Source of the DNA: Escherichia phage EO1
Sequence record: OQ223305.1
Reading direction: 5' to 3' (one strand)
DNA length: 64,000 nucleotides
The translations under genes were made by a program, and so were the position numbers. Shown piece after piece: positions 1-64,000 of the stretch. Within the stretch, counting starts at the first letter, position 1, and every line of letters begins with the position of its first letter. The notes below the pieces were generated by a model. The model searched no databases, had not been told where the DNA came from, and worked only from the letters and a program-made list of their open reading frames with translations.

Positions 1-60
1 AGACTAAGAAAGCAGTGAGCGCTTGGTTCAGTGGAAAAAATTGTGAAAGAAGTTTCTTTT

Positions 61-125
61 AGTTGTTTACAAGACTGTTCCTCTGTGGTACTATACAACT
101 ATCAACTACGGAGGAACAGAAAATG
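61..125 (+). repeat. 65-bp promoter cassette, copy 1 (copy 2 at 52673-52737)
   Basis: 60 of 65 positions identical between the copies; all 5 differences lie in one 8-bp block of the -10 region. Confidence 0.8.
65..96 (+). promoter_or_regulatory. early promoter cassette (-35 GTTTAC, -10 region GGTACTATAC) flanked by inverted repeat
   Basis: GTTTAC at 65-70; -10 region 87-96; inverted repeat CTGTTCCTC (75-83) / GAGGAACAG (111-119) brackets it. Confidence 0.65.
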
Positions 126-650
126 AACGCTAAAGATATTTTCAACTTGGTAAACTACAATGATGGTAAATTTAAATCTGAAGCACAAAGTAAGTTCTTT
201 AATGACATCTCAATCGGAGGTGAAATCACTGTTGATGGAGGACAAATTTACAAATCCCGTTGGAATTGGATCGTTATTATTGATGAGATTGGTATTGTAG
301 AAATTTACAAAAATACGAATAAAAATCGTACATTACACTGGTCTCGTGATACTAACGAACAGTACAAAAAGGATAAAGCATCTAAGTTATCTCGTGTAAC
401 TCAAGAAGATATTGAGTTCATCAAGAAAGATATTTTGATGTATGATAACTTAATTGCTGAAGAGCAAGCTGTTATTGATAAATTTGATGAGATTAAAGCT
501 TCTCATAAAATTCCTGATTTTATGAAAGAATCAGTAAATGAACGATACACTCTCATTTCAGAGCGTATTGAAACTTACAAAAAGCAAAGAGCTGAACGCC
601 AGAATACTCTTCGGAAGTTTGAAGAACGGTTAAAGACGGTACTCGCATAA
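123..650 (+). CDS. hypothetical early protein, helical/coiled C-terminus (175 aa)
   Basis: ATG 123 lies 6 nt after GGAGG and just downstream of an early promoter; the six-frame ORF 63-650 N-terminal extension is read-through of the promoter. No recognisable domain. Confidence 0.55.
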   Translation: MNAKDIFNLVNYNDGKFKSEAQSKFFNDISIGGEITVDGGQIYKSRWNWIVIIDEIGIVEIYKNTNKNRTLHWSRDTNEQYKKDKASKLSRVTQEDIEFIKKDILMYDNLIAEEQAVIDKFDEIKASHKIPDFMKESVNERYTLISERIETYKKQRAERQNTLRKFEERLKTVLA

Positions 651-705
651 CCGCTTTATACCAAGGATGGTATAATGGTTCTAAGCCCTTTTAATTGAGA
701 TTATT

Positions 706-1113
706 ATGAAACAGCTGATAATTAAAAGATTGAATTTATTGATATGTTGTTTATGTATAGTAATTGCATATGGTTATTACGCAATTAATGATTATATGCA
801 TTATAAAGATTATGATGTTACTGTAGTTAATACCCTTACAGGAACTCAAGGAAAGGGGTCTAGTTTATCGTTTATTGCCGTATATGAACTCAAAGACGGT
901 TATAGATTTAGCGAATATATTTCCCCAGAGATGTATTCATCAATAGAAAAAGGCGATAATATTACTGTAAGTTTACGTCCTTTCGACGTAAAACAGACAC
1001 TGTTTGATAATATTGTTTGGTTCTTTGGAATGGTATTAGTTCAATCTGTGTGTGGTGCTTATATAGTCTGTTCCATCTTATTCTGTATATTTAGTAAAAT
1101 TGAAATTGAGTGA
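706..1113 (+). CDS. hypothetical small membrane protein (135 aa)
   Basis: ORF with hydrophobic N- and C-terminal segments (LLICCLCIVIAYGYY; FFGMVLVQSVCGAYIVCSILFCIF); preceded by a TATAAT-like -10 at 671-676. Confidence 0.5.
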   Translation: MKQLIIKRLNLLICCLCIVIAYGYYAINDYMHYKDYDVTVVNTLTGTQGKGSSLSFIAVYELKDGYRFSEYISPEMYSSIEKGDNITVSLRPFDVKQTLFDNIVWFFGMVLVQSVCGAYIVCSILFCIFSKIEIE

Positions 1114-1120
1114 GGAAAAT

Positions 1121-2008
1121 ATGTCAGTAGTAATTAATAATGTCAATGCAGTAATTAAATCTTTAGTTAATAAAAAATTGAATGAATGGACTGTACTTCG
1201 TCGTGGAGAGCCAGATAAATTTTTTCATAGATTTAACCCAACTTTGGATTTGAATGTTATTGACAGAGATGTTCATACAGAAATTTTAGATAAATTTAAA
1301 GTTGATATTGGATTTGGATTAGAAAAACATTTACAGCGAACAAACGGGTCTGGAATGGGTTTATCTAATCGCATCATGAAAGCCCTTAATAAAATTGGAG
1401 CATTGTCTCGTATTAACGCGAGTGAAATCCTTCGTAATTATAATAAAGGATATGACCTTTATGGCCGACTAATGCCGAAATTGTCATTCGATCAAATGAT
1501 TGCGGATTTGTGGGAAAATCAACGACGATTATTAGCATTAGGCGCTAGATTAGCTAAAGGTCTAGATAAACAAATGATTTTTAAAACTAATAATACAGAA
1601 GACCTTAAATGCTTTAAATTTAGTACTCGTGGAGATGACTATTACATCAGAGCTCACTCTACAGATTATGTCAATATGGGGCATCATCTCTGTTTAGCTT
1701 TTGAAGTTTTAAAAGAAGCCGGAACATTAGAATATTCATCTGGGGCAAAATGCCCGATTGGTTCAAATTGTATTTTAATTTATCGCCCGAATGAATCCAG
1801 TTCAACTAAATTGCCTACAAAACCTGTACCAGTTCGTAGTAACGAAAAACATTCTGAGCAAATTGATTATTTTAATAAGCAAATTGAAGAACTGAATATT
1901 TCTATTCAACAATATGACGATGAAATCTTTAGACTATCTGGATTGAGTAGTAAAGCTAAATCTGAGCGTGAAAAGTTAATTAAAATTGTTGATTTACTTA
2001 AATCTTAA
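1121..2008 (+). CDS. hypothetical protein, member 1 of coiled-coil-tailed ORF array (295 aa)
   Basis: ATG 1121 follows GAGGAA; C-terminal ~45 aa are heptad-like (IEELNISIQQYDDEIFRL...EREKLIKIVDLLKS). Confidence 0.6.
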   Translation: MSVVINNVNAVIKSLVNKKLNEWTVLRRGEPDKFFHRFNPTLDLNVIDRDVHTEILDKFKVDIGFGLEKHLQRTNGSGMGLSNRIMKALNKIGALSRINASEILRNYNKGYDLYGRLMPKLSFDQMIADLWENQRRLLALGARLAKGLDKQMIFKTNNTEDLKCFKFSTRGDDYYIRAHSTDYVNMGHHLCLAFEVLKEAGTLEYSSGAKCPIGSNCILIYRPNESSSTKLPTKPVPVRSNEKHSEQIDYFNKQIEELNISIQQYDDEIFRLSGLSSKAKSEREKLIKIVDLLKS

Positions 2009-2016
2009 GGAATACC

Positions 2017-3036
2017 ATGAAAACTCGTTCTCAAATTGAAGATATGGTTCGTAATGCCAGCTATACCCGTAATGTTATGACATTTTTGTGCCAAAATAAT
2101 TTAGACCCTGATAGAGTTAATAGTTCCATTCACTTTAAGTATATGAATAGCAGTGAATGGTTACGTCATTTTAGTAAAGCGGGATATATTACACAAATGA
2201 CTGCTCGTGAGCAGCTCACCGATTTCTGTAAAACTATTGATTATAAAAATCCTCTATTTGTTCAAGGCGTTGGTCAGAGTAAGGTTGATTTATCAACAGG
2301 ATTTTTTAATCCAAATCATTATCGTATTGAATGGAGATTTATTGCTCTATTCCGTAAACAATTAAAGCAAATTTTGTCTACTGCTAGTCGATTAAAAGGT
2401 TCTGACATTAACTTAAAGAACCTGAAATTCGATGGTTATACTCTTCAGATGGAAGTAAGACCATTAAAAGAAAATAATAGAACTGCACGAATTAGCTTTA
2501 AACCTAATACAAAAAATTCTCTTTCAATTTGTGAATGCCTTAAATCACAGTTGACAGAAGCATTTAAGTATATGGATGTTGTTGCCGCTGTTCATTCTAA
2601 GATTTTACCTCATTTTGAGCGAAATTGGGAACATACAACAACGTATGAACTTGATATGATCGTTTCATTTAAATACGATTTTTTGAGAAAGGATGAAGTC
2701 CCGCAAGAGAAAAAGCAGGAAGTACAAGATAACTTAAATTTATCTAATTGCTCATCAAACTATCCTAAATTTTGGATGTATAGCTCAGGTAATGAGGATG
2801 CATGGAAATTCAATAAAGTGAATTTTCTTCCTGTTGAAAATCCGAGTCTTAAACCTGTTGAAAAATGGCACGCGGATGCGATTGAGAAGTCTCTTAAGGC
2901 AGTAGATGATGAACTCGTTAAAGCGACCAATGAAGTGCTAGAAGCTGAAAAGATGCTAGAAAAAGCACAAGAAAAAGTCAAAAATCTTACGAAGCAACGT
3001 TCTAAACTGAACAGTGCACTAAATGCACTGAACTAG
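2017..3036 (+). CDS. hypothetical protein, member 2 of coiled-coil-tailed ORF array (339 aa)
   Basis: ATG 2017 follows TAAGGA; C-terminus LVKATNEVLEAEKMLEKAQEKVKNLTKQRSKLNSALNALN is strongly heptad/charged. Confidence 0.6.
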   Translation: MKTRSQIEDMVRNASYTRNVMTFLCQNNLDPDRVNSSIHFKYMNSSEWLRHFSKAGYITQMTAREQLTDFCKTIDYKNPLFVQGVGQSKVDLSTGFFNPNHYRIEWRFIALFRKQLKQILSTASRLKGSDINLKNLKFDGYTLQMEVRPLKENNRTARISFKPNTKNSLSICECLKSQLTEAFKYMDVVAAVHSKILPHFERNWEHTTTYELDMIVSFKYDFLRKDEVPQEKKQEVQDNLNLSNCSSNYPKFWMYSSGNEDAWKFNKVNFLPVENPSLKPVEKWHADAIEKSLKAVDDELVKATNEVLEAEKMLEKAQEKVKNLTKQRSKLNSALNALN

Positions 3037-3065
3037 TTTACTTTGCCACAAGGATGTGGTATAAT
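3036..3065 (+). promoter_or_regulatory. early promoter cassette (GTTTAC, CCACAAGGATGTGG hairpin, TATAAT)
   Basis: GTTTAC 3036-3041, inverted repeat CCACA/TGTGG 3046-3059, TATAAT 3060-3065; 18-bp spacer; drives ORF at 3094. Confidence 0.65.
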
Positions 3066-3093
3066 GTTCTTACTTTCTACTGAGGAGATTAAT

Positions 3094-4095
3094 ATGACTC
3101 GTAACGAATATATCAAATCATTCAATAGAGTTATTGATGATAAAGTTAAACCCATGTCTAGTCAGAACGCTGTTCTTTCTATTATCAATCAATGGCTCAG
3201 CAGTATTGATGCAAGTATTGTTTCTTCCAGTAAATTTATTCATGAAGTTCGTGAAATTTCTAGCCGTGTAGATAAAGATGATATTAAGATAATCTTTAAA
3301 GGGTCTCGTCTTCTTTCATATTTAGTTAATCGGGATATTCTTGGTAATTTTGGGAAAGAAATTAAACGAACCAAAGATGTAATAGGATACAATTGGTTCG
3401 GTGATGTTAATTCTTATCATCTTAATAATAAAGAAGACCCTGAGAATATTTTTACTCGTCGTTGGATTAGTAATTTCAGACTTTTTAAAGGACAAATTCT
3501 AAAATCAGCTTCTAAATTATGTTATGGCGATTATCGTCAAATTCATCCTTTGGCTTCTGATATGATTATCGTAAAAGAATATGAGCTTGATAAAAATAAA
3601 GTAGCTATTTTTGTGAATTACGAATTTTTTACACCAAACGCTAACCAAAAGAATATTAATAAATTTTTCTCAATTGCTAGCACTATAACTCATCAATTAG
3701 AGACGGCTTTGGATTGTATGGAAACTGTAAAAAGTATTCATACTTATCCTTTTAAGAATATGTGTGGTTGGGAAGGATACAAAATTGTAGTTAGTCTTCG
3801 TGAAGTGAAATGTGCTTATTCACCTACTGATAAAGAAATTTATCAACAAAAATGTGAGGAAATTGTGAATACTCCTAAAGAAGAAACTACCCTTGAGGAA
3901 CTAATGGAATGTCTTGATGATTCACCTGAACCGGTAGAAATTCGTCCAGAAGTTATTGCATTAGAAAAAGCTTATAAAGAAGTTCTAGAAATTTCTAATA
4001 AAGCGCAGAAAGAATACGAGCAGGCTAAAAAGATTTGGGAAGAATCTGTCAATCGCTTGGATCGTCTTGAACAAGCTTTACAGTTAATTAAGTAA
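3094..4095 (+). CDS. hypothetical protein, member 3 of coiled-coil-tailed ORF array (333 aa)
   Basis: ATG 3094 follows GAGGAG and its own promoter cassette (3036-3065); the six-frame start at 3043 is a TTG inside the promoter. C-terminal coiled coil (EKAYKEVLEISNKAQKEYEQAKKIWEESVNRLDRLEQALQLIK). Confidence 0.6.
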   Translation: MTRNEYIKSFNRVIDDKVKPMSSQNAVLSIINQWLSSIDASIVSSSKFIHEVREISSRVDKDDIKIIFKGSRLLSYLVNRDILGNFGKEIKRTKDVIGYNWFGDVNSYHLNNKEDPENIFTRRWISNFRLFKGQILKSASKLCYGDYRQIHPLASDMIIVKEYELDKNKVAIFVNYEFFTPNANQKNINKFFSIASTITHQLETALDCMETVKSIHTYPFKNMCGWEGYKIVVSLREVKCAYSPTDKEIYQQKCEEIVNTPKEETTLEELMECLDDSPEPVEIRPEVIALEKAYKEVLEISNKAQKEYEQAKKIWEESVNRLDRLEQALQLIK

Positions 4096-4147
4096 TTTAA
4101 AGCCAAGGATGGCTCGGAGCATAAATCATTAACCAAGTGAGAAGAAC

Positions 4148-5074
4148 ATGAAAACTCGTAAACATTATATTGATTATTTTGACAGTCTTATTACTAAACA
4201 TCGTAATTATCAGATAGGACACAGAGCAGTAATCAATAATATTCTTCGTGATTTTTTAGACTATATTGGATGGGAAAACCATATTTGTAAAGATACACAA
4301 AATGCGTATTCACATTCTCTTGGTTCTTTGCTCGAGTGGTTCAAACGTTCCCGATTACTATCTTCTGTGATAGCTGTTAATAATGTTAAAAAATTTATGT
4401 ATCCAAGCTACATTAAGACTAATGTATCAAATGCTAGTGTTGTTACATTTAATATTATTAACGACGTGAAAAGAACTTATTTAGAAGAATGGTTTTCTAA
4501 AGATAGTAAAGAAAAATTTGCCAGTGAATTTTCACACGAATTCAATAATAACGTGAATATGCTTTTTAAGCATTCTCGTAGACTGTTTTGTCATGGTGAT
4601 AATCGTACTATTAATGTGAATGTAAAAGACTGGGTTACGGCTAAATTCACTCCATCGTCCCAGAATGGACAATTTGATTTGTCAATTATCATTTGTGCTC
4701 CGCATGAGATATATAAAAATCTTCCGTATATGAAACCACGCGAAGCTAATAAACACAATGAAACTATTAGTTCTTTGTCTTATAATTTGCATGAGTTATT
4801 ATCTAATATGGATGTAGTTAAATCATTTGATGATAATACGAATTATGGTCTTTCACTGTTTGAAACTAAATTTGTTATTAAGTTAAAGGACCCTAGTGAA
4901 TTTAAATCTGCACCAAAACCTAATCATGGGAATGATACTATGAAAGAAGAACGTGAATATCTCAATGCCCGTTTGATTGAAGTTGAAAAACAAATTGAAG
5001 AGCATACTAAAGTTCTTAAGGCTTTAACCGCCAAAGCAAATGGTTTACGTAATGCTATTGAGGTATTGAAATGA
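4148..5074 (+). CDS. hypothetical protein, member 4 of coiled-coil-tailed ORF array (308 aa)
   Basis: ATG 4148; C-terminus [42 protein letters not shown]; stop overlaps next ATG (ATGA). Confidence 0.6.
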   Translation: MKTRKHYIDYFDSLITKHRNYQIGHRAVINNILRDFLDYIGWENHICKDTQNAYSHSLGSLLEWFKRSRLLSSVIAVNNVKKFMYPSYIKTNVSNASVVTFNIINDVKRTYLEEWFSKDSKEKFASEFSHEFNNNVNMLFKHSRRLFCHGDNRTINVNVKDWVTAKFTPSSQNGQFDLSIIICAPHEIYKNLPYMKPREANKHNETISSLSYNLHELLSNMDVVKSFDDNTNYGLSLFETKFVIKLKDPSEFKSAPKPNHGNDTMKEEREYLNARLIEVEKQIEEHTKVLKALTAKANGLRNAIEVLK

Positions 5075-5460
5075 AAAAGCGTTTATTAGAAGACATTGCA
5101 GCTTCAAGTAATTCCAGTCTAATTAAAATTATTATGGCTGGTGAAGAAGACGATTTGGAAATGCGTGGAAAGATTCACGGCTGCGACGATTTAGATTTTA
5201 AACCTCCAGCATGGGATGCTATTATGGCTATGGTTGAACGGCGTGAAAGAGCTTCTAAAAACGTTCCTAATTGCCCTGAATGCGGTACTGAACAAGTTCA
5301 ATTGATTAACTGGCGTAAACCAGAGCTTGAATATAAATGCCGTCAATGTAAACATAAATTCAGTAAGCATGCTCCGGAAATGGTTAAATTGCCTGACTCT
5401 ACTGAGTTCTTTAAAGAACTTGTGAGTGTTCAACCAATGCCTAATAATATTTTGGATTAA
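5071..5460 (+). CDS. hypothetical zinc-ribbon protein (129 aa)
   Basis: Paired Cys motifs CPECG...CRQC typical of a zinc ribbon; translationally coupled to the upstream ORF. Confidence 0.5.
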
Positions 5461-5462
5461 AA

Positions 5463-5705
5463 ATGACCAAGCGTAAAGAATATATGGAGGCTGCTGAAAA
5501 GGCAGTCCGTGAATTAGCAATAGCTTATTATAATGAACATGGTAAATTTCCTGATAGATACAGCGTGCTTAAATCTGCTTTAACTCGTTCATATAAAAAT
5601 ATGCTATCAGAAGTAAGTGATATTATATACAAACATAAAGAACAAACGGGCCAAAGTCTTGATTACGACGAGACTTTTAAACAAGTACTAGGAATTAAGG
5701 AATAA
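5463..5705 (+). CDS. hypothetical protein (80 aa)
   Basis: ORF immediately upstream of nrdC, typical T4-like tight packing. Confidence 0.45.
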
Positions 5706-5706
5706 T

Positions 5707-5970
5707 ATGTTTAAAGTATATGGTTATGATAGCAACATCCATAAATGTGTGTATTGTGATAATGCAAAACGTCTTTTGACCGTGAAGAAACAGCCGTTTG
5801 AATTTATCAACATTATGCCGGAAAAAGGTGTTTTTGATGATGAGAAAATCGCTGAGCTTCTGACTAAACTAGGTCGTGATACTCAAATCGGCTTGACAAT
5901 GCCCCAGGTATTTGCTCCTGATGGAAGTCATATTGGTGGATTTGACCAACTGCGAGAATATTTTAAATGA
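5707..5970 (+). CDS. nrdC: phage thioredoxin/glutaredoxin NrdC (87 aa)
   Basis: N-terminus MFKVYGYDSNIHKCVYCDNAKRLL with CVYC redox motif matches T4 NrdC as recalled; 87 aa as in T4. Confidence 0.85.
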   Translation: MFKVYGYDSNIHKCVYCDNAKRLLTVKKQPFEFINIMPEKGVFDDEKIAELLTKLGRDTQIGLTMPQVFAPDGSHIGGFDQLREYFK

Positions 5971-6182
5971 TGCTCGAAGGAACTGACTATATTCATGATT
6001 ACCGCGGAAGCGCGGTATATGTAGGTGATGAAGTTGCAGTTTATTATGGGTATGGAACTTTGATGACAGCCAAGGTTATTCAAATTAAAAATAATCGTGC
6101 TAAACTCGAAGTTTATTATTCTAATGGTGAAAAGTCTATTTCTAAGTGGAAATACGGCGATTGTATGGTTAAATTGGGGTAA
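5967..6182 (+). CDS. hypothetical protein (71 aa)
   Basis: ATG overlaps nrdC stop (ATGA); ORF only. Confidence 0.4.
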   Translation: MMLEGTDYIHDYRGSAVYVGDEVAVYYGYGTLMTAKVIQIKNNRAKLEVYYSNGEKSISKWKYGDCMVKLG

Positions 6183-6184
6183 AT

Positions 6185-6355
6185 ATGATTTACGATATTA
6201 GTGTATCAAGAACTCCGTCAATGGTTACTATTCCAGCCGAAGAACTAGATCGTCTTCAGAAAATTGAAGAACTTCTTTGGGAAATTGAATGTGCCCTGCC
6301 ATCAGGACTAGAATCCTGGATTGACGATGAAGAACTTAATAAATTGCGAAATTAA
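6185..6355 (+). CDS. hypothetical protein (56 aa)
   Basis: Short ORF, acidic C-terminus; below the six-frame track length cut-off. Confidence 0.3.
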   Translation: MIYDISVSRTPSMVTIPAEELDRLQKIEELLWEIECALPSGLESWIDDEELNKLRN

Positions 6356-6365
6356 TTGGTGAAAA

Positions 6366-6686
6366 ATGACTATTGAAAATAAATTAGATGTTGATGCAGT
6401 TCTGAGCGAAATCATTGAAGACCATGATGCATTTTCGGAAAACTATGATTTCGATTTTTCCGATTATCTTAAACCTGTCGAAATAGAAGACTGGGTGCAA
6501 GATGGTAAATGCCAATATCGTCAGTGTGTTTACTTTAGTCCAAAACATAATGTACATGTAGCGGTAAATGAATCTCGGTCAGGTTCTTATCATTCTGACT
6601 GGTATTATGCAGTTCCGACTGTTGAACTAGTCGAGCCCCGTGAACGTGTAGTAACTCAGATAGTACGAGAATGGATTACGCTATAA
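6366..6686 (+). CDS. hypothetical protein (106 aa)
   Basis: ORF with start 4 nt after GGTGAAAA; no recognisable motif. Confidence 0.45.
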   Translation: MTIENKLDVDAVLSEIIEDHDAFSENYDFDFSDYLKPVEIEDWVQDGKCQYRQCVYFSPKHNVHVAVNESRSGSYHSDWYYAVPTVELVEPRERVVTQIVREWITL

Positions 6687-6809
6687 AACCTTGGTGGGCG
6701 GCTAGATGGGAAACTGTAGAGCCAGAGCTGGAAGAACCGGTTTACACTGATGAAGAAACAGTATATAATGAACCAACGATAAATGACTTAATTGATATGG
6801 AGATGGGAC

Positions 6810-7295
6810 ATGATTACAGTAGATAAGTGGTTTAGAATTAATCGTGCTGATACGGGGCTGTGTAATTACTGGCCGGAACTTAGTGCAGGTACTGTCTTTA
6901 AAGTTCGTGAACTTGCAAAAGAATGTGAAGATGATATAGAGCCTGACACTGGAATTATTGAAATTGAACTTTCTGATGGAAAGATTATTAACATCTACGA
7001 TAAGCCAATTACGTATTGGTGCTTGTGGAATACTGAATCAGTCGAAAATGGCGAAATTGAAGAAGTTGTAGAGCGAACTAATCAAGTTGTTCAGAAGCCT
7101 AAAGCCGATTTTCAAGGTGAACGTATTTCATACGCATTAGCTAAATTAGCTGCGCAAGAAAATAACGATGGCTATGAAGGTAACCTGATGCAAGCTGCCG
7201 CAGAATACATTGAATGGCTTGAAACTCAAATTTCTTTTTCTGACCAAAAGATTCGGCAATATAAGCGATTGAATCAAATGTTTTACAATACTTGA
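6810..7295 (+). CDS. pin: Pin-like protein (protease inhibitor position, 161 aa)
   Basis: ATG 6810 follows GGAG; 161 aa and position between nrdC and gene 49 match T4 pin. Assignment is by size and synteny only. Confidence 0.45.
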   Translation: MITVDKWFRINRADTGLCNYWPELSAGTVFKVRELAKECEDDIEPDTGIIEIELSDGKIINIYDKPITYWCLWNTESVENGEIEEVVERTNQVVQKPKADFQGERISYALAKLAAQENNDGYEGNLMQAAAEYIEWLETQISFSDQKIRQYKRLNQMFYNT

Positions 7296-7307
7296 AAATA
7301 ATAAATA

Positions 7308-7337
7308 CCCTTATCTATTTAAGGTAAGGGTTTTATT
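7308..7337 (+). terminator. rho-independent terminator after the pin-like ORF
   Basis: Stem CCCTTA (7308-7313) / TAAGGG (7325-7330) followed by TTTTATT. Confidence 0.55.
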
Positions 7338-7811
7338 ATGTTATTGACTGGCAAATTATATAAAGAAGAAAAACAGAAATTTTATGATGCACAAAACGGT
7401 AAATGCTTAATTTGCCAACGAGAACTAAATCCTGATGTTCAAGCTAATCACCTTGACCATGACCATGAATTAAATGGACCAAAAGCAGGAAAGGTACGTG
7501 GATTGCTTTGTAATCTCTGCAATGCCGCAGAAGGTCAAATGAAGCATAAATTTAATCGTTCTGGCTTAAAGGGACAAGGTGTTGATTATCTTGAATGGTT
7601 AGAAAATTTACTTACTTATTTAAAATCCGATTACACCCAAAATAATATTCACCCTAACTTTGTTGGAGATAAATCAAAGGAATTTTCTCGTTTAGGAAAA
7701 GAGGAAATGATGGCCGAGATGCTTCAAAGAGGATTTGAATATAATGAATCTGACACTAAAACACAATTAATAGCTTCATTTAAGAAGCAGCTTAGAAAGA
7801 GTTTAAAATGA
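7338..7811 (+). CDS. 49: endonuclease VII (Holliday junction resolvase), gp49
   Basis: 157 aa; MLLTGKLYKEEKQKFYDAQNGKCLICQRELNPDVQANHLDHDHEL matches T4 endo VII as recalled. Confidence 0.85.
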   Translation: MLLTGKLYKEEKQKFYDAQNGKCLICQRELNPDVQANHLDHDHELNGPKAGKVRGLLCNLCNAAEGQMKHKFNRSGLKGQGVDYLEWLENLLTYLKSDYTQNNIHPNFVGDKSKEFSRLGKEEMMAEMLQRGFEYNESDTKTQLIASFKKQLRKSLK

Positions 7812-9625
7812 CAATTGAAAAAGAAATTGAAGGATTGATTCATAAAACTAATAAAGACCTTTTAAACGAGAATGCTAATAAAGATTCTCGTGTTTTTCCA
7901 ACTCAACGGGACCTTATGGCTGGTATTGTGTCTAAACACATTGCCAAAAATATGGTCCCGTCTTTTATTATGAAAGCGCATGAAAGCGGAATTATTCATT
8001 TCCACGATATTGATTATTCCCCTGCTCTTCCATTTACTAATTGTTGTTTAGTAGATTTAAAAGGAATGCTTGAGAACGGATTTAAGCTTGGTAATGCGCA
8101 GATTGAAACTCCTAAATCAATCGGTGTTGCTACTGCAATTATGGCACAAATTACTGCACAGGTTGCTTCCCATCAATATGGCGGAACGACTTTTGCGAAT
8201 GTAGATAAAGTACTTTCTCCTTATGTTAAACGCACCTATGCAAAACATATTGAAGATGCAGAAAAATGGCAAATCGCTGATGCGTTGAATTATGCTCAAT
8301 CTAAAACAGAAAAAGACGTATACGATGCATTCCAAGCTTATGAATATGAAGTAAATACTCTCTTTAGCTCAAACGGACAAACACCTTTTGTAACAATTAC
8401 ATTTGGTACAGGAACTGACTGGACTGAACGAATGATTCAGAAAGCAATTCTGAAAAATCGTATTAAAGGTCTTGGTCGTGATGGGATAACTCCTATTTTC
8501 CCTAAACTTGTTATGTTCGTTGAAGAAGGTGTTAATCTTTATAAAGACGACCCGAACTATGATATTAAGCAGCTTGCTTTAGAGTGCGCAAGCAAAAGAA
8601 TGTATCCTGACATCATTTCGGCTAAGAACAATAAAGCTATCACCGGCTCATCTATTCCTGTTTCTCCAATGGGTTGTCGTAGTTTCTTGAGCGTATGGAA
8701 AGATTCGACTGGCAATGAAATTCTTGATGGACGTAATAATCTCGGTGTTGTAACACTGAATCTTCCTCGTATCGCATTAGATTCTTATATTGGAACACAG
8801 TTCAATGAACAGAAATTTGTTGAATTATTCAATGAACGAATGGATTTATGTTTTGAAGCTTTGATGTGTAGAATTAGTTCCTTAAAAGGAGTTAAAGCGA
8901 CTGTTGCTCCTATTCTTTACCAAGAAGGTGCATTCGGGGTTCGTCTTAAACCTGATGACGATATAATTGAGTTATTTAAAAATGGCAGAAGTTCAGTGTC
9001 TCTAGGATACATTGGTATTCACGAATTAAATATTCTTGTCGGTCGTGATATTGGACAGGAAATTTTAACTAAAATGAATGCTCGTCTTAAACAGTGGACT
9101 GAAAGAACTGGGTTTGCTTTTAGCTTGTATTCTACTCCTGCTGAAAACCTTTGTTATCGCTTCTGTAAACTTGATACCGAAAAATATGGAAGTGTAAAGG
9201 ATGTTACCGATAAAGGTTGGTACACTAACAGTTTCCATGTTTCAGTAGAAGAAAATATTACTCCGTTTGAAAAGATTTCTCGCGAAGCACCATATCATTT
9301 CATTGCGACAGGTGGTCACATTTCTTATGTTGAACTTCCAGATATGAAAAATAACTTAAAAGGTCTTGAGGCTGTATGGGATTATGCTGCACAACATTTA
9401 GACTATTTTGGTGTTAATATGCCAGTAGATAAATGTTTTACATGTGGAAGTACCCATGAAATGACTCCTACTGAAAACGGATTTGTTTGTTCTATTTGTG
9501 GAGAAACTGATCCTAAAAAGATGAACACAATAAGAAGAACATGTGGTTATTTGGGAAATCCGAACGAACGCGGATTTAATCTCGGCAAAAATAAAGAAAT
9601 CATGCATAGGGTTAAACACCAATGA
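7808..9625 (+). CDS. nrdD: anaerobic ribonucleoside-triphosphate reductase NrdD (605 aa), uninterrupted
   Basis: 605 aa; C-terminal glycyl-radical region (RRTCGYLG) and Zn-ribbon cysteines (CFTCGS...CSICG); no intron or intron-encoded endonuclease ORF interrupts it. Confidence 0.9.
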   Translation: MTIEKEIEGLIHKTNKDLLNENANKDSRVFPTQRDLMAGIVSKHIAKNMVPSFIMKAHESGIIHFHDIDYSPALPFTNCCLVDLKGMLENGFKLGNAQIETPKSIGVATAIMAQITAQVASHQYGGTTFANVDKVLSPYVKRTYAKHIEDAEKWQIADALNYAQSKTEKDVYDAFQAYEYEVNTLFSSNGQTPFVTITFGTGTDWTERMIQKAILKNRIKGLGRDGITPIFPKLVMFVEEGVNLYKDDPNYDIKQLALECASKRMYPDIISAKNNKAITGSSIPVSPMGCRSFLSVWKDSTGNEILDGRNNLGVVTLNLPRIALDSYIGTQFNEQKFVELFNERMDLCFEALMCRISSLKGVKATVAPILYQEGAFGVRLKPDDDIIELFKNGRSSVSLGYIGIHELNILVGRDIGQEILTKMNARLKQWTERTGFAFSLYSTPAENLCYRFCKLDTEKYGSVKDVTDKGWYTNSFHVSVEENITPFEKISREAPYHFIATGGHISYVELPDMKNNLKGLEAVWDYAAQHLDYFGVNMPVDKCFTCGSTHEMTPTENGFVCSICGETDPKKMNTIRRTCGYLGNPNERGFNLGKNKEIMHRVKHQ

Positions 9626-10092
9626 ATTACGATAGATTTTATCCCTGTGATTTTGTGAATGGCCCTGGATGCAGGGTCGTTCTTTTCGTTACAGGTTGTT
9701 TGCATAAATGTGAAGGGTGTTATAATAAATCAACATGGAATGCTAGAAATGGTATTCCATTCACTGGAGAGACACTAGAGCAATTAATTGAATGTTTGAA
9801 TAATGATTATATAGAAGGATTAACTATAACTGGGGGTGACCCTCTTTATCCTGATAACAGAGACGTGATTCACTCTGTGGTTCAAACAGTAAAAAATCTT
9901 TATCCCAATAAAAGCATTTGGTTGTGGACAGGACATAAGTTTGAAGATATTAAACAACTAGAAATGCTTAAATATGTTGATGTTATTATTGATGGGAAGT
10001 ATGAAAAAAATCTTCCGACTAAAAAGCTGTGGCGAGGATCAGATAATCAGCGACTTTGGTCAAATACCGATGGGGTGTGGACACATGATTAA
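9622..10092 (+). CDS. nrdG: anaerobic RNR activating protein NrdG (radical SAM)
   Basis: 156 aa; cysteine cluster GCLHKCEGCYNK near the N-terminus; follows nrdD with overlapping stop/start. Confidence 0.85.
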   Translation: MNYDRFYPCDFVNGPGCRVVLFVTGCLHKCEGCYNKSTWNARNGIPFTGETLEQLIECLNNDYIEGLTITGGDPLYPDNRDVIHSVVQTVKNLYPNKSIWLWTGHKFEDIKQLEMLKYVDVIIDGKYEKNLPTKKLWRGSDNQRLWSNTDGVWTHD

Positions 10093-10207
10093 ATTGAATT
10101 ACATTATTGATACTATAAATGATATGATTTTTCATTTTGGTCCAGAATTTTATTCGCAATATAGTTTAGTGCTTATCAATGCTTGGTTAATCAATTAAGG
10201 GTAAAAT

Positions 10208-10423
10208 ATGTATAAATTTCGTAAAGGTTTAGCTGATTTTCTTACAACTGTAACATTCTTTCTGTTTATGGCAGTTGGAGCTATTTTCCTTATTCCTTTT
10301 ATTGTTGTATTTTTCGTTATTAGTTTAATTTCTCCAGAAAAGGGCTTATCTTCTAGTGAGTTCAATGAGCGTCTGGATAAAATTACTAACAAGCTGAATG
10401 CTGTTCTTGATAAAAAGGCTTAA
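10208..10423 (+). CDS. hypothetical small membrane protein (71 aa)
   Basis: Long hydrophobic stretch TVTFFLFMAVGAIFLIPFIVVFFVISLI; ATG follows AAGGGTAAAA. Confidence 0.45.
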   Translation: MYKFRKGLADFLTTVTFFLFMAVGAIFLIPFIVVFFVISLISPEKGLSSSEFNERLDKITNKLNAVLDKKA

Positions 10424-10425
10424 TT

Positions 10426-10737
10426 ATGATTAGTTTTGAGCGGTATGTAGTAGAGAGTTGGAATGGTTTTGATATGTTCGGTAATGACTATTATTTCTAT
10501 GAATGTAGTCTGAACCCAAGCTTCTGGGCTGGACGTGAACAAGACCTCGAAGAAATTAATGCTCGTGCCGATTTGTTAGGTGAATTGCCTACTACTTATT
10601 TCACCTTTGATGAATCCGGCTTCGTTATCCAGGTTTATTTTCCTGAAGAAAACTCTGGTGAGGATTCTGTTAACCCGCCATACTGGGCTTATCAAGGAAT
10701 TATTTCTCGTGGAACAAAACTCGAACTTAAAGAATAA
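10426..10737 (+). CDS. hypothetical protein (103 aa)
   Basis: ORF with T4-like codon usage; contains an NPPY tetrapeptide but is far too short for a methyltransferase. Confidence 0.45.
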   Translation: MISFERYVVESWNGFDMFGNDYYFYECSLNPSFWAGREQDLEEINARADLLGELPTTYFTFDESGFVIQVYFPEENSGEDSVNPPYWAYQGIISRGTKLELKE

Positions 10738-11032
10738 GATTGAAGTCTATGGAATTCCAGATGAAGTAGGTCGTTGTCCTGGATGTCAATCAGTTACAAA
10801 ACTTCTAAAGGAGCTCAATGCTCCTTTTACTTTCTATAAAGTTCTTACTAATAATGGTAAGATTGAGTACGATCGCCCATTGATTGTATCTCTTGCCAAA
10901 CGCGCCGGATTCACATCTCTTAATATTCGGTATCCTGTCATTTTCATTAATGATTCTAGACAAAAGAACATTAAACAATTCAAAGAAACTCTCATTTCAC
11001 TTGGATATGATAGAGATATCATAGAAGACTAA
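10709..11032 (+). CDS. nrdH: glutaredoxin/thioredoxin-like redoxin (NrdH position); start uncertain
   Basis: CPGC redox motif (IEVYGIPDEVGRCPGCQSV); no in-frame ATG nearby, GTG at 10709 preceded by AAGGA is proposed. The six-frame ORF start at 10580 overlaps the upstream ORF and is unlikely. Confidence 0.5.
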   Translation: MEQNSNLKNKIEVYGIPDEVGRCPGCQSVTKLLKELNAPFTFYKVLTNNGKIEYDRPLIVSLAKRAGFTSLNIRYPVIFINDSRQKNIKQFKETLISLGYDRDIIED

Positions 11033-11035
11033 GAC

Positions 11036-11059
11036 GGGCCCTCTGGGCCTTTCTTTCTT
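11036..11059 (+). terminator. rho-independent terminator candidate after nrdH
   Basis: GC hairpin GGGCCCTCTGGGCC followed by TTTCTTTCTT. Confidence 0.5.
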
Positions 11060-11130
11060 ACATTCTGTATATTACCATTCTAAGCTATCGTTCCCTTCTT
11101 ATCATTCCCTAAAATAATTTTCACAAAGTT

Positions 11131-11160
11131 GTTTACAACGAGCTCAAACTGTGGTATTAT
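11131..11160 (+). promoter_or_regulatory. early promoter (GTTTAC ... GTGGTATTAT)
   Basis: GTTTAC 11131-11136 and TATTAT 11155-11160 with 18-bp spacer; follows the nrdH terminator. Confidence 0.6.
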
Positions 11161-11190
11161 TAACACATGAATTGCCTTTGAGGAATTGAT

Positions 11191-11373
11191 ATGGTTGTGG
11201 TTGATAAAGAAATTAAAAAGGGACAGTATTATCTCATTAATGGTAATGTTGTTCGTGTTACTTACGTAAATGGTTATGATGTTTATTATCTTATACTTAA
11301 GTTATATAAACACATGATTTGTGACCGTGCTGTATTTAGTTCAGTTGCTAAGGAAATTAAACTCCATGGGTAA
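11191..11373 (+). CDS. hypothetical protein (60 aa)
   Basis: First ORF after the early promoter at 11131-11160; SD GAGGAA. Confidence 0.4.
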   Translation: MVVVDKEIKKGQYYLINGNVVRVTYVNGYDVYYLILKLYKHMICDRAVFSSVAKEIKLHG

Positions 11374-11659
11374 AACGTATCGTCGTAAAGACTTAAAAGT
11401 GCGTGATTATGACTATTTCGGAAAGCGTAAAGCTCCTGATGGGGTAAGTTATAAAGATATGGTTGAAAACATTTTTCGCTCAGATAAATGGCGTAGAATG
11501 AAAGGTATTGATTCAGAAGTTAAAGATGAGCTAAATCGCCAATTACGTGGTGAAGTAAGAAAGTTGAAAAAATCAGTTTACATTGACGATGATTTTGATT
11601 ATAATACTTCTCAACGAGTTGCTAAACGTAAATCAAACGAGTGTTATCGTTACAGCTGA
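11366..11659 (+). CDS. hypothetical basic protein (97 aa)
   Basis: Lys/Arg-rich ORF; ATG 11366 overlaps the upstream stop. Confidence 0.4.
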   Translation: MGKTYRRKDLKVRDYDYFGKRKAPDGVSYKDMVENIFRSDKWRRMKGIDSEVKDELNRQLRGEVRKLKKSVYIDDDFDYNTSQRVAKRKSNECYRYS

Positions 11660-11666
11660 GGAAATT

Positions 11667-11798
11667 ATGAATATCAAACGAATGCTTTTTAAGCAAGGGC
11701 TATATACTTTAAATGTTATTCCAAAAGGCGATACAACTAAGTGGTCAGTAAATGACTGGATTAAATTCATTGATGAAAACGGTAATTGGAAAATTTAA
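11667..11798 (+). CDS. hypothetical protein (43 aa)
   Basis: ATG 11667 after GAGGAAATT; short ORF. Confidence 0.3.
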   Translation: MNIKRMLFKQGLYTLNVIPKGDTTKWSVNDWIKFIDENGNWKI

Positions 11799-11999
11799 AT
11801 GAATCCTGAATCTAAATTATCGCAGCGAATTGCTGAAGCTCGTCGTCAGTTCTTTGAAAATATGATAGCACAAGGTATTGATGACGAAGTTTTTCTGAAC
11901 TGGTTTTGGAATCACAAATACTCAAAATGCTCAGGAGCAATATTAATATCAGCCGCAATGATGTACGAAGGCTGGAAGGGTGCCAAAAAGTTTAGCTAA
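11799..11999 (+). CDS. hypothetical protein (66 aa)
   Basis: ORF followed directly by the terminator at 12000-12017. Confidence 0.4.
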   Translation: MNPESKLSQRIAEARRQFFENMIAQGIDDEVFLNWFWNHKYSKCSGAILISAAMMYEGWKGAKKFS

Positions 12000-12017
12000 G
12001 GGCTTCGGCCCTTTTTT
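12000..12017 (+). terminator. rho-independent terminator (GGGCTTCGGCCC + T6)
   Basis: UUCG-tetraloop hairpin 12000-12011 followed by TTTTTT. Confidence 0.8.
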
Positions 12018-12052
12018 GGATAATAAAATTTTAATGCAATTGAGGATAATGT

Positions 12053-12379
12053 ATGACTATTCAAATTAAAAACGCCATCAATTCTTACGCATATGATAAA
12101 GTAGTTTCTTTGTTAGAAAAAGGCGATATTGTAACTCCTCAAATTTTAGATAAATGGGAAAAAGAGCTTCATCAGATGATGAAACAGAATGATCAGAAGA
12201 TTGGACGCAATACTGTCCGTGAATTGTTGGTTCAATATATCTTGTCAGAATTTGATGTTAAAGCTTTTGGCGTAGAATCTAAAGCTTATCAAAAGCATGA
12301 AATTTCCGATAAAACTATTCGTCGCATGAAAAATCAACGCAAGAAAAAATTTGCAGACCTGAAAATTACTAAGGTATAA
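12053..12379 (+). CDS. hypothetical protein (108 aa)
   Basis: ORF with SD GAGGATAA upstream. Confidence 0.45.
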   Translation: MTIQIKNAINSYAYDKVVSLLEKGDIVTPQILDKWEKELHQMMKQNDQKIGRNTVRELLVQYILSEFDVKAFGVESKAYQKHEISDKTIRRMKNQRKKKFADLKITKV

Positions 12380-12381
12380 TT

Positions 12382-12597
12382 ATGAACGAAGCTCTTATTA
12401 ACGATTTACGTCTTGCTGGATATGAAGTAAATACAAATGGCATTGGTTTAACTCAAATTGAAGGAAACGGATTCATCCTTGAGTATGAATTTAGCCAATG
12501 GTGGTTATATGCCAATTATGGCGAATTGATTGAATATGTTGACCAATTTGATTCACTAGATGCAGCTCTTGGAGCGGCTAAGCTGATGAATGTATGA
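12382..12597 (+). CDS. hypothetical protein (71 aa)
   Basis: Tightly packed ORF, acidic. Confidence 0.4.
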   Translation: MNEALINDLRLAGYEVNTNGIGLTQIEGNGFILEYEFSQWWLYANYGELIEYVDQFDSLDAALGAAKLMNV

Positions 12598-12863
12598 AAT
12601 TTATTAATATTTCTATTACTATTGAAAATTATGGCATTTTCTATGTTGACCAATACATGAAAATTTCATTTTTCCCAAATAAGACTGGTGTTGGATATTG
12701 GGAAAGTCATGTTTCTGAATTAAATGAAAGTGAATATGTTAGCACACATGAAAAGTTTTTAGACTTTTTATATCATGCTGATTTAACTAGTCATTACATA
12801 GATATTCATGAATTTAAAAAGATGATGGAGAAAGTGTTCCAAGCATACTGCTTACTTAGATAA
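12594..12863 (+). CDS. hypothetical protein (89 aa)
   Basis: ORF overlapping the upstream stop (ATGA). Confidence 0.4.
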   Translation: MKFINISITIENYGIFYVDQYMKISFFPNKTGVGYWESHVSELNESEYVSTHEKFLDFLYHADLTSHYIDIHEFKKMMEKVFQAYCLLR

Positions 12864-12876
12864 CTGATATCCTCTA

Positions 12877-12904
12877 TGCTTTAAGATAGATCTTCAAATA
12901 TTAT
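12877..12904 (+). promoter_or_regulatory. middle (MotA-dependent) promoter candidate for gene 55
   Basis: MotA-box-like TGCTTTA at 12877-12883 with TATTAT at 12899-12904. Confidence 0.45.
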
Positions 12905-12941
12905 GATATAATAGATCTATGAATTGAGCTAAGAGGTGAAA

Positions 12942-13499
12942 ATGTCAGAAACTAAGCCTAAATATAATTACGTAAACAATAAAGAGCTTTTACAAGCTAT
13001 TATTGATTGGAAAACAGAATTAGCAAATAATAAAGACCCAAATAAAGTAGTTCGTCAGAATGATACTATCGGATTAGCCATTATGCTTATTGCAGAAGGC
13101 TTATCTAAACGTTTCAACTTTTCAGGATACACCCAGTCTTGGAAACAAGAAATGATTGCAGATGGTATAGAAGCTTCTATTAAGGGGCTTCATAATTTTG
13201 ATGAAACGAAATATAAAAACCCACATGCATATATAACTCAAGCTTGTTTTAATGCATTCGTCCAACGTATTAAAAAAGAACGTAAGGAAGTTGCAAAGAA
13301 ATATAGTTACTTCGTTCACAATGTCTATGACAGCCGTGACGACGATATGGTTGCGTTAGTAGATGAAACTTTTATTCAAGACATCTATGATAAAATGACG
13401 CATTACGAAGAATCAACCTATAGAACACCGGGGGCTGAAAAGAAAAGTGTTGTAGACGATTCTCCTAGTTTGGATTTTTTATATGAGGCTAACGATTAA
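12942..13499 (+). CDS. 55: late-transcription sigma factor gp55 (185 aa)
   Basis: [24 protein letters not shown] and 185-aa length match T4 gp55 as recalled; ATG 12942 follows GAGGTGAAA (the six-frame start at 12936 is a GTG). Confidence 0.85.
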
Positions 13500-13701
13500 C
13501 CTCTCCGGATTCTTGGAAGAAATACCTGAAGTTGAAGCTATTCCCTATTTACTTAAAATGTATCTCAGGGAAGTTTTAGCTCTTGACATTGATATTGATC
13601 CAGAAAATCCGTATGATACCGCTTTTAAATCTAATGGTGTAGAATTAAACTATCGGTATCATTTAACAGATGATGATTTTTATTTTATATTAGAGAAATA
13701 A
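13483..13701 (+). CDS. hypothetical protein (72 aa); start uncertain
   Basis: ORF overlapping the end of gene 55; no clear SD. Confidence 0.3.
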
Positions 13702-13702
13702 T

Positions 13703-14020
13703 ATGACTGATAAACCCGAAATTAATGATGAAGTGGAAAAGCTTATTTCTTCTATTGAAGAAAAGAACCGTCTTGAAGCAGAAAGAAAAGCAAATAAGTT
13801 ATTGTCTAAAAACAAACGCGAACTGAATCGTCTTTATAAGCACGCTCAGATTGCAGCTGAAAATAATAATTTTGCTCAATACGAATATGCTATCAAGAAA
13901 AGTCGGGATATTCTAAAACAGCCATATAACGATGAACTCATCAGTATTCTTTGGAAGACTACTAGATCGCAGATTGAGGATATGATTGATGCTTACACAC
14001 GTAAAATTCAAGCGTCTTAA
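13703..14020 (+). CDS. hypothetical protein, charged/helical (105 aa)
   Basis: ORF with Lys/Glu-rich helical composition. Confidence 0.4.
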   Translation: MTDKPEINDEVEKLISSIEEKNRLEAERKANKLLSKNKRELNRLYKHAQIAAENNNFAQYEYAIKKSRDILKQPYNDELISILWKTTRSQIEDMIDAYTRKIQAS

Positions 14021-14192
14021 AATTAATGCAGGATTTACTGAATCTTTGAATGGTCATCTTTGTGTGAAAATTTCTGAAAAAGAATACCATGATAGTTCAA
14101 TTAAAGAAGTTAATCCTCCTATTGTAAGAGCAGACCCTAATATGAAAGTGTGGGTTGATTCTTATCAAGTCAAAAAATGGTGGCAGTTATGA
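13989..14192 (+). CDS. hypothetical protein (67 aa); start uncertain
   Basis: ORF overlapping the previous ORF end; ATG at 13989 chosen over the six-frame TTG at 13986. Confidence 0.3.
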   Translation: MLTHVKFKRLKINAGFTESLNGHLCVKISEKEYHDSSIKEVNPPIVRADPNMKVWVDSYQVKKWWQL

Positions 14193-14252
14193 AAGATGAA
14201 CACCCAGACTTCTGAAATAGATTATAATAAAGTTCGTTCCTTTAAAGAGGAA

Positions 14253-14282
14253 ATCATGAGACTCTTTAAAGAGTCTCATGAT
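14253..14282. repeat. 30-bp perfect palindrome
   Basis: ATCATGAGACTCTTTAAAGAGTCTCATGAT equals its own reverse complement; lies in the gene 55 / alpha-gt intergenic region. Confidence 0.85.
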
Positions 14283-14368
14283 AAAGCTAAAGCAGAAGGA
14301 ACTATAACATATAAGCGCATAAAATTTAAAAGTTCTAACGAGCCTCTGTATGGCGTATTATGTGGATA

Positions 14369-14390
14369 GGAGCTTCGGCTCCTATATTGC
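14369..14390 (+). terminator. terminator-like hairpin (GGAGCTTCGGCTCC)
   Basis: UUCG-tetraloop hairpin 14369-14382 followed by a weak U-tract. Confidence 0.45.
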
Positions 14391-14435
14391 TTTATAAATT
14401 TTTGGTAAAATAAACCAAAACAAAGAGGATATTAA

Positions 14436-15638
14436 ATGAAAGTATGTATTTTTATGGCTCGAGGTCTTGAAGGTTGTGGTGTAACAAAATTCTCACTCGA
14501 GCAACGTGATTGGTTTATTAAAAATGGTCATAAAGTGACTTTGGTTTATGCTAAAGATAAATCATTTACTCGTAACTGTGCACATGATTATAAATCATTT
14601 TCAATTCCGGTTTTATTGGCAAAAGAATACGATAAAACACTTAAGCTGGTAAATGATTGTGATATTCTAATTATCAATTCAGTTCCTGCTACTTCAGTTG
14701 AAGAAGACACTATTAATAACTATAAAAAAATTATTGATAACATTAAACCTTCTGTTCGTGTTGTAGTTTATCAACATGACCATTCTTCTCTTTCTTTGCG
14801 CCGAAATTTGGGATTAGAAGAAACTGTTCGTCGAGCTGATGTTATTTTTAGCCATTCTGATAATGGTGATTTTAATAAAGTTCTGATGAAAGAGTGGTAT
14901 CCAGAAACTGTTTCTCTGTTTGATGATATTGAAGAAGCACCGACCGTATATAACTTTCAGCCTCCTATGGATATTGCGAAGGTTCGGTCAACTTACTGGA
15001 AAGATGTTTCTGAAATTAACATGAATATCAACCGTTGGATTGGTCGTACGACTACATGGAAAGGTTTTTATCAGATGTTTGATTTTCACGAAAAACATCT
15101 TAAACCTGCAGGACTAAGTACTATTATGGAAGGTCTGGAACGTTCTCCAGCATTCATTCCTATTAAAGAAAAAGGAATTCCATATGAGTATTATCGTCTT
15201 CATCAAGTAGACCAAATTAAAATTGCTCCTAATTTGCCAACGCAAATTCTCGACCGTTATGTAAATAGCGAAATGCTTGAGCGCATGAGTAAATCCGGAT
15301 TTGGTTATCAGCTGAGTAAATTAGATAAAAAATATCTACAGCGTTCTTTAGAATACACTCATCTCGAGCTTGGTGCATGCGGAACAATTCCAGTATTTTG
15401 GAAATCTACTGGCGAAAATTTAAAATTCCGTGTTGATAATACTCCTTTGACCTCGCATGATAGCGGTATCATTTGGTTTGATGAAAATGATATGGAATCA
15501 ACATTTGAACGTATTAAAGAACTGTCATCTGACCGAGCTCTTTATGACCGTGAACGTGAAAAAGCTTATGAATTTTTGTATCAGCATCAAGATTCAAGCT
15601 TCTGCTTTAAAGAACAGTTTGACATTATTACAAAATAA
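14436..15638 (+). CDS. a-gt: DNA alpha-glucosyltransferase (hmC glucosylation), 400 aa
   Basis: 400 aa; sequence closely resembles T4 alpha-gt as recalled (…CIFMARGLEGCGVTKFSLEQRDWFIKNGH…); flanked by terminators. Confidence 0.8.
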   Translation: MKVCIFMARGLEGCGVTKFSLEQRDWFIKNGHKVTLVYAKDKSFTRNCAHDYKSFSIPVLLAKEYDKTLKLVNDCDILIINSVPATSVEEDTINNYKKIIDNIKPSVRVVVYQHDHSSLSLRRNLGLEETVRRADVIFSHSDNGDFNKVLMKEWYPETVSLFDDIEEAPTVYNFQPPMDIAKVRSTYWKDVSEINMNINRWIGRTTTWKGFYQMFDFHEKHLKPAGLSTIMEGLERSPAFIPIKEKGIPYEYYRLHQVDQIKIAPNLPTQILDRYVNSEMLERMSKSGFGYQLSKLDKKYLQRSLEYTHLELGACGTIPVFWKSTGENLKFRVDNTPLTSHDSGIIWFDENDMESTFERIKELSSDRALYDREREKAYEFLYQHQDSSFCFKEQFDIITK

Positions 15639-15639
15639 A

Positions 15640-15656
15640 GGGCTTCGGCCCTTTAG
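15640..15656 (+). terminator. rho-independent terminator after alpha-gt
   Basis: GGGCTTCGGCCC 15640-15651 followed by TTT. Confidence 0.7.
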
Positions 15657-15677
15657 CTTTATACGGAGTTTGATATA

Positions 15678-15818
15678 ATGATATTTCTTGGATATGTGAT
15701 ACTTTTTCTTGCATTTTATCTATTCACTAGAGCATGTTGGATTGGGTTCTTTAGCACACCAGATGGATTTATTTCAATAATTTTATTTTGCATTTCAATG
15801 ACGGTTCTTGATATATGA
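15678..15818 (+). CDS. hypothetical small membrane peptide (46 aa)
   Basis: ATG 15678 is 9 nt after ACGGAG; hydrophobic; stop overlaps the homing endonuclease start. Confidence 0.3.
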   Translation: MIFLGYVILFLAFYLFTRACWIGFFSTPDGFISIILFCISMTVLDI

Positions 15819-16438
15819 AAAAATATATAACTTATTTAACAATATATAGTGGAGATAAACTTCCTCCTTTTTATATTGGATCTACGTCTTTAGATAGGCA
15901 TTTAGCTGGATATCATGGTTCAGTTTTATCTAAAAAGTATAAGAAAATTTATAATAAAGAGCTTTCAGATAATCCTCACTTATTTGATTCATGCATTTTA
16001 GCTGAATTTGATACGCGTGAAGAAGCTATTAAATGCGAGTTATATTATCAACGATTGCATGATGCAGTTAAAAATCCATTATTCTTTAATATGTCATATG
16101 CTGCTCCAGAAGGTTCATTTGGAAGAGATAATAAAGGACAAAATCATCCATTATATGGTTCTCATAATTGTAAAGGAAATATACATTCACATGATCCATT
16201 AACAGGAAAATCTGCCTTTTTGCCTTATATTCCAGAAGGTTATGTAAAAGGAAGGTCAAATAAATTTAAAGCTTCATCACATAATAAAGGTAAAAAATGG
16301 TATAATAACGGAGTTAAGCAAATGTTATGTCATGAACCTCCTGGTCCTGAATGGACAAAAGGAAAAATTAAAGAACTGGTTTCAAAAGCAGCTAAATTAG
16401 GATGGAAAAGACACCATGAAAATACTAAACTTGGGTGA
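15815..16438 (+). CDS. freestanding GIY-YIG homing endonuclease (Seg-like)
   Basis: N-terminal YITYLTIYSG...FYIGSTS (GIY-YIG), conserved R/E/N positions, C-terminal NHPLYG motif; very AT-rich; 3' end overlaps the gene 47 start. Confidence 0.7.
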   Translation: MKKYITYLTIYSGDKLPPFYIGSTSLDRHLAGYHGSVLSKKYKKIYNKELSDNPHLFDSCILAEFDTREEAIKCELYYQRLHDAVKNPLFFNMSYAAPEGSFGRDNKGQNHPLYGSHNCKGNIHSHDPLTGKSAFLPYIPEGYVKGRSNKFKASSHNKGKKWYNNGVKQMLCHEPPGPEWTKGKIKELVSKAAKLGWKRHHENTKLG

Positions 16439-17435
16439 TTGGCATTTAGGCGTTAAAGCTGATGATGAGTGGATTCGCGGTATTCAAATTGATGGAATTA
16501 AGCAAGCGATAGAATATTCTAAGAAAAATGGAATTACTGTATGGATTCAATATGGTGATATTTTTGATGTGCGAAAAGCAATCACACATAAAACTATGGA
16601 GTTTGCCCGTGAAATAGTTCAAATGCTTGATGACGCTGGAATCACATTACATACTATTGTAGGAAATCACGATCTCCACTACAAAAATGTAATGCATCCA
16701 AATGCCTCTACTGAGCTTTTGGCTAAATATCCTAATGTTAAAGTATATGATAAGCCTACTACAGTAGATTTTGACGGATGTTTGATTGATTTGATTCCTT
16801 GGATGTGCGAAGAAAATACTGGTGAAATTCTTGAGCACATCAAAACTTCATCTGCTTCTTTTTGTGTTGGTCACTGGGAACTGAATGGATTTTATTTTTA
16901 TAAAGGAATGAAATCTCACGGTCTTGAACCTGATTTCCTTAAGACTTATAAAGAAGTGTGGTCTGGTCACTTCCATACTATCTCTGAGGCTGCTAACGTT
17001 AGATATATTGGGACACCATGGACACTAACTGCAGGTGACGAGAATGACCCTCGTGGGTTCTGGATGTTTGATACAGAAACAGAACGAATGGAATTTATTC
17101 CAAACAATACTACCTGGCATCGTAGAATTCATTATCCATTTAAAGGAAAAATTGACTATAAAGATTTTACAAATCTATCAGTACGTGTTATAGTAACTGA
17201 AGTAGACAAAAATCTGACGAAGTTCGAATCTGAACTAGAAAAAGTTGTGCATTCATTACGAGTTGTGTCAAAGATTGATAACTCTGTCGAGTCAGATGAC
17301 AGTGAAGAAGTTGAAGTTCAATCTCTTCAGACATTGATGGAAGAATACATTAATGCAATTCCAGACATCACTGATTCTGACCGTGAAGCACTTATTCAAT
17401 ATGCAAATCAGCTATATGTAGAGGCAACACAATGA
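16416..17435 (+). CDS. 47: recombination endonuclease subunit gp47 (Mre11-like), 339 aa
   Basis: 339 aa; phosphoesterase motifs (GDWHLG, GNHD, GHWE); followed by gp46. Confidence 0.85.
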   Translation: MKILNLGDWHLGVKADDEWIRGIQIDGIKQAIEYSKKNGITVWIQYGDIFDVRKAITHKTMEFAREIVQMLDDAGITLHTIVGNHDLHYKNVMHPNASTELLAKYPNVKVYDKPTTVDFDGCLIDLIPWMCEENTGEILEHIKTSSASFCVGHWELNGFYFYKGMKSHGLEPDFLKTYKEVWSGHFHTISEAANVRYIGTPWTLTAGDENDPRGFWMFDTETERMEFIPNNTTWHRRIHYPFKGKIDYKDFTNLSVRVIVTEVDKNLTKFESELEKVVHSLRVVSKIDNSVESDDSEEVEVQSLQTLMEEYINAIPDITDSDREALIQYANQLYVEATQ

Positions 17436-17695
17436 CTTTTGATGAATTTAAAAATGTTATGATGAGTCAGCATTTTGAATGCGAAGTAAAAGATGATATT
17501 GGACATAAAGAAATTATTGAATATTGGTTTGAACCGCTAGAGGTTGAAGATAATTGTATTAAAAAGGTCACGGTCTGCACTGACTGGGCTGTATCTTTTA
17601 ACTTCAACATTTTAGATAATGACACACCTAAATCATTACGAGATATGGCTGTATCTTGTATTAAGGATGCATACTGTGAAGTTTTCGACATTTGA
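17432..17695 (+). CDS. hypothetical protein (87 aa)
   Basis: ORF translationally coupled to gene 47. Confidence 0.4.
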   Translation: MTFDEFKNVMMSQHFECEVKDDIGHKEIIEYWFEPLEVEDNCIKKVTVCTDWAVSFNFNILDNDTPKSLRDMAVSCIKDAYCEVFDI

Positions 17696-17882
17696 CATTA
17701 ATGATGAATTCATAGCAAACATTGATTATACCGAAGAAGATTCTAGATATGTTGGAATAATTTATATCACATCAAAAACAGCACAAGGTGTTGTTTGCAT
17801 GGCTGAATTTGATGAATACTTTTTAGATTATGATGATATGATAGAATGGTCTAAAAGATACATTAAAAGGAATCTTTTGTGA
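17619..17882 (+). CDS. hypothetical protein (87 aa); start uncertain
   Basis: ORF overlapping the previous one; alternative ATG at 17667. Confidence 0.3.
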   Translation: MTHLNHYEIWLYLVLRMHTVKFSTFDINDEFIANIDYTEEDSRYVGIIYITSKTAQGVVCMAEFDEYFLDYDDMIEWSKRYIKRNLL

Positions 17883-19561
17883 AGAATTTTAAACTTAATA
17901 GAGTAAAATATAAAAATATAATGTCAGTTGGTCAAAATGGGATTGACATTCAATTAGATAAGGTTCAAAAAACTCTTATTACTGGACGAAATGGCGGTGG
18001 TAAGTCTACTATGCTAGAAGCCATCACATTTGGGCTTTTTGGCAAGCCATTTCGTGATGTAAAGAAAGGTCAATTAATAAACAGCACAAATAAGAAAGAA
18101 CTTTTAGTTGAACTGTGGATGGAATATGATGAGAAAAAGTACTATATCAAAAGAGGACAAAAACCGAACGTTTTCGAAATCACCGTTAACGGTACACGTC
18201 TTAATGAATCTGCCAGCAGTAAAGATTTCCAAGCAGAATTTGAACAGCTTATCGGAATGTCATATGCCAGTTTCAAGCAGATTGTTGTCCTTGGTACAGC
18301 AGGGTATACCCCTTTCATGGGTTTGTCGACCCCTGCGCGAAGAAAGCTTGTGGAAGACCTGCTCGAGGTAGGAACATTAGCTGAAATGGATAAGCTTAAT
18401 AAAGCACTAATACGTGAATTAAATTCACAAAACCAAGTGCTTGATGTTAAAAAAGATAGTATTATCCAACAAATTAAAATATATAATGATAACGTTGAAC
18501 GCCAGAAAAAATTAACGGGTGACAACCTTACTCGTCTTCAAAATATGTATGATGATTTGGCAAAAGAAGCTAGAACGCTAAAATCGGAAATAGAAGAAGC
18601 TAATGAAAGATTAGTTAATATTGTTTTAGACGAAGACCCGACTGATGCATTTAATAAAATCGGCCAAGAAGCAGTTTTAATTAAATCAAAAATTGACTCG
18701 TATAATAAAGTCATTAATATGTATCACGAAGGTGGATTATGTCCAACCTGTTTGTCACAATTAAGTTCTGGTGATAAAGTTGTTTCTAAAATTAAAGATA
18801 AAGTTTCTGAATGCACGCATTCGTTTGAACAGCTTTCAACACATCGTGATAATTTAAAAGTTCTTGTTGATGAATACCGAGATAATATTAAAACCCAGCA
18901 GTCGCTGGCAAATGATATTCGCAATAAAAAGCAATCTCTAATCACGACGGTAGATAAAGCTAAAAAGGTTAAAGCGGCTATAGAAAAAGCATCTTCTGAG
19001 TTTATTGACCATGCTGATGAAATAGCATTGCTTCAAGAAGAACTTGATAAAATTGTTAAGACAAAAACTAATTTAGTAATGGAAAAATACCACCGAGGAA
19101 TTTTGACTGATATGCTCAAAGATTCTGGTATTAAAGGTGCTATTATTAAAAAGTACATTCCATTATTTAATAAGCAGATTAACCATTATCTTAAAATAAT
19201 GGAAGCGGATTATGTGTTTACATTAGATGAAGAATTTAATGAGACAATTAAATCCCGTGGTCGTGAAGATTTTAGTTATGCTTCATTTAGTGAAGGTGAA
19301 AAAGCAAGAATTGATATTGCTCTTTTATTTACTTGGCGTGATATTGCTTCTATTGTATCTGGTGTTAGTATTAGTACATTAATACTCGATGAAGTGTTTG
19401 ATGGGTCATTTGATGCCGAAGGTATTAAAGGTGTAGCTAATATTATAAATTCAATGAAAAACACTAATGTTTTTATAATTTCGCATAAAGACCATGACCC
19501 GCAAGAATACGGTCAGCATCTTCAAATGAAGAAAGTTGGTCGATTTACTGTAATGGTTTAA
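17879..19561 (+). CDS. 46: recombination endonuclease subunit gp46 (Rad50/SbcC-like ATPase), 560 aa
   Basis: 560 aa; Walker A GRNGGGKST, central coiled coil with CPTC zinc hook, C-terminal signature/Walker B; GTG start as in T4. Confidence 0.85.
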   Translation: MKNFKLNRVKYKNIMSVGQNGIDIQLDKVQKTLITGRNGGGKSTMLEAITFGLFGKPFRDVKKGQLINSTNKKELLVELWMEYDEKKYYIKRGQKPNVFEITVNGTRLNESASSKDFQAEFEQLIGMSYASFKQIVVLGTAGYTPFMGLSTPARRKLVEDLLEVGTLAEMDKLNKALIRELNSQNQVLDVKKDSIIQQIKIYNDNVERQKKLTGDNLTRLQNMYDDLAKEARTLKSEIEEANERLVNIVLDEDPTDAFNKIGQEAVLIKSKIDSYNKVINMYHEGGLCPTCLSQLSSGDKVVSKIKDKVSECTHSFEQLSTHRDNLKVLVDEYRDNIKTQQSLANDIRNKKQSLITTVDKAKKVKAAIEKASSEFIDHADEIALLQEELDKIVKTKTNLVMEKYHRGILTDMLKDSGIKGAIIKKYIPLFNKQINHYLKIMEADYVFTLDEEFNETIKSRGREDFSYASFSEGEKARIDIALLFTWRDIASIVSGVSISTLILDEVFDGSFDAEGIKGVANIINSMKNTNVFIISHKDHDPQEYGQHLQMKKVGRFTVMV

Positions 19562-19616
19562 TTTATAAGAGATTATGCTTTAATTTATTAGAGTATAATC
19601 TCTATGGAGGAAAAAC

Positions 19617-19805
19617 ATGGAATATTCAACTGGACAGCATCTATTAACTTTTCCTGAAATAAAACGATATATTCTGAGAAATAATTTTTCTAATGAAGAG
19701 CATATAGTTACTGAATCTATGCTTAGGAATGCATTTAAAGCAGAATATACAAAAATAATGTCCAATAGAAATGAAGCTTGGACTGTTACTGATTATTATG
19801 ACTAA
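19617..19805 (+). CDS. hypothetical protein (62 aa)
   Basis: ATG 19617 after GGAGG. Confidence 0.4.
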   Translation: MEYSTGQHLLTFPEIKRYILRNNFSNEEHIVTESMLRNAFKAEYTKIMSNRNEAWTVTDYYD

Positions 19806-19814
19806 AGGTGTATT

Positions 19815-20204
19815 ATGACTAAAATTACTGTGAATTATAACGTTGATGTAAAAGATATTCAGCCAAAACACGTGCGTTCTGAATCAAATCCACAAAACCA
19901 AAATAAAATTCGTCGAGCATGGGTTTTGTCTCTTTCTGATAACGCAATGGAAGTTATTCAAAACAAAATTAAATCTGCACCTGCTCGTCATGCGTATTAT
20001 GAAGCTATCGATCGTGAAGTAAGTAATAAATGGATTGAACTAATGCGCAAACATACTACAGAATCCCTAAACGCCGGTGCTAAATTTATTATGACTTCAT
20101 GTGGTGAACGCCTTGAAGATGATTATTGCGGTAATGCAGATGAACGTCTAATTGTTGCTGCTCAAATTGTTGCGGAAACAATTGCGGCTGATTTTAATCG
20201 TTAA
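19815..20204 (+). CDS. rpbA: RNA polymerase binding protein RpbA (129 aa)
   Basis: 129 aa, located between 46 and 45 as in T4. Confidence 0.65.
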
Positions 20205-20205
20205 T

Positions 20206-20228
20206 TGCTTTATTAAATTAGTTATAAA
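20206..20228 (+). promoter_or_regulatory. middle (MotA-dependent) promoter candidate for gene 45
   Basis: TGCTTTA at 20206-20212 and TATAAA at 20223-20228 upstream of gene 45. Confidence 0.45.
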
Positions 20229-20259
20229 ATTAAATCTCATTTGAATTGAAGGAAATTAC

Positions 20260-20946
20260 ATGAAACTGTCTAAAGATACTACTGCTCTGCTTAAAAATTT
20301 CGCTACTATTAACTCCGGTATTATGCTTAAATCCGGTCAATTTATTATGACTCGCGCAGTTAATGGTACAACTTACGCAGAAGCAAATATTTCTGACACT
20401 ATTGATTTTGATGTAGCAATTTACGATTTGAACGGTTTTCTCGGTATTCTGTCCCTAGTTAATGACGATGCAGAAATTTCCCAGTCAGAAGATGGAAATA
20501 TTAAAATTGCTGATGCCCGTTCAACAATTTTTTGGCCAGCAGCCGATCCGAGTACAGTAGTTGCTCCTAATAAACCAATTCCATTCCCGGTAGCATCTGT
20601 TGTTACTGAAATTAAAGCTGAAGACCTTCAACAACTGTTGCGTGTATCTCGTGGTCTGCAGATTGATACAATTGCTATCACGGTAAAAGAAGGTAAAATC
20701 GTAATTAACGGTTTTAATAAAGTGGAAGATTCTGCTTTGACCCGTGTTAAATATTCTTTGACTCTTGGTGATTATGATGGTGAAAATACATTTAATTTCA
20801 TTATCAATATGGCAAATATGAAAATGCAACCAGGAAATTATAAACTTCTGCTCTGGGCAAAAGGTAAACAAGGTGCTGCTAAATTTGAAGGTGAACATGC
20901 GAATTATGTAGTAGCTCTTGAAGCTGATTCTACCCACGATTTTTAA
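20260..20946 (+). CDS. 45: sliding clamp gp45 (228 aa)
   Basis: 228 aa; MKLSKDTTALLKNFATINSGIMLKSGQFIMTRAVNGTTYAE matches T4 gp45 as recalled. Confidence 0.9.
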   Translation: MKLSKDTTALLKNFATINSGIMLKSGQFIMTRAVNGTTYAEANISDTIDFDVAIYDLNGFLGILSLVNDDAEISQSEDGNIKIADARSTIFWPAADPSTVVAPNKPIPFPVASVVTEIKAEDLQQLLRVSRGLQIDTIAITVKEGKIVINGFNKVEDSALTRVKYSLTLGDYDGENTFNFIINMANMKMQPGNYKLLLWAKGKQGAAKFEGEHANYVVALEADSTHDF

Positions 20947-20950
20947 TAGA

Positions 20951-20965
20951 GGGCTTCGGCCCTTT
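20951..20965 (+). terminator. rho-independent terminator after gene 45
   Basis: GGGCTTCGGCCC 20951-20962 followed by TTT. Confidence 0.7.
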
Positions 20966-20997
20966 ATAATTTACACTAAAACTTGAATGAGGAAATT

Positions 20998-21957
20998 ATG
21001 ATTACCGTAAATGAAAAAGAACACATTCTTGAACAGAAATATCGTCCATCTACTATCGATGAATGTATTCTTCCCGCCTTTGATAAAGAAACCTTTAAAT
21101 CTATTACAAGTAAAGGTAAGATTCCACATATTATTCTTCATTCTCCTTCTCCAGGAACAGGTAAAACAACTGTAGCGAAAGCATTGTGTCATGATGTAAA
21201 TGCTGATATGATGTTTGTAAATGGATCAGACTGTAAAATTGATTTCGTTCGTGGTCCTTTGACTAATTTTGCTAGCGCCGCTTCATTTGATGGGCGTCAA
21301 AAAGTAATCGTTATTGATGAATTTGACCGTTCAGGTTTAGCAGAATCTCAGCGACATCTTCGTTCCTTTATGGAAGCTTATAGTTCAAACTGTAGTATTA
21401 TTATTACTGCTAACAATATTGATGGTATTATTAAACCTCTCCAGTCACGCTGCCGAGTTATTACATTCGGTCAACCGACCGATGAAGATAAAATTGAAAT
21501 GATGAAGCAGATGATTCGTCGATTGACTGAAATCTGCAAGCATGAAGGAATTGCTATAGCTGATATGAAAGTTGTAGCAGCTTTGGTTAAAAAGAATTTT
21601 CCTGATTTTCGTAAAACTATTGGCGAGCTCGATAGTTATTCATCTAAAGGTGTTTTGGATGCTGGTATTTTATCACTGGTTACTAACGATCGTGGTGCTA
21701 TTGATGATGTTCTTGAGTCTCTCAAAAATAAAGATGTTAAACAACTCAGAGCTTTAGCACCAAAATATGCGGCTGATTATTCGTGGTTCGTTGGTAAACT
21801 TGCCGAAGAAATCTATTCGCGTGTAACTCCACAAAGTATTATTCGTATGTACGAAATTGTCGGCGAAAATAATCAGTATCATGGTATTGCAGCTAATACT
21901 GAATTGCATCTAGCTTATCTTTTCATTCAGTTAGCATGTGAAATGCAGTGGAAGTGA
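20998..21957 (+). CDS. 44: clamp loader large subunit gp44 (319 aa)
   Basis: ATG 20998 (six-frame start at 20983 is TTG); Walker [11 protein letters not shown]; 319 aa as in T4. Confidence 0.9.
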
Positions 21958-21958
21958 T

Positions 21959-22522
21959 ATGAGCTTATTTGAAGATGATATTCAATTAAACGAGCATCAA
22001 GTTGCTTGGTATTCAAAAGATTGGACAGCTGTCCAATCCGCTGCTGATTCTTTTAAAGAAAAAGCTGAAAATGAATTTTTTGAAATAATTGGAGCTATTA
22101 ATAATAAAACTAAATGCTCTATTGCTCAAAAAGATTATTCAAAATTCATGGTCGAAAATGCATTATCACAATTTCCGGAGTGCATGCCAGCTGTATATGC
22201 TATGAATTTAATTGGATCAGGTTTAAGTGATGAAGCCCATTTTAATTATCTGATGGCTGCAGTTCCTCGTGGTAAAAGATATGGTAAATGGGCAAAACTG
22301 GTCGAAGATTCCACCGAAGTATTGATTATTAAGTTACTTGCTAAGCGGTATCAAGTTAATACAAATGATGCAATTAACTATAAATCAATTCTTACTAAAA
22401 ATGGAAAACTTCCTTTAGTATTAAAAGAACTAAAAGGTTTAGTCACGGATGATTTTTTGAAAGAAGTGACTAAGAACGTAAAAGAACAGAAACAACTCAA
22501 AAAACTAGCATTGGAATGGTAA
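21959..22522 (+). CDS. 62: clamp loader small subunit gp62 (187 aa)
   Basis: ATG 21959 overlaps the gp44 stop; 187 aa as in T4. Confidence 0.8.
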
Positions 22523-22523
22523 A

Positions 22524-22892
22524 ATGATTGAAATTACTCTTAAAAAACCTGAAGATTTTCTGAAAGTAAAAGAAACTTTGACTCGTATGGGAATTGCTAA
22601 TAATAAAGATAAAGTTCTGTATCAGTCCTGTCATATTCTTCAGAAAAAAGGACTATACTATATCGTTCATTTTAAAGAAATGCTTCGTATGGATGGTCGC
22701 CAGGTTGAAATGACAGAAGAAGATGAAGTTCGTCGTGATTCAATTGCATGGCTGTTAGAAGATTGGGAACTGATTGAAATCGTTCCTGGTCAAAGAACTT
22801 TTATGAAAGATTTAACTAATAACTTCCGCGTTATTTCTTTTAAACAAAAACATGAATGGAAACTCGTTCCTAAATATACGATTGGTAATTAA
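22524..22892 (+). CDS. regA: translational repressor RegA (122 aa)
   Basis: 122 aa; MIEITLKKPEDFLKVKETLTRMGIANNKDKVLYQSCHILQKKGLYYIVHFKEMLRMDGRQ matches T4 RegA as recalled. Confidence 0.85.
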   Translation: MIEITLKKPEDFLKVKETLTRMGIANNKDKVLYQSCHILQKKGLYYIVHFKEMLRMDGRQVEMTEEDEVRRDSIAWLLEDWELIEIVPGQRTFMKDLTNNFRVISFKQKHEWKLVPKYTIGN

Positions 22893-22896
22893 GCAA

Positions 22897-22916
22897 GGGG
22901 CTTCGGCCCCTTATTT
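22897..22916 (+). terminator. rho-independent terminator after regA
   Basis: GGGGCTTCGGCCCC 22897-22910 followed by TTATTT. Confidence 0.7.
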
Positions 22917-22970
22917 GGAGTATAATATATCAAGAGCCTAATAACTCGGGCTATAAACTAAGGAATATCT

Positions 22971-25667
22971 ATGAAAGAATTTTATATCTCTATTGAAACA
23001 GTCGGAAATAACATTGTTGAACGTTATATTGATGAAAACGGAAAGGAACGTACTCGTGAAGTAGAATATCTTCCAACTATGTTTAGGCATTGTAAGGAAG
23101 AGTCAAAATACAAAGACATCTATGGTAAAAATTGTGCTCCTCAAAAATTTCCATCAATGAAAGATGCTCGAGATTGGATGAAACGAATGGAAGACATCGG
23201 TCTCGAAGCTCTCGGTATGAACGATTTTAAACTCGCTTATATCAGTGATACATATGGTTCAGAAATTGTTTATGACCGAAAATTTGTTCGTGTAGCTAAC
23301 TGTGACATTGAGGTTACTGGTGATAAATTTCCTGACCCAATGAAAGCTGAATATGAAATTGATGCTATCACTCATTACGATTCAATTGACGATCGTTTTT
23401 ATGTTTTCGACCTTTTGAATTCAATGTATGGTTCAGTATCAAAATGGGATGCAAAGTTAGCTGCTAAGCTTGACTGTGAAGGTGGTGATGAAGTTCCTCA
23501 AGAAATTCTTGACCGAGTAATTTATATGCCATTCGATAATGAGCGTGATATGCTCATGGAATATATTAATCTTTGGGAACAGAAACGACCTGCTATTTTT
23601 ACCGGTTGGAATATTGAGGGATTTGACGTTCCGTATATCATGAATCGCGTTAAAATGGTTCTCGGTGAACGTAGTATGAAACGCTTCTCTCCAATCGGTC
23701 GAGTAAAATCTAAATTAATTCAAAATATGTACGGTAGCAAAGAAATTTATTCTATTGATGGCGTATCTATTCTTGATTATTTAGATTTGTACAAGAAATT
23801 CGCTTTTACTAATTTGCCGTCATTCTCTTTGGAATCAGTTGCTCAACATGAAACCAAAAAAGGTAAATTACCATACGACGGTCCTATTAATAAACTTCGT
23901 GAGACTAATCATCAACGATACATTAGTTATAACATCATTGACGTAGAATCAGTTCAAGCAATTGATAAAATTCGCGGGTTTATCGATCTAGTTTTAAGTA
24001 TGTCTTATTACGCTAAAATGCCTTTTTCCGGTGTAATGAGTCCTATTAAAACTTGGGATGCTATTATTTTTAACTCATTGAAAGGTGAACATAAGGTTAT
24101 TCCTCAACAAGGTTCGCACGTTAAACAGAGTTTTCCGGGTGCATTTGTATTTGAACCTAAACCAATTGCTCGTCGATATATTATGAGTTTTGACTTGACG
24201 TCTCTGTATCCGAGCATTATTCGTCAGGTTAACATTAGTCCTGAAACTATTCGTGGTCAGTTTAAAGTTCATCCAATTCATGAATATATCGCAGGAACAG
24301 CTCCTAAACCGAGTGATGAATATTCTTGTTCTCCGAATGGATGGATGTATGATAAGCATCAAGAAGGTATCATTCCAAAGGAAATCGCTAAAGTATTTTT
24401 CCAGCGTAAAGACTGGAAAAAGAAAATGTTCGCTGAAGAAATGAATGCCGAAGCTATTAAAAAGATTATTATGAAAGGCGCAGGGTCTTGTTCAACTAAA
24501 CCTGAAGTTGAACGATATGTTAAGTTCAGTGATGATTTCTTAAATGAACTATCGAATTATACTGAATCTGTTCTCAATAGTTTGATTGAAGAATGTGAAA
24601 AAGCAGCTACACTTGCTAATACAAATCAGCTGAACCGTAAAATTCTTATTAACAGTCTTTATGGTGCTCTTGGTAATATTCATTTCCGTTACTATGATTT
24701 GCGAAATGCTACTGCTATCACAATTTTCGGCCAAGTTGGTATTCAGTGGATTGCTCGTAAAATTAATGAATACCTGAATAAGGTGTGTGGAACTAATGGC
24801 GAAGATTTCATCGCAGCAGGTGATACTGATTCGGTATATGTTTGTGTAGATAAAGTTATTGAAAAAGTAGGTCTTGACCGCTTTAAAGAACAAAATGATT
24901 TAGTTGAATTCATGAATCAGTTCGGTAAGAAAAAGATGGAACCTATGATTGATGTTGCATATCGTGAGTTATGTGATTATATGAATAACCGCGAGCATCT
25001 GATGCATATGGACCGTGAAGCTATTTCTTGTCCTCCGCTCGGTTCAAAGGGTGTTGGTGGATTTTGGAAAGCGAAAAAACGTTATGCTCTGAACGTTTAT
25101 GATATGGAAGATAAGCGATTTGCTGAACCGCATCTAAAAATCATGGGTATGGAAACTCAGCAAAGTTCAACACCAAAAGCAGTACAAGAAGCTCTTGAAG
25201 AAAGTATTCGTCGTATTCTTCAGGAAGGTGAAGAGTCTGTCCAAGAATATTACAAGAACTTCGAGAAAGAATATCGTCAACTTGACTATAAAGTTATTGC
25301 TGAAGTAAAAACTGCGAACGATATAGCGAAATATGATGATAAAGGTTGGCCAGGGTTTAAATGCCCGTTCCATATTCGCGGTGTGCTAACTTATCGTCGA
25401 GCTGTTAGCGGTCTGGGTGTAGCTCCAATTTTGGATGGAAATAAAGTAATGGTTCTTCCATTACGTGAAGGAAATCCATTTGGCGACAAGTGCATTGCTT
25501 GGCCGTCGGGTACGGAACTTCCAAAAGAAATTCGTTCTGATGTACTGTCTTGGATTGACTACTCAACTTTGTTCCAAAAATCGTTTGTTAAACCGCTTGC
25601 GGGCATGTGTGAATCGGCTGGTATGGACTATGAAGAAAAAGCTTCGTTAGACTTCCTGTTTGGCTGA
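22971..25667 (+). CDS. 43: DNA polymerase gp43 (family B), 898 aa
   Basis: 898 aa; exonuclease and polymerase motifs (DIE, YGDTDS); uninterrupted. Confidence 0.95.
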   Translation: MKEFYISIETVGNNIVERYIDENGKERTREVEYLPTMFRHCKEESKYKDIYGKNCAPQKFPSMKDARDWMKRMEDIGLEALGMNDFKLAYISDTYGSEIVYDRKFVRVANCDIEVTGDKFPDPMKAEYEIDAITHYDSIDDRFYVFDLLNSMYGSVSKWDAKLAAKLDCEGGDEVPQEILDRVIYMPFDNERDMLMEYINLWEQKRPAIFTGWNIEGFDVPYIMNRVKMVLGERSMKRFSPIGRVKSKLIQNMYGSKEIYSIDGVSILDYLDLYKKFAFTNLPSFSLESVAQHETKKGKLPYDGPINKLRETNHQRYISYNIIDVESVQAIDKIRGFIDLVLSMSYYAKMPFSGVMSPIKTWDAIIFNSLKGEHKVIPQQGSHVKQSFPGAFVFEPKPIARRYIMSFDLTSLYPSIIRQVNISPETIRGQFKVHPIHEYIAGTAPKPSDEYSCSPNGWMYDKHQEGIIPKEIAKVFFQRKDWKKKMFAEEMNAEAIKKIIMKGAGSCSTKPEVERYVKFSDDFLNELSNYTESVLNSLIEECEKAATLANTNQLNRKILINSLYGALGNIHFRYYDLRNATAITIFGQVGIQWIARKINEYLNKVCGTNGEDFIAAGDTDSVYVCVDKVIEKVGLDRFKEQNDLVEFMNQFGKKKMEPMIDVAYRELCDYMNNREHLMHMDREAISCPPLGSKGVGGFWKAKKRYALNVYDMEDKRFAEPHLKIMGMETQQSSTPKAVQEALEESIRRILQEGEESVQEYYKNFEKEYRQLDYKVIAEVKTANDIAKYDDKGWPGFKCPFHIRGVLTYRRAVSGLGVAPILDGNKVMVLPLREGNPFGDKCIAWPSGTELPKEIRSDVLSWIDYSTLFQKSFVKPLAGMCESAGMDYEEKASLDFLFG

Positions 25668-25680
25668 TAGAATAAATCTA

Positions 25681-25701
25681 GGGACCTCCAGGTCCCTTTT
25701 T
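25681..25701 (+). terminator. rho-independent terminator after gene 43
   Basis: GGGACCTCCAGGTCCC 25681-25696 followed by TTTTT. Confidence 0.8.
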
Positions 25702-25783
25702 CATACAAGTAATATAAATCTATACTTATGAAAAACAGATGATTCTGGACATTTAGAATTCCCTAAAAAATTTTCACAAAACT

Positions 25784-25815
25784 GTTTACAAGAATGTTCT
25801 TCCATGGTACTATAC
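25784..25815 (+). promoter_or_regulatory. early promoter cassette with conserved 32-bp core
   Basis: GTTTAC 25784-25789; core GGTACTATACAACTATCAACTACTGATACGGA at 25806-25837. Confidence 0.65.
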
Positions 25816-25850
25816 AACTATCAACTACTGATACGGATTTGGATAATAAA

Positions 25851-26087
25851 ATGAAAATTGTTATGGGTTGCTTAGCAGTTTGTTTAGTTGCATTAGCAGC
25901 AGTTCCATTTGTTAGTGTTGAAAATGATACTCAACCTGTGATTGAATCTAGCACTGTTATTCACACTAATGGTAAAATATCAGTTAAAATTGATGATAAT
26001 CTTCATGTGAATACAAATGGATCTTTAGGTGTGCAAATGGGTAATACCTGCATAAGCACTACTGGAGTAATTACTACTTGCATTTGA
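25851..26087 (+). CDS. hypothetical secreted small protein (78 aa)
   Basis: ATG 25851 after promoter core and GGAT; N-terminal signal-like segment MKIVMGCLAVCLVALAAVPFVSV. Confidence 0.45.
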   Translation: MKIVMGCLAVCLVALAAVPFVSVENDTQPVIESSTVIHTNGKISVKIDDNLHVNTNGSLGVQMGNTCISTTGVITTCI

Positions 26088-26097
26088 GGAAATTATT

Positions 26098-26478
26098 ATG
26101 AAAATCGCTATTTTGGTTATTGCATTAGGTCTTACTGGTTGTGTGGCTCAAGGACCGGTAGTAAATCAGTCTGATGCAGGAAAAATTGTAAACTGTTCAA
26201 GCAAGTTTTATAATCCTAATGTCAAGTGTTATAAAGAAGCTCCAAAGCAAACAGTCGAACAAATGCAGGCGAATTTTGACGAAGCTATTCGTCCAGATGA
26301 ATCTGCTCAAGCATATCGTAATTCGGATGTAATTACACGCGAAGAAAAAATTGAAAACTACTGCGCCGAGCTTTGGGCAAATTGGGCTAATAATTACCAA
26401 TGGCGTACCGGTAAAAATGCTCCGATGGAGTATGTAGTGAATTCTTATAATTCATGCGTAAAAAATTTGACTAAGTGA
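26098..26478 (+). CDS. hypothetical lipoprotein (126 aa)
   Basis: Signal peptide with lipobox-like LTGC (MKIAILVIALGLTGCVAQG); adjacent to imm. Confidence 0.5.
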   Translation: MKIAILVIALGLTGCVAQGPVVNQSDAGKIVNCSSKFYNPNVKCYKEAPKQTVEQMQANFDEAIRPDESAQAYRNSDVITREEKIENYCAELWANWANNYQWRTGKNAPMEYVVNSYNSCVKNLTK

Positions 26479-26485
26479 GGAAAAC

Positions 26486-26737
26486 ATGGAAACTTTAGTA
26501 GCAGGTTCAATTTTTATGGTTTTAGTTTCAGGTGTGTTGGCTATTATTATATACATGCTTCCATGGTTTATCGCCTTGATGCGTGGGTCAAAATCGACAG
26601 TAGGAATCTTTTTCACATCTTTACTGTTTAACTGGTCAATTATTGGTTGGTTTATTACATTTATTTGGTCAATTGCGGGTGAAACTAAAAAGTCTGCACA
26701 ACCAAATCAGGTAATTATCATCAGAGAGAAGGAATGA
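26486..26737 (+). CDS. imm: superinfection immunity protein Imm (83 aa membrane protein)
   Basis: 83 aa, two hydrophobic helices, located between 43 and 42 as in T4. Confidence 0.7.
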   Translation: METLVAGSIFMVLVSGVLAIIIYMLPWFIALMRGSKSTVGIFFTSLLFNWSIIGWFITFIWSIAGETKKSAQPNQVIIIREKE

Positions 26738-26883
26738 AAAGCAAAATTATAGCAGTGTTGCTTTTAATCTTGATGATTATAATAAGTATATACTATAGTG
26801 TAACGGTTCCTCTTATGATTCCAACTATTATTTTAGGTTGGGGTTTATTACTGTTACAAGTTAAATATGAATGTATCAATTGA
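26734..26883 (+). CDS. hypothetical small membrane protein (49 aa)
   Basis: ATG overlaps the imm stop (ATGA); hydrophobic. Confidence 0.35.
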   Translation: MKSKIIAVLLLILMIIISIYYSVTVPLMIPTIILGWGLLLLQVKYECIN

Positions 26884-26890
26884 GGTTTAA

Positions 26891-27631
26891 ATGATTAGTG
26901 ACTCTATGACAGTTGAAGAAATCCGTCTTCATTTGGGGCTTGCATTAAAAGAAAAAGATTTCGTAGTTGATAAAACCGGTGTTAAAACTATTGAAATTAT
27001 TGGCGCATCATTTGTAGCAGATGAACCGTTTATTTTTGGCGCTCTTAATGATGAATACATTCAGCGTGAACTTGAATGGTATAAATCTAAGAGCTTGTTT
27101 GTTAAAGATATTCCAGGTGAAACACCAAAGATTTGGCAGCAGGTAGCATCTTCTAAAGGCGAAATTAACTCGAATTATGGTTGGGCTATTTGGTCAGAAG
27201 ATAACTATGCCCAGTATGATATGTGTTTAGCTGAACTTGGTCAAAATCCTGATTCTCGGCGTGGTATCATGATTTATACTCGTCCATCCATGCAATTTGA
27301 CTACAATAAAGATGGTATGTCAGATTTCATGTGTACTAATACAGTACAGTACCTGATTCGTGATAAGAAAGTCAATGCGGTTGTTAGCATGAGAAGCAAT
27401 GATTGCTGGGCAGGCTATCGTAATGATTATGCTTGGCAAAAATACGTACTAGATAAATTAGTATCTGATTTGAATGCAGGCGACCCATCGCGGCAATATA
27501 AAGCAGGTTCTATTATATGGAACGTTGGAAGTCTTCATGTGTACGAAAATCAGTTTTATTTAGTTGACCATTGGTGGAATACTGGCGAAACTCATATTGT
27601 GAAAAAAGACTATAAAGGTGAGTGGAAATGA
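26891..27631 (+). CDS. 42: dCMP hydroxymethylase gp42 (246 aa)
   Basis: 246 aa; thymidylate-synthase-like sequence matching T4 gp42 as recalled (MISDSMTVEEIRLHLGLALKEKDF…). Confidence 0.9.
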   Translation: MISDSMTVEEIRLHLGLALKEKDFVVDKTGVKTIEIIGASFVADEPFIFGALNDEYIQRELEWYKSKSLFVKDIPGETPKIWQQVASSKGEINSNYGWAIWSEDNYAQYDMCLAELGQNPDSRRGIMIYTRPSMQFDYNKDGMSDFMCTNTVQYLIRDKKVNAVVSMRSNDCWAGYRNDYAWQKYVLDKLVSDLNAGDPSRQYKAGSIIWNVGSLHVYENQFYLVDHWWNTGETHIVKKDYKGEWK

Positions 27632-28470
27632 TTCAATTCGTAATTCCAAGTTATCAGCGTGTCGGGGCAGTTTCTGCCCTTGATATGTTTCCGACTAATT
27701 ATGAACCCCATATTGTAGTGCGTGAACATGAAGAAAAAGCTTATTATGATGCCTATGGGTCTAGAGCTAAAATTATAACTATTCCTGACGATGTAAATGG
27801 AATTGCTGGTACTCGTAAAGCAATTACTGATATGTATGCAGGTCAACGAATCTGGATGATTGACGATGATACTACTATTCGTATGAGTTCAATGCGAAAA
27901 AGAGATGACCGTCGTTGTGTAGATAAAGTCAATCAATTAACCCGTGAACAGTTCTATGAATTGATTCAATACGTCGAAGATGCCATGGATTGCGGGTATT
28001 ATCATGGCCATGCTCGTCTACCTATTTTTAAAATTACTTCATCTTGGGGTAATTATCGTGAAAATTCATATGGATTCACGAATACATGGTATGACCTCGG
28101 AAAACTTACGACAGAACAAATTGGGTATGGAAAAATTGATTTATGCGAAGATATGTATGCATTTCTCAATTTAATTAATCAAGGTTATCCGCATTTGGCC
28201 TTGTTCAAATATCTGGTTGTATCTGGAAAAGCACAAGCTCCTGGCGGGTGTAGTTCAATTCGTAGTAATTCTAAACATAATAGAGCGCTTGAGCAAATCA
28301 ATAGAGAGTTTCCAGAGCAAGCTCGTTGGAAAACGTCGAATATTGAAAAACGAAAATCGTTGGGTGAAGAAGACGAGCCATTAAAGGTTCTTCGTATGTG
28401 TGTTTCGCGCAAAGAAAAATCAGAAGCATTTCATAAGTTTAATGCTATTCATCCGATAGCAGTTGATTAA
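27628..28470 (+). CDS. glycosyltransferase with DxD (GT-A-like) motif at the beta-gt locus; possible beta-alpha-glucosyl transferase
   Basis: ATG 27628 overlaps the gp42 stop; motif IWMIDDDTTI; sequence does not resemble T4 beta-gt as recalled. Confidence 0.55.
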   Translation: MIQFVIPSYQRVGAVSALDMFPTNYEPHIVVREHEEKAYYDAYGSRAKIITIPDDVNGIAGTRKAITDMYAGQRIWMIDDDTTIRMSSMRKRDDRRCVDKVNQLTREQFYELIQYVEDAMDCGYYHGHARLPIFKITSSWGNYRENSYGFTNTWYDLGKLTTEQIGYGKIDLCEDMYAFLNLINQGYPHLALFKYLVVSGKAQAPGGCSSIRSNSKHNRALEQINREFPEQARWKTSNIEKRKSLGEEDEPLKVLRMCVSRKEKSEAFHKFNAIHPIAVD

Positions 28471-28525
28471 TGCCTAAATTTATTGTGTTATAATTACTCT
28501 ATCTTTAACCAGTGAGGAAAATATA

Positions 28526-28582
28526 ATGATGCCTATGGAAAAAATGAATGTCTATTGTAGATTTAAAATCCCGTTTGATTAA
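28526..28582 (+). CDS. upstream ORF (18 codons) overlapping the uvsX start
   Basis: ATG 28526 sits 8 nt after GAGGAA, whereas the uvsX ATG (28548) has no good SD; uORF MMPMEKMNVYCRFKIPFD ends 34 nt into uvsX in another frame. Confidence 0.3.
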   Translation: MMPMEKMNVYCRFKIPFD

Positions 28583-29729
28583 AGCTTCCACTTCTAAAAT
28601 GACTGCTGAACTGACTACATCTAAATTCTTTAATGAAAAGGATGTAATCCGTACAAAAATTCCAATGCTGAATATTGCTATTTCTGGTGCGATTGATGGC
28701 GGCATGCAGTCTGGTTTAACTATTTTTGCAGGTCCTTCTAAACACTTTAAATCAAATATGTCTTTGACTATGGTTGCGGCATATTTGAACAAATATCCTG
28801 ACGCGGTTTGTCTATTCTATGATAGCGAATTTGGTATTACTCCAGCTTATTTGCGATCCATGGGAGTTGACCCGGAACGAGTAATTCATACGCCAATCCA
28901 GTCAGTTGAACAGCTGAAAATTGATATGGTGAACCAGCTTGAAGCTATTGAGCGGGGTGAAAAAGTTATTGTATTCATCGACTCAATTGGTAATATGGCT
29001 TCTAAGAAAGAAACGGAAGATGCCTTGAATGAAAAATCTGTGGCAGATATGACTCGTGCTAAATCACTGAAGTCATTATTCCGTATTGTTACTCCTTACT
29101 TTAGCATTAAAAATATTCCATGTGTTGCGGTTAACCATACAATTGAAACAATTGAAATGTTTAGTAAAACCGTGATGACAGGCGGTACAGGCGTAATGTA
29201 TTCGGCTGATACTGTATTCATTATCGGTAAACGTCAAATTAAAGATGGTTCTGATCTTCAGGGGTATCAATTTGTTCTAAATGTAGAAAAATCTCGTACC
29301 GTTAAAGAAAAAAGTAAATTCTTTATTGATGTTAAATTTGACGGTGGTATCGATCCTTATTCTGGATTGTTAGATATGGCTCTAGAATTAGGATTTGTAG
29401 TAAAACCTAAGAATGGTTGGTATGCTCGTGAATTTCTTGACGAAGAAACCGGCGAGATGATTCGCGAAGAAAAATCTTGGCGTGCAAAAGATACTAACTG
29501 CACTACATTCTGGGGTCCTTTATTTAAGCATCAACCATTCCGAGATGCTATTAAACGTGCTTACCAGTTAGGTGCTATTGATAGTAATGAAATTGTTGAA
29601 GCTGAAGTTGATGAATTGATTAACTCAAAGGTTGAAAAATTTAAATCTCCAGAAAGTAAAAGTAAATCAGCAGCTGATTTAGAAACTGACCTCGAACAGT
29701 TAAGTGATATGGAAGAATTTAATGAGTAA
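28548..29729 (+). CDS. uvsX: recombinase UvsX (RecA-like), 393 aa
   Basis: Near-identical to T4 UvsX as recalled (…DLKSRLIKASTSK…, GPSKHFKSN Walker A). Confidence 0.9.
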   Translation: MSIVDLKSRLIKASTSKMTAELTTSKFFNEKDVIRTKIPMLNIAISGAIDGGMQSGLTIFAGPSKHFKSNMSLTMVAAYLNKYPDAVCLFYDSEFGITPAYLRSMGVDPERVIHTPIQSVEQLKIDMVNQLEAIERGEKVIVFIDSIGNMASKKETEDALNEKSVADMTRAKSLKSLFRIVTPYFSIKNIPCVAVNHTIETIEMFSKTVMTGGTGVMYSADTVFIIGKRQIKDGSDLQGYQFVLNVEKSRTVKEKSKFFIDVKFDGGIDPYSGLLDMALELGFVVKPKNGWYAREFLDEETGEMIREEKSWRAKDTNCTTFWGPLFKHQPFRDAIKRAYQLGAIDSNEIVEAEVDELINSKVEKFKSPESKSKSAADLETDLEQLSDMEEFNE

Positions 29730-30066
29730 AGATGATTTAGATTTAGATCTAGAAATTATCGATGAATCCCCCTCTTCGGAGGGGGAAGAAGAAAGAAAAG
29801 AACGTCTTTTTAATGAATCTCTTAAGATAATTAAATCCGCTATGGAAAATGTTATCCAGGAGATTGTCATTAAACTAGAAGATGGTTCTACACATATAGT
29901 GTATGTGACAAAATTAGATTGGGTTGATGGAAAGGTTGTAATGGACTTTGCTGTTCTTGACCAAGAAAGAAAAGCTGAGTTAGCTCCTCATGTAGAAAAA
30001 TGTATTACAATGCAACTACAAGATGCATTTAATAAAAGGTCAAAGAAAAAATTTAAATTCTTTTAA
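29722..30066 (+). CDS. 40: head vertex assembly chaperone gp40 (114 aa)
   Basis: ATG 29722 overlaps the uvsX stop; size and position match T4 gene 40. Confidence 0.65.
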   Translation: MSKDDLDLDLEIIDESPSSEGEEERKERLFNESLKIIKSAMENVIQEIVIKLEDGSTHIVYVTKLDWVDGKVVMDFAVLDQERKAELAPHVEKCITMQLQDAFNKRSKKKFKFF

Positions 30067-30075
30067 GGAGTAAGT

Positions 30076-31503
30076 GTGGTAGAAATTATTCTTTCTCATC
30101 TCATATTTGATCAAGCTTATTTTTCAAAAGTTTGGCCATATATGGATTCAGAATATTTTGAAAGTGGTCCAGCTAAAAATACATTCAAATTAATTAAATC
30201 TCATGTTAATGAGTACCATAGCGTTCCATCTATTAATGCGTTAAATGTTGCATTAGAAAATAGTTCATTTACTGAAACAGAATATTCTGGTGTAAAAACA
30301 CTTATTTCAAAACTGGCTGATTCTCCAGAAGACCACAGCTGGTTAGTAAAAGAAACAGAAAAATATGTTCAGCAAAGGGCGATGTTTAACGCCACATCTA
30401 AAATAATTGAAATTCAAACTAATGCTGAGCTTCCTCCAGAAAAACGAAATAAGAAAATGCCAGATGTTGGTGCTATTCCTGACATCATGCGACAAGCATT
30501 ATCAATTTCATTTGATAGTTATGTTGGTCATGATTGGATGGATGACTACGAAGCACGTTGGCTATCTTATATGAATAAAGCTCGTAAGGTTCCATTTAGA
30601 CTCAAAATTCTAAATAAAATTACTAAAGGCGGAGCTGAGACTGGAACACTGAACGTTTTAATGGCTGGCGTTAACGTTGGTAAATCATTAGGACTTTGTT
30701 CATTAGCAGCAGATTATTTGCAGCTTGGTCATAACGTTCTTTATATCTCCATGGAAATGGCAGAAGAAGTCTGTGCTAAACGTATTGATGCTAATATGCT
30801 CGATGTTTCTCTTGATGACATTGATGATGGACATATTTCTTATGCCGAGTATAAAGGAAAAATGGAAAAATGGCGTGAGAAATCTACTCTCGGTCGTTTA
30901 ATCGTTAAACAGTACCCTACTGGTGGAGCAGACGCTAATACATTCAGGTCTCTCTTGAATGAATTGAAGCTCAAAAAGAATTTTGTTCCAACAATCATTA
31001 TTGTCGACTATCTAGGTATTTGTAAATCTTGCCGCATTAGAGTTTACTCAGAAAATAGTTACACAACTGTTAAAGCCATTGCAGAGGAATTGCGTGCTCT
31101 TGCTGTTGAAACCGAAACTGTTCTTTGGACTGCAGCACAGGTTGGTAAGCAAGCTTGGGATTCTTCTGATGTTAACATGAGCGATATTGCAGAATCTGCC
31201 GGTCTTCCAGCAACAGCCGATTTTATGCTTGCGGTCATTGAAACCGAGGAGTTAGCAGCTGCTGAACAACAACTAATTAAGCAAATCAAATCACGATATG
31301 GTGATAAGAATAAATGGAATAAGTTTTTGATGGGTGTTCAAAAGGGAAATCAGAAATGGGTAGAAATTGAACAAGATTCTACTCCAACTGAAGTGAGTGA
31401 AGTAGCAGGTTCACAACAGATTCAGGCTGAACAGAATCGCTATCAAAGAAATGAATCTACTCGAGCTCAGTTAGATGCTTTGGCAAATGAATTAAAATTT
31501 TAG
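30076..31503 (+). CDS. 41: replicative DNA helicase gp41 (DnaB-like), 475 aa
   Basis: 475 aa, GTG start; Walker A GVNVGKS; matches T4 gp41 as recalled. Confidence 0.9.
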   Translation: MVEIILSHLIFDQAYFSKVWPYMDSEYFESGPAKNTFKLIKSHVNEYHSVPSINALNVALENSSFTETEYSGVKTLISKLADSPEDHSWLVKETEKYVQQRAMFNATSKIIEIQTNAELPPEKRNKKMPDVGAIPDIMRQALSISFDSYVGHDWMDDYEARWLSYMNKARKVPFRLKILNKITKGGAETGTLNVLMAGVNVGKSLGLCSLAADYLQLGHNVLYISMEMAEEVCAKRIDANMLDVSLDDIDDGHISYAEYKGKMEKWREKSTLGRLIVKQYPTGGADANTFRSLLNELKLKKNFVPTIIIVDYLGICKSCRIRVYSENSYTTVKAIAEELRALAVETETVLWTAAQVGKQAWDSSDVNMSDIAESAGLPATADFMLAVIETEELAAAEQQLIKQIKSRYGDKNKWNKFLMGVQKGNQKWVEIEQDSTPTEVSEVAGSQQIQAEQNRYQRNESTRAQLDALANELKF

Positions 31504-31537
31504 TTTACAAGCTGACGAGACTATGGTATAGTAGTCT
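31503..31537 (+). promoter_or_regulatory. early promoter for dmd with -10 inside a stem-loop
   Basis: GTTTAC 31503-31508; TATAGT 31527-31532 lies between inverted repeat AGACTA (31518-31523) / TAGTCT (31532-31537). Confidence 0.6.
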
Positions 31538-31561
31538 TGTTGGTTAAATGAGGAGATTGTT

Positions 31562-31744
31562 ATGGAATTGGTAAAGGTAGTTTTTATGGGGTGGTTTAAG
31601 AATGAAAGCATGTTTACTAAAGAAACCACAATGATGAAAGATGACGTTCAATGGGCTACTACTCAGTATGCTGAAGTTAATAAAGCATTAGTTAAAGCTT
31701 TCATTGATGACAAGAAAGTATGTGAAGTGGATTGCCGAGGATAA
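31562..31744 (+). CDS. dmd: Dmd (discriminator of mRNA degradation; antitoxin against RnlA/LsoA), 60 aa
   Basis: 60 aa, first gene after 41 behind its own early promoter, as for T4 dmd (61.5). Confidence 0.65.
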   Translation: MELVKVVFMGWFKNESMFTKETTMMKDDVQWATTQYAEVNKALVKAFIDDKKVCEVDCRG

Positions 31745-31745
31745 T

Positions 31746-32003
31746 ATGCATATTGTTTTATTTAAACCTACTCCGTATAACGTTAGGAAAAATACTCAAT
31801 TCAAAGCACTTATTGCAGATACGTGGGAATTGGTGTTAGATATTCCATCAGAAGAAAGTCCTCCATTTGGTCGAGTGGAATTTATTAAGTTTGCTGTGCG
31901 CCCTACGAAGCGACAGATTCGTCAGTGTAAAAGGTATTTTCGTAAGATTGTTAAGCTAGAGAAACAGTTTGTAACATGTGATTATGCAGAAGTTTTAAAA
32001 TAA
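31746..32003 (+). CDS. hypothetical basic protein (85 aa), 61.4 position; possible TifA-like anti-toxin factor
   Basis: ATG 31746 overlaps the dmd stop; basic C-terminal half. Functional call is positional only. Confidence 0.4.
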   Translation: MHIVLFKPTPYNVRKNTQFKALIADTWELVLDIPSEESPPFGRVEFIKFAVRPTKRQIRQCKRYFRKIVKLEKQFVTCDYAEVLK

Positions 32004-32061
32004 TTGTTTACTTTTATTGGAAATTGAGATACTATAAACATAAACTACTGAGGAGATTATC

Positions 32062-32355
32062 ATGAAAAAATTTATCTTTGCTGCAATTTTTGCTTTATCT
32101 TCTTGTGCTGCTCAGCCTGCTATGGCAGGTTATGATAAAGATTTGTGTGAGTGGTCTATGACTGCAGACCAGACTGAGGTTGAAACTCAAATTGAAGCAG
32201 ATATTATGAATATCGTTGAGCGTGATCGTCCTGAAATGAAAGCTGAGGTGCAAAAACAACTTAAGTCTGGTGGTGTAATGCAGTATAATTATGTTCTGTA
32301 TTGCGATAAAAACTTTAATAATAAAAATATCATCGCTGAAGTGGTAGGTGAATAA
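32062..32355 (+). CDS. sp: Spackle (periplasmic superinfection-exclusion protein), 97 aa
   Basis: 97 aa with N-terminal signal peptide MKKFIFAAIFALSSCAAQPAMA; size and position match T4 sp (61.3). Confidence 0.6.
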   Translation: MKKFIFAAIFALSSCAAQPAMAGYDKDLCEWSMTADQTEVETQIEADIMNIVERDRPEMKAEVQKQLKSGGVMQYNYVLYCDKNFNNKNIIAEVVGE

Positions 32356-32981
32356 TGCTCTATCAAATGCACAAGTGTAAAGATACATACAAATATAAAG
32401 GTGCCCAGTGTTATATCATTAATCGTGAAAACGCGGGTCCGGGTCATTCACATCAATCACGGTTTGTATTCGTTAAAAACAATGAAATTATAGCAGTTGC
32501 TAATTATATGCTTGTGACTAATGATGTTAATCCGGTGCCTTTTACATATTATAATCTAATGGATTTGGCGTACGATTATAATTGGTTTAATCATGATAAT
32601 TTGGCTCATATTGAAGGCGTAGGATTTGACATCTCTTATTCTAGTTACTCGTTATGTCCTATAAGCAGAGCTCATAAAGAGCCTGAATATTTTTCATTTC
32701 GTCGGCGTGTAGATTTTAAACACAGCACAGAGTATGTCGGTGGAATCTTTGTTAAAGATGATCGAATTACTCGCATTATTTATCCTTTGGGCTGTGGTCA
32801 AAAAGATATTGATGTTGATTTAGACTTTACTGAAAACATCATTAATCATATTGCTTCTGTGTATTTTGATATTGATCACAAAATTGTAATATGTGGATAT
32901 GAATTACCATCAGAAAAACAGTCTAAAGTAGATGTTTCTATTGATGACCAAATTTTTAATGCTTTTATGAATAGAGGTTAA
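32355..32981 (+). CDS. hypothetical protein (208 aa), gp61.2 position (AdfA-like anti-DarT candidate)
   Basis: ATG overlaps the sp stop; 208 aa; positional equivalent of T4 61.2. Confidence 0.45.
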   Translation: MLYQMHKCKDTYKYKGAQCYIINRENAGPGHSHQSRFVFVKNNEIIAVANYMLVTNDVNPVPFTYYNLMDLAYDYNWFNHDNLAHIEGVGFDISYSSYSLCPISRAHKEPEYFSFRRRVDFKHSTEYVGGIFVKDDRITRIIYPLGCGQKDIDVDLDFTENIINHIASVYFDIDHKIVICGYELPSEKQSKVDVSIDDQIFNAFMNRG

Positions 32982-32982
32982 T

Positions 32983-33147
32983 ATGAAAACATATAAAGAA
33001 TTTATTAAAGAAGATATGGTAGCTGGAGATTCAGGTGGTAATCCTGAAAATATCTCCACTGGAACAACGTCAGGTGCTGTAGTAAATAAAGGTCCTGAAC
33101 AGATTCCTAAAAAGAAAAAAGAGGAATCTAAAGAAAAAGAAGAGTAA
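32983..33147 (+). CDS. hypothetical protein (54 aa)
   Basis: Short ORF with Gly/Lys/Glu-rich tail, immediately upstream of gene 61. Confidence 0.35.
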   Translation: MKTYKEFIKEDMVAGDSGGNPENISTGTTSGAVVNKGPEQIPKKKKEESKEKEE

Positions 33148-33149
33148 AA

Positions 33150-34178
33150 ATGTCATCAATACCTTGGATTGATAATGAGTTTGCATACCGTGCATTGGCT
33201 CATTTACCTAAATTCGCACAAGTAAATAATAGTTCAACTTTTAAATTACGGTTTAGATGTCCTGTTTGTGGAGATTCAAAAACCGACCAAAATAAAGCCC
33301 GTGGATGGTATTATGGCGATAATAATGAAGGAAATATTCATTGTTATAATTGCAACTATCATGCACCAATCGGAATATATTTAAAGGAGTTTGAACCCGA
33401 TTTATATCGTGAGTATATCTTTGAAATAAGAAAAGAAAAAGGTAAAAGTCGTCCAGTAGAAAAACCTAAAGAACTTCCTAAACAACCTGAGAAGAAAATA
33501 ATTAAATCTCTTCCGTCATGTATTAGATTAGATAAACTGGCGGAAGACCATCCAATTATAAAATATGTAAAAGCTCGTTGTATTCCAAAGGATAAATGGA
33601 AATATCTTTGGTTTACAACCGAATGGCCTAAATTAGTTAATAGCATAGCACCGGGAACATACAAAAAGGAAATTTCTGAGCCTCGTCTTGTTATTCCAAT
33701 TTATAATGCTAATGGAAAAGCTGAGTCTTTTCAAGGACGTGCATTAAAGAAAGATGCTCCTCAAAAATATATCACCATTAAAGCTTATCCTGAGGCAACA
33801 AAAATTTACGGTGTTGAACGAGTTAAAGATGGCGATGTATATGTTCTAGAAGGACCTATAGATTCACTTTTTATTGAAAATGGTATAGCTATTACGGGTG
33901 GTCAATTAGACCTAGAAGTTGTTCCATTTAAAGATAGGCGTGTGTGGGTCTTAGATAATGAACCTCGTCATCCTGACACTATTAAGCGAATGACTAAATT
34001 AGTTGATGCAGGAGAAAGGGTTATGTTTTGGGATAAATCTCCCTGGAAATCAAAAGATGTTAATGATATGATTAGAAAGGAAGGTGCAACCCCTGAACAA
34101 ATTATGGAATATATGAAAAATAATATTGCCCAGGGATTGATGGCTAAAATGCGGCTATCTAAATATGCTAAGATTTAA
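33150..34178 (+). CDS. 61: DNA primase gp61 (342 aa)
   Basis: 342 aa; N-terminal zinc-binding cysteines (CPVCGDS...CYNC) and TOPRIM region. Confidence 0.9.
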   Translation: MSSIPWIDNEFAYRALAHLPKFAQVNNSSTFKLRFRCPVCGDSKTDQNKARGWYYGDNNEGNIHCYNCNYHAPIGIYLKEFEPDLYREYIFEIRKEKGKSRPVEKPKELPKQPEKKIIKSLPSCIRLDKLAEDHPIIKYVKARCIPKDKWKYLWFTTEWPKLVNSIAPGTYKKEISEPRLVIPIYNANGKAESFQGRALKKDAPQKYITIKAYPEATKIYGVERVKDGDVYVLEGPIDSLFIENGIAITGGQLDLEVVPFKDRRVWVLDNEPRHPDTIKRMTKLVDAGERVMFWDKSPWKSKDVNDMIRKEGATPEQIMEYMKNNIAQGLMAKMRLSKYAKI

Positions 34179-34375
34179 ATTAACCCAACTAAAGCAAATG
34201 CTAAATCTACAAATGTATCAAGAGTAACTACTGGAATATTAATACCATGCGCAATTGCAACAGGTGATAGAATAAAGTTCCAGAGTAAAATTCCTACCAT
34301 AGCAGAAATAGTAAAAGCTATACGTTTTTTATTACCTTTTATGGCATTAACAAGTGCCATTAATTTTTGTACCAT
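34175..34375 (-). CDS. hypothetical small membrane protein on the opposite strand (66 aa)
   Basis: Minus-strand ORF with strong SD (GGAGG, 4 nt spacer) and T4-like codon usage; two hydrophobic segments; stop overlaps the gene 61 stop. Confidence 0.4.
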   Translation of the reverse strand: MVQKLMALVNAIKGNKKRIAFTISAMVGILLWNFILSPVAIAHGINIPVVTLDTFVDLAFALVGLI

Positions 34376-34388
34376 ATGTCCTCCTTAT

Positions 34389-34412
34389 TGCTTTATATAT
34401 TTATTGTATAAT
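34389..34412 (+). promoter_or_regulatory. middle (MotA-dependent) promoter candidate for gene 56
   Basis: TGCTTTA at 34389-34395, 11-bp spacer, TATAAT at 34407-34412. Confidence 0.5.
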
Positions 34413-34448
34413 TAATCTACTAACCCATGAATTGAAAGGAAAAATAAC

Positions 34449-34967
34449 ATGCCACATTTCAACGAATGTAGTCAACTGATCGAAGGCGCTGATAAAGCTC
34501 AAAATGAATATTGGGATATTCTCGGTGATGAAAAAGACCCGCTGCAGGTAATGCTTGACATGCAGAAATCTCTGCAAATTCGTTTAGCTAAAGATAAACC
34601 TGAATATAATCGTCATCCTGATGACTTGGCTACTGCCGGTGAAGTTGTTGATTGGTTGCGTAATCAGAAAGATTATATTGACGATGAATTCCGTGAACTT
34701 CTGACTTCTCTTGGTGGTATGAGTAATGGTGAAAAAGACGCATCTGCTGTATGGAAACCTTGGAAGTCGCAGCATGGTGAGCGTCGTGAAACTCTGATTA
34801 CTGATTTGTCTCCGCAAGACCAGTTAGAAATTAAATTTGAAATGATTGATATTCTTCATTTCGTTCTGAATATGTTCCAGGGTCTTGGTCTTACAGCTGA
34901 AGAAATCTTTAAACTTTATTACCTGAAAAATGCTGAAAATTTCGCACGTCAGGACCGAGGTTATTAA
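34449..34967 (+). CDS. 56: dCTPase/dUTPase gp56 (MazG-like), 172 aa
   Basis: 172 aa; position after 61 and a MotA-box promoter upstream. Confidence 0.7.
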   Translation: MPHFNECSQLIEGADKAQNEYWDILGDEKDPLQVMLDMQKSLQIRLAKDKPEYNRHPDDLATAGEVVDWLRNQKDYIDDEFRELLTSLGGMSNGEKDASAVWKPWKSQHGERRETLITDLSPQDQLEIKFEMIDILHFVLNMFQGLGLTAEEIFKLYYLKNAENFARQDRGY

Positions 34968-35107
34968 TGTCTCGTTTAAATAAACGTCAACTCAAAAAGT
35001 TGAATAAGAAAAGGGCGAAAGCCCTTACTGCTTTATTACGTAATGAAATAACTAAAGAAATAGACCAAGAGATTATTGAACAACTCTGGAAAGCCGCTAA
35101 ATTGTAA
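34967..35107 (+). CDS. hypothetical basic peptide (46 aa); may be non-coding
   Basis: ORF overlapping the gp56 stop; contains GGGCGAAAGCCC hairpin at 35013-35024. Confidence 0.25.
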   Translation: MSRLNKRQLKKLNKKRAKALTALLRNEITKEIDQEIIEQLWKAAKL

Positions 35108-35109
35108 GT

Positions 35110-35117
35110 TATAAATA
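35110..35117 (+). promoter_or_regulatory. late promoter (TATAAATA) for soc
   Basis: Exact TATAAATA 32 nt upstream of the soc ATG. Confidence 0.7.
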
Positions 35118-35148
35118 CACCTGTAATTAAACAATAAAGGAGTTTATT

Positions 35149-35385
35149 ATGGGTGGTTTCGTTAACATCAAGACCTTTACTCATCCAGCAGGTGAAGGCA
35201 AAGAAGTTAAAGGTATGGAAGTTTCTGTAGCATTTGATGTATATTCAAATGAACACCGTATTGCAGATTCTCATTATCAAATCTTTCCGTCAGAAAAAGC
35301 AGCTTATTCTGATGTAGTTTCCGATGCAGCAACTTGGAAAACTAAGAATGCTGCAATGTTTACGCCTACAGAAATAGGTGGTTAA
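35149..35385 (+). CDS. soc: small outer capsid protein Soc (78 aa)
   Basis: VNIKTF...VSVAF...HYQIFPSEKAAYS matches T4 Soc as recalled; late promoter TATAAATA upstream and strong terminator downstream. Confidence 0.75.
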   Translation: MGGFVNIKTFTHPAGEGKEVKGMEVSVAFDVYSNEHRIADSHYQIFPSEKAAYSDVVSDAATWKTKNAAMFTPTEIGG

Positions 35386-35393
35386 TAATTCAA

Positions 35394-35417
35394 GGACTCC
35401 CTAGGGAGTCCTTTTTT
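35394..35417 (+). terminator. rho-independent terminator after soc
   Basis: GGACTCCCTAGGGAGTCC 35394-35411 followed by TTTTTT. Confidence 0.85.
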
Positions 35418-35483
35418 CATTTTACCGGTTTACTTTCCAAAATGAGTATGGTATAATAAAATTATCTTATAGAGGAGAGCACT

Positions 35484-35690
35484 ATGTTAAATCGTTGGAT
35501 TAAACCAAATGAAGATTTAGATATTATCATTTCACGACATGTAATGAAGAAATATGAACTGCAGCCATGGTCCACAGAAGTTGTTGTGCATTCATTTATG
35601 ATGTACGCAGATGGTTCTGTCGAATTTAATGCAGAGATTCGATATGATTATGGCGAGAAGCAAGTTGAATTCAAGAGAGGTTTTTTGTAG
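35484..35690 (+). CDS. hypothetical protein (68 aa)
   Basis: ORF after GGAGAG SD. Confidence 0.4.
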   Translation: MLNRWIKPNEDLDIIISRHVMKKYELQPWSTEVVVHSFMMYADGSVEFNAEIRYDYGEKQVEFKRGFL

Positions 35691-36022
35691 TGTTTATCTT
35701 TAATTGGTTTAAAAGTTTCTTTACGGATTTTTTCTCTACGACTCCTGGGGAAGGTGTAGTTCCTATTTCAAATGACTACCTTCCTTTAACTGTAGTTGAG
35801 TATGTTTATATGGGAGATGGAACAGTAGAAGCAGTTACTATGACTTATGAAGAAGCCCAAGAATATTATAAAAATCCTTGGCGATGGTCAGTACCTACAT
35901 CTTCTAACGAAGTTAAAAGTTCTAATTCTTCATATGATACAAATGTTCCTGTTCACGTATGGGCAAGTGATTCATGCGGAAGTTCTTGTGATTCTAGTTG
36001 TTCATCTACATCTTGTGATTGA
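35690..36022 (+). CDS. hypothetical protein with Cys/Ser-rich C-terminal tail (110 aa)
   Basis: GTG start overlapping the upstream stop; C-terminus [18 protein letters not shown]. Confidence 0.35.
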
Positions 36023-36030
36023 GGAAAATT

Positions 36031-36516
36031 ATGGAAGCAATTTTGTTTGAAATGTTTATTAATAGTATTAGTATGGCGTTTGTCAAGGATGTTCCAATTA
36101 CTGTAGCAGTAATGATTGACAAAAGATATGACAATAGCATGTATCTAGTAGAAGATTTTATTTCAATGCCAGTTCCAGAAGATGTTGAAATAAAACTTAA
36201 AAAGATCGGAATTATTGAAACTGTACAAAATTCTCCATTTACGTCAATTCAAGCATTTACTAAATCTAACTATATTGATGTTGGTGAAGCATTTTATAAC
36301 AATAAACCGCTGTCCTTCTATTCATATGATTCAGTACATGACTGGAAAATAGATAAGGGAAATAAATTCATAATTGCGGAAGAAATTGCGCTATCATATT
36401 TTATTACTTCTTTATGGAATAAATTAACTCCAAATTTGCTAAAAATTCATAAATTTGACGATGCTCCTACTATTGTTTTAGGTAAAATGAATGAAAGTCC
36501 TAAAGAAAATATTTGA
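36031..36516 (+). CDS. hypothetical protein (161 aa)
   Basis: ATG 36031 after GAGGAAAATT. Confidence 0.45.
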
Positions 36517-36694
36517 ATGGTTTAATCGACCAAACTCAATGTATATTGATGATGGCTGGGTTGAACAAGCAAATAAAGAAATGCAGAATGAATCAGAAGA
36601 GTGGATGAAATCTATGATTAAAGCTGAGCAAGAAAAGAAATTAGAGCGCTCAGCGCTTAAATTGATGAGAGACATCTATGGTGATAAATCATGA
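36491..36694 (+). CDS. hypothetical protein (67 aa)
   Basis: ORF overlapping the previous one; Glu/Lys-rich. Confidence 0.35.
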
Positions 36695-36855
36695 CCAAAG
36701 ATATGACGTTAGAAGAGGCTAAAGCTAAAGCAAATGAAGCCTTAGATTTGCTTCTTAAAATCGGTAGTAAAATGATGGAAGAAAATGAGAAGTATATCCA
36801 GGAAAATAAAATTCCTGACGGTCCATTAGTAGGCAAAAGGAAATCACATGATTGA
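36691..36855 (+). CDS. hypothetical protein (54 aa)
   Basis: Short ORF, ATGA overlap with the upstream gene. Confidence 0.3.
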
Positions 36856-37318
36856 AGTAGCAAAATTATATTCAATAGAATTTATGTCTAAAGAAGGTAA
36901 ATCAGTAAATACACTTGATAAAAAGTGCTCATTAATTATTCCTTTAGCAGAAAATCCAGATATTTTAATTAAAAATATAAAAGAAAGAAAATATCCAGAA
37001 AATGTTATTCTAATTATAAAGCATACTGAAGATATTTTGCAGAATACAGATTCACCATTTTCTTCTTCTGAAGCTTTAACTATTAAAGGCTATAAAAGAG
37101 CTCATGAATATGGTCTTTTTGACATGTTTGAAGACGATAAAGTTAAATTAGCGAGTCAACCTTCTAAAAGTAAAACATTCATTATTGAAGATATTAAAGA
37201 TATAAATGCATTTGTTAGGATGGTCTGGGCTCATTTTGATGTTGGACTACGCTGGAGAATGTCCGAAGAAGAAAGAAAGATCATTGAAACTAATCGTAAA
37301 TTTGGTTTTTATCGCTAG
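36848..37318 (+). CDS. hypothetical protein (156 aa)
   Basis: ORF after AAAGGAAATCAC. Confidence 0.45.
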
Positions 37319-37326
37319 GAATTAAT

Positions 37327-37509
37327 ATGGATTTATTTGAGATGTTAGAAGATAATCATTCTACGAATATCCAGAATGATTCTAGTGATTATAAAAAAGA
37401 GTACCGTATAGTATTACAGAATTATGGAATTGAAGCCCCAGATGCTCTTCTAGAAGAACTAGCTTCATACCATCTTGACCCTCCGCCTTGGGCTCCCTGG
37501 GCAAAATAA
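37327..37509 (+). CDS. hypothetical acidic protein (60 aa)
   Basis: ORF; C-terminus PPPWAPWAK. Confidence 0.35.
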   Translation: MDLFEMLEDNHSTNIQNDSSDYKKEYRIVLQNYGIEAPDALLEELASYHLDPPPWAPWAK

Positions 37510-37520
37510 TTCAAAAAGTT

Positions 37521-37576
37521 GTTTACTTTCCTTTCTAACGATGATATGATAGCTTCTGAAGTATACGGAGGCTATC
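37521..37576 (+). promoter_or_regulatory. early promoter and leader hairpin upstream of the first mod-family gene
   Basis: GTTTAC 37521-37526, -10-like TATGAT 37545-37550; inverted repeat GATAGC (37548-37553) / GCTATC (37571-37576) brackets the SD GGAGG. Confidence 0.55.
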
Positions 37577-38200
37577 ATGATTATTAATCCTGCAGATGTT
37601 GAACAGTTATCTATAAAAGCTGAAAGCGTTGATTTTCAATATGATATGTATAAAAAAGTCTGTGAAAAATTTACTGACTTTGAGCAGTCTGTTCTTTGGC
37701 AATGTATGGAAGCCAAAAAGAATGAAGCTCTTCATCAGCAGTTGAATAAAATCGTTAAAAAGCATTTAACTAAATCACCTTATCAGCTATATCGTGGTAT
37801 ATCAAAATCGACAAAAGAACTCATTAAAGATTTACAAGTTGGAGAAGTGTTTTCAACGAACAGGGTAGATTCATTTACTACTAGTTTGCACACAGCATGT
37901 GGTTTTTCTTATGTTGAGTATTTCACTGAAATAATATTTCGCTTAAAAACTGATAAAGCTTTTAATTATTCTGACTATATCAGCGATATTATACTTTCTT
38001 CTCCTAATACTGAGTTTAAGTACACGTATGAAGATACTGACGGGTTAGATTCAGAAAGAACTGATAACTTAATGATGATTGTACATGAACAAGAATGGAT
38101 GATTCCAATTGGAAAGTATAGAATAACTTCTATTTCAAAAGAAAAATTACACGATTCATTTGGAACATTTAAAGTTTATGATATTGAGGTAGTTGAATGA
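37577..38200 (+). CDS. ADP-ribosyltransferase, ModA/ModB family (207 aa)
   Basis: R-S-E signature (LYRGIS, FTTSL, HEQEWMIP); own early promoter; located between soc and dda as T4 modA/modB. Confidence 0.6.
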   Translation: MIINPADVEQLSIKAESVDFQYDMYKKVCEKFTDFEQSVLWQCMEAKKNEALHQQLNKIVKKHLTKSPYQLYRGISKSTKELIKDLQVGEVFSTNRVDSFTTSLHTACGFSYVEYFTEIIFRLKTDKAFNYSDYISDIILSSPNTEFKYTYEDTDGLDSERTDNLMMIVHEQEWMIPIGKYRITSISKEKLHDSFGTFKVYDIEVVE

Positions 38201-38799
38201 AATACTCAATAATGCAACTAAAAGATTTTAAAATAAAATCAATGGATGCATCGGTGCGTGCTTCTATTCGTGAAGAATTGCTTTCTGAAGGGTTTAATTT
38301 ATCTGAAATTGAACTTTTAATTCATTGTATTACCAATAAGCCAGATGACCATACTTGGTTAAATGAAATAATCAAATCTCGTTTGGTTCCAAACGATAAA
38401 CCTCTTTGGAGAGGTGTTCCAGTTGAGACTAAACAGGTGTTAAATCAAGGAATTGATATTATTACATTTGATAAAGTAGTATCAGCTTCATATGATAAAA
38501 ATATAGCTCTACATTTTGCTTCTGGATTAGAATACAACACACAAGTTATTTTTGAATTCAAAGCTCCTATGGTGTTTAATTTCCAGGAGTATGCTATAAA
38601 AGCTTTACGTTGTAAAGAATATAGTCCGAGTTTTAAGTTTCCGGATAGCCATCGCTATCGTAATATGGAATTAGTTTCAGATGAACAAGAAGTAATGATA
38701 CCAGCTGGAAGTGTATTTAGAATTGCGGATAGATACGAGTATAAAAAGTATTCAACATACACTATCTATACTCTTGATTTTGAAGGATTTAATCTATAA
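38197..38799 (+). CDS. ADP-ribosyltransferase, ModA/ModB family paralog (200 aa)
   Basis: Same motif pattern (LWRGVP, VVSASYD, DEQEVMIPAGS); translationally coupled to the upstream paralog. Confidence 0.6.
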   Translation: MKYSIMQLKDFKIKSMDASVRASIREELLSEGFNLSEIELLIHCITNKPDDHTWLNEIIKSRLVPNDKPLWRGVPVETKQVLNQGIDIITFDKVVSASYDKNIALHFASGLEYNTQVIFEFKAPMVFNFQEYAIKALRCKEYSPSFKFPDSHRYRNMELVSDEQEVMIPAGSVFRIADRYEYKKYSTYTIYTLDFEGFNL

Positions 38800-38855
38800 T
38801 GGAAGGACTTAGATTCATTATACCATGAAAGTTTTAAAGCATTTTTCATAAAGTT

Positions 38856-38885
38856 GTTTACAAGCTGAAGTAAAAATGTTATAAT
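38856..38885 (+). promoter_or_regulatory. early promoter (GTTTAC ... TATAAT) for the srd-position gene
   Basis: GTTTAC 38856-38861, TATAAT 38880-38885, 18-bp spacer. Confidence 0.65.
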
Positions 38886-38915
38886 ATAAGTAGTTAACCC
38901 GTCCGTGAGAAAAAT

Positions 38916-39662
38916 ATGAAACTGTCTAAAAATCAAATTCGTAAAATTACACGTCGTCTAGAGCACACTCAGGCATCTGCTAAAAGACGTTCTAAAGATT
39001 TTAACTTAGACTTCAATTACATTAAGAACATTTTAGATCAGAAAGTTTGCGCTTACTCAGGAGAACCTTTTGATAATCGTATTGAAGGAGAGAAATTATC
39101 ATTAGAACGTTTTGATAATAACGTTGGATACATTAAAGGGAATGTTATTGCAGTAAAGAAAAAGTATAATACATTTCGTTCTGATTATACTTTAGAAGAG
39201 TTGATTGAAAAGCGTGATTTATTTGCTTTGCGAATTGGTCGTTCATCTGCGAAAAAAGTTCATAAACTAAATTTAGATGAAAAGAAATGGGCTAAAATCA
39301 AAAAGACTTATAATCAAATTAAAGCTATACAGAAAAAACGTGAAAACCGAATTGAACACATTTCTCAGCTTTCTAAATCAAAACAAACCTCTGACGTTAA
39401 GCTAACGATTGTATCACTCAAAGCTCGTATTGATGGTTCTCGTATAGCAGAAGGCGCTGAAGTTGTTAAACTGAACGTTCTTCTTAAAGGCTCGGATTGG
39501 AAAATTGTGAAAAAGTTGTCAGAAGCAGAAATGCAATATGATATGTGTGATAAAATTATTCAAGGTGTAGAGCGGTATCAAAATTTGTCTTTTATTGATA
39601 AACTTAAACTGAAAAGAGGATATCCGCTAAATTGTTCAATTTTTAAACTTATCCGAGGATAA
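38916..39662 (+). CDS. hypothetical protein at the srd position (248 aa)
   Basis: Own early promoter (38856-38885); size and position fit T4 srd. No motif confirmed. Confidence 0.4.
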   Translation: MKLSKNQIRKITRRLEHTQASAKRRSKDFNLDFNYIKNILDQKVCAYSGEPFDNRIEGEKLSLERFDNNVGYIKGNVIAVKKKYNTFRSDYTLEELIEKRDLFALRIGRSSAKKVHKLNLDEKKWAKIKKTYNQIKAIQKKRENRIEHISQLSKSKQTSDVKLTIVSLKARIDGSRIAEGAEVVKLNVLLKGSDWKIVKKLSEAEMQYDMCDKIIQGVERYQNLSFIDKLKLKRGYPLNCSIFKLIRG

Positions 39663-39663
39663 T

Positions 39664-39975
39664 ATGGTTTATGTATATGCGATAGTTTACCGAGACAAAG
39701 ACGGATTTACGGCGCCAGTTCCGCTTGATGAACATCGTCCTGCTGTGTTTTTTGAAAGAGAGATTGCTGATAGAGTTTTTACTACTCTCAAAGACCAATA
39801 TAAACTAGCTTTAGGTATGGGAATTCCAAGACTAGTTGAGACTCCACGCAAGTTTTGGTTTAATAAAATAGAAGTTAAACATGTTAAGCCTGATGTAGAT
39901 ACACAAAGATTATATCAACGAATTCTAGATACTGGGCGTATTGTTAGTATTCCAATTGCAGGGACTTTCCGATGA
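39664..39975 (+). CDS. hypothetical protein (103 aa)
   Basis: ORF immediately upstream of dda. Confidence 0.4.
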   Translation: MVYVYAIVYRDKDGFTAPVPLDEHRPAVFFEREIADRVFTTLKDQYKLALGMGIPRLVETPRKFWFNKIEVKHVKPDVDTQRLYQRILDTGRIVSIPIAGTFR

Positions 39976-41291
39976 CATTTGATGATTTGACAGAAGGCCA
40001 GAAAAATGCCTTTAACATCGTTATGAGGGCTATTAAAGAAAAGAAACATCATGTAACTATTAATGGACCTGCTGGTACTGGTAAGACTACTCTTACTAAG
40101 TTCATCATTGAAGCTTTAATATCTACGGGTGAAACTGGTATTATTTTAGCAGCTCCTACTCATGCAGCTAAAAAGATTCTTTCAAAACTGTCGGGGAAAG
40201 AAGCGAGTACTATTCACAGTATTCTTAAAATTAACCCAGTTACGTATGAAGAAAACGTTCTTTTTGAACAAAAAGAAGTACCAGATTTAGCTAAATGCAG
40301 GGTATTAATCTGCGACGAAGTGTCAATGTATGATAGAAAGCTCTTCAAAATTTTGCTTTCAACTATCCCACCGTGGTGTACTATAATTGGAATAGGCGAT
40401 AATAAGCAAATTAGACCTGTTGACCCAGGAGAAAATACTGCTTATATCAGTCCATTCTTTACACACAAAGATTTTTATCAGTGTGAACTTACTGAAGTTA
40501 AACGCAGTAATGCTCCTATTATTGATGTAGCTACTGATGTTCGCAACGGTAAGTGGATTTATGATAAAGTTGTTGACGGGCATGGAGTACGTGGATTTAC
40601 TGGTGATACCGCTTTACGTGATTTTATGGTAAATTATTTTTCAATCGTAAAATCATTAGATGATTTGTTTGAAAATCGCGTAATGGCATTTACGAATAAA
40701 TCTGTTGACAAGTTAAATAGCATTATTCGTAAAAAGATTTTTGAAACTGATAAAGATTTTATTGTTGGTGAAATTATTGTAATGCAGGAACCATTAATTA
40801 AAACATATAAAATTGATGGAAAGCCTGTATCAGAAATTATTTTTAATAATGGACAATTAGTTCGTATTATAGAAGCAGAGTATACATCAACATTTGTTAA
40901 AGCTCGTGGTGTTCCTGGAGAATATCTAATTCGTCATTGGGACTTAACAGTAGAAACTTACGGCGATGATGAATATTATCGTGAAAAGATTAAAATAATT
41001 TCATCTGATGAAGAGCTATATAAGTTTAACCTATTTTTAGGTAAAACGGCAGAAACTTATAAAAATTGGAACAAAGGCGGAAAAGCTCCATGGAGTGATT
41101 TTTGGGATGCTAAATCACAGTTCAGTAAAGTGAAAGCACTTCCTGCATCAACATTCCATAAAGCTCAGGGTATGTCTGTAGACCGTGCTTTCATTTATAC
41201 GCCTTGTATTCATTATGCAGATGCTGAATTAGCTCAACAACTTCTTTACGTTGGTGTAACACGTGGTCGTTATGATGTGTTTTATGTGTGA
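39972..41291 (+). CDS. dda: Dda DNA helicase (SF1), 439 aa
   Basis: 439 aa; Walker A GPAGTGKTT; MTFDDLTEGQKNAFNIVMRAI matches T4 Dda as recalled. Confidence 0.85.
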   Translation: MTFDDLTEGQKNAFNIVMRAIKEKKHHVTINGPAGTGKTTLTKFIIEALISTGETGIILAAPTHAAKKILSKLSGKEASTIHSILKINPVTYEENVLFEQKEVPDLAKCRVLICDEVSMYDRKLFKILLSTIPPWCTIIGIGDNKQIRPVDPGENTAYISPFFTHKDFYQCELTEVKRSNAPIIDVATDVRNGKWIYDKVVDGHGVRGFTGDTALRDFMVNYFSIVKSLDDLFENRVMAFTNKSVDKLNSIIRKKIFETDKDFIVGEIIVMQEPLIKTYKIDGKPVSEIIFNNGQLVRIIEAEYTSTFVKARGVPGEYLIRHWDLTVETYGDDEYYREKIKIISSDEELYKFNLFLGKTAETYKNWNKGGKAPWSDFWDAKSQFSKVKALPASTFHKAQGMSVDRAFIYTPCIHYADAELAQQLLYVGVTRGRYDVFYV

Positions 41292-41297
41292 GGCTAT

Positions 41298-41558
41298 ATG
41301 ATTAACATCAATTCAAAATATTTAAATCGTCTAATAGATGGTATAAGGAAGCATACTAATAAGCAAGATAATCTCGATGTTATGGTAACAGGAGCTGAGC
41401 TCCTTCATAAGCTTTATCTTATAAGTGATACTATATTAGCAATTAAACGAATTGAAAAACAATCATATCACAGTAATACAGATACGGTAATTACACTAGA
41501 TGAAAGTGTCTGTAAATTACTAATTAAATTTGAGGAAGCTATTCGTGGAAATAACTAA
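41298..41558 (+). CDS. hypothetical protein (86 aa), member of a local paralog trio
   Basis: ORF after dda; same size class as the two following ORFs. Confidence 0.4.
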   Translation: MININSKYLNRLIDGIRKHTNKQDNLDVMVTGAELLHKLYLISDTILAIKRIEKQSYHSNTDTVITLDESVCKLLIKFEEAIRGNN

Positions 41559-41790
41559 AGATCAGTTTTATCTGCTTCAAGATAAAGTGAGCGAAATTTA
41601 TGAAATAGCTTATAGTAAAAATCGTAGAAATGTAAAAATTGAATCTAGTAAGTTGAGGCTTCAATTAGAAGAAATTGAACGAGATTTAATTGCGTTAGAA
41701 TTCTTTTGTGGTGAAGTGAAAACTGTTACAATCAGTGATTATGTTTTAGGCGAAATTAGCCATCTTTATAAGGCGATTATTAATGATTGA
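41530..41790 (+). CDS. hypothetical protein (86 aa), paralog
   Basis: C-terminus TISDYVLGEISHLYKAI resembles the next ORF. Confidence 0.4.
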   Translation: MRKLFVEITKDQFYLLQDKVSEIYEIAYSKNRRNVKIESSKLRLQLEEIERDLIALEFFCGEVKTVTISDYVLGEISHLYKAIIND

Positions 41791-42025
41791 ATTAAGTTGG
41801 TATCAGTTTAAATCTCTTATGGCAAATGTTAAAGCTGTCATTGAAGAAAATCCGGGTCCTGAAAATATTACTATTCGCGAAAAAGCTTCAAAGATAGTAT
41901 ACAGTCTTGAAGAGATACAAAAAGACATTGAATCTATGGCAAAATTTATTGATGAGCCTATTAATAAAGTTTATATTCAAGACTATACTGTAGGTCAAAT
42001 TCGCGATTTAGCAAGGAAAATTTAA
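41783..42025 (+). CDS. hypothetical protein (80 aa), paralog
   Basis: C-terminus YIQDYTVGQIRDLARKI resembles the previous ORF. Confidence 0.4.
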   Translation: MIELSWYQFKSLMANVKAVIEENPGPENITIREKASKIVYSLEEIQKDIESMAKFIDEPINKVYIQDYTVGQIRDLARKI

Positions 42026-42709
42026 TGTTTGATTTTATTATAGATTTTGAAACAATGGGAAGCGGCGAAAAGGCAGCTGTTATTGATTTAGCTGTAATTG
42101 CTTTTGACCCTAATCCAGAAGTCGTTGAAACATTCGATGAATTAGTTTCACGTGGCATTAAAATCAAATTTGATTTAAAAAGCCAAAAAGGACATCGTCT
42201 TTTTACTAAAAGCACTATCGAATGGTGGAAGAATCAATCCCCTGAAGCTCGAAAAAAATATTGCACCGTCAGATGAAGATGTAAGCACTATTGATGGTAT
42301 TGCAAAATTCAATGATTACATCAATGCGCATAATATAGATCCTTGGAAATCTCAGGGTTGGTGCCGTGGAATGTCGTTTGATTTTCCAATTTTAGTCGAT
42401 CTCATTCGTGATATTCAACGTTTTAATGGCGTTTCTGAGAATGAACTTGACACATTTAAGTTAGAACCATGTAAATTCTGGAATCAGCGTGATATTCGTA
42501 CCAGAATTGAAGCACTTCTGCTCGTTCGTGATATGACCACATGTCCTCTTCCAAAGGGAACTTTAGATGGATTTGTTGCACATGATTCTATTCATGACTG
42601 TGCGAAAGATATTCTGATGATGAAGTATGCTTTGCGATATGCTATGGGTCTTGAAGATCCTCCGTCAGAGGAAGAGTGCGATCCTCTATCTCTTCCAACA
42701 AAACGATAA
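42025..42709 (+). pseudogene. dexA: dexA (exonuclease A) interrupted by a +1 frameshift in an A7 run
   Basis: N-terminal 83-aa ORF (MFDFIIDFETMGSGEKAAVIDLAVIAF) stops at 42276; continuation is in another frame to 42709. Removing one A from the run at 42252-42258 gives one ~227-aa reading frame. Confidence 0.6.
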
Positions 42710-42715
42710 AAAGTT

Positions 42716-42745
42716 GTTTACTTCCTCGGTTAGTTGTGGTATTAT
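42716..42745 (+). promoter_or_regulatory. early promoter (GTTTAC ... GTGGTATTAT)
   Basis: GTTTAC 42716-42721, TATTAT 42740-42745. Confidence 0.6.
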
Positions 42746-42772
42746 AACACCATAGCTACTGAGGATAATAAA

Positions 42773-43273
42773 ATGAAAATTTATCGTGTTGAATCATCGT
42801 TTAGTATTCTTGATTATGAAGATGCTATAACAATACGTCGAAATCTTTGTGTTCAAATAACGCCGTACAGGAGTATAATAGATTCATGGAGCGAAGAGTG
42901 GCTATTACACGTAGGTTATGACAGACCTAATTTTATGCATCATAGCGATAATAATAAAAGAATTCCTTTACCACACGAAGATAAACTATTAGTTAAAAAC
43001 GCTAATATAGTAATTAATACTAAGTTCAAGAAAGATTATGTTGGAGTAGAATATCATATTCCAGGATGGTTTATAGCTCTTTATCATTTTGCTTTCGCTA
43101 GTGAGTATGATATGATGAGATGGTTCACACGAGAAGAGCGGGAAGAATTATCTTCTAAAGGATTTTATCTCGCTGTATACGAAGTTCCTGAAGATGAAGT
43201 TATCATTGGTGGGCACCAAGTAATGTTCCGCAAATCGCATGCTGAACTCGTAGATTTTATTGAAATGAGATAA
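42773..43273 (+). CDS. hypothetical early protein (166 aa), motB-region
   Basis: ATG 42773 behind an early promoter (42716-42745); the six-frame start at 42734 lies in the promoter. Confidence 0.45.
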   Translation: MKIYRVESSFSILDYEDAITIRRNLCVQITPYRSIIDSWSEEWLLHVGYDRPNFMHHSDNNKRIPLPHEDKLLVKNANIVINTKFKKDYVGVEYHIPGWFIALYHFAFASEYDMMRWFTREEREELSSKGFYLAVYEVPEDEVIIGGHQVMFRKSHAELVDFIEMR

Positions 43274-43393
43274 TTATGAAATTTAATTATAATCCTGAAT
43301 ACACACCAAATCCGGTAGCTAAACTGATTGATTTTGATGTTGTAAAGCACTTATGTATGCCCTGTTAAACCACTGGAAATTAAGGAACCTACT

Positions 43394-43816
43394 ATGACTA
43401 CCGCCATTGAAATCGGCAAAACCTACAAACTGGTTGAAACTGAAATTAAAACTACTGAACTAAATTTGGGTTATAAAGCATTGACTAATGCTTTTGGTGA
43501 AGGCGAGTTTGTGGTTAAAAGCTTTTCAAAAAGTAACTGGTATGATAAGAATAAAGCTTACGTGATTCGAGTACGCCGTTTAGATAATGATGAAGTAATT
43601 AAAACTATAGTTTTTGAAGCAGAGTTCATCCTCTTTCAAGAATGCGATCCTACTGACCTTCTAACTCATGCGGTAGCTATCAAGACCCCATTTATTTCGG
43701 TTTGTGGTTGGGTAACAGACCAATGGATTGAAGATGGTGTTGAACTTCTGAACGTTGTTCATGCAGGTGATTTTAGCGTAGTACCTCGTAGTGCAGTGGT
43801 AGCTATTTTGAATTAA
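43394..43816 (+). CDS. hypothetical protein (140 aa), paralog A
   Basis: C-terminal region VCGWVTDQWIEDGVELLNVVHAGDFSVVP resembles the next ORF. Confidence 0.45.
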   Translation: MTTAIEIGKTYKLVETEIKTTELNLGYKALTNAFGEGEFVVKSFSKSNWYDKNKAYVIRVRRLDNDEVIKTIVFEAEFILFQECDPTDLLTHAVAIKTPFISVCGWVTDQWIEDGVELLNVVHAGDFSVVPRSAVVAILN

Positions 43817-43818
43817 TA

Positions 43819-43853
43819 GTTTACAAACTCTTGGGACCAGAGTATAATGGTCC
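43819..43853 (+). promoter_or_regulatory. early promoter with TATAAT in a stem-loop
   Basis: GTTTAC 43819-43824; TATAAT 43843-43848 bracketed by inverted repeat GGACCA (43834-43839) / TGGTCC (43848-43853). Confidence 0.65.
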
Positions 43854-43892
43854 TGTGGAGTATAAAATCTTTTTAACAAGTGAGAGATAACT

Positions 43893-44390
43893 ATGATTAT
43901 TAATATTGGTGAAATTGCTCGTGTATCTGATAAATCCCGTTCTAAAGCAGCAGGAAAATTGGTCGAAATTGTAAGCATTCAGCTTAAACACGGCGTTAAA
44001 GATGAAGATTCTGAAGTAAAAGTGCGTATCATTCCTAAAGATGGAAAGTCTAAACCTCAGTTTGGTTATGTTCGATGGAAATTTCTTGAGCCTGCGTTTT
44101 TGAAAGCTGTTCCCGCTAAAGGAATTGAAACGATTGATACTTCGCATGTAGGTGTAGACTTTAAGTGGAAACTCGGTCAGGCTATTAAGTTCGTTGCTCC
44201 TTATGAATTCGAATTTACTGAAGATGAGGAAGGGGTTGTTCAAAAACACCGTACTCGCGCTATGTGTGCATACATTACTGATCAATGGGTAGAAGACGGT
44301 GTTAAGCTGTACAACGCGGTATTTTTAGGAACATACAAAGTCATTCCTGAAAGTTGGATTAAACACTACAGCAAAGCTCGCTGTGCATAA
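43893..44390 (+). CDS. hypothetical protein (165 aa), paralog B
   Basis: C-terminal region MCAYITDQWVEDGVKLYNAVFLGTYKVIP resembles the previous ORF; own promoter at 43819-43848. Confidence 0.45.
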   Translation: MIINIGEIARVSDKSRSKAAGKLVEIVSIQLKHGVKDEDSEVKVRIIPKDGKSKPQFGYVRWKFLEPAFLKAVPAKGIETIDTSHVGVDFKWKLGQAIKFVAPYEFEFTEDEEGVVQKHRTRAMCAYITDQWVEDGVKLYNAVFLGTYKVIPESWIKHYSKARCA

Positions 44391-44424
44391 AGTTTAAATT
44401 TTTTTTTTTCATAAAACTATATAC

Positions 44425-44467
44425 ATCAGTAGTTGATTATGGTACTATATCAATATCAACTACTGAT
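44425..44467 (+). promoter_or_regulatory. promoter-like stem-loop element: 13-bp perfect inverted repeat bracketing a -10 region
   Basis: ATCAGTAGTTGAT (44425-44437) and ATCAACTACTGAT (44455-44467) flank TATGGTACTATAT; variant of the 32-bp core; no GTTTAC -35. Confidence 0.5.
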
Positions 44468-44491
44468 ACAGAAAATAACTTGGAGAATAAA

Positions 44492-44761
44492 ATGGAAAAT
44501 TTAATTATCATCGAGCAATCTTTCAATGATTATGGTATGGCTTACGGTTATCGTGCGATAATGGAAGATTCTCGTGGATGTGTTATCGATATTGCTGAAT
44601 GTAAAGATTTACTGCAGCTTTTGAAGATTGTTCGCAAAAATTGGGATTGTGAAAACATTAAAGCTCGTGTTGTAACGGAAGAAGAAACTGTTTTTCATGA
44701 TGTAAAATTCGCCAAAGGTGCTGCTACTCTTCTGAAACGCATTGCTCCACTGTTCAATTAA
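44492..44761 (+). CDS. hypothetical protein (89 aa)
   Basis: ATG 44492 after TTGGAGAATAAA downstream of a promoter stem-loop. Confidence 0.4.
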   Translation: MENLIIIEQSFNDYGMAYGYRAIMEDSRGCVIDIAECKDLLQLLKIVRKNWDCENIKARVVTEEETVFHDVKFAKGAATLLKRIAPLFN

Positions 44762-44774
44762 TGAGGAAATTGTA

Positions 44775-44990
44775 ATGAAACGTAAAATTGTTCAGAATTG
44801 CACTAATGACGAATTTGAAGATGTATTATTCGATCCAGATTTGGTAGTAGTTCAAAAGGAACACACCATCAAGTTTACTCACTTGACTTCGGTTTATGTG
44901 TATGAAAAGGTTGGTGATAAACAACCAATTTACGGTGTATTTCGTGAAATTACTGAAGATGGCACAACTTACTGGAAGGAAATTTATTAA
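44775..44990 (+). CDS. hypothetical protein (71 aa)
   Basis: ATG 44775 after GAGGAAATTGTA. Confidence 0.4.
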
Positions 44991-45415
44991 TGGCTATTAA
45001 ATTTGAAGTTAATAAATGGTATCAATTTAAAAATAAACAAGCTCAAGAAAATTTTATTAAAGACCATACTGATAACGGAATCTATGCACGCCGTTTAGGT
45101 ATGCATCCTTTTAAAATTTTAGATGTTGACCATCTTGGTCGTCCTACTAAAATTGTGACATCTACTGGCACAGTTGGATATGCAACACATGGTGATATCC
45201 TTGACGAAAACTTTATCTGGCTTTCTACTACCGAAGCTGGGTTCTTTGATGAAGTGGAAAATCCATACCAGGCAGCTGAAGAGCAAGAGCAGGAAGAGAA
45301 AGAGCAAGAACAAATAGAAGATTTCACAGAATTCCCGGTCATGAAAGTTACTATTGAAAATAATGAACAGGCATGGTCTTTGTATCAGATGTTGAAAGCA
45401 CACTTTAAGGAATAA
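44990..45415 (+). CDS. hypothetical protein with acidic low-complexity segment (141 aa)
   Basis: ORF with [12 protein letters not shown] tract. Confidence 0.4.
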
Positions 45416-45417
45416 TT

Positions 45418-45594
45418 ATGCCAATGTATGATTATAAATGCCAATCCGAAGATTGCGGGCATGAATATGAAAAAATTAAAAAGATTTCTGAACGAGAAAA
45501 TGATGTTTGCCCTAAATGTCATCGTTTGTCTACTCGTCGGCCTTCTGCTCCTAAGCATGTGAATGGCGGTTTTTACGATTTACTTAAAGGGTGA
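45418..45594 (+). CDS. small zinc-ribbon protein (58 aa)
   Basis: CxxC...CPxC arrangement (YKCQSEDCGHEY...DVCPKCH). Confidence 0.4.
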   Translation: MPMYDYKCQSEDCGHEYEKIKKISERENDVCPKCHRLSTRRPSAPKHVNGGFYDLLKG

Positions 45595-45596
45595 TT

Positions 45597-45971
45597 ATGT
45601 TTAAAATCGGTAAGAAATATCGTGTTCGCGAAGGTGAAGAAAAGAAATATCTACTTTCTGCTAGTAATAGGAATGGTTCTATTAATGCCGTAATATCTAC
45701 AAGCGAATTTATCGTTGAAGATATGAAAGGTCATAATGTTACAATGATTAGTACAGCAACTAGCAGAAATGCTGGAAAAATTCTTCACAGTCTGCGGAGT
45801 GAAGTTCTAATTTATGATGAAGAATTTGACTTCTTCGAAGAAGTCACTGAAGATTTTGATTTTGAATGCACTATCACTATGAAATCTGGCGACCCTCTTT
45901 CTTTTACAGTTAAAGATGAAAGAAGTCGCTTGAGAATTATTAGTCTTCTTCAAGCCATTAAATTTGAGTGA
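45597..45971 (+). CDS. hypothetical protein (124 aa)
   Basis: ATG 45597; no recognisable motif. Confidence 0.4.
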   Translation: MFKIGKKYRVREGEEKKYLLSASNRNGSINAVISTSEFIVEDMKGHNVTMISTATSRNAGKILHSLRSEVLIYDEEFDFFEEVTEDFDFECTITMKSGDPLSFTVKDERSRLRIISLLQAIKFE

Positions 45972-45975
45972 AATT

Positions 45976-46236
45976 ATGAAATATATTAATCGTTCTATCG
46001 CAGCATTAGTATTAGCAGTGTCTTTAGCAGGATGTACTGATGCTGATAATGCAACCAAAATTTTGTCATCAAGCGGTTTTACTAATATTGAAATCACTGG
46101 ATACAATTGGTTCGGTTGCTCTGAAAATGATTTCCAACATACTGGATTTCGTGCTATTGGACCTACTGGGCAGAAAGTAGAAGGAACAGTATGTTCTGGG
46201 TTGTTCTTTAAGGATTCAACTATTCGTTTTAAATAA
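45976..46236 (+). CDS. hypothetical lipoprotein (86 aa)
   Basis: Signal peptide with lipobox LAGC (MKYINRSIAALVLAVSLAGCTD); followed by a terminator. Confidence 0.45.
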   Translation: MKYINRSIAALVLAVSLAGCTDADNATKILSSSGFTNIEITGYNWFGCSENDFQHTGFRAIGPTGQKVEGTVCSGLFFKDSTIRFK

Positions 46237-46237
46237 A

Positions 46238-46254
46238 AGGCCTTCGGGCCTTTA
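46238..46254 (+). terminator. rho-independent terminator upstream of gene 39
   Basis: AGGCCTTCGGGCCT 46238-46251 followed by TT. Confidence 0.6.
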
Positions 46255-46305
46255 GCTTTATGATTACCGGAGTATAATATTCCCGAAACCAAACGAGGAT
46301 AAGTG

Positions 46306-48123
46306 ATGATTAAGAATGAAATTAAAATTCTGAGCGATATTGAACATATCAAAAAGCGTAGTGGCATGTACATTGGCTCTTCTGCTAATGAAATGCATGA
46401 GCGCTTTCTGTTTGGTAAATGGGAAAGTGTTCAGTATGTACCTGGTCTTGTTAAGCTTATTGATGAAATTATCGATAACTCAGTCGATGAAGGTATTCGT
46501 ACTAAGTTTAAATTCGCGAATAAAATTAATGTTACCATTAAAAATAATCAGGTAACAGTTGAAGATAACGGTCGTGGTATTCCACAAGCGATGGTTAAAA
46601 CACCTACCGGTGAAGAAATTCCTGGTCCAGTTGCTGCTTGGACTATTCCAAAAGCGGGTGGTAACTTTGGTGATGATAAAGAACGTGTCACCGGTGGTAT
46701 GAATGGTGTTGGTTCTAGTTTAACTAACATTTTTTCTGTGATGTTTGTCGGTGAAACTGGCGATGGTCAAAATAATATTGTAGTTCGTTGTTCAAATGGT
46801 ATGGAAAATAAATCCTGGGAAACTATTCCTGGAAAATGGAAAGGAACTCGTGTTACTTTCATTCCTGATTTTATGTCATTTGAAACTAATGAGCTGTCCC
46901 AGGTTTATCTTGACATTACACTGGATCGTCTCCAGACACTTGCTGTCGTTTATCCTGATATTCAATTTACCTTTAATGGTAAAAAGGTTCAGGGCAATTT
47001 TAAGAAATATGCACGACAGTATGATGAACATGCTATCGTTCAAGAACAAGAAAATTGTTCTATTGCGGTTGGTCGTTCACCGGATGGATTTCGTCAATTA
47101 ACTTACGTGAATAACATTCACACTAAGAATGGTGGTCATCACATTGATTGTGTTATGGATGATATTTGTGAAGACCTTATTCCACAAATCAAACGTAAAT
47201 TCAAAATTGATGTAACTAAAGCACGCGTTAAAGAATGTTTGACTATCGTTATGTTTGTTCGTGATATGAAAAACATGCGATTTGATTCTCAAACTAAAGA
47301 GCGTTTGACTTCTCCATTTGGCGAAATTCGTAGTCATATTCAACTTGATGCTAAAAAGATTTCACGCGCTATTCTAAATAATGAAGCAATTTTAATGCCG
47401 ATTATTGAAGCTGCGTTGGCTCGTAAATTGGCGGCAGAAAAAGCAGCAGAAACTAAAGCAGCTAAAAAGGCTTCTAAAGCTAAGGTTCATAAACATATCA
47501 AAGCGAATCTCTGTGGTAAAGATGCTGACACTACTCTTTTCTTGACTGAGGGTGATTCTGCTATCGGATATCTTATTGATGTTCGTGATAAAGAACTTCA
47601 TGGTGGTTATCCATTGCGTGGTAAAGTTCTCAACAGTTGGGGTATGTCATATGCTGATATGCTTAAAAACAAAGAACTATTTGATATTTGCGCAATCACT
47701 GGATTAGTTCTTGGTGAAAAAGCTGAAAACTTGAATTATCATAATATTGCTATTATGACCGATGCTGACCATGATGGTTTAGGAAGCATTTATCCTTCTC
47801 TGCTCGGATTTTTTAGTAATTGGCCAGAATTGTTTGAGCAAGGACGAATTCGCTTTGTCAAAACTCCTGTAATCATCGCTCAGGTCGGTAAAAAACAAGA
47901 ATGGTTTTATACAGTCGCTGAATATGAGAGTGCTAAAGATGCTCTACCTAAACATAGCATCCGTTATATTAAAGGACTTGGCTCTTTGGAAAAATCTGAA
48001 TATCGTGAGATGATTCAAAATCCAGTATATGATGTTGTTAAACTTCCTGAGAACTGGAAAGAGCTTTTTGAAATGCTCATGGGAGATAATGCTGACCTTC
48101 GTAAAGAATGGATGAGCCAGTAG
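46306..48123 (+). CDS. 39: DNA topoisomerase II large (ATPase) subunit gp39, uninterrupted 605-aa form
   Basis: GHKL ATPase motifs (IDNSVDEG, GRGIP) and TOPRIM region (LTEGDSA) in one ORF; 605 aa, i.e. not split into 39 + 60. Confidence 0.9.
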   Translation: MIKNEIKILSDIEHIKKRSGMYIGSSANEMHERFLFGKWESVQYVPGLVKLIDEIIDNSVDEGIRTKFKFANKINVTIKNNQVTVEDNGRGIPQAMVKTPTGEEIPGPVAAWTIPKAGGNFGDDKERVTGGMNGVGSSLTNIFSVMFVGETGDGQNNIVVRCSNGMENKSWETIPGKWKGTRVTFIPDFMSFETNELSQVYLDITLDRLQTLAVVYPDIQFTFNGKKVQGNFKKYARQYDEHAIVQEQENCSIAVGRSPDGFRQLTYVNNIHTKNGGHHIDCVMDDICEDLIPQIKRKFKIDVTKARVKECLTIVMFVRDMKNMRFDSQTKERLTSPFGEIRSHIQLDAKKISRAILNNEAILMPIIEAALARKLAAEKAAETKAAKKASKAKVHKHIKANLCGKDADTTLFLTEGDSAIGYLIDVRDKELHGGYPLRGKVLNSWGMSYADMLKNKELFDICAITGLVLGEKAENLNYHNIAIMTDADHDGLGSIYPSLLGFFSNWPELFEQGRIRFVKTPVIIAQVGKKQEWFYTVAEYESAKDALPKHSIRYIKGLGSLEKSEYREMIQNPVYDVVKLPENWKELFEMLMGDNADLRKEWMSQ

Positions 48124-48152
48124 TTTACTTTACCACAAGGATGTGGTATAAT
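48123..48152 (+). promoter_or_regulatory. early promoter cassette (second copy of the 3036-3065 type)
   Basis: GTTTAC 48123-48128, CCACAAGGATGTGG 48133-48146, TATAAT 48147-48152; differs from the 3034-3065 copy by one base. Confidence 0.65.
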
Positions 48153-48177
48153 TAATTGGGCAAATGAGGATATTGAA

Positions 48178-48381
48178 ATGAAATCATATAGAGTAAATTT
48201 AGAACTTTTTGATAAAGCAGTTCATCGAGAATATAGAATCATTCAACGCTTTTTCGATATGGGAGAAGCCGAAGAATTTAAAAACCGCTTTAAAGATATT
48301 AGAGATAAAATTCAATCCGACACCGCAACTAAAGATGAACTACTAGAAGTTGCTGAAGTTATTAAGCGTAATATGAATTAA
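48178..48381 (+). CDS. hypothetical protein (67 aa), rIIA.1 position
   Basis: ORF between gene 39 and rIIA behind a promoter cassette. Confidence 0.4.
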
Positions 48382-48391
48382 TGAGGAAATT

Positions 48392-50569
48392 ATGATTATC
48401 ACCACTGAAAAAGAAACAATTCTTGGTAATGGTTCTAAATCAAAAGCATTTAGCATCACAGCATCTCCTAAAGTATTTAAAATTCTGTCATCTGATTTGT
48501 ATACAAACAAAATTCGCGCAGTAGTCCGTGAATTGATTACCAACATGATTGATGCTCATGCACTTAATGGAAATCCTGAAAAATTTATCATACAAGTTCC
48601 TGGACGTTTAGATCCACGATTTGTTTGCCGAGATTTTGGTCCGGGTATGAGTGATTTTGATATTCAAGGTGATGATAATTCTCCTGGGTTGTATAATTCA
48701 TACTTCAGTTCATCTAAGGCTGAATCTAACGATTTCATTGGCGGATTTGGTTTAGGTTCTAAATCTCCGTTTAGTTATACTGATACGTTTAGTATTACTT
48801 CGTATCATAAAGGTGAAATTCGTGGTTATGTAGCTTACATGGATGGTGATGGTCCACAGATTAAACCTACATTCGTAAAAGAAATGGGTCCAGATGATAA
48901 AACTGGTATTGAAATCGTAGTTCCAGTTGAAGAAAAAGACTTTAGAAACTTTGCTTATGAAGTTTCTTATATCATGCGACCGTTCAAAGATTTGGCTATC
49001 ATTAATGGTCTTGACCGCGAAATTGATTATTTTCCGGATTTTGATGACTATTACGGTGTAAATCCAGAAAGATACTGGCCAGATCGCGGTGGATTATATG
49101 CTATCTATGGCGGTATTGTTTATCCTATCGATGGTGTTATTAGAGACCGTAACTGGCTAAGCATTCGCAATGAAGTGAATTACATTAAGTTTCCAATGGG
49201 TTCACTTGATATTGCTCCATCACGTGAAGCTCTTTCATTGGATGATCGCACTCGTAAAAATATTATTGAACGAGTTAAAGAGCTTAGTGAGAAAGCATTT
49301 AATGAAGATGTAAAACGATTTAAAGAATCTACATCTCCCCGTCACACATATCGTGAATTGATGAAGATGGGGTATTCTGCTCGAGATTATATGATTAGTA
49401 ATTCAGTCAAATTCACGACTAAAAATCTGTCATATAAAAAGATGCAGAGTATGTTTGAACCTGACAGTAAGTTATGTAATGCAGGCGTGGTGTATGAAGT
49501 AAATCTTGACCCTCGACTGAAGCGCATTAAGCAAAGTCATGAAACATCAGCCGTTGCGTCAAGTTATCGTCTGTTTGGTATTAATACAACAAAAATTAAT
49601 ATCGTTATTGATAATATTAAAAATCGTGTTAATATTGTCCGTGGATTAGCACATGCGTTAGATGATAGTGAATTTAATAACACTTTAAATATTCATCACA
49701 ATGAGCGTCTTCTGTTTATTAATCCGGAAGTAGAATCGCAGATTGATTTACTACCTGATATTATGGCAATGTTTGAAAGTGATGAAGTTAACATTCATTA
49801 TTTGTCAGAAATTGAAGCTTTAGTAAAAAGTTATATTCCAAAGGTAGTTAAAAGTAAAGCTCCTCGTCCTAAAGCTGCTACAGCATTTAAGTTTGAAATT
49901 AAAGACGGGCGCTGGGAAAAAGAGGAATTATTTACGCTCACATCAGAAGCAGATGAAATTACTGGTTATGTAGCGTATATGCATCGTTCTGATATTTTCT
50001 CTATGGATGGTACTACATCACTTTGTCATCCATCTATGAATATTTTGATTCGTATGGCTAATCTTATTGGCATTAATGAATTTTATGTTATTCGTCCGCT
50101 TTTACAGAAAAAGGTAAAAGAACTCGGTCAGTGCCAATGTATTTTTGAAGCTTTACGTGATTTATATGTAGATGCTTTTGATGATGTAGATTATGATAAG
50201 TACGTAGGTTATTCAAGTTCAGCTCAACGATATATTGATAAAATTATCAAGTATCCTGAACTAGATTTTATGATGAAGTACTTCAGTACAGATGAAGTTT
50301 CTGAAGAATATACACGACTCGCTAATATAGTTAGTTCATTGCGTGGTGTATATTTTAATGGTGGAAAAGATACCATCGGTCATGACATCTGGACAGTAAC
50401 TAATCTTTTTGATGTATTATCAAATAATGCTTCAAAAAACAGTGATAAAATGGTTGCTGAGTTTACCAAGAAATTCCGTATTGTTTCCGACTTCATCGGA
50501 TATCGCAACTCTTTAAGTGATGATGAAGTTTCCCAAATCGCTAAAACTATGAAGGCCCTTGCGGCCTAA
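48392..50569 (+). CDS. rIIA: rIIA protein (725 aa)
   Basis: 725 aa as T4 rIIA; N-terminal GHKL-like region; followed by rIIB. Confidence 0.85.
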
Positions 50570-50580
50570 TAAGGAAAATT

Positions 50581-51519
50581 ATGTACAATATTAAATGCCT
50601 GACCAAAAACGAACAAGCTGAAATTGTTAAACTGTATTCAAGCGGTAATTATACTCAGCAGGAATTGGCTGATTGGCAAGGTGTATCAGTTGATACAATC
50701 CGTCGTGTTTTGAAAAATGCTGAAGAAGCTAAACGCTCTAAAGTTACTATTAGCGGTGATATTACAGTTAAAGTTAATAGCGATGCAGTTATTGCTCCAG
50801 TTACTAAATCTGACATTATTTGGAATGCATCTAAAAAATTCATTTCGATTACTGTCGATGGTGTAACTTATAATGCAACACCTAATACTCATTCAAACTT
50901 TCAGGAAATTCTCAATCTGCTTGTAGCGGATAAGCTGGAAGAAGCGGCACAAAAAATTAATGTTCGTCGCGCTGTTGAAAAATATATTTCCGGCGATGTT
51001 CGAATTGAAGGTGGAAGCTTATTCTATCAAAATATTGAATTGCGGTCTGGTTTGGTTGATCGTATTCTTGATTCGATGGAAAAAGGCGAAAACTTTGAAT
51101 TTTATTTTCCGTTCTTGGAAAATCTGCTGGAAAACCCAAGCCAGAAAGCGGTATCTCGACTTTTTGATTTCTTGGTAGCAAACGATATTGAAATCACCGA
51201 AGATGGTTACTTCTATGCTTGGAAAGTAGTTCGTGACAACTACTTTGACTGTCACTCAAACACCTTTGATAACAGTCCGGGTAAAGTAGTTAAAATGCCG
51301 CGTACTCGTGTGAATGACGATGATACACAAACTTGTTCTCGTGGTCTGCATGTGTGTTCTAAATCTTATATTCGTCATTTTGGCAGTTCAACCAGCCGAG
51401 TTGTAAAAGTTAAAGTTCATCCTCGCGATGTAGTATCAATTCCGATTGATTACAACGACGCTAAAATGCGTACCTGCCAATACGAAGTAGTTGAAGACGT
51501 TACTGAACAATTTAAATAA
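50581..51519 (+). CDS. rIIB: rIIB protein (312 aa)
   Basis: 312 aa as T4 rIIB; follows rIIA. Confidence 0.85.
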   Translation: MYNIKCLTKNEQAEIVKLYSSGNYTQQELADWQGVSVDTIRRVLKNAEEAKRSKVTISGDITVKVNSDAVIAPVTKSDIIWNASKKFISITVDGVTYNATPNTHSNFQEILNLLVADKLEEAAQKINVRRAVEKYISGDVRIEGGSLFYQNIELRSGLVDRILDSMEKGENFEFYFPFLENLLENPSQKAVSRLFDFLVANDIEITEDGYFYAWKVVRDNYFDCHSNTFDNSPGKVVKMPRTRVNDDDTQTCSRGLHVCSKSYIRHFGSSTSRVVKVKVHPRDVVSIPIDYNDAKMRTCQYEVVEDVTEQFK

Positions 51520-51534
51520 GGGCTTCGGCCCTTA
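51520..51534 (+). terminator. terminator-like hairpin after rIIB
   Basis: GGGCTTCGGCCC 51520-51531; weak U-tract. Confidence 0.5.
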
Positions 51535-51547
51535 ACTAAGGAAAATT

Positions 51548-51742
51548 ATGTTAGGTTATCAAGCACGAGTAAAAGAAGAATACGATCAATTAATGCTCAA
51601 AATTAATGCACTGAGTAAATTTTTAGAAAGCGCAAAGTTTCTAACGGTTAGTGCAGTTGAGCAAGAACTGTTACTTTCGCAGTTTATCTCAATGAAATCT
51701 TATGCTGAGTGTCTAGAGAAAAGAATTGCGCAATTCAAATAA
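51548..51742 (+). CDS. hypothetical protein (64 aa)
   Basis: Small ORF flanked by two GGGCTTCGGCCC terminator hairpins. Confidence 0.4.
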   Translation: MLGYQARVKEEYDQLMLKINALSKFLESAKFLTVSAVEQELLLSQFISMKSYAECLEKRIAQFK

Positions 51743-51747
51743 AATAA

Positions 51748-51763
51748 GGGCTTCGGCCCTTTT
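51748..51763 (+). terminator. rho-independent terminator
   Basis: GGGCTTCGGCCC 51748-51759 followed by TTTT. Confidence 0.7.
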
Positions 51764-51824
51764 GTTTTAAGAGAAATTATGATTTATATGAATATCAGTG
51801 ATTCCGACATAAAGGAAAGTTTAA

Positions 51825-52382
51825 ATGCAGAAAACGAATCCGGGGCTACAGAGACTATTTCAGATTCCGACATTTACCCTATCGAACAGTGACTTGACTA
51901 GTGAAATGAAAGTCAAAATTGCTGATACAGCAAGATACTCTTTAAAACAAAACCCGAACCAGGATAAGGCAGAAGTTATCGAAAGATGCCGTATCGCTGT
52001 GTACGCAGAGTTTTTTGTAGCAGATTGGTTAAGCGGGTATGTTAATAAAGGTCAAGAAGATGTCGATGATCCGTACACATATGCATGGGATGTATTGGCG
52101 CATCCAAAATACTGTGGGCTTCGTGTAGAAGTCAAAACACATCAAACTGACTCACGATGGATTTCGGTAACAACCGGATGCAGCGGAGAGTATCCATACG
52201 GTTCTGGAATAAATCTAGGGCCCATTCTGAATCACCAAGTCGCTGACTGTATAATTATATTCAACACTAAAGAAATTCACCCAGGTGTCATCCAGTACAC
52301 TCCGAAATTCATCGGTGATAGAGAAGACCTTCGTAAGGTTGTAAGAAAAAGCAACTACAACGGATGGTATCTTTCCATTTAA
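51825..52382 (+). CDS. denB: endonuclease IV DenB-like (185 aa)
   Basis: 185 aa and position next to rIIB match T4 denB; assignment by size and synteny. Confidence 0.55.
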   Translation: MQKTNPGLQRLFQIPTFTLSNSDLTSEMKVKIADTARYSLKQNPNQDKAEVIERCRIAVYAEFFVADWLSGYVNKGQEDVDDPYTYAWDVLAHPKYCGLRVEVKTHQTDSRWISVTTGCSGEYPYGSGINLGPILNHQVADCIIIFNTKEIHPGVIQYTPKFIGDREDLRKVVRKSNYNGWYLSI

Positions 52383-52397
52383 AAATTTCACAAAACA

Positions 52398-52451
52398 GTT
52401 TACATACCACAAGGACCGTGGTACTATACAACTATCAACTACTGATACAGA
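52398..52451 (+). promoter_or_regulatory. chimeric early promoter cassette
   Basis: GTTTAC 52398-52403, CCACAAGGACCGTGG 52407-52421 (second cassette type) fused to the 32-bp core at 52420-52451. Confidence 0.6.
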
Positions 52452-52570
52452 TTTGGAGAATAAAATGAAAATCGCTGAGATTGAACTATGAGTTCATTAT
52501 GGTGGTGTTTTGTTTGGTTAATTAGTATTCCAGTAATTTGTTTAACATTTACTTTTGTGATGAGGTTATT

Positions 52571-52669
52571 ATGAAAATTTTGAATTCTGTACTTATTGCT
52601 TGTGCGTGGTGGGTTGCGCAAGTTTCAGCAGTAGTAGTTGGTATTCACATTTATTACGAATATTTTTAA
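52571..52669 (+). CDS. hypothetical hydrophobic peptide (32 aa)
   Basis: ATG after GAGG; single hydrophobic helix. Confidence 0.25.
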   Translation: MKILNSVLIACAWWVAQVSAVVVGIHIYYEYF

Positions 52670-52672
52670 AAA

Positions 52673-52737
52673 AGTTGTTTACAAGACTGTTCCTCTGTGG
52701 TATTATTACCCTATCAACTACGGAGGAACAGAAAATG
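52673..52737 (+). repeat. 65-bp promoter cassette, copy 2
   Basis: AGTTGTTTACAAGACTGTTCCTCTGTGGTA[TTATTACC]CTATCAACTACGGAGGAACAGAAAATG, versus CTATACAA in copy 1. Confidence 0.8.
52677..52731 (+). promoter_or_regulatory. early promoter cassette, duplicate of the 61-125 element
   Basis: GTTTAC 52677-52682; inverted repeat CTGTTCCTC (52687-52695) / GAGGAACAG (52723-52731); -10 block GGTATTATTACC. Confidence 0.65.
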
Positions 52738-52848
52738 AAAAAGATTGTTAAAGCTATATGGAATGTAGTTATAATACTAGTAGTTTTGAGTATATTCCCA
52801 ATCGTTTTAATGATTGATGTATTAAACGTTTACTTTGGATTTATGTGA
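52735..52848 (+). CDS. hypothetical hydrophobic peptide (37 aa)
   Basis: ATG 52735 after GGAGG, behind a duplicated promoter cassette; hydrophobic. Confidence 0.35.
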   Translation: MKKIVKAIWNVVIILVVLSIFPIVLMIDVLNVYFGFM

Positions 52849-52855
52849 GGAAAAT

Positions 52856-53053
52856 ATGAAGCGTAAACGCAGTGCTTTTACATTTATTGAATGGTTTTTC
52901 GATAATATTTTTCCGGCTTTATTCATTTTCATGCTGATTTTTGCCTTAGGTTCAGTTGTAGTTGGAATCTATTTGATGGCAGTAGTCGGAATGGATATTC
53001 ATCAAAATGGTTTAAAATCCGCGGTTGAAACAATTTGGAATGGTGTAAAATAA
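52856..53053 (+). CDS. hypothetical small membrane protein (65 aa)
   Basis: ATG 52856 after GAGGAAAAT; two hydrophobic segments. Confidence 0.4.
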   Translation: MKRKRSAFTFIEWFFDNIFPALFIFMLIFALGSVVVGIYLMAVVGMDIHQNGLKSAVETIWNGVK

Positions 53054-53156
53054 GCATTTGGTTTTATATTCTTATGTTTTACATTGGTGCAAATTTTCCA
53101 TATTGGATGGGATGGTCAACAACTGCATTTGGATTTTATACTCCTTGAGGTGAATT

Positions 53157-53372
53157 ATGAAAAGTTTTAAAGATGTAAAAGTTGGTGAAATTTTCTGTTT
53201 AGATAACGGTGATCAGTTAATTCGTATTTCACCTCTTAAGAGCACTAGCGAGAAACCGACAGTTAATGCTACTTTAGCAAATAACAGTAATGAACGTTTC
53301 TGTATTGAAAATGATACTGAAACTTATACCGTAGAAGAGTTTTGGGAATTGAGCGTCGACTGCGACGATTAA
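53157..53372 (+). CDS. hypothetical protein (71 aa)
   Basis: ATG after GAGGTGAATT. Confidence 0.4.
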   Translation: MKSFKDVKVGEIFCLDNGDQLIRISPLKSTSEKPTVNATLANNSNERFCIENDTETYTVEEFWELSVDCDD

Positions 53373-53432
53373 TTTAATGGCTGCGTGTATTCATGCGGCC
53401 TTGGAGTAGAAAATAATTTAGAGGAAATTAAT

Positions 53433-53891
53433 ATGAAATATATGACTGTTACTGATCTGAATAATGCAGGCGCTACTGTTATTGGTACAATCAAGGGCGG
53501 TGAGTGGTTTTTGGGAACTCCACATAAAGACATTTTATCTAAACCTGGATTTTACTTTTTAGTGAGCAAATTAGATGGTCGTCCATTTAGTAATCCATGT
53601 GTGTCTGCACGATTTTATGTAGGTAATCAACGTTCTAAGCAAGGATTCAGCGCAGTTCTAAGTCATATTCGTCAACGTCGGTCTCAGCTTGCACGTACTA
53701 TTGCAAATAACAATGTTCCATACACAGTATTTTATCTGCCTGCTTCTAAGATGAAACCTCTGACGACGGGATTTGGAAAAGGACAGTTAGCTTTAGCGTT
53801 TACTCGTAATCATCATTCCGAGTATCAAACACTTGAAGAAATGAATCGTATGTTGGCTGATAACTTTAAATTCGTTTTGCAGGCATATTAA
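53433..53891 (+). CDS. ndd: nucleoid disruption protein Ndd-like (152 aa)
   Basis: ATG 53433 after GAGGAAATTAAT; size and position (immediately upstream of stp) match T4 ndd. Confidence 0.55.
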
Positions 53892-53971
53892 TGAGTAATT
53901 TCCACAACGAACATGTGATGCAGTTCTATCGCAACAATCTTAAAACTAAAGGCGTCTTCGGACGCCAGTGA
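53891..53971 (+). CDS. stp: Stp peptide (26 aa)
   Basis: Translation [26 protein letters not shown] matches the T4 Stp peptide as recalled. Confidence 0.75.
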
Positions 53972-53978
53972 GGAAAAT

Positions 53979-54137
53979 ATGAATATCGCAAAATTATTAG
54001 GAGTTATTTCATTTATTTGTTGGATAGTAGCATGTGTTTTAACTATCTGTATCGATGCTAGCAGTGTGTTTTCACAAGCTTTAGCCCAGGGTATGTGTGC
54101 ATATTTAACATTTGTGTTGTTATCTACTAATGATTAA
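53979..54137 (+). CDS. ac: Ac (acriflavine sensitivity) small membrane protein (52 aa)
   Basis: 52-aa hydrophobic ORF between stp and gene 52, as T4 ac. Confidence 0.5.
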   Translation: MNIAKLLGVISFICWIVACVLTICIDASSVFSQALAQGMCAYLTFVLLSTND

Positions 54138-54270
54138 GAAAATCTTGGGCTATTCACTAGCCCTTGCTATTTTATTGATAGCATTATATTATGGAGTAAT
54201 GTTCGGATTAATTCAAGTCGTGCTTTTCATTTCTGATGTTATTATGGCACTACATTCACTAGTATGGTAA
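54130..54270 (+). CDS. hypothetical small membrane protein (46 aa)
   Basis: Hydrophobic ORF overlapping the ac 3' end, immediately upstream of gene 52. Confidence 0.3.
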   Translation: MIKKILGYSLALAILLIALYYGVMFGLIQVVLFISDVIMALHSLVW

Positions 54271-54274
54271 ATTT

Positions 54275-55603
54275 ATGCAACTGAATAATCGCGATTTAAA
54301 AAGTATCATTGATAATGAAGCATTGGCTTATGCTATGTACACGGTTGAAAATCGTGCCATTCCAAATATGATTGATGGATTTAAGCCAGTTCAACGATTT
54401 GTTATTGCTCGAGCTCTTGATTTGGCACGAGGAAATAAAGATAAGTTTCACAAACTCGCTTCTATCGCAGGTGGTGTAGCGGACCTTGGATATCATCATG
54501 GTGAAAACTCTGCACAAGACGCAGGTGCTTTGATGGCTAACACTTGGAATAATAACTTTCCTCTGTTAGATGGTCAAGGAAACTTTGGTTCTCGTACCGT
54601 CCAAAAAGCAGCAGCAAGTCGTTATATTTTTGCTCGTGTAAGTAAAAATTTCTATAACGTATATAAAGATACTGAATATGCTCCGGTACATCAAGATAAA
54701 GAACACATTCCGCCTGCTTTCTATTTGCCTATTATTCCTACTGTTCTTCTTAATGGTGTTTCCGGTATTGCAACTGGTTATGCAACTTACATTCTTCCTC
54801 ATAGTGTTTCTTCTGTCAAGAAAGCTGTATTACAAGCTCTTCAAGGAAAGAAAGTAACTAAACCGAAGGTAGAATTCCCAGAATTTCGTGGTGAAGTCGT
54901 TGAAATTGACGGGCAATATGAAATTCGTGGAACATATAAGTTTACTTCACGAACTCAAATGCATATCACTGAGATTCCGTATAAGTATGATCGTGAAACT
55001 TATGTGAGTAAAATCTTAGACCCACTTGAAGATAAAGGCTTCATTACATGGGATGATGCTTGTGGTGAGCATGGTTTTGGCTTTAAAGTTAAATTCCGTA
55101 AAGAATATTCTTTGAGCGATAATGAAGAAGAACGTCATGCAAAAATTATGAAAGACTTCGGGTTGATTGAGCGTCGTTCCCAGAATATTACCGTTATTAA
55201 TGAGAAAGGAAAACTACAAGTTTACGATAACGTAGTTGATTTAATCAAAGACTTCGTCGAAGTTCGTAAAACTTATGTCCAAAAACGAATTGATAATAAA
55301 ATTAAAGAAACTGAGTCAGCTTTTCGTTTAGCTTTTGCCAAGGCACATTTCATTAAGAAAGTAATTTCAGGTGAAATCGTTGTGCAGGGTAAAACTCGTA
55401 AAGAACTGACCGAAGAACTTTCTAAAATTGATATGTATTCTTCTTATGTTGATAAACTAGTTGGAATGAATATTTTTCATATGACTTCCGACGAAGCAAA
55501 GAAACTTGCTGAAGAAGCTAAAGCTAAAAAAGAAGAAAACGAATATTGGAAAACTACTGATGTAGTTACAGAATACACCAAAGATTTAGAGGAAATCAAA
55601 TGA
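54275..55603 (+). CDS. 52: DNA topoisomerase II medium subunit gp52 (442 aa)
   Basis: 442 aa; gyrase-A-like region with active-site Tyr context; matches T4 gp52 as recalled. Confidence 0.9.
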   Translation: MQLNNRDLKSIIDNEALAYAMYTVENRAIPNMIDGFKPVQRFVIARALDLARGNKDKFHKLASIAGGVADLGYHHGENSAQDAGALMANTWNNNFPLLDGQGNFGSRTVQKAAASRYIFARVSKNFYNVYKDTEYAPVHQDKEHIPPAFYLPIIPTVLLNGVSGIATGYATYILPHSVSSVKKAVLQALQGKKVTKPKVEFPEFRGEVVEIDGQYEIRGTYKFTSRTQMHITEIPYKYDRETYVSKILDPLEDKGFITWDDACGEHGFGFKVKFRKEYSLSDNEEERHAKIMKDFGLIERRSQNITVINEKGKLQVYDNVVDLIKDFVEVRKTYVQKRIDNKIKETESAFRLAFAKAHFIKKVISGEIVVQGKTRKELTEELSKIDMYSSYVDKLVGMNIFHMTSDEAKKLAEEAKAKKEENEYWKTTDVVTEYTKDLEEIK

Positions 55604-55749
55604 GTCCATTCATAGGTATTACAAGCGCAGCGCTAGTATCTGGAGGTGTTTTGCTAGCTGGTCTAGGTGTTGTTCCAGCCGTAGCAGGAGGTCTTCTTGC
55701 GTTCGGCATTCAACGTGTTATCATGACAGTTATCACAGTCATGCAGTAA
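55600..55749 (+). CDS. hypothetical Gly-rich hydrophobic peptide (49 aa)
   Basis: ATG overlaps the gp52 stop; GxxxG-type helix (SGGVLLAGLGVVPAVAGGLLAFG); followed by a strong terminator. Confidence 0.35.
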   Translation: MSPFIGITSAALVSGGVLLAGLGVVPAVAGGLLAFGIQRVIMTVITVMQ

Positions 55750-55754
55750 TTTTA

Positions 55755-55780
55755 GGGAGAGCCGAGGCTCTCCCTTTTTT
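55755..55780 (+). terminator. rho-independent terminator upstream of the motA promoter
   Basis: GGGAGAGCCGAGGCTCTCCC 55755-55774 followed by TTTTTT. Confidence 0.85.
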
Positions 55781-55806
55781 ATTTCAAAAATTTTTTTCAC
55801 AAAAAG

Positions 55807-55860
55807 GTTTACAACCAAAGCATACTGTGGTACTATACAACTATCAACTACTGATACAGA
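55807..55860 (+). promoter_or_regulatory. early promoter of motA with conserved 32-bp core
   Basis: GTTTAC 55807-55812; core GGTACTATACAACTATCAACTACTGATACAGA at 55829-55860. Confidence 0.65.
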
Positions 55861-55877
55861 ATTACGGAGATTAGAAA

Positions 55878-56513
55878 ATGTCTAAAGTAACTTACATCAT
55901 CAAAGCTTCTAACGATGTTCTGAATGAAAAAACTGCTGCGATTTTAATTACTATTGCTAAGAAAGATTTCATTACAGCCGCAGAAGTTCGTGAGGTGCAT
56001 CCAGATTTAGGTAACGCAGTAGTTAATAGTAATATTGGGGTATTGATTAAAAAAGGCCTGGTGGAGAAATCTGGTGATGGATTAATCATTACTGGTGAAG
56101 CTCAGGATATTATTTCAAATGCAGCAACTTTATATGCACAGGAAAATGCTCCGGAACTGCTGAAAAAACGAGCAACTCGTAAAGCTCGCGAGATTACTTC
56201 CGATATGGAAGAAGATAAAGACCTCATGTTAAAACTTTTAGATGAAAATGGATTTGTTCTTAAAAAGGTTGAAACTTATCGTAGTAATTATCTTGCTATT
56301 TTAGAAAAACGCACTTACGGAATTCGCAATTTTGAAATTAACAACAATGGAAACATGCGAATTTTTGGATACAAAATGATGGAACATCATATTCAGAAAT
56401 TTACTGATATCGGAATGTCTTGTAAAATCGCTAAAAACGGTAATGTGTATCTTGACATTAAACGTTCGGCAGAAAACATTGAAGCAGTAATCACTGTAGC
56501 ATCTGAACTGTGA
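55878..56513 (+). CDS. motA: middle-transcription activator MotA (211 aa)
   Basis: 211 aa; MSKVTYIIKASNDVLNEKTAAILITIAKKDFITAAEVREVHPDLGNAV matches T4 MotA as recalled. Confidence 0.85.
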   Translation: MSKVTYIIKASNDVLNEKTAAILITIAKKDFITAAEVREVHPDLGNAVVNSNIGVLIKKGLVEKSGDGLIITGEAQDIISNAATLYAQENAPELLKKRATRKAREITSDMEEDKDLMLKLLDENGFVLKKVETYRSNYLAILEKRTYGIRNFEINNNGNMRIFGYKMMEHHIQKFTDIGMSCKIAKNGNVYLDIKRSAENIEAVITVASEL

Positions 56514-56523
56514 GGAATAAATA

Positions 56524-56853
56524 ATGAACAAGTTAGAAATTGTTAATGAACTTCGTCGTTGCGCAGAACCCACTCAAGAGGGTTGGGACATCTGGTATCA
56601 TGGAGCTTATCTTGGAACTATTGTAAAGATTAAGACTGGTAAATACATGATTATTCGTGAAAGTAAAGATGCTCCAGTAGGTATTCGCAATAATTTTATG
56701 GCAGCGATAAGTTCATTTACGGATGCAGCTTACGAAATTTACCTTGCTGATTATAAAGAATTCCAGGAATCTCAACCAGTTATTCGTTCAATTGGTGTTA
56801 ACAAAGCTCAACAGAAAACGTTGTGGCAGCGTATTAAAGGATGGTTTAAATGA
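56524..56853 (+). CDS. hypothetical protein (109 aa)
   Basis: ORF after GAGGAATAAATA. Confidence 0.4.
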
Positions 56854-57311
56854 AAACTTTTAAAGAACGTTTAGCTCTGTTAGATAAAGCTTTGTTACGT
56901 GAGACTCCGGAAAGTCTGGCTGCTAAATTAGCTTCTTACGGCGGTGAATATACAAAACAAAATGTTTTAGATGAAGTTCCTGAAATCTGTTGGCAGACTG
57001 CATATTGGGATGAAAATCAAAAGTATCAACGACGAATTGTCTGTGCAGCCAACCGTTTTAAATTAAAAGATGGACGAACTCTTATTATTCCAGGTGCTCG
57101 TCATTATTCTAAAGATATGGCAGAAGTTTTAGATGTAGTTAAACCTCAATTAGTTACTCAACAAGTTTGTGATGATGACCAAGGGTTTATTGACCAATAT
57201 AGTAATTATTGGACACGTGAAGAAGCAATGATTATTGCAACTTACGCTGGACAAGTACGTATTGAACGTGGTGGTAGTGAAAAAGAACTTTACTCTGAGG
57301 ACCTTTACTAA
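56850..57311 (+). CDS. hypothetical protein (153 aa)
   Basis: ORF; no motif I can name. Confidence 0.4.
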
Positions 57312-57607
57312 TGAATATTAAAAAGTTTCAAATCGATGGAATTATGAATCAAATCCAGGCGTTGGAATATGCCAATAAAATGATGTCAACTAATTGGGGA
57401 ATTTATACCAATGAGCCGGCATTTAAATTTTGTGATATGGAATTTGCCAAAAAGCTTGTAGGAAAAGATTATGTATGTCCATTTAGTTTTCCAGTAAATG
57501 GAATGCTAAAACCTGCTTTACGCGATCTTTATATTGCGATGAACGAAGAAATGATAAAAGAATTAAAACGTCAACTGAAGGTGATTCAATTTGGCCAGGG
57601 AAATTAA
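57311..57607 (+). CDS. hypothetical protein (98 aa)
   Basis: Translationally coupled ORF. Confidence 0.4.
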   Translation: MNIKKFQIDGIMNQIQALEYANKMMSTNWGIYTNEPAFKFCDMEFAKKLVGKDYVCPFSFPVNGMLKPALRDLYIAMNEEMIKELKRQLKVIQFGQGN

Positions 57608-57809
57608 TTCAAAATCTGATTATTTTAATTCTCTCAATGATAAAGATAAAAATCTAATACGGCATTTTATTGTTGAGATGGGATATACCGATACACGCGA
57701 TTTAAGAGAACATATATTTGAATGTGGTGTAGCTAAAAAGTTTTCATTCACATGCAAATGTTTGAGAGAGGTAATTCAGCACTATGAACAATTTAGTCGC
57801 AAAACATAA
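57591..57809 (+). CDS. hypothetical protein (72 aa); start uncertain
   Basis: ORF overlapping the previous one. Confidence 0.3.
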   Translation: MAREINSKSDYFNSLNDKDKNLIRHFIVEMGYTDTRDLREHIFECGVAKKFSFTCKCLREVIQHYEQFSRKT

Positions 57810-57892
57810 TTTTAATAAAGCTTCTGTTCATAAAGATAAGAAGAAAGCGTTTAAAGAATCTAATCGCAAACAGAAACATAAGGGGAAGGTCT

Positions 57893-58171
57893 ATGATTAT
57901 TGATTCTCAGTCCGTGGTTCAATACACAATCAAAATTGATATTCTAGAAAAGCTATATAAGTTTCTACCAAATTTATACCACTCAATTGTTAATGAATTA
58001 GTTGAAGAACTACATCTCGAGAATAATGATTTCTTGATTGGAACTTATAAAGACCTCTCAAAAGCAGGATATTTTTACGTAATTCCAGCTCCAGGAAAAA
58101 GTATTGATGATGTATTAAAAACTATAATGATTTATGTCCATGATTATGAAATTGAAGATTATTTCGAATGA
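57893..58171 (+). CDS. arn: Arn-like protein (92 aa)
   Basis: 92 aa and position between motA and asiA match T4 arn; acidic. Confidence 0.55.
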   Translation: MIIDSQSVVQYTIKIDILEKLYKFLPNLYHSIVNELVEELHLENNDFLIGTYKDLSKAGYFYVIPAPGKSIDDVLKTIMIYVHDYEIEDYFE

Positions 58172-58320
58172 GTCATAATCTTGAAAAAGTAATCGAGCAT
58201 AATGTAGCTCAGGAACGTGAGTCGTTCAAGGAATTCGTAGAAAAAATTTTTCAAGAAAATAACACAGACCAGTTTACAAAACAAACGTCTGATGATATTA
58301 TAACAAAGTCAACTAATTGA
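58168..58320 (+). CDS. hypothetical protein (50 aa)
   Basis: ATG overlaps the arn stop. Confidence 0.3.
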   Translation: MSHNLEKVIEHNVAQERESFKEFVEKIFQENNTDQFTKQTSDDIITKSTN

Positions 58321-58332
58321 GTGGTATAGTTA

Positions 58333-58605
58333 ATGAATAAAAATATTGATACAGTTCGTGAAATTATTACCGTTGCGTCTATTTTGATTAAATTTTCCAG
58401 AGAAGATATTGTTGAAAATCGTGCTAATTTTATTGCATTTCTGAATGAGATTGGAGTAACGCATGAAGGTAGAAAATTAAATCAGAATTCATTCCGTAAA
58501 ATTGTTTCTGAATTAACTCAAGAAGATAAGAAAACCCTCATCGACGAATTCAACGAGGGTTTTGAGGGTGTATATCGATATCTAGAGATGTATACGAACA
58601 AATAA
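58333..58605 (+). CDS. asiA: anti-sigma70 factor AsiA (90 aa)
   Basis: 90 aa; MNKNIDTVREIITVASILIKFSREDIVENRANFIAFLNEIGVTHEGRKLNQNSFRKIVSELTQEDKKTLIDEF matches T4 AsiA as recalled. Confidence 0.85.
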   Translation: MNKNIDTVREIITVASILIKFSREDIVENRANFIAFLNEIGVTHEGRKLNQNSFRKIVSELTQEDKKTLIDEFNEGFEGVYRYLEMYTNK

Positions 58606-59262
58606 TTATTTAGCCCTTCCTAATATTCTGGCCGCCTGAGCACATATTGATTCAAGGCGGTCATTACTTATATGATCATTTCTATACCAGTACATAGTTA
58701 TCGTTCCAGCATAGATATTATCCAAATTAAAATATGGACAACTGTACATGTAGTTTATTTCGGGAGTAGGCTTTTTAGTTGGTAAAAAAGCAAATTTTGA
58801 GTTGGAATAATAATGACGTCCATTTAAATGAACTGTATATTCATCCATAGTTTTATCAACAGGATATCCTCCAAGTGATTTTTCACTTATTGTTGAAGGT
58901 AATTTTCCTTCATATGCTATAATATCAACAAAATAGTTTAAGTTTTTAGGGCGGAAAGAATACACCGCACTAAAGTCTGCCTCAGATGATATATGAACTA
59001 TCTGGAGTTGTTCCAGGGCGACAGATTCAAAGCGTGCATTTCTTTCCTTTTCAATAATTTCACTGTATGTTTCATACTTTGATTGCTTATAGTACTCAAA
59101 GAAACTATCTCCCCTATACCAAACAATCGCCATTATAAACAAAAGAATTACGACAGCTACCCGGGAAGCAAGAACATTCCCGGTAGCGTTATCTTTGAAC
59201 AAGCGATCTAGAACACCCAACAGAATATCAGAGGGCGAAAATGATATTCTAGGTACTGCCAT
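58606..59262 (-). CDS. t: holin T (218 aa)
   Basis: 218 aa; one N-terminal transmembrane segment and large C-terminal domain; late promoter TATAAATA and AGGAGG SD upstream on the minus strand. Confidence 0.85.
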   Translation of the reverse strand: MAVPRISFSPSDILLGVLDRLFKDNATGNVLASRVAVVILLFIMAIVWYRGDSFFEYYKQSKYETYSEIIEKERNARFESVALEQLQIVHISSEADFSAVYSFRPKNLNYFVDIIAYEGKLPSTISEKSLGGYPVDKTMDEYTVHLNGRHYYSNSKFAFLPTKKPTPEINYMYSCPYFNLDNIYAGTITMYWYRNDHISNDRLESICAQAARILGRAK

Positions 59263-59280
59263 AGACCCTCCTTTTAAGGA

Positions 59281-59288
59281 TATTTATA
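59281..59288 (-). promoter_or_regulatory. late promoter (TATAAATA) for holin t
   Basis: Minus-strand TATAAATA (plus-strand TATTTATA at 59281-59288), followed by AGGAGG SD and the ATG at 59262. Confidence 0.7.
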
Positions 59289-59307
59289 TGCTGAGAGGTA
59301 TTACCAT

Positions 59308-60087
59308 TTAAATCCAGGAACCGTAGATCGTGCCTGTTGCACCCCATGATGGTGAAGAACCAAATACCGCTCTACCTGGAGCACCACCGCCGGATCTAGA
59401 TAAGTGATTACCCCATCCATCTCCACCCCGACCTCCAGCATCACCGCCATTGCCTCCGCCGAATTGGGAAGTGTAACCGGCACCGCCCGGGGCGTCATAA
59501 CTAGCATTACCACCCGGCCAATTAACGCCGCCTCCGCCGATGCCAAATGGTCTACCACCACCGCCACCTGCTGTAGCATTTGGCGCCCAGCTATTCTGTA
59601 ATGACACTGCACCACCACCACCGCCGCCTGATGCAATAACGCCATAGTTCCAAATACGAAGTCTTCCGCCGATATCATTTTGGATTACATCGCCGCCATT
59701 TGTGCCTGGGTTTCCGTTTACAGTACCGTTACCACCTCGTCCCCACATATGAACTCCACCATGAATATTCAAAGTAACATATTCATTTGGCGTATCGCCA
59801 TACATAAAGAATAATGGAACATCTTTACTATATGATACCAAATTTCCGGTGATATTAAACACTATAGGTGCACTACCTGCCTCAAAACATCTATCTCGGA
59901 ACCATTGACCATTGAAGTTATGGTCTGCTCCAAGCGTGTGAATAATTTCTCGTGAGCGACCTGCAAATTGACTCATCCAGCAAGGAACACCCAATCTTAA
60001 TTGACCAGCCGCTTGACTCATCCAGCGCTGTCCAGTTTCATTTGCGGCTGAACTTCCAATCCAACCAGGAACACTAACTACTGCCAT
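59308..60087 (-). CDS. 38: receptor-recognising adhesin gp38, T2-type with glycine-rich motifs (259 aa)
   Basis: Poly-Gly tracts ([39 protein letters not shown]) separating variable segments; immediately downstream of gene 37. Confidence 0.8.
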
Positions 60088-60123
60088 AATTTATACTCCA
60101 AAGGGGGCGTTGCCCCCTTGTTG

Positions 60124-63100
60124 TTAGAATTTAAAATATTTACTAATTTTTCGAGCAATTTTAGTAAAGAAAGGCGTTTTCAATTCTTTAATTTCCTCAC
60201 TCATTTCCTGAATAGCCTTAATTAAAAGAGCATTCACAGCAGAGTTAGAAATTGTCAGAACATCAGATCCATCAACTTCAACTTTAGATACAGCTTCCAG
60301 TAATTCCTTTTCAAGGTCCTGAGCAATAATACCAACTTCACGTTTAATAACACTACGGTCTTTAATAGACTTAACTTTATCGTAAGTATAAACTTTCAGA
60401 CGGCATACTTTTTCAAGTGCTCCGTTTTCTAACTCTTCTTTATTAATCTTAAGACGATCATCAGAACGAATATAAACATCGTTAAAGTTACCATTACCAG
60501 GACAGTAAAAAGTACCATCATGATGGAACTCGAATACAGCTTGAGGATGACCAGCCGCTGGCGAGTTCTCCGCAGATCCAACACGAATGATTGCTTGCCC
60601 CCAATTTTGAGGAACACGACGCATACCAAAATCTACGGCAGTTGTATATCCTTGATTGGTGATTAAACTTCTGCCTTTAATAATTGGATAATAGCTATCC
60701 GGTCCAACATAGCCATGATCGACGAATATCGGAGCTTCTAAGCCCCATTGGTCGTTCCAACCTCCAGATTGACTAGCAGTCCAACGTTCACCATGAACAT
60801 AGAATCGAACGTTATTGACATGAGTCATTTCGATGCCTTTTGGACTTAGCGCGATATCCCCTCCGTTTGTAATGTATATACCGCCTTGCGTAACGTAACT
60901 GTAAAAACCTAGACCATTGTTTGCGCCACCTTTACCAATATACCAATTATTGACCCCGGCCGTATCAGAACGAATAAATGATGAATCACTGGCCAAAGGA
61001 GGATTAAGAACTATTCCAGCAGCATCTTTATTAATCCAAAGAGCGCCGGTCATCGTATCGCCTTCTTTGGCAACACGAGTAGCTATTGCATCACGAATAT
61101 TTGTAGTGTCTCCCGCAGAAGTAAACGTTTTCCAAATATCCGAGAAAATATTACCATTGCGAGCAATAGTAGCTTCACCGCCGCCGACCTGAACGTTATT
61201 GGGGAAATTAACTGTACCATCAGCATTAAATCTTGATGTATGGCCCTGTGATCCATCTTCTTTCAGATGATGTAAAACAAATGTACCCGAATTAATTTCA
61301 GTACCTAAAGACCAAACAGCTTTACTGTTTAAAAACTTCTGTTTAACAATAGGATAATATTTACTTACTGCGTCATCATCGATTTCCTGGAAAATAGGAG
61401 CTGCTTGAACATATTGAATATCATAACCACCAGCGCCTGCGCCGTGACCAGTAAATTTAATATAGCCGTTTGCTGCGAACGTATTGTAACTTGATTGTAA
61501 ATCTGGAATAGTAACTTTACCGGTATCTAAAGCCATACTAAACGGGCGAAGTGGACCGATATCACCATGTTTACCTTCACCATAAGCAGTTGGAATAATA
61601 TGAAGACTACCTTCTGAACGTCTAAAAATGGCTCCATAATCTGCATTCCAAATGCGAAGTGCATTCACAGCCCCAGATGAAATTTCGCCTGTTGTGTGAA
61701 CTCCTCTATTTCCAGCAGTAACACCAGATGATTCAAATGAACCGTTAACGTTCATTTCTATTTCACCGGTAGTAAGTCTTTGAATATAGCTCATCCAGCT
61801 AGTTGCATCGGAAATTTCCATGACATTTTTGCGATTACCTTCGCTAGGATTAGTAAATGTATTACCCCACACAGAAATTGTCATGTTATCCACAGAACTA
61901 CTACCTGTTGTGTTACCTCTAAACATCAGTGTAGAAGCATTATTTCTACCATCGATATTAACAGAACCACCAATAACGTCAATATTGCCTGGAGTAACTA
62001 ACAAACCGCCGTGAGTATTAATGTTTGTAGTGCCCTTGCCGCGGAAATAATGATGATAGTTACCGCCTTGATAATATCCTAAAAGAGTCTGACCATCTCC
62101 AAACGCGTTATTATCATGATATGTAACAACAGTAGCAAGAGCATAATTTTCAGTTGGAGGAGTAGTTAAATCGGTTCCGTTAGTAGAATATCCAGCTACA
62201 AATTTTCTTAGGCTAGTTGTTTCGCTAGGACTAAATAAAAACGTTTTTGTTCCATTATTAACGCTAAAATAATATCCATCTTGATGCCATTTAAATCCAG
62301 TATCATTATCTCCTAAAGCAATACTAGATGGTCCTAATATTGAATAATCTTTATTACCAGGTGTTAAACCAATAGAAATTGAGTGACTTGATTTAATTCC
62401 GCCGCTCCAAGTAAATGACCAAAGATAGGTGTCAAGTCCATCACCTGCATACCAAGTTATTCCATCATTATCTTTAACTTCATGGAAAATACCAGAACCA
62501 ACGGCATTACGCATGACACGAAGATGATTAATAGCAGTAGTGCTTTCAGACAATGGAACATTGTCTGCCATCGAATAGATGTCATAATCACCCGTAGATT
62601 TATTATTAGTAATGACTTTGTTGGTCAGAATTTGTGGAGACGAAATAGATTTCCATGCTGATACTTCAGGTGAAGTAAATAGTCCACTGCCTGAAAATGC
62701 ATAAGTGCTTTCGCTACCAGCGGCGTAGTCTTGAACCCTGATATTAAGTACTTGTGTAGTTAAACCATCATTAGCCGGGGCATAAATGATTCCGCGTTCG
62801 CGACTATTGTTATCGAAAAAACGAACATGCGCTGTACCTGAACTTTTTGTAATAAGTTCTCCGCCTTCAGTCATAATCTGCCCGGCGGCAATAATATCGC
62901 GAGTTACTCGAGCAATACCAGTTAAATTAAAATTACCAGTCTGAGTGAAGACGCCATTTAAAGTATAATCGCCAGTTTGGTTATAATTGCCTGTATGAAT
63001 AACATTCCCGTCAATACTACCGCCTTTAGCAAAACCCAGATCAATAATATTTCCTTGGTCATCTTTAGTAAAAAGTACACGGTCTTTTAAGTTTATAGCC

Positions 63101-63186
63101 AATTCACCTTCGGCTAATACTGAAGCGGCAGGACGTGCTCCTGCAGTTTTGCTTCTTTTAAATTGTATTTGTTTTAAAGTAGCCAT
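60124..63186 (-). CDS. 37: long tail fibre distal subunit gp37 (1020 aa)
   Basis: 1020 aa; N-terminus MATLKQIQFKRSKTAGARPAASVLAEGELAINLKDRVLF; order 36-37-38. Confidence 0.9.
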   Translation of the reverse strand: MATLKQIQFKRSKTAGARPAASVLAEGELAINLKDRVLFTKDDQGNIIDLGFAKGGSIDGNVIHTGNYNQTGDYTLNGVFTQTGNFNLTGIARVTRDIIAAGQIMTEGGELITKSSGTAHVRFFDNNSRERGIIYAPANDGLTTQVLNIRVQDYAAGSESTYAFSGSGLFTSPEVSAWKSISSPQILTNKVITNNKSTGDYDIYSMADNVPLSESTTAINHLRVMRNAVGSGIFHEVKDNDGITWYAGDGLDTYLWSFTWSGGIKSSHSISIGLTPGNKDYSILGPSSIALGDNDTGFKWHQDGYYFSVNNGTKTFLFSPSETTSLRKFVAGYSTNGTDLTTPPTENYALATVVTYHDNNAFGDGQTLLGYYQGGNYHHYFRGKGTTNINTHGGLLVTPGNIDVIGGSVNIDGRNNASTLMFRGNTTGSSSVDNMTISVWGNTFTNPSEGNRKNVMEISDATSWMSYIQRLTTGEIEMNVNGSFESSGVTAGNRGVHTTGEISSGAVNALRIWNADYGAIFRRSEGSLHIIPTAYGEGKHGDIGPLRPFSMALDTGKVTIPDLQSSYNTFAANGYIKFTGHGAGAGGYDIQYVQAAPIFQEIDDDAVSKYYPIVKQKFLNSKAVWSLGTEINSGTFVLHHLKEDGSQGHTSRFNADGTVNFPNNVQVGGGEATIARNGNIFSDIWKTFTSAGDTTNIRDAIATRVAKEGDTMTGALWINKDAAGIVLNPPLASDSSFIRSDTAGVNNWYIGKGGANNGLGFYSYVTQGGIYITNGGDIALSPKGIEMTHVNNVRFYVHGERWTASQSGGWNDQWGLEAPIFVDHGYVGPDSYYPIIKGRSLITNQGYTTAVDFGMRRVPQNWGQAIIRVGSAENSPAAGHPQAVFEFHHDGTFYCPGNGNFNDVYIRSDDRLKINKEELENGALEKVCRLKVYTYDKVKSIKDRSVIKREVGIIAQDLEKELLEAVSKVEVDGSDVLTISNSAVNALLIKAIQEMSEEIKELKTPFFTKIARKISKYFKF

Positions 63187-63194
63187 AAGTCCTC

Positions 63195-63851
63195 TTAATA
63201 ATAGCCGAAATCTTGAACAGAATCCTTAATAACAATTTGGTCAAATCGTGGAACATGCGAGGGTTGAGATGCAGGATTCTGTGAAAAAAGGTTTGGCGCA
63301 GTTAAATTTCCTGTCATAGTGTCTCCAGAGCGTAATACCCTAGAGTTTGCGTTTGCGGTAACAATATTTATTGCTCCATCAACATAATCTTTCCGCGTAA
63401 GGTCATAATTATTTACTGGTGATAACGAAGTTACACGGATTTGTGATGCTTCAATTACGCCCTTTGAACTAATATCTCCGTTTCGCGTGTTAATTACTAC
63501 AGTTCTACCTGCTGCCCCTTGTGATGATTTAAAGCCGATACCATACCATGAAACAATATCCATATTTGTAGTATCATATGTGGCATTATCACCAGGACCG
63601 GCAAAAATGCCGTTGTCACCTGACCCAGCACCAGGAACAGTCATTCCTTTATTAAAAATTACTTTATTTAAATAAGTACCACCATTAGCTTTAGAAACGA
63701 AATCGTTATCAGTTGCTTGTGGTTTATTATATTCTGAATATATTTTAAATGATTTATAGAGTACATCGTCACCGGCTGGATTCAATGGAAAATTTCCTTG
63801 ATGCCAAATGACAGAGCCTCCAGTTGTTGAACCTACTTTTAAATCAGCCAT
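63195..63851 (-). CDS. 36: long tail fibre distal connector gp36 (218 aa)
   Basis: 218 aa; late promoter TATAAATA (rc at 63875-63882) upstream; precedes gene 37. Confidence 0.8.
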   Translation of the reverse strand: MADLKVGSTTGGSVIWHQGNFPLNPAGDDVLYKSFKIYSEYNKPQATDNDFVSKANGGTYLNKVIFNKGMTVPGAGSGDNGIFAGPGDNATYDTTNMDIVSWYGIGFKSSQGAAGRTVVINTRNGDISSKGVIEASQIRVTSLSPVNNYDLTRKDYVDGAINIVTANANSRVLRSGDTMTGNLTAPNLFSQNPASQPSHVPRFDQIVIKDSVQDFGYY

Positions 63852-63874
63852 TGTATGCCCCTTTATTTTAATAG

Positions 63875-63882
63875 TATTTATA
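63875..63882 (-). promoter_or_regulatory. late promoter (TATAAATACTATT) for gene 36
   Basis: Minus-strand TATAAATA (plus TATTTATA 63875-63882) between the gene 35 terminator and the gene 36 ATG. Confidence 0.7.
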
Positions 63883-63883
63883 A

Positions 63884-63908
63884 AGAAAAAGGGAACCCGA
63901 AGGCTCCC
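63884..63908 (-). terminator. rho-independent terminator after gene 35
   Basis: Minus-strand GGGAGCCTTCGGGTTCCC (plus 63891-63908) followed by TTTTTC on the minus strand. Confidence 0.7.
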
Positions 63909-63913
63909 TCAAT

Positions 63914-64000
63914 TTAAACTTCTCTAAATTCTTGTCCAAACACTTTACCAGTTTTAGACGATGCTTGTGTAGGAAGTACCATTATATCTGGAGGCGAAGC
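63914..64000 (-). CDS. 35: long tail fibre hinge protein gp35, C-terminal 28 codons (5' end outside window)
   Basis: Open frame from the window edge to a stop at 63914-63916 on the minus strand, followed by a terminator hairpin; upstream neighbour of gene 36. Confidence 0.5.
   Translation of the reverse strand, partial: ASPPDIMVLPTQASSKTGKVFGQEFREV

Follow-up and report, generated by a model that had tools for sequence, protein, structure and literature searches.

A T2/T6-type ba-gt gene at the T4 beta-gt locus of Escherichia phage EO1 and the gentiobiosyl-hmC that it predicts

The open reading frame (ORF) between gene 42 and uvsX of Escherichia phage EO1 is almost certainly the Tequatrovirus ba-gt gene (ggt/TAGT, PF20691), encoding the enzyme that adds a beta-1,6-linked glucose to alpha-glucosyl-hmC and so yields gentiobiosyl-hmC. 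We analysed 64,000 nucleotides of record OQ223305.1, here called the window, and the coordinates of its features are collected in Table 1. Our identification is based on orthology, synteny, fold, motif conservation and the absence of b-gt. The chemistry of the enzyme and its knockout phenotype are taken from the literature, and the residue roles and modification ratio given for this phage are predictions.

Table 1. Features of the ba-gt locus and its pathway partners in the window, and ba-gt lesions in public T2 and T6 genomes (outside the window)
Feature	Coordinates	Strand	Evidence or remark
ba-gt / ggt / TAGT (beta-glucosyl-HMC-alpha-glucosyltransferase) CDS	27628..28470	+	ORF, PF20691, PHROG 842, T2/QOTSP identity, GT-A model
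ATGA start/stop overlap of the ba-gt ORF with gene 42	27628..27631	+	Read from sequence
R11 codon, N-terminal IPSYQR motif	27658..27660	+	Arg in 99/99 aligned family members
D79-D80-D81 DxD motif codons (GAC GAT GAT)	27862..27870	+	Only DxD in the protein
E174-D175 ED motif codons, putative catalytic base for inverting GT-A transfer	28147..28152	+	
Gene 42, dCMP hydroxymethylase (hm-dCMP precursor)	26891..27631	+	Pfam PF00303; 93% identity to T4 gp42
uvsX, downstream flank marker	28548..29729	+	Pfam PF21134 (T4_UVSX_C), PF00154 (RecA); 91% identity to T4 UvsX
a-gt, DNA alpha-glucosyltransferase	14436..15638	+	PF11440, 785 bits; 99% identity to Sf23 a-gt
Gene 56, dCTPase/dUTPase (excludes unmodified dCTP)	34449..34967	+	tblastn, 100% identity to Sf23 gp56
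T2 ba-gt, AP018813 and MH751506	L005:5286-6125 and L013:7286-8128	-	R11H, P251S
T6 ba-gt, MH550421	L012:7138-7980	-	Codon 10 amber
T6 ba-gt, AP018814	L006:5135-5974	-	DD for DDD

The ORF starts with ATG and encodes a product of 280 aa. An earlier note on this DNA had given its coordinates, length, DDD motif and flanking genes, and ORF, Pfam and identity checks found all of these correct. The ATG overlaps the TGA stop of gene 42 as ATGA, with the purine-rich AAAGGTGAG immediately 5', and the same ATGA junction is present in T2 and T6. This overlap, together with AAAGGTGAG, suggests that ba-gt is translationally coupled to gene 42. About 35 nt inside the coding sequence (27664-27680, plus strand) we observed GGGGCAGTTTCTGCCCT, a hairpin of terminator-like form with a T-rich run after it. 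The hairpin stretch is invariant among the aligned T2 and T6 records. It may be there by chance, or it may be an RNA structure that acts on translation of the coupled ba-gt.

By megablast, 474 phage records contain the gene at full length with a nucleotide identity of at least 90%. Hence, the ORF is a conserved gene and not a chance reading frame. Many of these records label it 'beta-glucosyl-HMC-alpha-glucosyltransferase', 'beta-alpha-glucosyltransferase' or 'glucosyl transferase'. We compared the syntenic gene from two T2 and two T6 records, an alignment to the T2/T6 beta-alpha-glucosyltransferase that the earlier note had proposed. The window protein is identical to both T2 proteins at 277/280 positions and to the T6 proteins at 274-275/280; to those of phages a51, QOTSP and NR1 it is identical throughout (280/280). 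The cloning of the T2/T6 genes is said to date from an original report of 1993. PHROG 842, named beta-glucosyl-HMC-alpha-glucosyltransferase, matched residues 1-275 (E = 7e-89). The sole Pfam match was PF20691 TAGT (38.4 bits, E = 1.7e-9, gathering cutoff 27.5), spanning residues 4-207 and profile positions 3-205 of 205. The modest score reflects the divergence of the T-even enzymes within PF20691, a domain that is also precomputed for the homologues found in the protein database. A scan of the protein against NCBIfam returned no family, an uninformative result for a library built around cellular proteins.

Many Tequatrovirus (T4-like) genomes match a 20-kb segment surrounding the ORF at 96-98% identity, Shigella phage Sf23 best of all. 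Gene order in the window follows the Sf23/T4 map (nrdD, a-gt, 47, 46, 45, 44, 62, regA, 43, imm, 42), and order of this type continues after gene 42 with the ba-gt ORF, uvsX, 40, 41, 61, 56, rIIA and rIIB. The position of ba-gt between uvsX and gene 42, whose product is a thymidylate-synthase-family protein (Pfam Thymidylat_synt), is common to the window, T2, T6, a51 and Sf23. The alpha-gt that the earlier note placed at 14436-15638 is real (Table 1), and at the nucleotide level it is 97.9% identical to NR1 a-gt. Across the 64-kb window, alpha-gt co-occurs with ba-gt and T4-type beta-gt does not.

Several other features of the region were recorded. In T4 a GIY-YIG homing endonuclease is encoded by segA, which lies between b-gt and uvsX; tblastn found no segA homologue in the whole window, and ba-gt and uvsX are separated by a 77-nt spacer only (28471-28547). 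The start of the spacer (28471-28494) reads TGCCTAA, 11 nt, TATAAT, which resembles middle promoters with a MotA box, T4 PuvsX for example. Scanning 25600-28700 gave 15 promoter-like sites where 14.4 were expected, and since this is the chance rate we draw no regulatory reading from the scan. Two small ORFs predicted to encode membrane proteins lie between genes 43 and 42 on the plus strand: one of 97 aa upstream of imm.1 (25794-26087) and one of 49 aa that overlaps the end of imm (26734-26883). In a51 and Sf23 neither has an annotation beyond hypothetical. In both T2 and T4, dam adjoins gene 56. With tblastn we found no homologue of the T2 Dam adenine methyltransferase at window positions 1-64000, including the stretch between genes 61 and 56 (33400-34450). 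Without dam, the window matches the Durham group of phages with the highest gentiobiosyl content, which was reported to be without a Dam-like gene.

An exhaustive HMMER search of representative sequences returned 334 relatives of ba-gt at E <= 0.001. Conservation was read from an alignment of 100 full-length relatives, the most distant of them about 20% identical. Three positions, D80, D175 and G207, do not vary in this alignment, and conservation reaches 90% or more at I6, P7, R11, R63, D79, D81, G186, G206 and R212. The AlphaFold2 model built from the same alignment (mean pLDDT 95.1, pTM 0.92) consists of one Rossmann-like alpha/beta/alpha domain, which can be superposed on GT-A enzymes of solved structure, and in it the DDD motif comes after the central strand E74-78. 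Neither the single protein nor a profile of 100 sequences had a significant match among PDB sequences. The sole suggestive hit, obtained with the profile, was sub-threshold (E = 0.5) and to the GT2 enzyme AvpGT; this alignment pairs IPxYxR, DDD and the E174-D175 segment, the last with EED of AvpGT. Motif conservation among the relatives, the confident model and the line-up of motifs with AvpGT therefore bear out the description 'GT-A-like (DxD)' in the earlier note: the model is GT-A, and D79-D80-D81 is its single DxD.

Because no family member has a solved structure, as judged by sequence search, we infer the roles of these residues, guided by what is generally known of inverting GT-A/GT2 enzymes. 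The DDD motif (79-81) is predicted to hold a divalent metal and the diphosphate of UDP. In the ED motif, the invariant D175 probably acts as catalytic base, in an inverting reaction that turns the alpha linkage of UDP-glucose into a beta linkage. R11 would have a role in binding the nucleotide sugar, by analogy with the GT2 PxYN(R/E) motif.

In the pathway that we propose, gp42 and gp56 would ensure that phage DNA is made with 5-hydroxymethylcytosine. Alpha-gt would then transfer glucose from host UDP-glucose to the hydroxymethyl group in alpha linkage, providing the acceptor for ba-gt. The latter, probably a small single-domain GT-A enzyme, would take a second glucose from UDP-glucose and join it to the first in beta-1,6 linkage, giving gentiobiosyl-hmC. 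The earlier note had predicted a T2/T6-like hmC modification, alpha-glucosyl plus a second sugar, and this is supported by the orthology of ba-gt together with the presence of alpha-gt.

The chemistry and genetics behind this pathway have been described in close relatives. The beta-glucosyl-HMC-alpha-glucosyltransferase of T2 and T6 is a PF20691 TAGT; it adds a glucosyl group to already alpha-glucosylated cytosine to form gentiobiosyl-methylcytosine, and AlphaFold3 models it as a GT-A enzyme in a sister group to GT2 (PMC13216743, NAR 2026). The common arrangement is an alpha-GT or a beta-GT paired with TAGT; alpha-GT plus beta-GT was found in only 6/753 genomes (PMC13216743). T6 delta-ba-gt contains only alpha-glucosyl-hmC, and its DNA turns into a substrate for Brig1 (PMC11078745). 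BapA, similarly, releases glucose from T6 delta-g-gt DNA but not from wild-type T6 DNA (bioRxiv 10.64898/2026.02.25.707755). Nucleosides of seven Tequatrovirus phages of the Durham Collection (Solly, TB37, QOTSP, NR1, CP, Some and EH2) were measured by HPLC/MS (PMC13390438, AEM 2026). Their DNA held about one-third 5-hmdC and about two-thirds alpha-gentiobiosyl-mdC with alpha-glucosyl-mdC at a low background level; a beta-glucosyl form was detected in none of the seven, and the TAGT position was described as syntenic with T4 beta-GT (PMC13390438).

By analogy with these phages, we expect the DNA of EO1 to contain about one-third bare hmC and about two-thirds gentiobiosyl-hmC, with little mono-alpha-glucosyl-hmC and no beta-glucosyl-hmC. 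We make this T6-like, high-gentiobiosyl prediction because the protein has consensus residues at all conserved positions, because it is identical to that of QOTSP and NR1 and because dam is absent. The ratio of mono- to di-glucosyl forms varies among close relatives (Geo, EL and BGP have a 1:2:2 pattern), so the presence of ba-gt alone does not set the exact ratio in this phage.

Perhaps ba-gt is present here but inactive or weak, leaving T2-like DNA with mostly mono-alpha-glucosyl-hmC and a few per cent gentiobiosyl? Gentiobiosyl-hmC makes up 72% in T6 and 5% in T2, with 25% unglucosylated in both, despite proteins that are 98-99% identical (PMC6024577), and the genomes of laboratory stocks show that lesions in the gene are tolerated. 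However, the ORF in the window is intact, carries the consensus at R11, DDD, D175, G206, G207 and R212, and has neither of the T2 substitutions R11H and P251S. Its protein is also the very one encoded by QOTSP and NR1, whose DNA is about two-thirds gentiobiosylated and which, like the window, have no dam homologue. We consider a weak or inactive enzyme very unlikely.

The lesions themselves deserve description. Both T2 records encode His at position 11, where Arg is found in the window, in T6, in all other compared phages and in 99/99 aligned homologues; P251S is present in both T2 records as well. In T6 record MH550421, codon 10 is changed from CAG to TAG (amber), and the CDS is annotated from M20 with a length of 261 aa. 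In T6 record AP018814, one GAT is missing from GATGATGAT, giving DD and not DDD. Differing lesions in two T6 genomes are odd for the phage that defines high gentiobiosylation. They suggest laboratory drift or sequencing artefacts. As lesions picked up separately, they may also mean that on laboratory hosts the second glucosylation can be lost without harm, or that selection even acts against it. From these sequence comparisons we propose, tentatively, that the allele of the window, QOTSP, NR1 and a51 might be the full-activity consensus, and that R11H is one possible cause of the low gentiobiosyl-hmC of T2 (about 5%) relative to T6 (about 72%).

Could the ORF instead be a functional analogue of T4 beta-gt that places a single beta-glucose directly on bare hmC? 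Such an activity would explain why it sits at the T4 b-gt locus; the earlier note had the ORF in that place, and its gp42 and UvsX neighbours (Table 1) confirm it. Several database records, moreover, carry the label 'b-gt' or 'putative beta-glucosyltransferase'. However, BLASTP of the protein against T4 beta-gt (from NC_000866) gave only noise (best E = 2.2 over 8 residues), and PF20691 was its only Pfam family, as the earlier note's remark that it does not resemble T4 beta-gt would have it. Nor did tblastn find a T4 beta-gt homologue elsewhere in the 64-kb window (best E = 1.5). The folds also differ, GT-A for the window protein against GT-B for T4 beta-gt (PMC13216743). Finally, phages with the identical protein show no beta-glucosyl-mdC and keep about one-third bare 5-hmdC (PMC13390438). 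The latter counts against a direct hmC glucosyltransferase, which would have consumed the bare fraction. An analogue of T4 beta-gt is thus highly improbable.

Hardest to credit is a GT-A transferase for some other donor or acceptor, for example the arabinose known from RB69-type phages, or an acceptor other than DNA: PF20691 is broad, and many phages have a solitary TAGT of unknown substrate without alpha- or beta-GT (PMC13216743), but the window protein shares 98-100% identity with enzymes of phages whose gentiobiosyl DNA has been measured and for which a knockout phenotype is described; the window also has alpha-gt and gp42, and its Sf23-type gene order includes no arabinosylation cluster. 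Having considered all three readings for the ORF, an analogue of beta-gt, an inactive copy and a transferase for another sugar, we reject them.

The ba-gt gene is already known: it is named in RefSeq and has been characterised biochemically and genetically in near-identical or identical form. What the earlier note found is correct but ordinary, since ba-gt stands at the T4 beta-gt site in hundreds of sequenced T4-like phages. For the window, our analysis settles only the annotation and the phenotype prediction, namely T6-like DNA with bare hmC and gentiobiosyl-hmC and no beta-glucosyl-hmC. Mature gentiobiosylated DNA is protected in vitro from the alpha-glucosyl-hmC glycosylase Brig1 (PMC11078745), and gentiobiosylation also shields DNA from BapA, a deglucosylating enzyme (bioRxiv 10.64898/2026.02.25.707755). 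Such DNA is still sensitive to GmrSD/BrxU-type restriction (PMC13390438; PMC13216743). About one-third of cytosines stay bare hmC in this modification state. The result is of use where the host range of a T4-like phage for therapy has to be predicted, and we claim no discovery.

Compared with known systems, T4 beta-glucosyltransferase (NP_049658.1; PF09198) is like the window enzyme in genomic position, UDP-glucose donor, beta linkage and hmC DNA. However, it is a GT-B protein of 351 aa, the window protein is a GT-A protein of 280 aa, and the two sequences are unrelated. T4 beta-gt acts on bare hmC, whereas ba-gt acts on alpha-glucosyl-hmC; b-gt is followed by segA, which is absent from the window. 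PF20691 TAGT (TET-associated glycosyltransferase; GT-A, close to CAZy GT2) shares the DDD, ED and GG-x4-R motifs with the window protein. Here, however, the upstream partner is a dCMP hydroxymethylase that works on nucleotides, not a TET/JBP dioxygenase that works on DNA, and glucose is added to a sugar that the DNA already carries rather than to the hydroxymethyl base. The glucosyl transferases of the Durham Collection phages QOTSP (CAJ1093119.1) and NR1 (CAD7712138.1) have the same protein and the same flanking genes as the window; their genes differ from it at about 1% of nucleotides, all synonymous, and the phages are separate isolates. The ba-gt of T2 and T6 (ggt, g-gt; T2 AYD82639.1 in MH751506; RefSeq name in Sf23 YP_010076515.1) is the same gene as the window ORF, alike in its 280 aa, its slot between gene 42 and uvsX, its ATGA overlap and its alpha-gt partner. 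There are point differences only: positions 11 and 251 are R and P in the window against H and S in T2, and the window has an intact DDD and Q10 where one T6 record has DD and the other an amber codon at position 10.

Follow-up and report, generated by a model that had tools for sequence, protein, structure and literature searches.

In phage T4, genes 38 and 25 possess a split ribosome binding site (RBS), in which a hairpin brings a distant Shine-Dalgarno (SD) sequence next to the AUG, and genes 44 and rIIA are classical targets of the RegA repressor. The regA gene has been detected in every T4 relative examined to date (PMC2993671). Translational coupling between adjacent genes is most efficient where the upstream frame stops at -4 to +3, and it is an established suggestion that a short upstream ORF (uORF) can deliver ribosomes to the gene that follows (PMC12548453). 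Larger overlaps couple poorly; the coat and lysis genes of the RNA phages fr and MS2 are coupled at -38 and -50 nt, respectively, and in fr the ribosomes reach the lysis start backwards from the stop (PMC12548453).

Here, the region upstream of uvsX in Escherichia phage EO1 (OQ223305.1) was compared with these systems, using a window (the whole stretch of DNA that was analysed) of 64,000 nucleotides. The region corresponds to the 42 / beta-alpha-glucosyltransferase / uvsX / 40 / 41 segment of a T2/T6-like Tequatrovirus. With a 341-nt query, the best DNA match was phage PE37 (99.4%), and query coverage of 80% or more was obtained for 453 phage records. The features of relevance, with positions in the window, are as follows.

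26891-27631: dCMP hydroxymethylase ORF
27622-28470: glucosyltransferase ORF
28471-28477, + strand: MotA-box-like TGCCTAA, separated by 11 bp from the -10 hexamer of a predicted middle promoter
28489-28494, + strand: -10 hexamer TATAAT, conserved in nearly all leader types
28500-28510, + strand: 5′ block of the leader, TATCTTTAACC, conserved in leader alignments
28512-28519, + strand: SD1, the upstream SD of the uORF, GTGAGGAA, its TGAG invariant in 19 leader types
28522-28527, + strand: another perfect TATAAT, sharing bases with the uORF ATG, at approximately +22 to +27 of the predicted transcript
28526-28582, + strand: uORF of 18 codons plus stop (28580-28582), encoding MMPMEKMNVYCRFKIPFD
28535-28540, + strand: SD2, ATGGAA containing the weak uvsX SD GGA (28537-28539), inside the uORF and 8 nt before the uvsX ATG
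28545-28547, + strand: TGA in the uvsX frame, abutting the uvsX ATG and excluding any N-terminal extension
28548-29729, + strand: uvsX, encoding a RecA-like recombinase of 393 amino acids, with genes 40 and 41 next downstream

The first-pass annotation had proposed that a well-spaced SD upstream of uvsX serves an 18-codon ORF that lies in a different frame and ends inside uvsX, and both elements can be read directly in the sequence: GAGGAA occupies 28514-28519, with GAGG 8 nt ahead of the ATG at 28526, and the stop codon at 28580-28582 leaves an overlap of 35 nt (28548-28582) with uvsX, which is in the +1 frame. The uORF codons are ATG ATG CCT ATG GAA AAA ATG AAT GTC TAT TGT AGA TTT AAA ATC CCG TTT GAT TAA, with further in-frame ATGs at 28529, 28535 and 28544. 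The accompanying claim that uvsX is devoid of an SD stands in so far as its start is weak, but is overstated, since a conserved GGA (28537-28539) is located 8 nt upstream of the ATG; the motif (A/T)(T/A)GG(A/T)A is kept 7-9 nt ahead of the uvsX ATG in leader alignments, and the Ac3 phage record annotates the GGA as an RBS. A further claim, that the N-terminus of UvsX matches that of T4, proved incorrect, the T4 protein starting MSDLK and the EO1 protein MSIVDLK. Owing to the in-frame TGA at 28545-28547, position 28548 is the sole start that retains the conserved UvsX N-terminus; the TGA (or TAA) at the equivalent position is the uORF stop codon in several other genera.

The strengths of the two SD sequences differ. 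The calculated duplex with the 3′ end of 16S rRNA amounts to -6.5 kcal/mol for the GTGAGG of SD1 and to -3.3 kcal/mol for SD2, against a median of -5.8 kcal/mol (quartiles -6.3 and -3.3 kcal/mol) for gene starts in the window, based on 86 crude gene calls, which places the uORF site in the strongest quarter of window genes and uvsX at the edge of the weakest. GTGAG is found 5-9 nt ahead of eight of the 80 window gene starts where 0.7 would be expected, an approximately 11-fold enrichment, GTGAGAAAAATATG (gene 38916) and GTGAGGAAAATATG (gene 1121) being examples; by this measure GTGAG is evidently a bona fide SD variant of EO1. SD1 in most other genera consists of just GAG (-2.7 kcal/mol), and is no stronger than SD2. 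Other window sequences that nearly match the SD1-ATG motif include ordinary gene starts (26098, 42025, 42773, 44775 and 56524), and were set aside.

Two other frames in the vicinity were noted. The GTG at 28512 opens GTG AGG AAA ATA TAA, in which the TAA overlaps the upstream ATG as TAATG; no SD was found ahead of this GTG in the window sequence, and the frame is probably there by chance. An antisense ORF of 95 codons with a TTG start (28505-28792), on the opposite strand inside uvsX, was considered, and no support for it was found. At the other end of uvsX (window 29704-29729), the ATG of gene 40 (29722) overlaps the end of the recombinase gene by 8 nt and has ATGGAA 8 nt upstream, the same motif as precedes uvsX, so that the uvsX-40 junction is likewise a candidate for coupling in combination with a weak SD of the GGA type.

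The leader is preceded by a predicted MotA-type middle promoter. The consensus for such promoters comprises (a/t)(a/t)(a/t)TGCTTtA at 12+/-1 bp from a -10 element, TAtaaT (PMC2988021), and the EO1 sequence agrees with it at five of seven positions in TGCCTAA and fully in TATAAT, with 11 bp between the two. In relatives, nGCTnTA stands exactly 12 bp ahead of TATAAT at the same location, and the Lutter record annotates a promoter at this site. By the -12 to -7 convention used for middle promoters (PMC2988021), transcription would start at the A at 28501, upstream of SD1, and the short upstream ORF has both an SD and a start codon of its own. A scan for sigma70 promoters and terminators returned nothing on the + strand, which is to be expected given that middle promoters have no -35 element. 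The 5′ block TATCTTTAACC has no second exact copy in the window. The second TATAAT (28522-28527) is retained in the form TAT(A/T/G)AT in most genera, and might act as a -10-like element within the initially transcribed region. Neither a -35 element nor a TGn motif was found upstream of it, nor a MotA box at the correct spacing, the best CTTTA match being 14-15 bp off.

The distribution of the leader was examined among 80 UvsX loci from IMG/VR and ten named phages. A homologous module with an upstream ATG at -19 to -27 was present in 23 of the 25 distinct leader types, its elements following in the order nGCTnTA, 12 bp, TATAAT, leader TATCTTTAACC, SD1-ATG block, 6-7 variable nt, (A/T)(T/A)GG(A/T)A, 7-9 nt and uvsX ATG, where the SD1-ATG block has the consensus (G/A)TGAG(G/A)A(A/G)AA(T/C)AT(A/T)ATG. 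The module occurs in Tequatrovirus, Jiaodavirus, Moonvirus, Winklervirus, Dhakavirus, Mosigvirus, Kanagawavirus and a Slopekvirus-like Klebsiella phage, as well as in phages VR26 (Gaprivervirus) and PG7 (Karamvirus) and, probably, in Acinetobacter phage 133, and is absent from the Krischvirus, KVP40-like, Aeromonas and cyanophage UvsX genes. Muldoonvirus PS2 has kept the leader with the upstream ATG replaced by ATTG, possibly providing a TTG start. In PS2 and PTP25 the leader is retained behind a terminator hairpin in place of a promoter, which argues for a function in the RNA.

Alignment of 19 leader types revealed the TGA of SD1 and the AT of the upstream ATG to be invariant and the G of the ATG nearly so, with the 6-7 nt that follow the ATG varying freely. 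The 48-nt leader is 73-92% identical to that of the window in phages where fourfold-degenerate sites of uvsX are only 35-52% identical; unrelated flanks reach approximately 50-60% under the same alignment, and the gene 45 and gene 44 leaders of the same phages 54-75%. The upstream SD and ATG are, as judged from this pattern, a selectively maintained initiation site ahead of the weak uvsX start. The spacer AAAATAT and the 5′ block TATCTTTAACC are more invariant than the needs of a simple SD-AUG site would explain and this, together with a likeness to the gene 44 and rIIA sites described below, leaves room for a repressor operator.

The uORF itself is far more variable. Its frame relative to uvsX can be 0, +1 or +2, its length ranges from 6 to 32 codons and the peptide sequences differ among leader types; even a near-identical relative has one extra A in the A-run that places the uORF in another frame (L005). 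This variability in frame, length and peptide indicates that the element acts in cis as opposed to via its peptide. A peptide-dependent leader, operating by attenuation or arrest, was accordingly rejected, neither peptide nor frame being conserved. An N-terminally extended UvsX or a frameshift fusion was similarly discarded, the TGA at 28545-28547 closing the frame and the uORFs of relatives using all three frames. An in-frame fusion of uORF and uvsX was encountered in just one leader type, that of relative L026 (IMGVR_UViG_2706796082_000001, 668-700), where no stop intervenes between the upstream ATG and uvsX; the predicted product has a 9-residue N-terminal extension (MFVIFKGTK-MSD...), and SD1 is degenerate in this sequence.

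Folding of the EO1 leader yielded no stable structure (minimum free energy -8.8 kcal/mol, z +0.8), RNAalifold found 0 consensus pairs among 12 leaders, and no Rfam family reached its gathering score, the best hit (a snoRNA model, 16.5 bits against a 50-bit threshold) being noise. With neither a stable fold nor consensus pairs, a hairpin of the T4 gene 38/25 type, carrying SD1 to the uvsX AUG, was excluded. Since the leader is unstructured, the uvsX AUG should also be accessible unaided, and a version of coupling that depends upon unfolding is not needed.

Comparison with T2, T6 and T4, as the first-pass annotation had suggested, was informative. Leader and uORF are identical to those of EO1 in both T2 and T6, whereas T4 has no uORF and carries segA directly upstream of uvsX. 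The T4 segA gene ends 8 nt ahead of uvsX, which possesses its own SD in the form of UAAGGU, located 5 nt upstream of the AUG. Start sites in T4 have been placed at 23752, inside segA (PuvsX), and at 24460, in the end of b-gt (PsegA) (PMC2988021); the PuvsX box is TTGCTTAAT, with its TATAAT. Insertion of seg and mob genes has displaced existing transcription starts, segA being among the cases (PMC2988022), and the sequences indicate that T4 is without the module through displacement by segA. The T4 region shares with that of EO1 the same gene, with uvsX-40-41 downstream, and differs in the segA insertion, the location of PuvsX within it, the UAAGGU SD and the lack of a uORF. Because segA displaced the leader in T4, decades of work with this phage would not have met the element.

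Traces of the ancestral arrangement may be discerned in T4 (L001, NC_000866; minus strand approximately 4372-4238, record approximately 24371-24237). Following the b-gt stop is tatctttaaccggtggaataaATG, a relative of the first half of the EO1 uvsX leader, which opens an unannotated hydrophobic ORF of 24 codons, MLGPLLLIIGLGLFAFWDFFCYID. Next comes atcgaatagcagttgattaATG, a remnant of the 3′ end of a T2/T6-type beta-alpha-glucosyltransferase gene (window 28445-28472), and then segA, so that the b-gt/segA region looks like a mosaic that retains pieces of the earlier order. The first 120 residues of UvsX (window 28548-28907) are approximately 84% identical between EO1 and T4-type phages of the same genus that bear segA (e.g. 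RB55). SegA cuts within uvsX (PMC2988022), and co-conversion of the flank in the course of segA homing may account for this divergence.

The interpretation preferred here, which is held tentatively and at a little below an even chance, is that the uORF forms part of a conserved cis-acting leader mini-cistron that loads ribosomes onto uvsX by coupling. The mini-cistron would belong to an ancestral uvsX expression module of T-even-type phages, in which a MotA-dependent middle promoter (28471-28477 and 28489-28494) starts the mRNA near 28501, and ribosomes bind the unstructured A/U-rich leader at SD1 and the AUG at 28526, an initiation region of the type seen in real genes. They would then translate a short peptide without conserved sequence, crossing SD2 and either traversing the uvsX AUG or terminating there or nearby; the weak GGA that serves this AUG lies inside the mini-cistron. 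Terminating ribosomes would restart at uvsX, i.e. the genes would be translationally coupled, with UvsX output being set largely by the upstream site. In T4, following displacement by segA, uvsX would instead use PuvsX inside segA and its own SD.

Translation of the uORF, its positive effect on uvsX and reinitiation as the mode are presumed from the sequence comparisons. There is an inverse relation between the presence of a uORF and the strength of the uvsX SD, the median duplex energy being -5.6 kcal/mol in phages without a uORF and -3.3 kcal/mol in those with one (Mann-Whitney p ~1e-6, uncorrected for phylogeny, so that the comparison is confounded by shared ancestry); T4 represents an independent case. 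The uORF stop ends at -3, 0, +1, +8, +13, +19, +35, +47, +62 or +80 relative to the A of the uvsX ATG, and in most genera other than that of EO1 at -3, 0, +1 (UAAUG), +8 or +13, with positions near the efficient range in Jiaodavirus, Moonvirus, Winklervirus, Kanagawavirus, Dhakavirus, Mosigvirus and others. The stronger uvsX SD where the uORF is missing, the stops within coupling range elsewhere and the T4 case together favour a positive role in ribosome delivery. The suggestion made in the first-pass annotation, that UvsX translation may depend upon coupling or reinitiation, receives partial support. A/T-rich sequence will, however, provide stops near the uvsX ATG by chance, and stop position alone therefore proves nothing. 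Moreover, the EO1 stop, at +35, lies outside the -4 to +3 range and, judged by published work on coupling (PMC12548453), a 35-nt overlap is a poor geometry for reinitiation, much less efficient than the -3 to +13 stops of other genera.

The same overlap can be read in the opposite sense. If the uORF were a competitor, ribosomes that initiate at 28526 and then traverse the uvsX start would reduce and meter the synthesis of UvsX, and a frame running 35 nt into uvsX, poorly suited to reinitiation, would be appropriate to that end. The distance from the upstream ATG to that of uvsX is held at 22-24 nt in most leader types, which is within one ribosome footprint, meaning that the two start sites cannot be occupied simultaneously. 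The accessibility of uvsX without help in an unstructured leader, and the conservation of SD2 in a weak form, are consistent with competition also. Nevertheless, a weak SD alone would limit output, such that a conserved competitor seems superfluous, and UvsX is needed in large amounts during T4 infection. Furthermore, phages without the uORF have stronger, not weaker, uvsX SDs, and in many genera the stop is situated exactly where coupling is most efficient; competition is consequently regarded as unlikely, albeit a possibility that merits some weight. Very little probability attaches to the idea that the uORF is a functionless chance ORF in an A/T-rich leader, conserved by recent ancestry or by recombination of the module. 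Short ORFs are frequent in A/T-rich sequence, and the leader does seem to travel as a module, two relatives (L012 and L032) sharing ATG(A/G)TGCCTATGGAAAAA with the window despite UvsX identities of 86% and 70%. However, the upstream SD and ATG have remained invariant, amid variable neighbouring columns, where synonymous sites have reached saturation, and an upstream ATG with a good SD and an ORF reaching the gene start is seen at just two of 80 window gene starts, uvsX and one trivial 3-codon case. On this sequence evidence, the uORF is not a chance ORF.

Whether delivering ribosomes or not, the leader could feasibly serve as the operator for an RNA-binding regulator, most plausibly the RegA repressor, with the upstream SD and ATG being retained as components of the binding site, an explanation that can be combined with coupling and that is considered improbable, though not markedly so. 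It accords with the conservation of primary sequence as opposed to structure, including a spacer, AAAATAT, that the ribosome does not require, and with the resemblance of the uORF site, UGAGGAAAAUAUAAUGAU, to the gene 44 and rIIA sites (AAUGAGGAAAUUAUGAUU at 20998 and 48392). The uvsX leader is also more conserved than the gene 44 and 45 leaders, and regA has been found in all T4 relatives examined (PMC2993671). On the other hand, the specificity of RegA is loose and A/U-rich, meaning that the resemblance may be compositional, and no report of RegA-sensitive uvsX was found in the literature searched. An elaboration of this scheme, in which the leader is a translational operator of T-even type, i.e. 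an obligatory ribosome-entry mini-cistron at which RegA or another repressor times and limits UvsX synthesis via coupling, and which T4 lost through segA, is speculative and carries a low probability; were it true, then UvsX regulation in most T-even phages would differ from the lessons of T4. Finally, the conserved block might act at the level of DNA or transcription, with the second TATAAT functioning as a sigma70 pause or second promoter and the ATG being incidental. The hexamer at +22 to +27 is perfect, and in most genera only its fourth position varies (A/T/G), as would be expected of a -10 hexamer. Yet no -35, TGn or correctly spaced MotA box lies ahead of 28522-28527, conservation extends to the G of the ATG and to the TGAG located 9 nt before it, which a -10 element does not explain, PTP25 has kept the ATG and GTGAG with a hexamer of TATAGA, and the leader persists behind terminator hairpins without the main promoter. 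A transcription-level role is thus thought quite improbable.

Although the class of mechanism is already known, the uvsX uORF itself is without description in the literature searched, in which no ribosome profiling or proteomics for T2/T6-type phages was found either. No uORF feature is annotated among the phage-collection matches listed, nor in the 14 annotated regions examined, and in terms of annotation the present analysis marks a conserved non-coding or micro-coding element that is unlabelled in the phage records examined. The amount of UvsX, the central recombinase in T4-type phages, is important to recombination-dependent replication and repair. Studies of uvsX expression have used T4, which turns out to be the exception, segA having replaced the ancestral promoter and leader, and the case exemplifies the capacity of a homing endonuclease to rewire translational control in a neighbouring gene. 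If the leader does set UvsX output, then it would constitute an instance, natural and stable in evolution, of a bacteriophage uORF that delivers ribosomes.

Compared with the systems outlined at the outset, the EO1 leader has in common with the split RBS of T4 genes 38 and 25 a good SD approximately 30 nt upstream of a T-even start codon, but has no hairpin; instead, an ATG correctly spaced from the SD is conserved. The RegA-sensitive regions of T4 genes 44 and rIIA share UGAGGAAA(U/A)U..AUGAU with the uORF site, differing in that the spacer is three nt longer in EO1. With regard to these regions in the window, gene 44 (20998) and a 725-amino acid gene at 48392, which we take to be rIIA, have an identical initiation region, AATGAGGAAATTATGATT; that of gene 44 reads ATGAGGAAATT in Moonvirus and the L010 lineage, and nearly the same, ATGAGGAAAATT, in phiE142.

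The coat-lysis pairs of fr and MS2 resemble EO1 (-35) in that the upstream frame ends tens of nt inside a poorly initiating downstream gene. In those phages, however, the upstream frame constitutes an essential gene of full length and the lysis start is masked by RNA structure, whereas EO1 has an 18-codon leader and no predicted structure. The uvsX leader also resembles ribosome delivery by uORFs and the engineered version of this, the two-cistron or bicistronic design expression cassette. The uvsX leader differs from the bicistronic cassette in being natural, phage-borne and conserved across genera, in the putative nature of the dependence of uvsX upon it, in the EO1 stop being located 35 nt inside uvsX and in having no inhibitory structure to unfold. 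It shares with these designs a short leader cistron that has an SD and an AUG of its own, a main SD embedded within that cistron, a peptide of no relevance and, in most genera, a stop codon at, next to or overlapping the main AUG (UGA-AUG, UAAUG).

Follow-up and report, generated by a model that had tools for sequence, protein, structure and literature searches.

The phage requires much more UvsX than gp40 or gp41 helicase. The genes uvsX, 40 and 41 are expressed from one read-through unit, and the ending or protection of RNA just after uvsX would be a simple way to set the ratio of their products. In the genome of Escherichia phage EO1 (OQ223305.1), a G/C-rich hairpin with a UUCG loop is located soon after the uvsX stop codon, inside the coding sequence of gene 40. 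The first-pass annotation of the analyzed stretch of 64,000 nucleotides (hereafter, the window) suggested that this hairpin may act as a 3' stability element for the uvsX mRNA or as a processing or pause site. The locus thus raises the question of whether the hairpin is a functional RNA element, to which of the two genes it belongs and what it does to the transcript that contains it.

The hairpin and its genomic context

The window was attributed to an AR1/T4-type Tequatrovirus. The 1-kb stretch around the hairpin was 99.1% identical to the genome of phage vB_EcoM_112, and the UvsX protein encoded in the window showed 100% identity to UvsX of phage AR1 and 91% identity to UvsX of phage T4. The features of the locus are listed in Table 1.

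Table 1. Positions of the genes, the promoter-like site and the parts of the hairpin in the window.
Feature	Position	Strand	Basis
PuvsX-like middle promoter (putative)	28470..28494	+	MotA-box-like ATGCCTAAA at 28470-28478, then TGTTATAAT; function suggested by sequence
-10 hexamer TATAAT of the PuvsX-like promoter	28489-28494	+	Read from sequence
uvsX, RecA-like recombinase, 393 aa	28548..29729	+	ORF list; annotated as uvsX in matching records
Gene 40, head vertex assembly chaperone, 114 aa	29722..30066	+	ORF list; ATG at 29722 agrees with T4 annotation (345-nt gene)
uvsX stop codon TAA, overlapping the gene 40 start	29727-29729	+	
Hairpin 5' arm, (U)CCCCCUC	29767..29774	+	Sequence; RNAalifold predicts exactly this helix
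UUCG tetraloop with C-G closing pair, C(UUCG)G motif	29775..29778	+	Sequence
Hairpin 3' arm, GAGGGGG(A)	29779..29786	+	Sequence; RNAalifold
Purine-rich tail AGAAGAAAGAAAAGAACG in the place of a U-tract	29787..29804	+	Sequence
Gene 41, replicative helicase, GTG start	30076..31503	+	ORF list; T4 annotation

Among promoters on the upstream side of the hairpin, the PuvsX-like site was the closest; according to the literature, PuvsX is a middle promoter located upstream of uvsX with a perfect -10 element (PMC2988021). A search with a MotA-box/-10 pattern and a sigma-70 scan found nothing convincing as a promoter in the interval from PuvsX to gene 41. Therefore, the hairpin is not a part of a promoter, and the RNA for genes 40 and 41 must traverse it. 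In RNA-seq work on T4, uvsX and 41/61 are taken as one region that is fed by upstream early promoters and PmuvsX (PMC6024815).

The hairpin was confirmed on the plus strand: the sequence reads CCCCCTC (29768-29774), TTCG (29775-29778) and GAGGGGG (29779-29785), which is exactly the CCCCCTC-TTCG-GAGGGGG structure with a 7-bp G/C stem at 29768-29785 that had been described. With a flanking T-A pair at 29767/29786, the helix reaches 8 bp. The 7-bp stem starts 46 nt past the A of the gene 40 ATG, as had been stated, and 39 nt past the uvsX stop codon. The 10 nt directly 3' of the stem (AGAAGAAAGA) contain no U, in agreement with the reported lack of a U-tract, and the G+C content of the 64-kb window (34.8%) agrees with the description of the genome as AT-rich. 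All factual statements of the first-pass annotation were correct. The predicted stability of the hairpin was -15.9 kcal/mol for the isolated 20-mer and -16.7 kcal/mol in a 34-nt context. By prediction, no other UUCG hairpin on the plus strand of the window is as stable, and it ranks third in stability among all perfect hairpins with a 4-nt loop in the window.

When 64-kb sequences were simulated 200 times with a first-order Markov model, the mean number of hairpins with a 4-nt loop and a stem of 7 bp or more, six or more of them G/C pairs, was 0.02 per sequence, and any hairpin as stable as -15.9 kcal/mol was present in 3 of the 200 simulated sequences. The stem-loop is encoded by codons 16-22 of gene 40 (S-P-S-S-E-G-E), which lie within an acidic N-terminal extension of gp40 of about 30 residues. 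The seven codons include the rarest synonymous choices in the window, namely CCC (2.4% of Pro codons), TCC and TCG (4.8% and 5.2% of Ser codons), along with GGG (7.7% of Gly codons) and GAG (15.8% of Glu codons). The 161-nt region overall was not exceptionally structured (z = -1.8), and the signal came from the single hairpin.

The hairpin was compared with known RNA elements. It resembles the intercistronic C(UUCG)G hairpins of T4 (Tuerk et al. 1988, PNAS 85:1364, as summarised in PMC4371310 and PMC8948821) in its CUUCGG loop, C-G closing pair, G/C stem, high predicted stability and location on the strand of early/middle mRNA. Hairpins of this class are characterized by unusual thermodynamic stability and by a block to reverse transcriptase. 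The window contained 28 CTTCGG motifs compared with 12.9 expected and, in addition to the gene 40 hairpin, eight UUCG hairpins, all of them on the plus strand, intergenic and just past stop codons. In contrast to these eight and to the intercistronic class in general, the gene 40 hairpin is located in a coding sequence; its stem (7-8 bp, -16 kcal/mol) is also predicted to be stronger than theirs (-8.8 to -12.1 kcal/mol). An Rfam scan of positions 28000-31600 with E values up to 10 resulted in two chance-level hits only (E = 2.3 and 6.2), both far below the gathering scores.

Conservation of the stem among T4-like phages

Gene 40 starts were gathered from IMG/VR contigs and GenBank phages using single gp40 proteins as locus queries. 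Ten genera (Tequatro-, Mosig-, Karam-, Gelderland-, Jiaoda-, Kanagawa-, Gapriver-, Dhaka-, Marfa- and Muldoonvirus), along with unclassified IMG/VR lineages, have a strong hairpin at the corresponding site of gene 40, with predicted stabilities from -12.5 to -22 kcal/mol. The stems at this site represent no fewer than ten unrelated sequences (Table 2), and the peptides encoded over the stem differ accordingly (SPSSEGE, SPSEEGD, APLEEGE, EGPSDPR, EGAKAPS, EESSDEDS, LAGETQP and others). The loop is also variable in the relatives (UCAG, UUUG, GGAA, GAAG, CUAGU, UAAG and others), and since UUCG is often replaced, the conserved feature is the stem and not the tetraloop. Common loss of the stem among relatives with an intact gp40 was not seen.

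Table 2. Hairpins at the gene 40 site and in the spacer after uvsX, written as 5' arm, loop and 3' arm.
Phage or lineage	Location	Hairpin	Sequence after the stem
T4 / Karamvirus	Gene 40	CCCCCUC-UUCG-GAGGGGG	
RB69	Gene 40	CCCCUUC-UUCG-GAAGGGG	
Gelderlandvirus	Gene 40	CCCCCUC-UCAG-GAGGGGG	
Jiaodavirus	Gene 40	UCUCCCUC-GGAA-GAGGGAGA	
Marfavirus	Gene 40	AAGCUCCCCUU-GAAG-AAGGGGAGUUU	
Kanagawavirus	Gene 40	GUGCCGAGGGUC-CUAGU-GACCCUCGGUAU	
Gaprivervirus	Gene 40	UGCGGAGGGAGC-UAAG-GCUCCUUCUGUA	
Dhakavirus	Gene 40	GAGGGUC-CUAGU-GACCCUC	
L031	Gene 40	GAGGGCC-CUAGU-GGCCCUC	
L040	Gene 40	GAGGGUCA-CUA-UGACCCUC	
L041	Gene 40	GGAAUCCUC-UGAU-GAGGAUUCC	
L042	Gene 40	GAGUCCUC-AAAC-GAGGACUC	
Muldoonvirus	Gene 40	ACUGGCUGGG-GAAA-CUCAGCCAGU	
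RB43	Spacer	GGGGGC-AUAA-GCCCCC	No U-tract
AYL	Spacer	UAUGGGGC-UUCG-GCCCCAUA	No U-tract
Ac42	Spacer	AAGGGAC-UUCG-GUCCCUU	UUUU
ECD7 (Krischvirus)	Spacer	AAAGGGGC-UACGU-GCCCCUUU	UU
PX29 (Aeromonas)	Spacer	AAAGGGGGC-GAAA-GCCCCUUU	Partial U-rich tail
Vibrio 6E35.1a	Spacer	AAGCCGC-UUUUA-GCGGCUU	U7

Several base pairs changed in a compensatory manner. In RB69, a C-G pair is replaced with U-A via two synonymous changes; a series from U-A through U·G to C-G was found across L035, L032 and L031, and A-U corresponds to G-C between L041 and L042. Synonymous substitutions that preserve the stem in related phages had been proposed as a check of the hairpin, and the RB69 allele provided them; in ten genera, the structure was retained through changes in sequence and in the encoded peptide. 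The alignment of the T4-type group was anchored on a downstream peptide motif and was not fitted to the hairpin. RNAalifold predicted exactly the hairpin helix as the sole consensus structure of this group. In the T4-type alignment A2, 98.4% of cells were paired, compared with at most 83% when the partner strand was slid, and the covariation score of the alignment was reached in 2 of 500 shuffles. The alignable Kanagawavirus/Dhakavirus subset yielded the same helix. Pair counts for group B were taken from an alignable subset of 12 sequences, as the all-lineage alignment A3 was too gappy. Covariation within groups was modest because the stems hardly vary inside a genus, and the argument therefore rests on the turnover of stems between genera.

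These comparisons bear on the possibility that the hairpin is a by-product of the encoded peptide, a chance structure or a palindrome at the DNA level (a protein binding site or a cruciform). The Pro-Ser...Glu-Gly peptide does have some intrinsic palindromic potential: when codons 6-45 of gene 40 were resampled synonymously 300 times, weighted by the codon usage of each phage, the null stabilities averaged -8 to -12 kcal/mol and not 0. However, the observed stability was reached in 0-9 of 300 resamples in eight of the nine genera: in none for the window, Melville, PEi26 and Marfa, in one for VPA32, in two for RB69, in five for VR20 and in nine for pKp20. The value for AnYang (Dhakavirus), 35 of 300, was not significant alone. 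A stricter null, in which synonymous codons were permuted inside gene 40 and the rare G/C codons were thus retained, discriminated less clearly (2/300 for the window, 10-13/300 for RB69 and Karam, 46/300 for VR20). The persistence of the hairpin across genera with changing peptides, the use of the rarest codons and the resampling results led us to reject the peptide by-product, and the expected 0.02 hairpins per window argue against chance. The stems contain up to three G·U pairs, which pair only on the mRNA strand, and in all but one of 21 alleles the sense strand folded more stably than the antisense strand. Selection therefore acts on an RNA of the mRNA strand, and a double-stranded DNA palindrome was rejected on the same grounds. 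As a whole, this group of explanations is hardly credible.

Thus, the comparative sequence data indicate that the hairpin is under RNA-level selection across many T4-like phages. Since this selection is strong and acts in many genera, the stem is a functional element.

Relation of the hairpin to the uvsX 3' end

The acidic N-terminal extension of gp40 is absent in the phages RB43, Ac42, AP1, ECD7 and AYL. When uvsX is followed by a spacer, this spacer contains a strong hairpin at a distance of 6-22 nt from the stop codon (Table 2), and uvsX is also trailed by a hairpin in CP81, S-CAM9 and PX29, in which gene 40 is not the next gene. In the phages where uvsX and gene 40 overlap at an ATGA-type junction, the hairpin is located inside gene 40 and is centred about 45-70 nt past the uvsX stop. 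In AbTZA1, gene 40 has no recognisable uvsX upstream and no hairpin, yet the gp40 extension is present. Gene 40 of RB43, Ac42 and AbTZA1 showed no excess stability over the resampling nulls. When 1.6-3.6 kb was scanned in each of 20 lineages, the post-uvsX hairpin was the strongest local structure in 11 of them and the first or second strongest in 16.

The presence of spacer hairpins after uvsX in phages that do not have the gp40 extension means that the element belongs to the uvsX 3' end. The first-pass annotation had linked the hairpin to uvsX and not to gene 40, and the outgroup hairpins, which follow the uvsX stop in an intergenic spacer, bear this out. It is very probable that the hairpin is a selected RNA element belonging to the 3' end of uvsX.

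Like the outgroup structures, the T4-type element is a G/C-rich hairpin, and no strong structure precedes it downstream of the uvsX stop. The terminator-like hairpins of outgroups such as Vibrio 6E35.1a, ECD7, PX29 and Ac42 lie in spacers of 35-75 nt and mostly have U-tracts, whereas the T4-type hairpin is inside gene 40, centred about 48 nt past the stop, and is followed by purines. The comparison of these arrangements allows us to assume that an intergenic post-uvsX hairpin and the N-terminal extension of gene 40 came to overlap. The stem appears to dictate the gp40 peptide, and the locus would be an example of a regulatory RNA hairpin that outlives the loss of its intergenic spacer by being translated as protein.

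Candidate functions of the hairpin

Kim et al. 2025 (PMC12152347, Introduction and legend of Fig. 5B), with reference to Hinton 1989, report for T4 that a stem-loop in the 358 nt before gene 41 (-358..-1) is directly followed by an RNA 3' end observed in vivo; the original mapping (Hinton 1989, J Biol Chem 264:14432 and 14440) is quoted here through that article. The T4 region corresponds to positions 29718-30075 of the window. The T4 hairpin (CCCCCTCTTCGGAGGGGG, AF158101, 22330-22347) is identical to the hairpin of the window: the two sequences differ by nine substitutions in the 358 nt and by none in the hairpin. In the T4 region, the predicted stability of the hairpin was -16.7 kcal/mol versus -8.2 kcal/mol for the next-best local structure. 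Because it is the only strong stem-loop in the 358 nt, we infer with good confidence, from the sequence comparison, that the gene 40 hairpin is the stem-loop adjoining the T4 3' end. The transcript ends that the first-pass annotation had proposed to look for near the hairpin are, on this identification, already on record in T4. The element itself is thus already known in T4. What is new here is a modest addition: the structure is deeply conserved within a coding sequence, and it corresponds in position to the intergenic post-uvsX hairpins. Conservation, covariation and the relation to these intergenic hairpins are not discussed in the available literature, and no T4 Term-seq or genome-wide 3'-end dataset was found in the literature search.

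Intercistronic stem-loops that block 3' exonucleases and bring about segmental mRNA stability are represented by the malE-malF REP hairpins and the Rhodobacter puf hairpin. By analogy, the gene 40 hairpin may follow the same logic, with a stable stem-loop after a highly expressed cistron, 3' ends past the stem and differential expression. The feature that is common to this class, a stable stem-loop downstream of the protected cistron, is found here as well and is structurally conserved (in ten genera). In contrast, the REP and puf elements are intergenic and unrelated in sequence, whereas the gene 40 stem is translated in the next gene and the stabilization of uvsX mRNA is putative.

We lean slightly towards the reading in which the hairpin marks the 3' boundary of the uvsX message in the PuvsX-uvsX-40-41 unit, serving as an exonuclease barrier and a means of differential expression; for the 3'-exonuclease barrier specifically, the chances appear to be even. 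As uvsX and gene 40 overlap, no spacer is available for the hairpin. It lies about 45-70 nt past the uvsX stop, within the part of gene 40 that encodes the tolerant acidic N-terminal extension, where it is out of range of ribosomes that end uvsX or start gene 40. Transcripts cut or ended downstream would be trimmed in the 3'-to-5' direction by host exonucleases up to the stem. The outcome would be a stable uvsX mRNA that ends just past the hairpin, faster decay of the 40-41 part and a uvsX message more abundant than the 40/41 message. In addition, the hairpin may cause some weak, factor-dependent termination or pausing, and the expression of the essential helicase gene 41 would depend on RNA that survives or reads past the hairpin.

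Note that the hairpin has to be opened time and again by ribosomes translating gene 40, and ribosomes on a truncated RNA would run off at the 3' end. Because of this melting and run-off, a stabilizer in a translated region is less straightforward than an intergenic one.

The main rival reading is that the hairpin is a leaky terminator, pause site or attenuator, at which a fraction of polymerases stop, possibly with NusA, NusG or Rho. In one variant, it may act only when gene 40 is untranslated, which would couple gene 41 transcription to translation. The hairpin resembles intrinsic terminators in its G/C-rich stem-loop (7-8 bp, six G-C pairs) and differs from them in the missing U-tract. The consensus terminator scan reported no plus-strand terminator in positions 28000-32000; it does not call the hairpin because a U-tract is lacking. 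Terminator-like hairpins with tails of five to six T are found elsewhere in the window (25680, 35392 and 55754). A U-tract is not a conserved feature of the element, since the number of U in the 10 nt after the stem ranges from 0 to 6 in the relatives and is 0 in the T4-type allele. However, the L041, L042 and Dhaka-type alleles have five or six U in this interval, and the post-uvsX hairpins of Vibrio 6E35.1a, ECD7 and Ac42 resemble intrinsic terminators with U-tracts, as the PX29 hairpin does in part. In view of these U-rich tails and of the canonical terminators in the outgroups, termination may have been the original activity of the element, or may even be its activity today. The natural variants could be used to distinguish termination from decay.

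The T4 literature bears on the same choice. In rho mutant hosts, more RNA ends at the T4 gene 40 site, which was first read as termination (PMC2988021, PMC12152347), and delayed-early RNA is lost when translation is blocked (PMC2988021). However, the nusD Rho proteins do not simply terminate more: mutant nusD Rho gave no extra termination in vitro, and growth was restored by extra mutant Rho or by the RNA-binding protein Rop. The Hinton 2010 review explains the nusD, Rop and goF effects by nuclease protection of delayed-early RNA and not by extra termination (PMC2988021). According to PMC12152347, GoF(D25Y) acts post-transcriptionally and lengthens the half-life of a reporter RNA with the 358-nt region. 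The missing U-tract, the interpretation given in the review and the effect of GoF(D25Y) on half-life allow us to favour the barrier over termination, which we consider possible but rather unlikely as the main activity. The rho(nusD) phenotype at the hairpin site, known since the 1980s, was still being studied in 2025 with respect to GoF(D25Y) and the stability of gene 41 mRNA. Thus, a role in 3' stability, processing or pausing, as suggested in the first-pass annotation, is supported as a whole by the RNA-level conservation and the nearby 3' end, and any one of the three may apply.

A further reading is a translation-sensitive checkpoint inside a coding region. Translation of gene 40 would melt the stem, and the RNA would proceed to, or survive through, gene 41; with lagging translation, the RNA would end at the hairpin, either by termination or by arrest of an exonuclease. 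The hairpin would then be the physical target of the nusD(rho)/goF/Rop phenotype and would have been kept for this purpose once an intergenic terminator, which ancestrally followed uvsX, had become part of the gene 40 extension. We regard this reading as doubtful.

The hairpin could also protect a 5' end: after a cleavage upstream, the gene 41 mRNA would start with the stem-loop and would resist 5'-end-dependent RNase E. It has been reported that 5' hairpins, including a CUUCGG hairpin in the T4 gene 32 leader, stabilize T4 mRNA (PMC8948821), and the largest effect of GoF(D25Y) on reporter RNA stability was reported for the full 358-nt region with the hairpin (PMC12152347). Nevertheless, the end reported beside the stem-loop is a 3' end and not a 5' end. 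In the outgroups, the hairpin comes right after the uvsX stop and in many cases has a U-tract; it is present even if the gene that follows is not 40 or 41 (CP81, PX29 and S-CAM9). No cleavage site is known upstream of the hairpin. We consider 5' protection improbable.

It is more improbable still that the hairpin is a translational element that slows ribosomes early in gene 40 and thereby limits the output of gp40 or aids its folding or membrane targeting. Only small amounts of gp40 are needed, and the location of the hairpin at codons 16-22, with a position relative to the gene 40 start that is conserved in ten genera, would suit such a role. Against this, in the phages without the gp40 extension the hairpin is retained behind uvsX and does not lie in gene 40, and AbTZA1, with the extension and no recognisable uvsX upstream, has no hairpin. 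Moreover, the hairpin does not fall within the footprint of an initiating ribosome, and stems of this kind are opened by ribosomes during elongation.

A RegB target was also considered and rejected: the GGAG motif (29778-29781) is hidden in the stem and lacks conservation, since RB69 has GGAA and the group-B stems differ.

Hairpin excess and terminator-like hairpins

Perfect hairpins with a 4-nt loop and at least 6 bp were found 54 times in the window compared with 26.8 in simulations, a twofold excess, and 28 copies of CTTCGG were counted where 12.9 were expected. Eight C(UUCG)G hairpins lie between genes, directly 3' of stop codons, with AAGGGC-TTCG-GCCCTT as the typical form, and T-runs accompany only part of these hairpins. 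Canonical terminator-like hairpins with tails provide an internal contrast to the gene 40 hairpin (CCCCCTC-TTCG-GAGGGGG), which has no tail. The first of them is preceded by an 898-aa ORF of DNA polymerase size. In addition, a UUCG hairpin was found approximately 85 nt downstream of a perfect palindrome in an intergenic gap.

Positions of the features in the window
Feature	Position	Details	kcal/mol
nrdC (thioredoxin) ORF	5707-5970		
ORF overlapping the nrdC end	5967-6182	ATGA junction	
Hairpin past nrdC	6000-6017	TACCGCG-GAAG-CGCGGTA	-11.1
Eight C(UUCG)G hairpins	11998, 14366, 15636, 22895, 46236, 51517, 51746, 53951	+ strand	
Palindrome, 13 bp	14253-14282	ATCATGAGACTCT-TTAA-AGAGTCTCATGAT	-18.6 on each strand
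DNA polymerase-sized ORF	22971-25667		
Terminator-like hairpins	25680-25697; 35392-35413; 55754-55775	T5-6 tails	
ORF plus spacer up to uvsX	27622-28547	no segA	
ORF upstream of uvsX	27622-28470	282 aa	
Weak A/U-rich hairpin	about 29736-29752		
Promoter-like site	31504-31532	TTTACA-17-TATAGT	
Hairpin past gene 41	31510-31545	15 bp including G·U pairs	-18.6

Surroundings of the uvsX-40-41 unit

T4 has the homing-endonuclease gene segA upstream of uvsX, whereas it is absent from the window between the 282-aa ORF and uvsX, where the spacer carries only a PuvsX-like promoter. Directly 3' of the gene 41 stop codon, a hairpin was found at which the uvsX-40-41 unit may have its 3' boundary; a strong promoter-like site overlaps it. 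The layout of uvsX and gene 40 has a parallel at nrdC: a hairpin 30 nt past the nrdC stop codon is contained in the next, overlapping ORF, so both cases represent a post-stop hairpin within the following gene.

Gene 40 variation among relatives

Upstream of the main stem, a weak A/U-rich hairpin sits in an acidic D-L-D-L repeat (columns 23-37 of A4, the alignment of Kanagawa- and Dhaka-type gene 40 starts; e.g., L024:629-730). Two apparent double changes in this hairpin distinguish the Dhaka-type from the Kanagawa-type sequences in A4. Since all the changes are third-position A/T to G/C and common to one clade, they may be a composition artefact.

In the IMG/VR contig 2974573174 (L014:1462-1563), the 5' arm of the main stem is one C short (CCCCTC vs GAGGGGG), which puts gene 40 out of frame and leaves a weaker stem. 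A homopolymer error in sequencing probably accounts for the missing C, with a natural variant as the other possibility. In RB69 gp40 (gene 40 at L017:686-1027), the central part (…HHISLYYKTSTGLMVKSKWTLQFL…) aligns with no other gp40, while both of its flanks do. This pattern suggests paired compensating frameshifts, either genuine in the phage or confined to its deposited sequence.

Follow-up and report, generated by a model that had tools for sequence, protein, structure and literature searches.

The interval between the helicase and primase genes of Escherichia phage EO1 is very probably orthologous to the ‘anti-TA island’ of T4 together with spackle, carried by a Tequatrovirus close to T4 and organized as two early transcription units. 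The island was named in T4 by Srikant et al. 2022 (Srikant, Guegler and Laub). The window analysed here is a 64,000-nt stretch of the EO1 record OQ223305.1, and its block dmd-tifA-spackle-adfA-61.1 is near-identical to the T4 copy, which has already been described; the block itself holds nothing new. As a hyperplastic region in which phage anti-toxin genes cluster, it is a textbook case, already dissected experimentally in T4 and RB69, and beyond a correct annotation its value is small.

Organization of the interval

All features of the interval lie on the + strand, and the gene order is that of the T4 RefSeq record, 41-dmd-61.4-sp-61.2-61.1-61. The features are as follows.

30076-31503, + strand: gene 41, replicative helicase, the upstream flank
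31503-31532, + strand: T4-type early promoter of dmd-tifA, with a GTTTACA -35 region, a 17/18-nt spacer and a TG-extended -10 TATAGT at 31527-31532
31510-31545, + strand: PeSL-type stem-loop of 15 bp (arms 31510-31524 and 31531-31545, loop 31525-31530)
31562-31744, + strand: dmd (61.5), 60 aa, predicted inhibitor of RnlA/LsoA endoribonuclease toxins (orthology to T4 Dmd)
31746-32003, + strand: tifA (61.4), 85 aa, predicted basic RNA-binding inhibitor of the ToxN endoribonuclease (DUF7279, PHROG 2375, T4 orthology)
32006-32035, + strand: second T4-type early promoter, before sp, GTTTAC-N18-TACTAT, without a stem-loop
32062-32355, + strand: sp (61.3), Spackle, 97 aa, predicted periplasmic inhibitor of the gp5 tail lysozyme (PF25676, T4 orthology)
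32355-32981, + strand: adfA (61.2), 208 aa, predicted anti-DarT factor A (PF23813, T4 orthology)
32983-33147, + strand: 61.1, 54 aa, the fifth gene of the interval (PHROG 1823, T4 orthology)
33150-34178, + strand: gene 61, primase, the downstream flank

A sequence-only reading of this DNA had placed four ORFs, dmd to adfA, between genes 41 and 61, and all four lie where it put them; its list left out the fifth gene, 61.1. Its identifications could have failed for want of any similarity to the T4 proteins. On full-length alignment, 59/60 residues of Dmd, 83/85 of gp61.4, 94/97 of Sp and 199/208 of gp61.2 are identical to T4 (96-98%), so the positional calls of that reading can be trusted.

The four ORFs are real genes rather than chance frames, as synonymous codon differences from T4 dominate and each ORF has either a Shine-Dalgarno sequence or a coupled TAATG/TAATATG junction. 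The excess of synonymous over non-synonymous differences is large in every one of the five genes, all of which are, by this codon comparison, under purifying selection. Judged by its sequence, the source stretch is that of a Tequatrovirus, with 95% DNA identity to T4 in the interval (95.3% across it), and the same DNA is present in 539 phage records, where it is labelled dmd, spackle, helicase and primase. A scan of 29.5-35 kb against Rfam (E up to 1) returned no RNA families, and scans for MotA-box middle promoters and for late promoters (TATAAATA) found none within the block.

Comparison with T4 and RB69

The T4 interval (NC_000866, 19.0-20.6 kb) has the same genes, order, lengths, overlaps and flanks as EO1, and shares the two early promoters and the hairpin with it. 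The differences amount to 17 amino-acid substitutions (I22T, the sole change in Dmd; A35S and I83V in TifA; T8A, A13S and K53E in Sp; nine in AdfA; two in 61.1), a 2-nt indel after the -10 of the sp promoter, and two hairpin positions that are G-U in EO1 whereas they are A-U or G-C in T4.

RB69 (NC_004928) also carries homologues of dmd, 61.4, sp, 61.2 and 61.1 in the same order, but its 41-61 interval spans ~3.7 kb compared with 1.65 kb in EO1. In the extra DNA, two ORFs precede dmd, imm and imm.1 separate 61.4 from sp, and two further ORFs follow 61.2. RB69 TifA is 56% identical to that of EO1 and has H41, and RB69 AdfA is 69% identical and carries R164, the non-neutralising allele. Among 45 IMG/VR loci, the shortest interval measures 396 bp and the longest 5.8 kb, and the gene sets vary. 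Such a hyperplastic location beside non-essential genes is also that of the PeSL cassettes of Arbiol et al. 2010, in which an early promoter is combined with a stem-loop that acts as a terminator or attenuator.

Promoters and the stem-loop

The promoter upstream of dmd (TTTACA-17-TATAGT with an extended-10 TG, 31504-31532) scores 10/12 with TG in a sigma-70 scan. Its -35 overlaps the TAG stop of gene 41, it matches the motif GTTTAC-N18-TAnnnT, and it is the same in T4 apart from the stem positions; an early promoter upstream of dmd was reported in T4 by Srikant 2022. The arrangement TAG-TTTACA-17-TATAGT ... GAGGAG-N5-ATG, with the AT-rich AATTAAAATTT upstream of the -35, corresponds to that of PeSLs, in which AT-rich DNA lies upstream of the -35 of a strong sigma-70-like early promoter.

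Only one intergenic gap of any size occurs in the block (32004-32061); it holds the second early-promoter motif followed by a strong Shine-Dalgarno sequence. This promoter is conserved in T4, matches the E. coli consensus at 8/12 positions, which is under the threshold of a generic sigma-70 scan, and lies in a region without significant predicted structure (folding z = +1.1). The window has 20 copies of the motif GTTTAC-N18-TAnnnT where 3.9 would be expected, and 18 of them are on the + strand. The block thus comprises two units, dmd-tifA and sp-adfA-61.1, because early promoters precede both dmd and sp. Srikant et al. likewise described a promoter downstream of tifA, with dmd-tifA forming a two-gene operon. 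The second promoter probably drives sp, adfA and 61.1, and would probably read into the primase gene 61 as well.

The sequence-only reading also had a stem-loop over the -10 of the dmd promoter, and this is borne out: the -10 straddles the hairpin loop and the top of the 3′ arm of the 15-bp stem. The surrounding 81-nt segment (31495-31575) has a minimum free energy of -19.9 kcal/mol (z = -3.75), and none of 200 shuffles folds as well. A hairpin in the same register, with differing stem sequences, recurs across several T4-like lineages (10 sequences). In these, 100% of 120 cells pair, a percentage inflated because the loci were picked for showing a hairpin, compared with 31-63% in slid controls, and in eight of the 12 pairs both partners changed. 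Conservation of the register while the sequences change argues that the stem is a structure under selection. A stable stem that overlaps the promoter and covaries in a fixed register matches the PeSL layout, overlap with the -10 being a common subclass and one of the two commonest arrangements. PeSLs were defined in RB49/phi1 and often have GGGG...CCCC stems, whereas the EO1 stem is A/T- and G-U-rich and a putative terminator.

With no clean U-tract behind it (UUGGUUAAAU), the hairpin falls outside the canonical type of intrinsic terminator, and a generic terminator scan made no call there. Its probable role is to terminate or attenuate transcripts from uvsX-40-41, or to stabilise their 3′ ends. 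This role is suggested by analogy with tested PeSLs, one of which, from RB49/phi1, terminated or attenuated upstream transcription in a reporter assay (Arbiol 2010), and by the separate terminators that other phages have at this junction. At RB69-like and other loci, a UUCG-tetraloop terminator precedes a GTTTAC promoter, whereas in EO1 the hairpin and promoter are fused.

In the proposed arrangement, a PeSL-type early promoter directly abuts the gene 41 stop, with its spacer and start region forming the 15-bp hairpin. Transcripts arriving from uvsX-40-41 would carry the whole hairpin and probably be terminated, attenuated or stabilised there. Those initiated at the dmd promoter are predicted to begin within the 3′ arm (~31539); they would therefore lack the hairpin and would serve as mRNA for Dmd and, through translational coupling, TifA.

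Two other accounts of these elements were weighed. The sequence-only reading had put the genes behind one promoter, so that all four would be expressed solely from upstream of dmd. Their common strand, tight packing and overlapping or coupled junctions fit such a single operon, as does the block having no terminator-like sites inside it, and for these reasons read-through from the dmd promoter into sp likely contributes. As the sole source of expression, however, the first promoter is very unlikely. The second promoter and its strong Shine-Dalgarno sequence stand directly before sp, their motif is conserved in T4 and belongs to a family enriched 5-fold almost wholly on the early strand, and in RB69 imm and imm.1 are inserted exactly at the 61.4/sp joint, as expected of a module boundary. 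As for the hairpin, it might instead be a cis-regulatory RNA for dmd translation or stability, or act at the DNA level in recombination or protein binding. Selection on the stem would suit either role. T4 uses hairpins that sequester ribosome-binding sites elsewhere, and two other early promoters in the window pair their spacer with a downstream GGAGGAA; PeSLs have been proposed as recombination sites (Arbiol 2010), and dmd-tifA is readily amplified through recombination (Srikant 2022). Against regulation of dmd, the dmd Shine-Dalgarno sequence (31551-31556) lies beyond the end of the hairpin at 31545 and stays unpaired, and mRNA from this promoter, with its predicted start inside the 3′ arm, could not form the hairpin at all. 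Stem sequences that vary among promoters and phages speak against a sequence-specific binding protein. We consider these roles unlikely and favour a terminator or attenuator for upstream transcripts, with a separate promoter for sp-adfA-61.1.

Dmd and TifA

The 60-aa ORF that had been called Dmd-like matches PF17587 over its full length (E = 1.8e-45; 153.5 bits, cut-off 27; residues 1-60 aligned to profile positions 1-60) and the ‘Antitoxin Dmd’ chain 5hy3_B in the PDB (E = 9.6e-37). T4 Dmd binds and neutralises the RnlA/LsoA toxins directly (literature via Srikant 2022), and by orthology EO1 Dmd would bind and block these RNases. More generally, we infer the biochemical activities of all products from 96-98% orthology to the tested T4 proteins.

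The basic 85-aa ORF at the 61.4 position is TifA, as its place had suggested. It matches DUF7279 (PF23945; 2.6e-20, 72.5 bits against a cut-off of 24.5) and PHROG 2375 (E = 5e-38), and has a pI of 9.83 with 17 Lys and Arg residues. A search of PDB sequences with TifA gave no solved relatives. The gene is translationally coupled to dmd via TAATATG. The ATG at 31746 was taken as the start, as it has a GAGGA 5 nt upstream and agrees with both the T4 annotation and the 85-aa protein used in experiments; a TTG at 31704, which would give 99 aa and an overlap with dmd, was discarded.

A Pro-Thr cap and a basic C-terminal helix are required for RNA binding and ToxN inhibition (Guegler 2023), and P53, T54, K55, R56 and R59 are invariant in the alignment of EO1, T4 and RB69. 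TifA would bind ToxN together with RNA, trapping it as an inactive ribonucleoprotein. Residue 41 tunes the strength of inhibition, affecting potency and not family membership. In EO1 it is Phe, as in T4, which is the weaker allele; the strong-inhibitor allele (Ser or His) is absent. Single-copy tifA in T4 fails to overcome plasmid-borne toxIN (Srikant 2022); F41 suggests that EO1, like T4, is sensitive to plasmid-borne ToxIN.

Spackle

The 97-aa ORF is Spackle with a signal peptide, as had been proposed, and matches PF25676 (E = 2.8e-45, 153.3 bits). The signal peptide comprises residues 1-22 and the mature protein G23-E97, the N terminus reading MKKFIFAAIFALSSCAAQPAMA before the cleavage site and GYDK after it. 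Among PDB sequences, 6x6o matches with E = 1.1e-60, and the alignment to 7cn6, which is the mature protein, begins at residue 23. Of the three changes from T4, two fall in the signal peptide and one, K53E, in the mature region. Shi 2020 gives mature Spackle as Gly23-Glu97, with a C29-C81 disulfide and a list of residues that contact the gp5 lysozyme; both cysteines, the contact residues S32, M33, T34, A35, Q37 and N76, and the C-terminal helix are all unchanged. Sp acts in superinfection exclusion through inhibition of gp5 lysozyme. EO1 Spackle would be exported, lose its 22-residue signal peptide and inhibit the gp5 lysozyme of superinfecting T-even phages. An antisense ORF of 97 aa is also found at 32095-32388.

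The label of likely counter-defence given to the cassette suits Dmd, TifA and AdfA, whose T4 counterparts are described as toxin inhibitors, but Spackle is instead a phage-versus-phage exclusion factor. [quoted passage not shown]

AdfA and 61.1

The start of adfA overlaps the stop of sp (TAATG). Its product, the 208-aa ORF at the 61.2 position, matches PF23813 (E = 9.4e-134, 443.8 bits, residues 1-208 on profile 1-211), confirming its assignment as gp61.2/AdfA; no solved relatives were found among PDB sequences. AdfA would bind DarT-type DNA ADP-ribosyltransferase toxins. In RB69 AdfA, the change R164H enables binding of DarT1, and the aligned residue in EO1 is H165 (ENIINHIASV, against ENNINRIASV in RB69), the ‘neutralising-type’ allele. 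T4 delta-adfA shows no DarTG1 phenotype even when adfN is also missing, and the T4-type AdfA has been proposed to target another DarT.

The 61.1 product, identical to T4 gp61.1 at 52 of its 54 residues, matches PHROG 1823 (E = 7e-34). In other T4-like phages it corresponds by alignment to the C-terminal module (MVAGDSGG...) of proteins of ~155 aa, and this long form adjoins the primase gene in nearly all T4-like phages, even where the island is otherwise empty. Pfam scans gave no match for 61.1, its long form or an antisense 66-aa ORF (34175-34375), and a literature search on gp61.1 found nothing relevant.

How far the T4 labels describe these proteins can be asked at two levels. At the extreme, the ORFs might be chance open frames in AT-rich DNA whose likeness to T4 is positional only. 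The antisense 97-aa ORF shows that long chance frames do occur here, but nothing else speaks for this account, and it is refuted by full-length family matches (E = 1e-20 to 1e-134), near-identity to the T4 proteins and the synonymous excess, which make it virtually impossible. A subtler doubt is that the orthologues are tuned to other toxin variants, so that anti-RnlA, anti-ToxN and anti-DarT1 misdescribe their role in natural hosts. TifA homologues are indeed specific to particular ToxN proteins, with residue 41 setting their strength; for T4 AdfA no DarTG1 role has been measurable, and a different DarT has been proposed as its target; and adfA has the most non-synonymous change from T4 in the cassette, at nine codons. 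However, the proteins are 96-98% identical to tested T4 proteins, every residue known to matter is unchanged, and the TifA proteins of T2 and T6 (>96% identity) behave like that of T4. Such retuning is therefore unlikely, and the T4 assignments are preferred. Distinctly unlikely, too, is a role outside those assignments, in which 61.1 is a further toxin inhibitor or the remnant of a core primase-linked protein, or AdfA, with its nine substitutions, neutralises a DarT variant beyond T4 AdfA. Srikant et al. did suggest ‘other genes in this region’ as further toxin inhibitors; if true, a new role for 61.1 or a new AdfA target would modestly extend the known system.

In several public records, adfA and 61.1 are mislabelled as capsid proteins.

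Gene content and order

The interval between helicase gene 41 and primase gene 61 carries five small genes behind two early promoters. An ORF map of the window gives the + strand order uvsX, 40, 41, five small ORFs and primase gene 61 across 28.5-35.5 kb.

Features of the 41-61 interval
30076-31503, +, gene 41
31503-31532, +, early promoter before dmd, GTTTAC-N18-TAnnnT match
31562-31744, +, dmd ORF, 60 aa
31746-32003, +, 61.4 (tifA) ORF, 85 aa, pI 9.8
32006-32035, +, early promoter before sp, GTTTAC-N18-TAnnnT match
32062-32355, +, sp (Spackle) ORF, 97 aa, classic Sec signal peptide ending AMA/G
32355-32981, +, 61.2 (adfA) ORF, 208 aa
32983-33147, +, 61.1 ORF, 54 aa
33150-34178, +, primase gene 61

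The first four ORFs lie exactly where a sequence-only reading had placed them; that reading left out the fifth, 61.1, which occupies the remainder of the interval. Junctions are tight (TAATATG at dmd/61.4 and 61.2/61.1, TAATG at sp/61.2), and the only real gaps, 58 nt each, precede dmd and sp and end in a GAGGAG Shine-Dalgarno (SD) sequence.

The identities proposed for the four ORFs were correct. Full-length Pfam matches far exceed the curated cut-offs for Dmd (PF17587, E = 1.8e-45), DUF7279 for the 85-aa ORF (PF23945, E = 2.6e-20), T4_Spackle (PF25676, E = 2.8e-45) and AdfA (PF23813, E = 9.4e-134), with PHROGs concordant, whereas 61.1 has no Pfam family. Dmd and Spackle also match solved structures (5hy3_B, 6x6o, 7cn6); the 7cn6 chain begins at residue 23, the mature Spackle N terminus. 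The T4 RefSeq region has the same order, 41-dmd-61.4-sp-61.2-61.1-61, and global alignment with it gave 59/60 identical residues for Dmd, 83/85 for 61.4, 94/97 for Sp, 199/208 for 61.2 and 52/54 for 61.1, with 95.3% DNA identity across the interval. Synonymous codon differences from T4 outnumber non-synonymous ones in every gene (15:2 in 61.4, 23:9 in 61.2, 8:3 in sp), and all five are therefore real, constrained genes. Megablast returned 539 phage records with the same DNA, chiefly Escherichia, Shigella and Yersinia Tequatrovirus, the top match being phage Killian (98.6%). The cassette has been described before in T4 and is shared by hundreds of sequenced relatives; the window shows no departure from it that would point to new biology.

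Some public records label adfA and 61.1 orthologues 'putative major capsid protein' or 'major capsid domain-containing protein', as in phage Killian (OQ446694; 2456-3082 and 3084-3248) and the pSe_SNUABM_01 records; these labels are annotation errors.

Two early transcription units

A single promoter had been proposed for the block, and a generic scan does find one ahead of dmd (TTTACA-17-TATAGT with extended -10 TG, 31504-31532). The window has 20 copies of the T4 early-promoter signature GTTTAC-N18-TAnnnT where 3.9 would be expected; 18 are on the + strand, the spacing is always identical, and one copy precedes sp. This second promoter reaches only 8/12 of the E. coli consensus, below the threshold of the generic scan. 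T4 conserves it, and it agrees with the promoter that Srikant et al. give downstream of tifA. Motif scans found no MotA box and no late-promoter motif inside the block. With two early promoters, the block is two early transcription units, not one.

A stem-loop over the dmd promoter

The -10 of the dmd promoter does lie in a stem-loop, as had been suggested. Folding of 31495-31575 (MFE -19.9 kcal/mol, z = -3.75) pairs 31510-31524 with 31531-31545 in a 15-bp stem capped by a 6-nt loop, and the -10 runs from the loop into the first two bases of the 3' arm. The stem ends 5 nt short of the SD, so the ribosome-binding site is not sequestered. Messages from this promoter, presumably starting at about 31539, would lack the 5' arm, and the hairpin would form only in read-through RNA from gene 41.

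In close relatives three stem positions vary, each time with pairing kept (G-U to A-U or G-C). Among 45 IMG/VR loci anchored on gp41, several distant lineages (L014, L016/17, L019/20/44, L033) have an early promoter straight after the gene 41 stop, and the hairpin there keeps precisely this register although its sequence is quite different. When 10 such hairpin sequences are aligned without gaps, 120/120 cells are paired, against 31-63% when partners are slid by 1-3 columns; these loci were chosen for showing a hairpin, which inflates the percentage, and the fixed register and the changes on both sides of 8/12 pairs are the informative part.

This architecture is already published. Early promoters fused to stem-loops (promoter-early stem-loops, PeSLs) were described as elements that terminate or attenuate transcription and also serve as recombination sites through which modules are shuffled in hyperplastic regions; in one of their two commonest layouts the stem overlaps the -10 (Arbiol et al. 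2010). Because the dmd hairpin has no clean U-tract and escaped the terminator scan, we only infer terminator activity. At the same junction, RB69-like and L027-L046 lineages place a separate UUCG-tetraloop terminator ahead of a GTTTAC promoter, which by analogy supports a putative 'terminate, then restart' role.

Two further early promoters of the window have strong hairpins around the -10, at 42716 (z = -6.9) and 43819 (z = -4.5), and the stop codon of an upstream ORF lies 0-7 nt before each of the three hairpin promoters (3-7 nt for 42716-42767 and 43819-43870). Strong dyads also occur at early promoters 65-116 and 52677-52728. The spacer pairs with the downstream SD (GGAGGAA / GAGGA) at 65 and 52677 and in the outer stem at 42716, which would hide the ribosome-binding site in read-through transcripts only. 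Three other early promoters (3036-3065, 48123-48152, 52398-52427) share a near-identical spacer inverted repeat, CCACAAGGATGTGG or CCACAAGGACCGTGG, that recurs in the gene 41-proximal promoters of L021 and L022; such repeats may represent the PeSL subclass with a 'stem between -35 and -10'.

Predicted functions

The counter-defence framing of the sequence-only reading agrees with the literature on T4-type Dmd, TifA, Spackle and AdfA, and the activities in this phage are all inferred by orthology. Dmd directly inhibits RnlA, gene 61.4 is tifA, and the ToxN inhibitor is the 85-aa TifA protein rather than tifA RNA; dmd-tifA is a two-gene operon under an early promoter, and the region, 61.2/adfA included, 'may be an anti-TA island' (Srikant et al. 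2022). TifA binds ToxN and RNA, requires P53, T54 and K55/R56/R59, and is tuned by residue 41, where F is weak and S or H strong (Guegler et al. 2023). The window protein keeps P53, T54, K55, R56 and R59 and has F41, and should thus behave like T4 TifA, which at single copy is insufficient against plasmid-borne toxIN.

In RB69 AdfA, R164H creates DarT1 binding, and T4-type proteins have His there; the aligned residue of the window protein is His165. T4 delta-adfA has no DarTG1 phenotype, and T2 has no adfA gene. Since TifA and AdfA have limited strength in vivo in T4 itself, their natural targets may differ.

Mature Spackle (G23-E97, with a C29-C81 disulfide) causes superinfection exclusion by binding and inhibiting the gp5 tail lysozyme through S32-A35, Q37, N76 and the C-terminal helices. 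All of these residues are unchanged, K53E being the sole mature-region difference from T4. Spackle thereby excludes other phages and is not a counter-defence protein; the earlier reading had likewise named superinfection among the T4 functions of this interval.

Variability of the interval

Across the 45 loci the interval is hyperplastic, from 396 bp (a 61.1-like gene only) to 5.8 kb, with varying sets of dmd-, tifA-, sp- and adfA-like genes and duplicated tifA-like ORFs in some. L027-L031, L042 and L046 have two tifA-like ORFs, of about 79-98 aa and 73 aa; here the ToxN-inhibitor family has duplicated or diverged naturally, which recalls the laboratory amplification of tifA. RB69 has the superinfection-immunity genes imm and imm.1 between 61.4 and sp (L002 5012-5690), making the exclusion genes imm and sp neighbours; the insertion point coincides exactly with the window's second early promoter joint, consistent with a module boundary.

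Some close relatives have a 119-aa ORF between adfA and 61.1 (L005 9918-10277), and megablast matches H6-H11, H21 and H23, with ~360 extra bases, group with this case. The ORF matches the AdfA family (PF23813, 1.9e-07) over the family's C-terminal part and has the same ending, ...SIDDQIFNAFMNRG. The full-length adfA of L005 is of RB69 type (72% to the window) and encodes Asn where RB69 has R164 and the window H165.

The 54-aa gp61.1 (32983-33147) is the counterpart of the C-terminal module of a ~127-157-aa protein (L008 9283-9753, L014 9494-9958, L021 8789-9262, L025 11443-11910, L026 8428-8811), with an invariant MVAGDSGG..I..G.T.G...P followed by a Lys/Arg-rich tail. In most T4-like loci the long protein is encoded immediately before the primase gene, even where the interval is otherwise empty, and T4-type 61.1 looks like its truncated remnant.

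Downstream of primase gene 61 are a 66-aa minus-strand ORF with no family match (34175-34375) and a dUTPase_2-family ORF like gp56 dCTPase (34449-34967). T4 has dam between 56 and 61, whereas the window and RB69 lack it at that position; in phage Killian the 66-aa ORF is followed by an HNH endonuclease.
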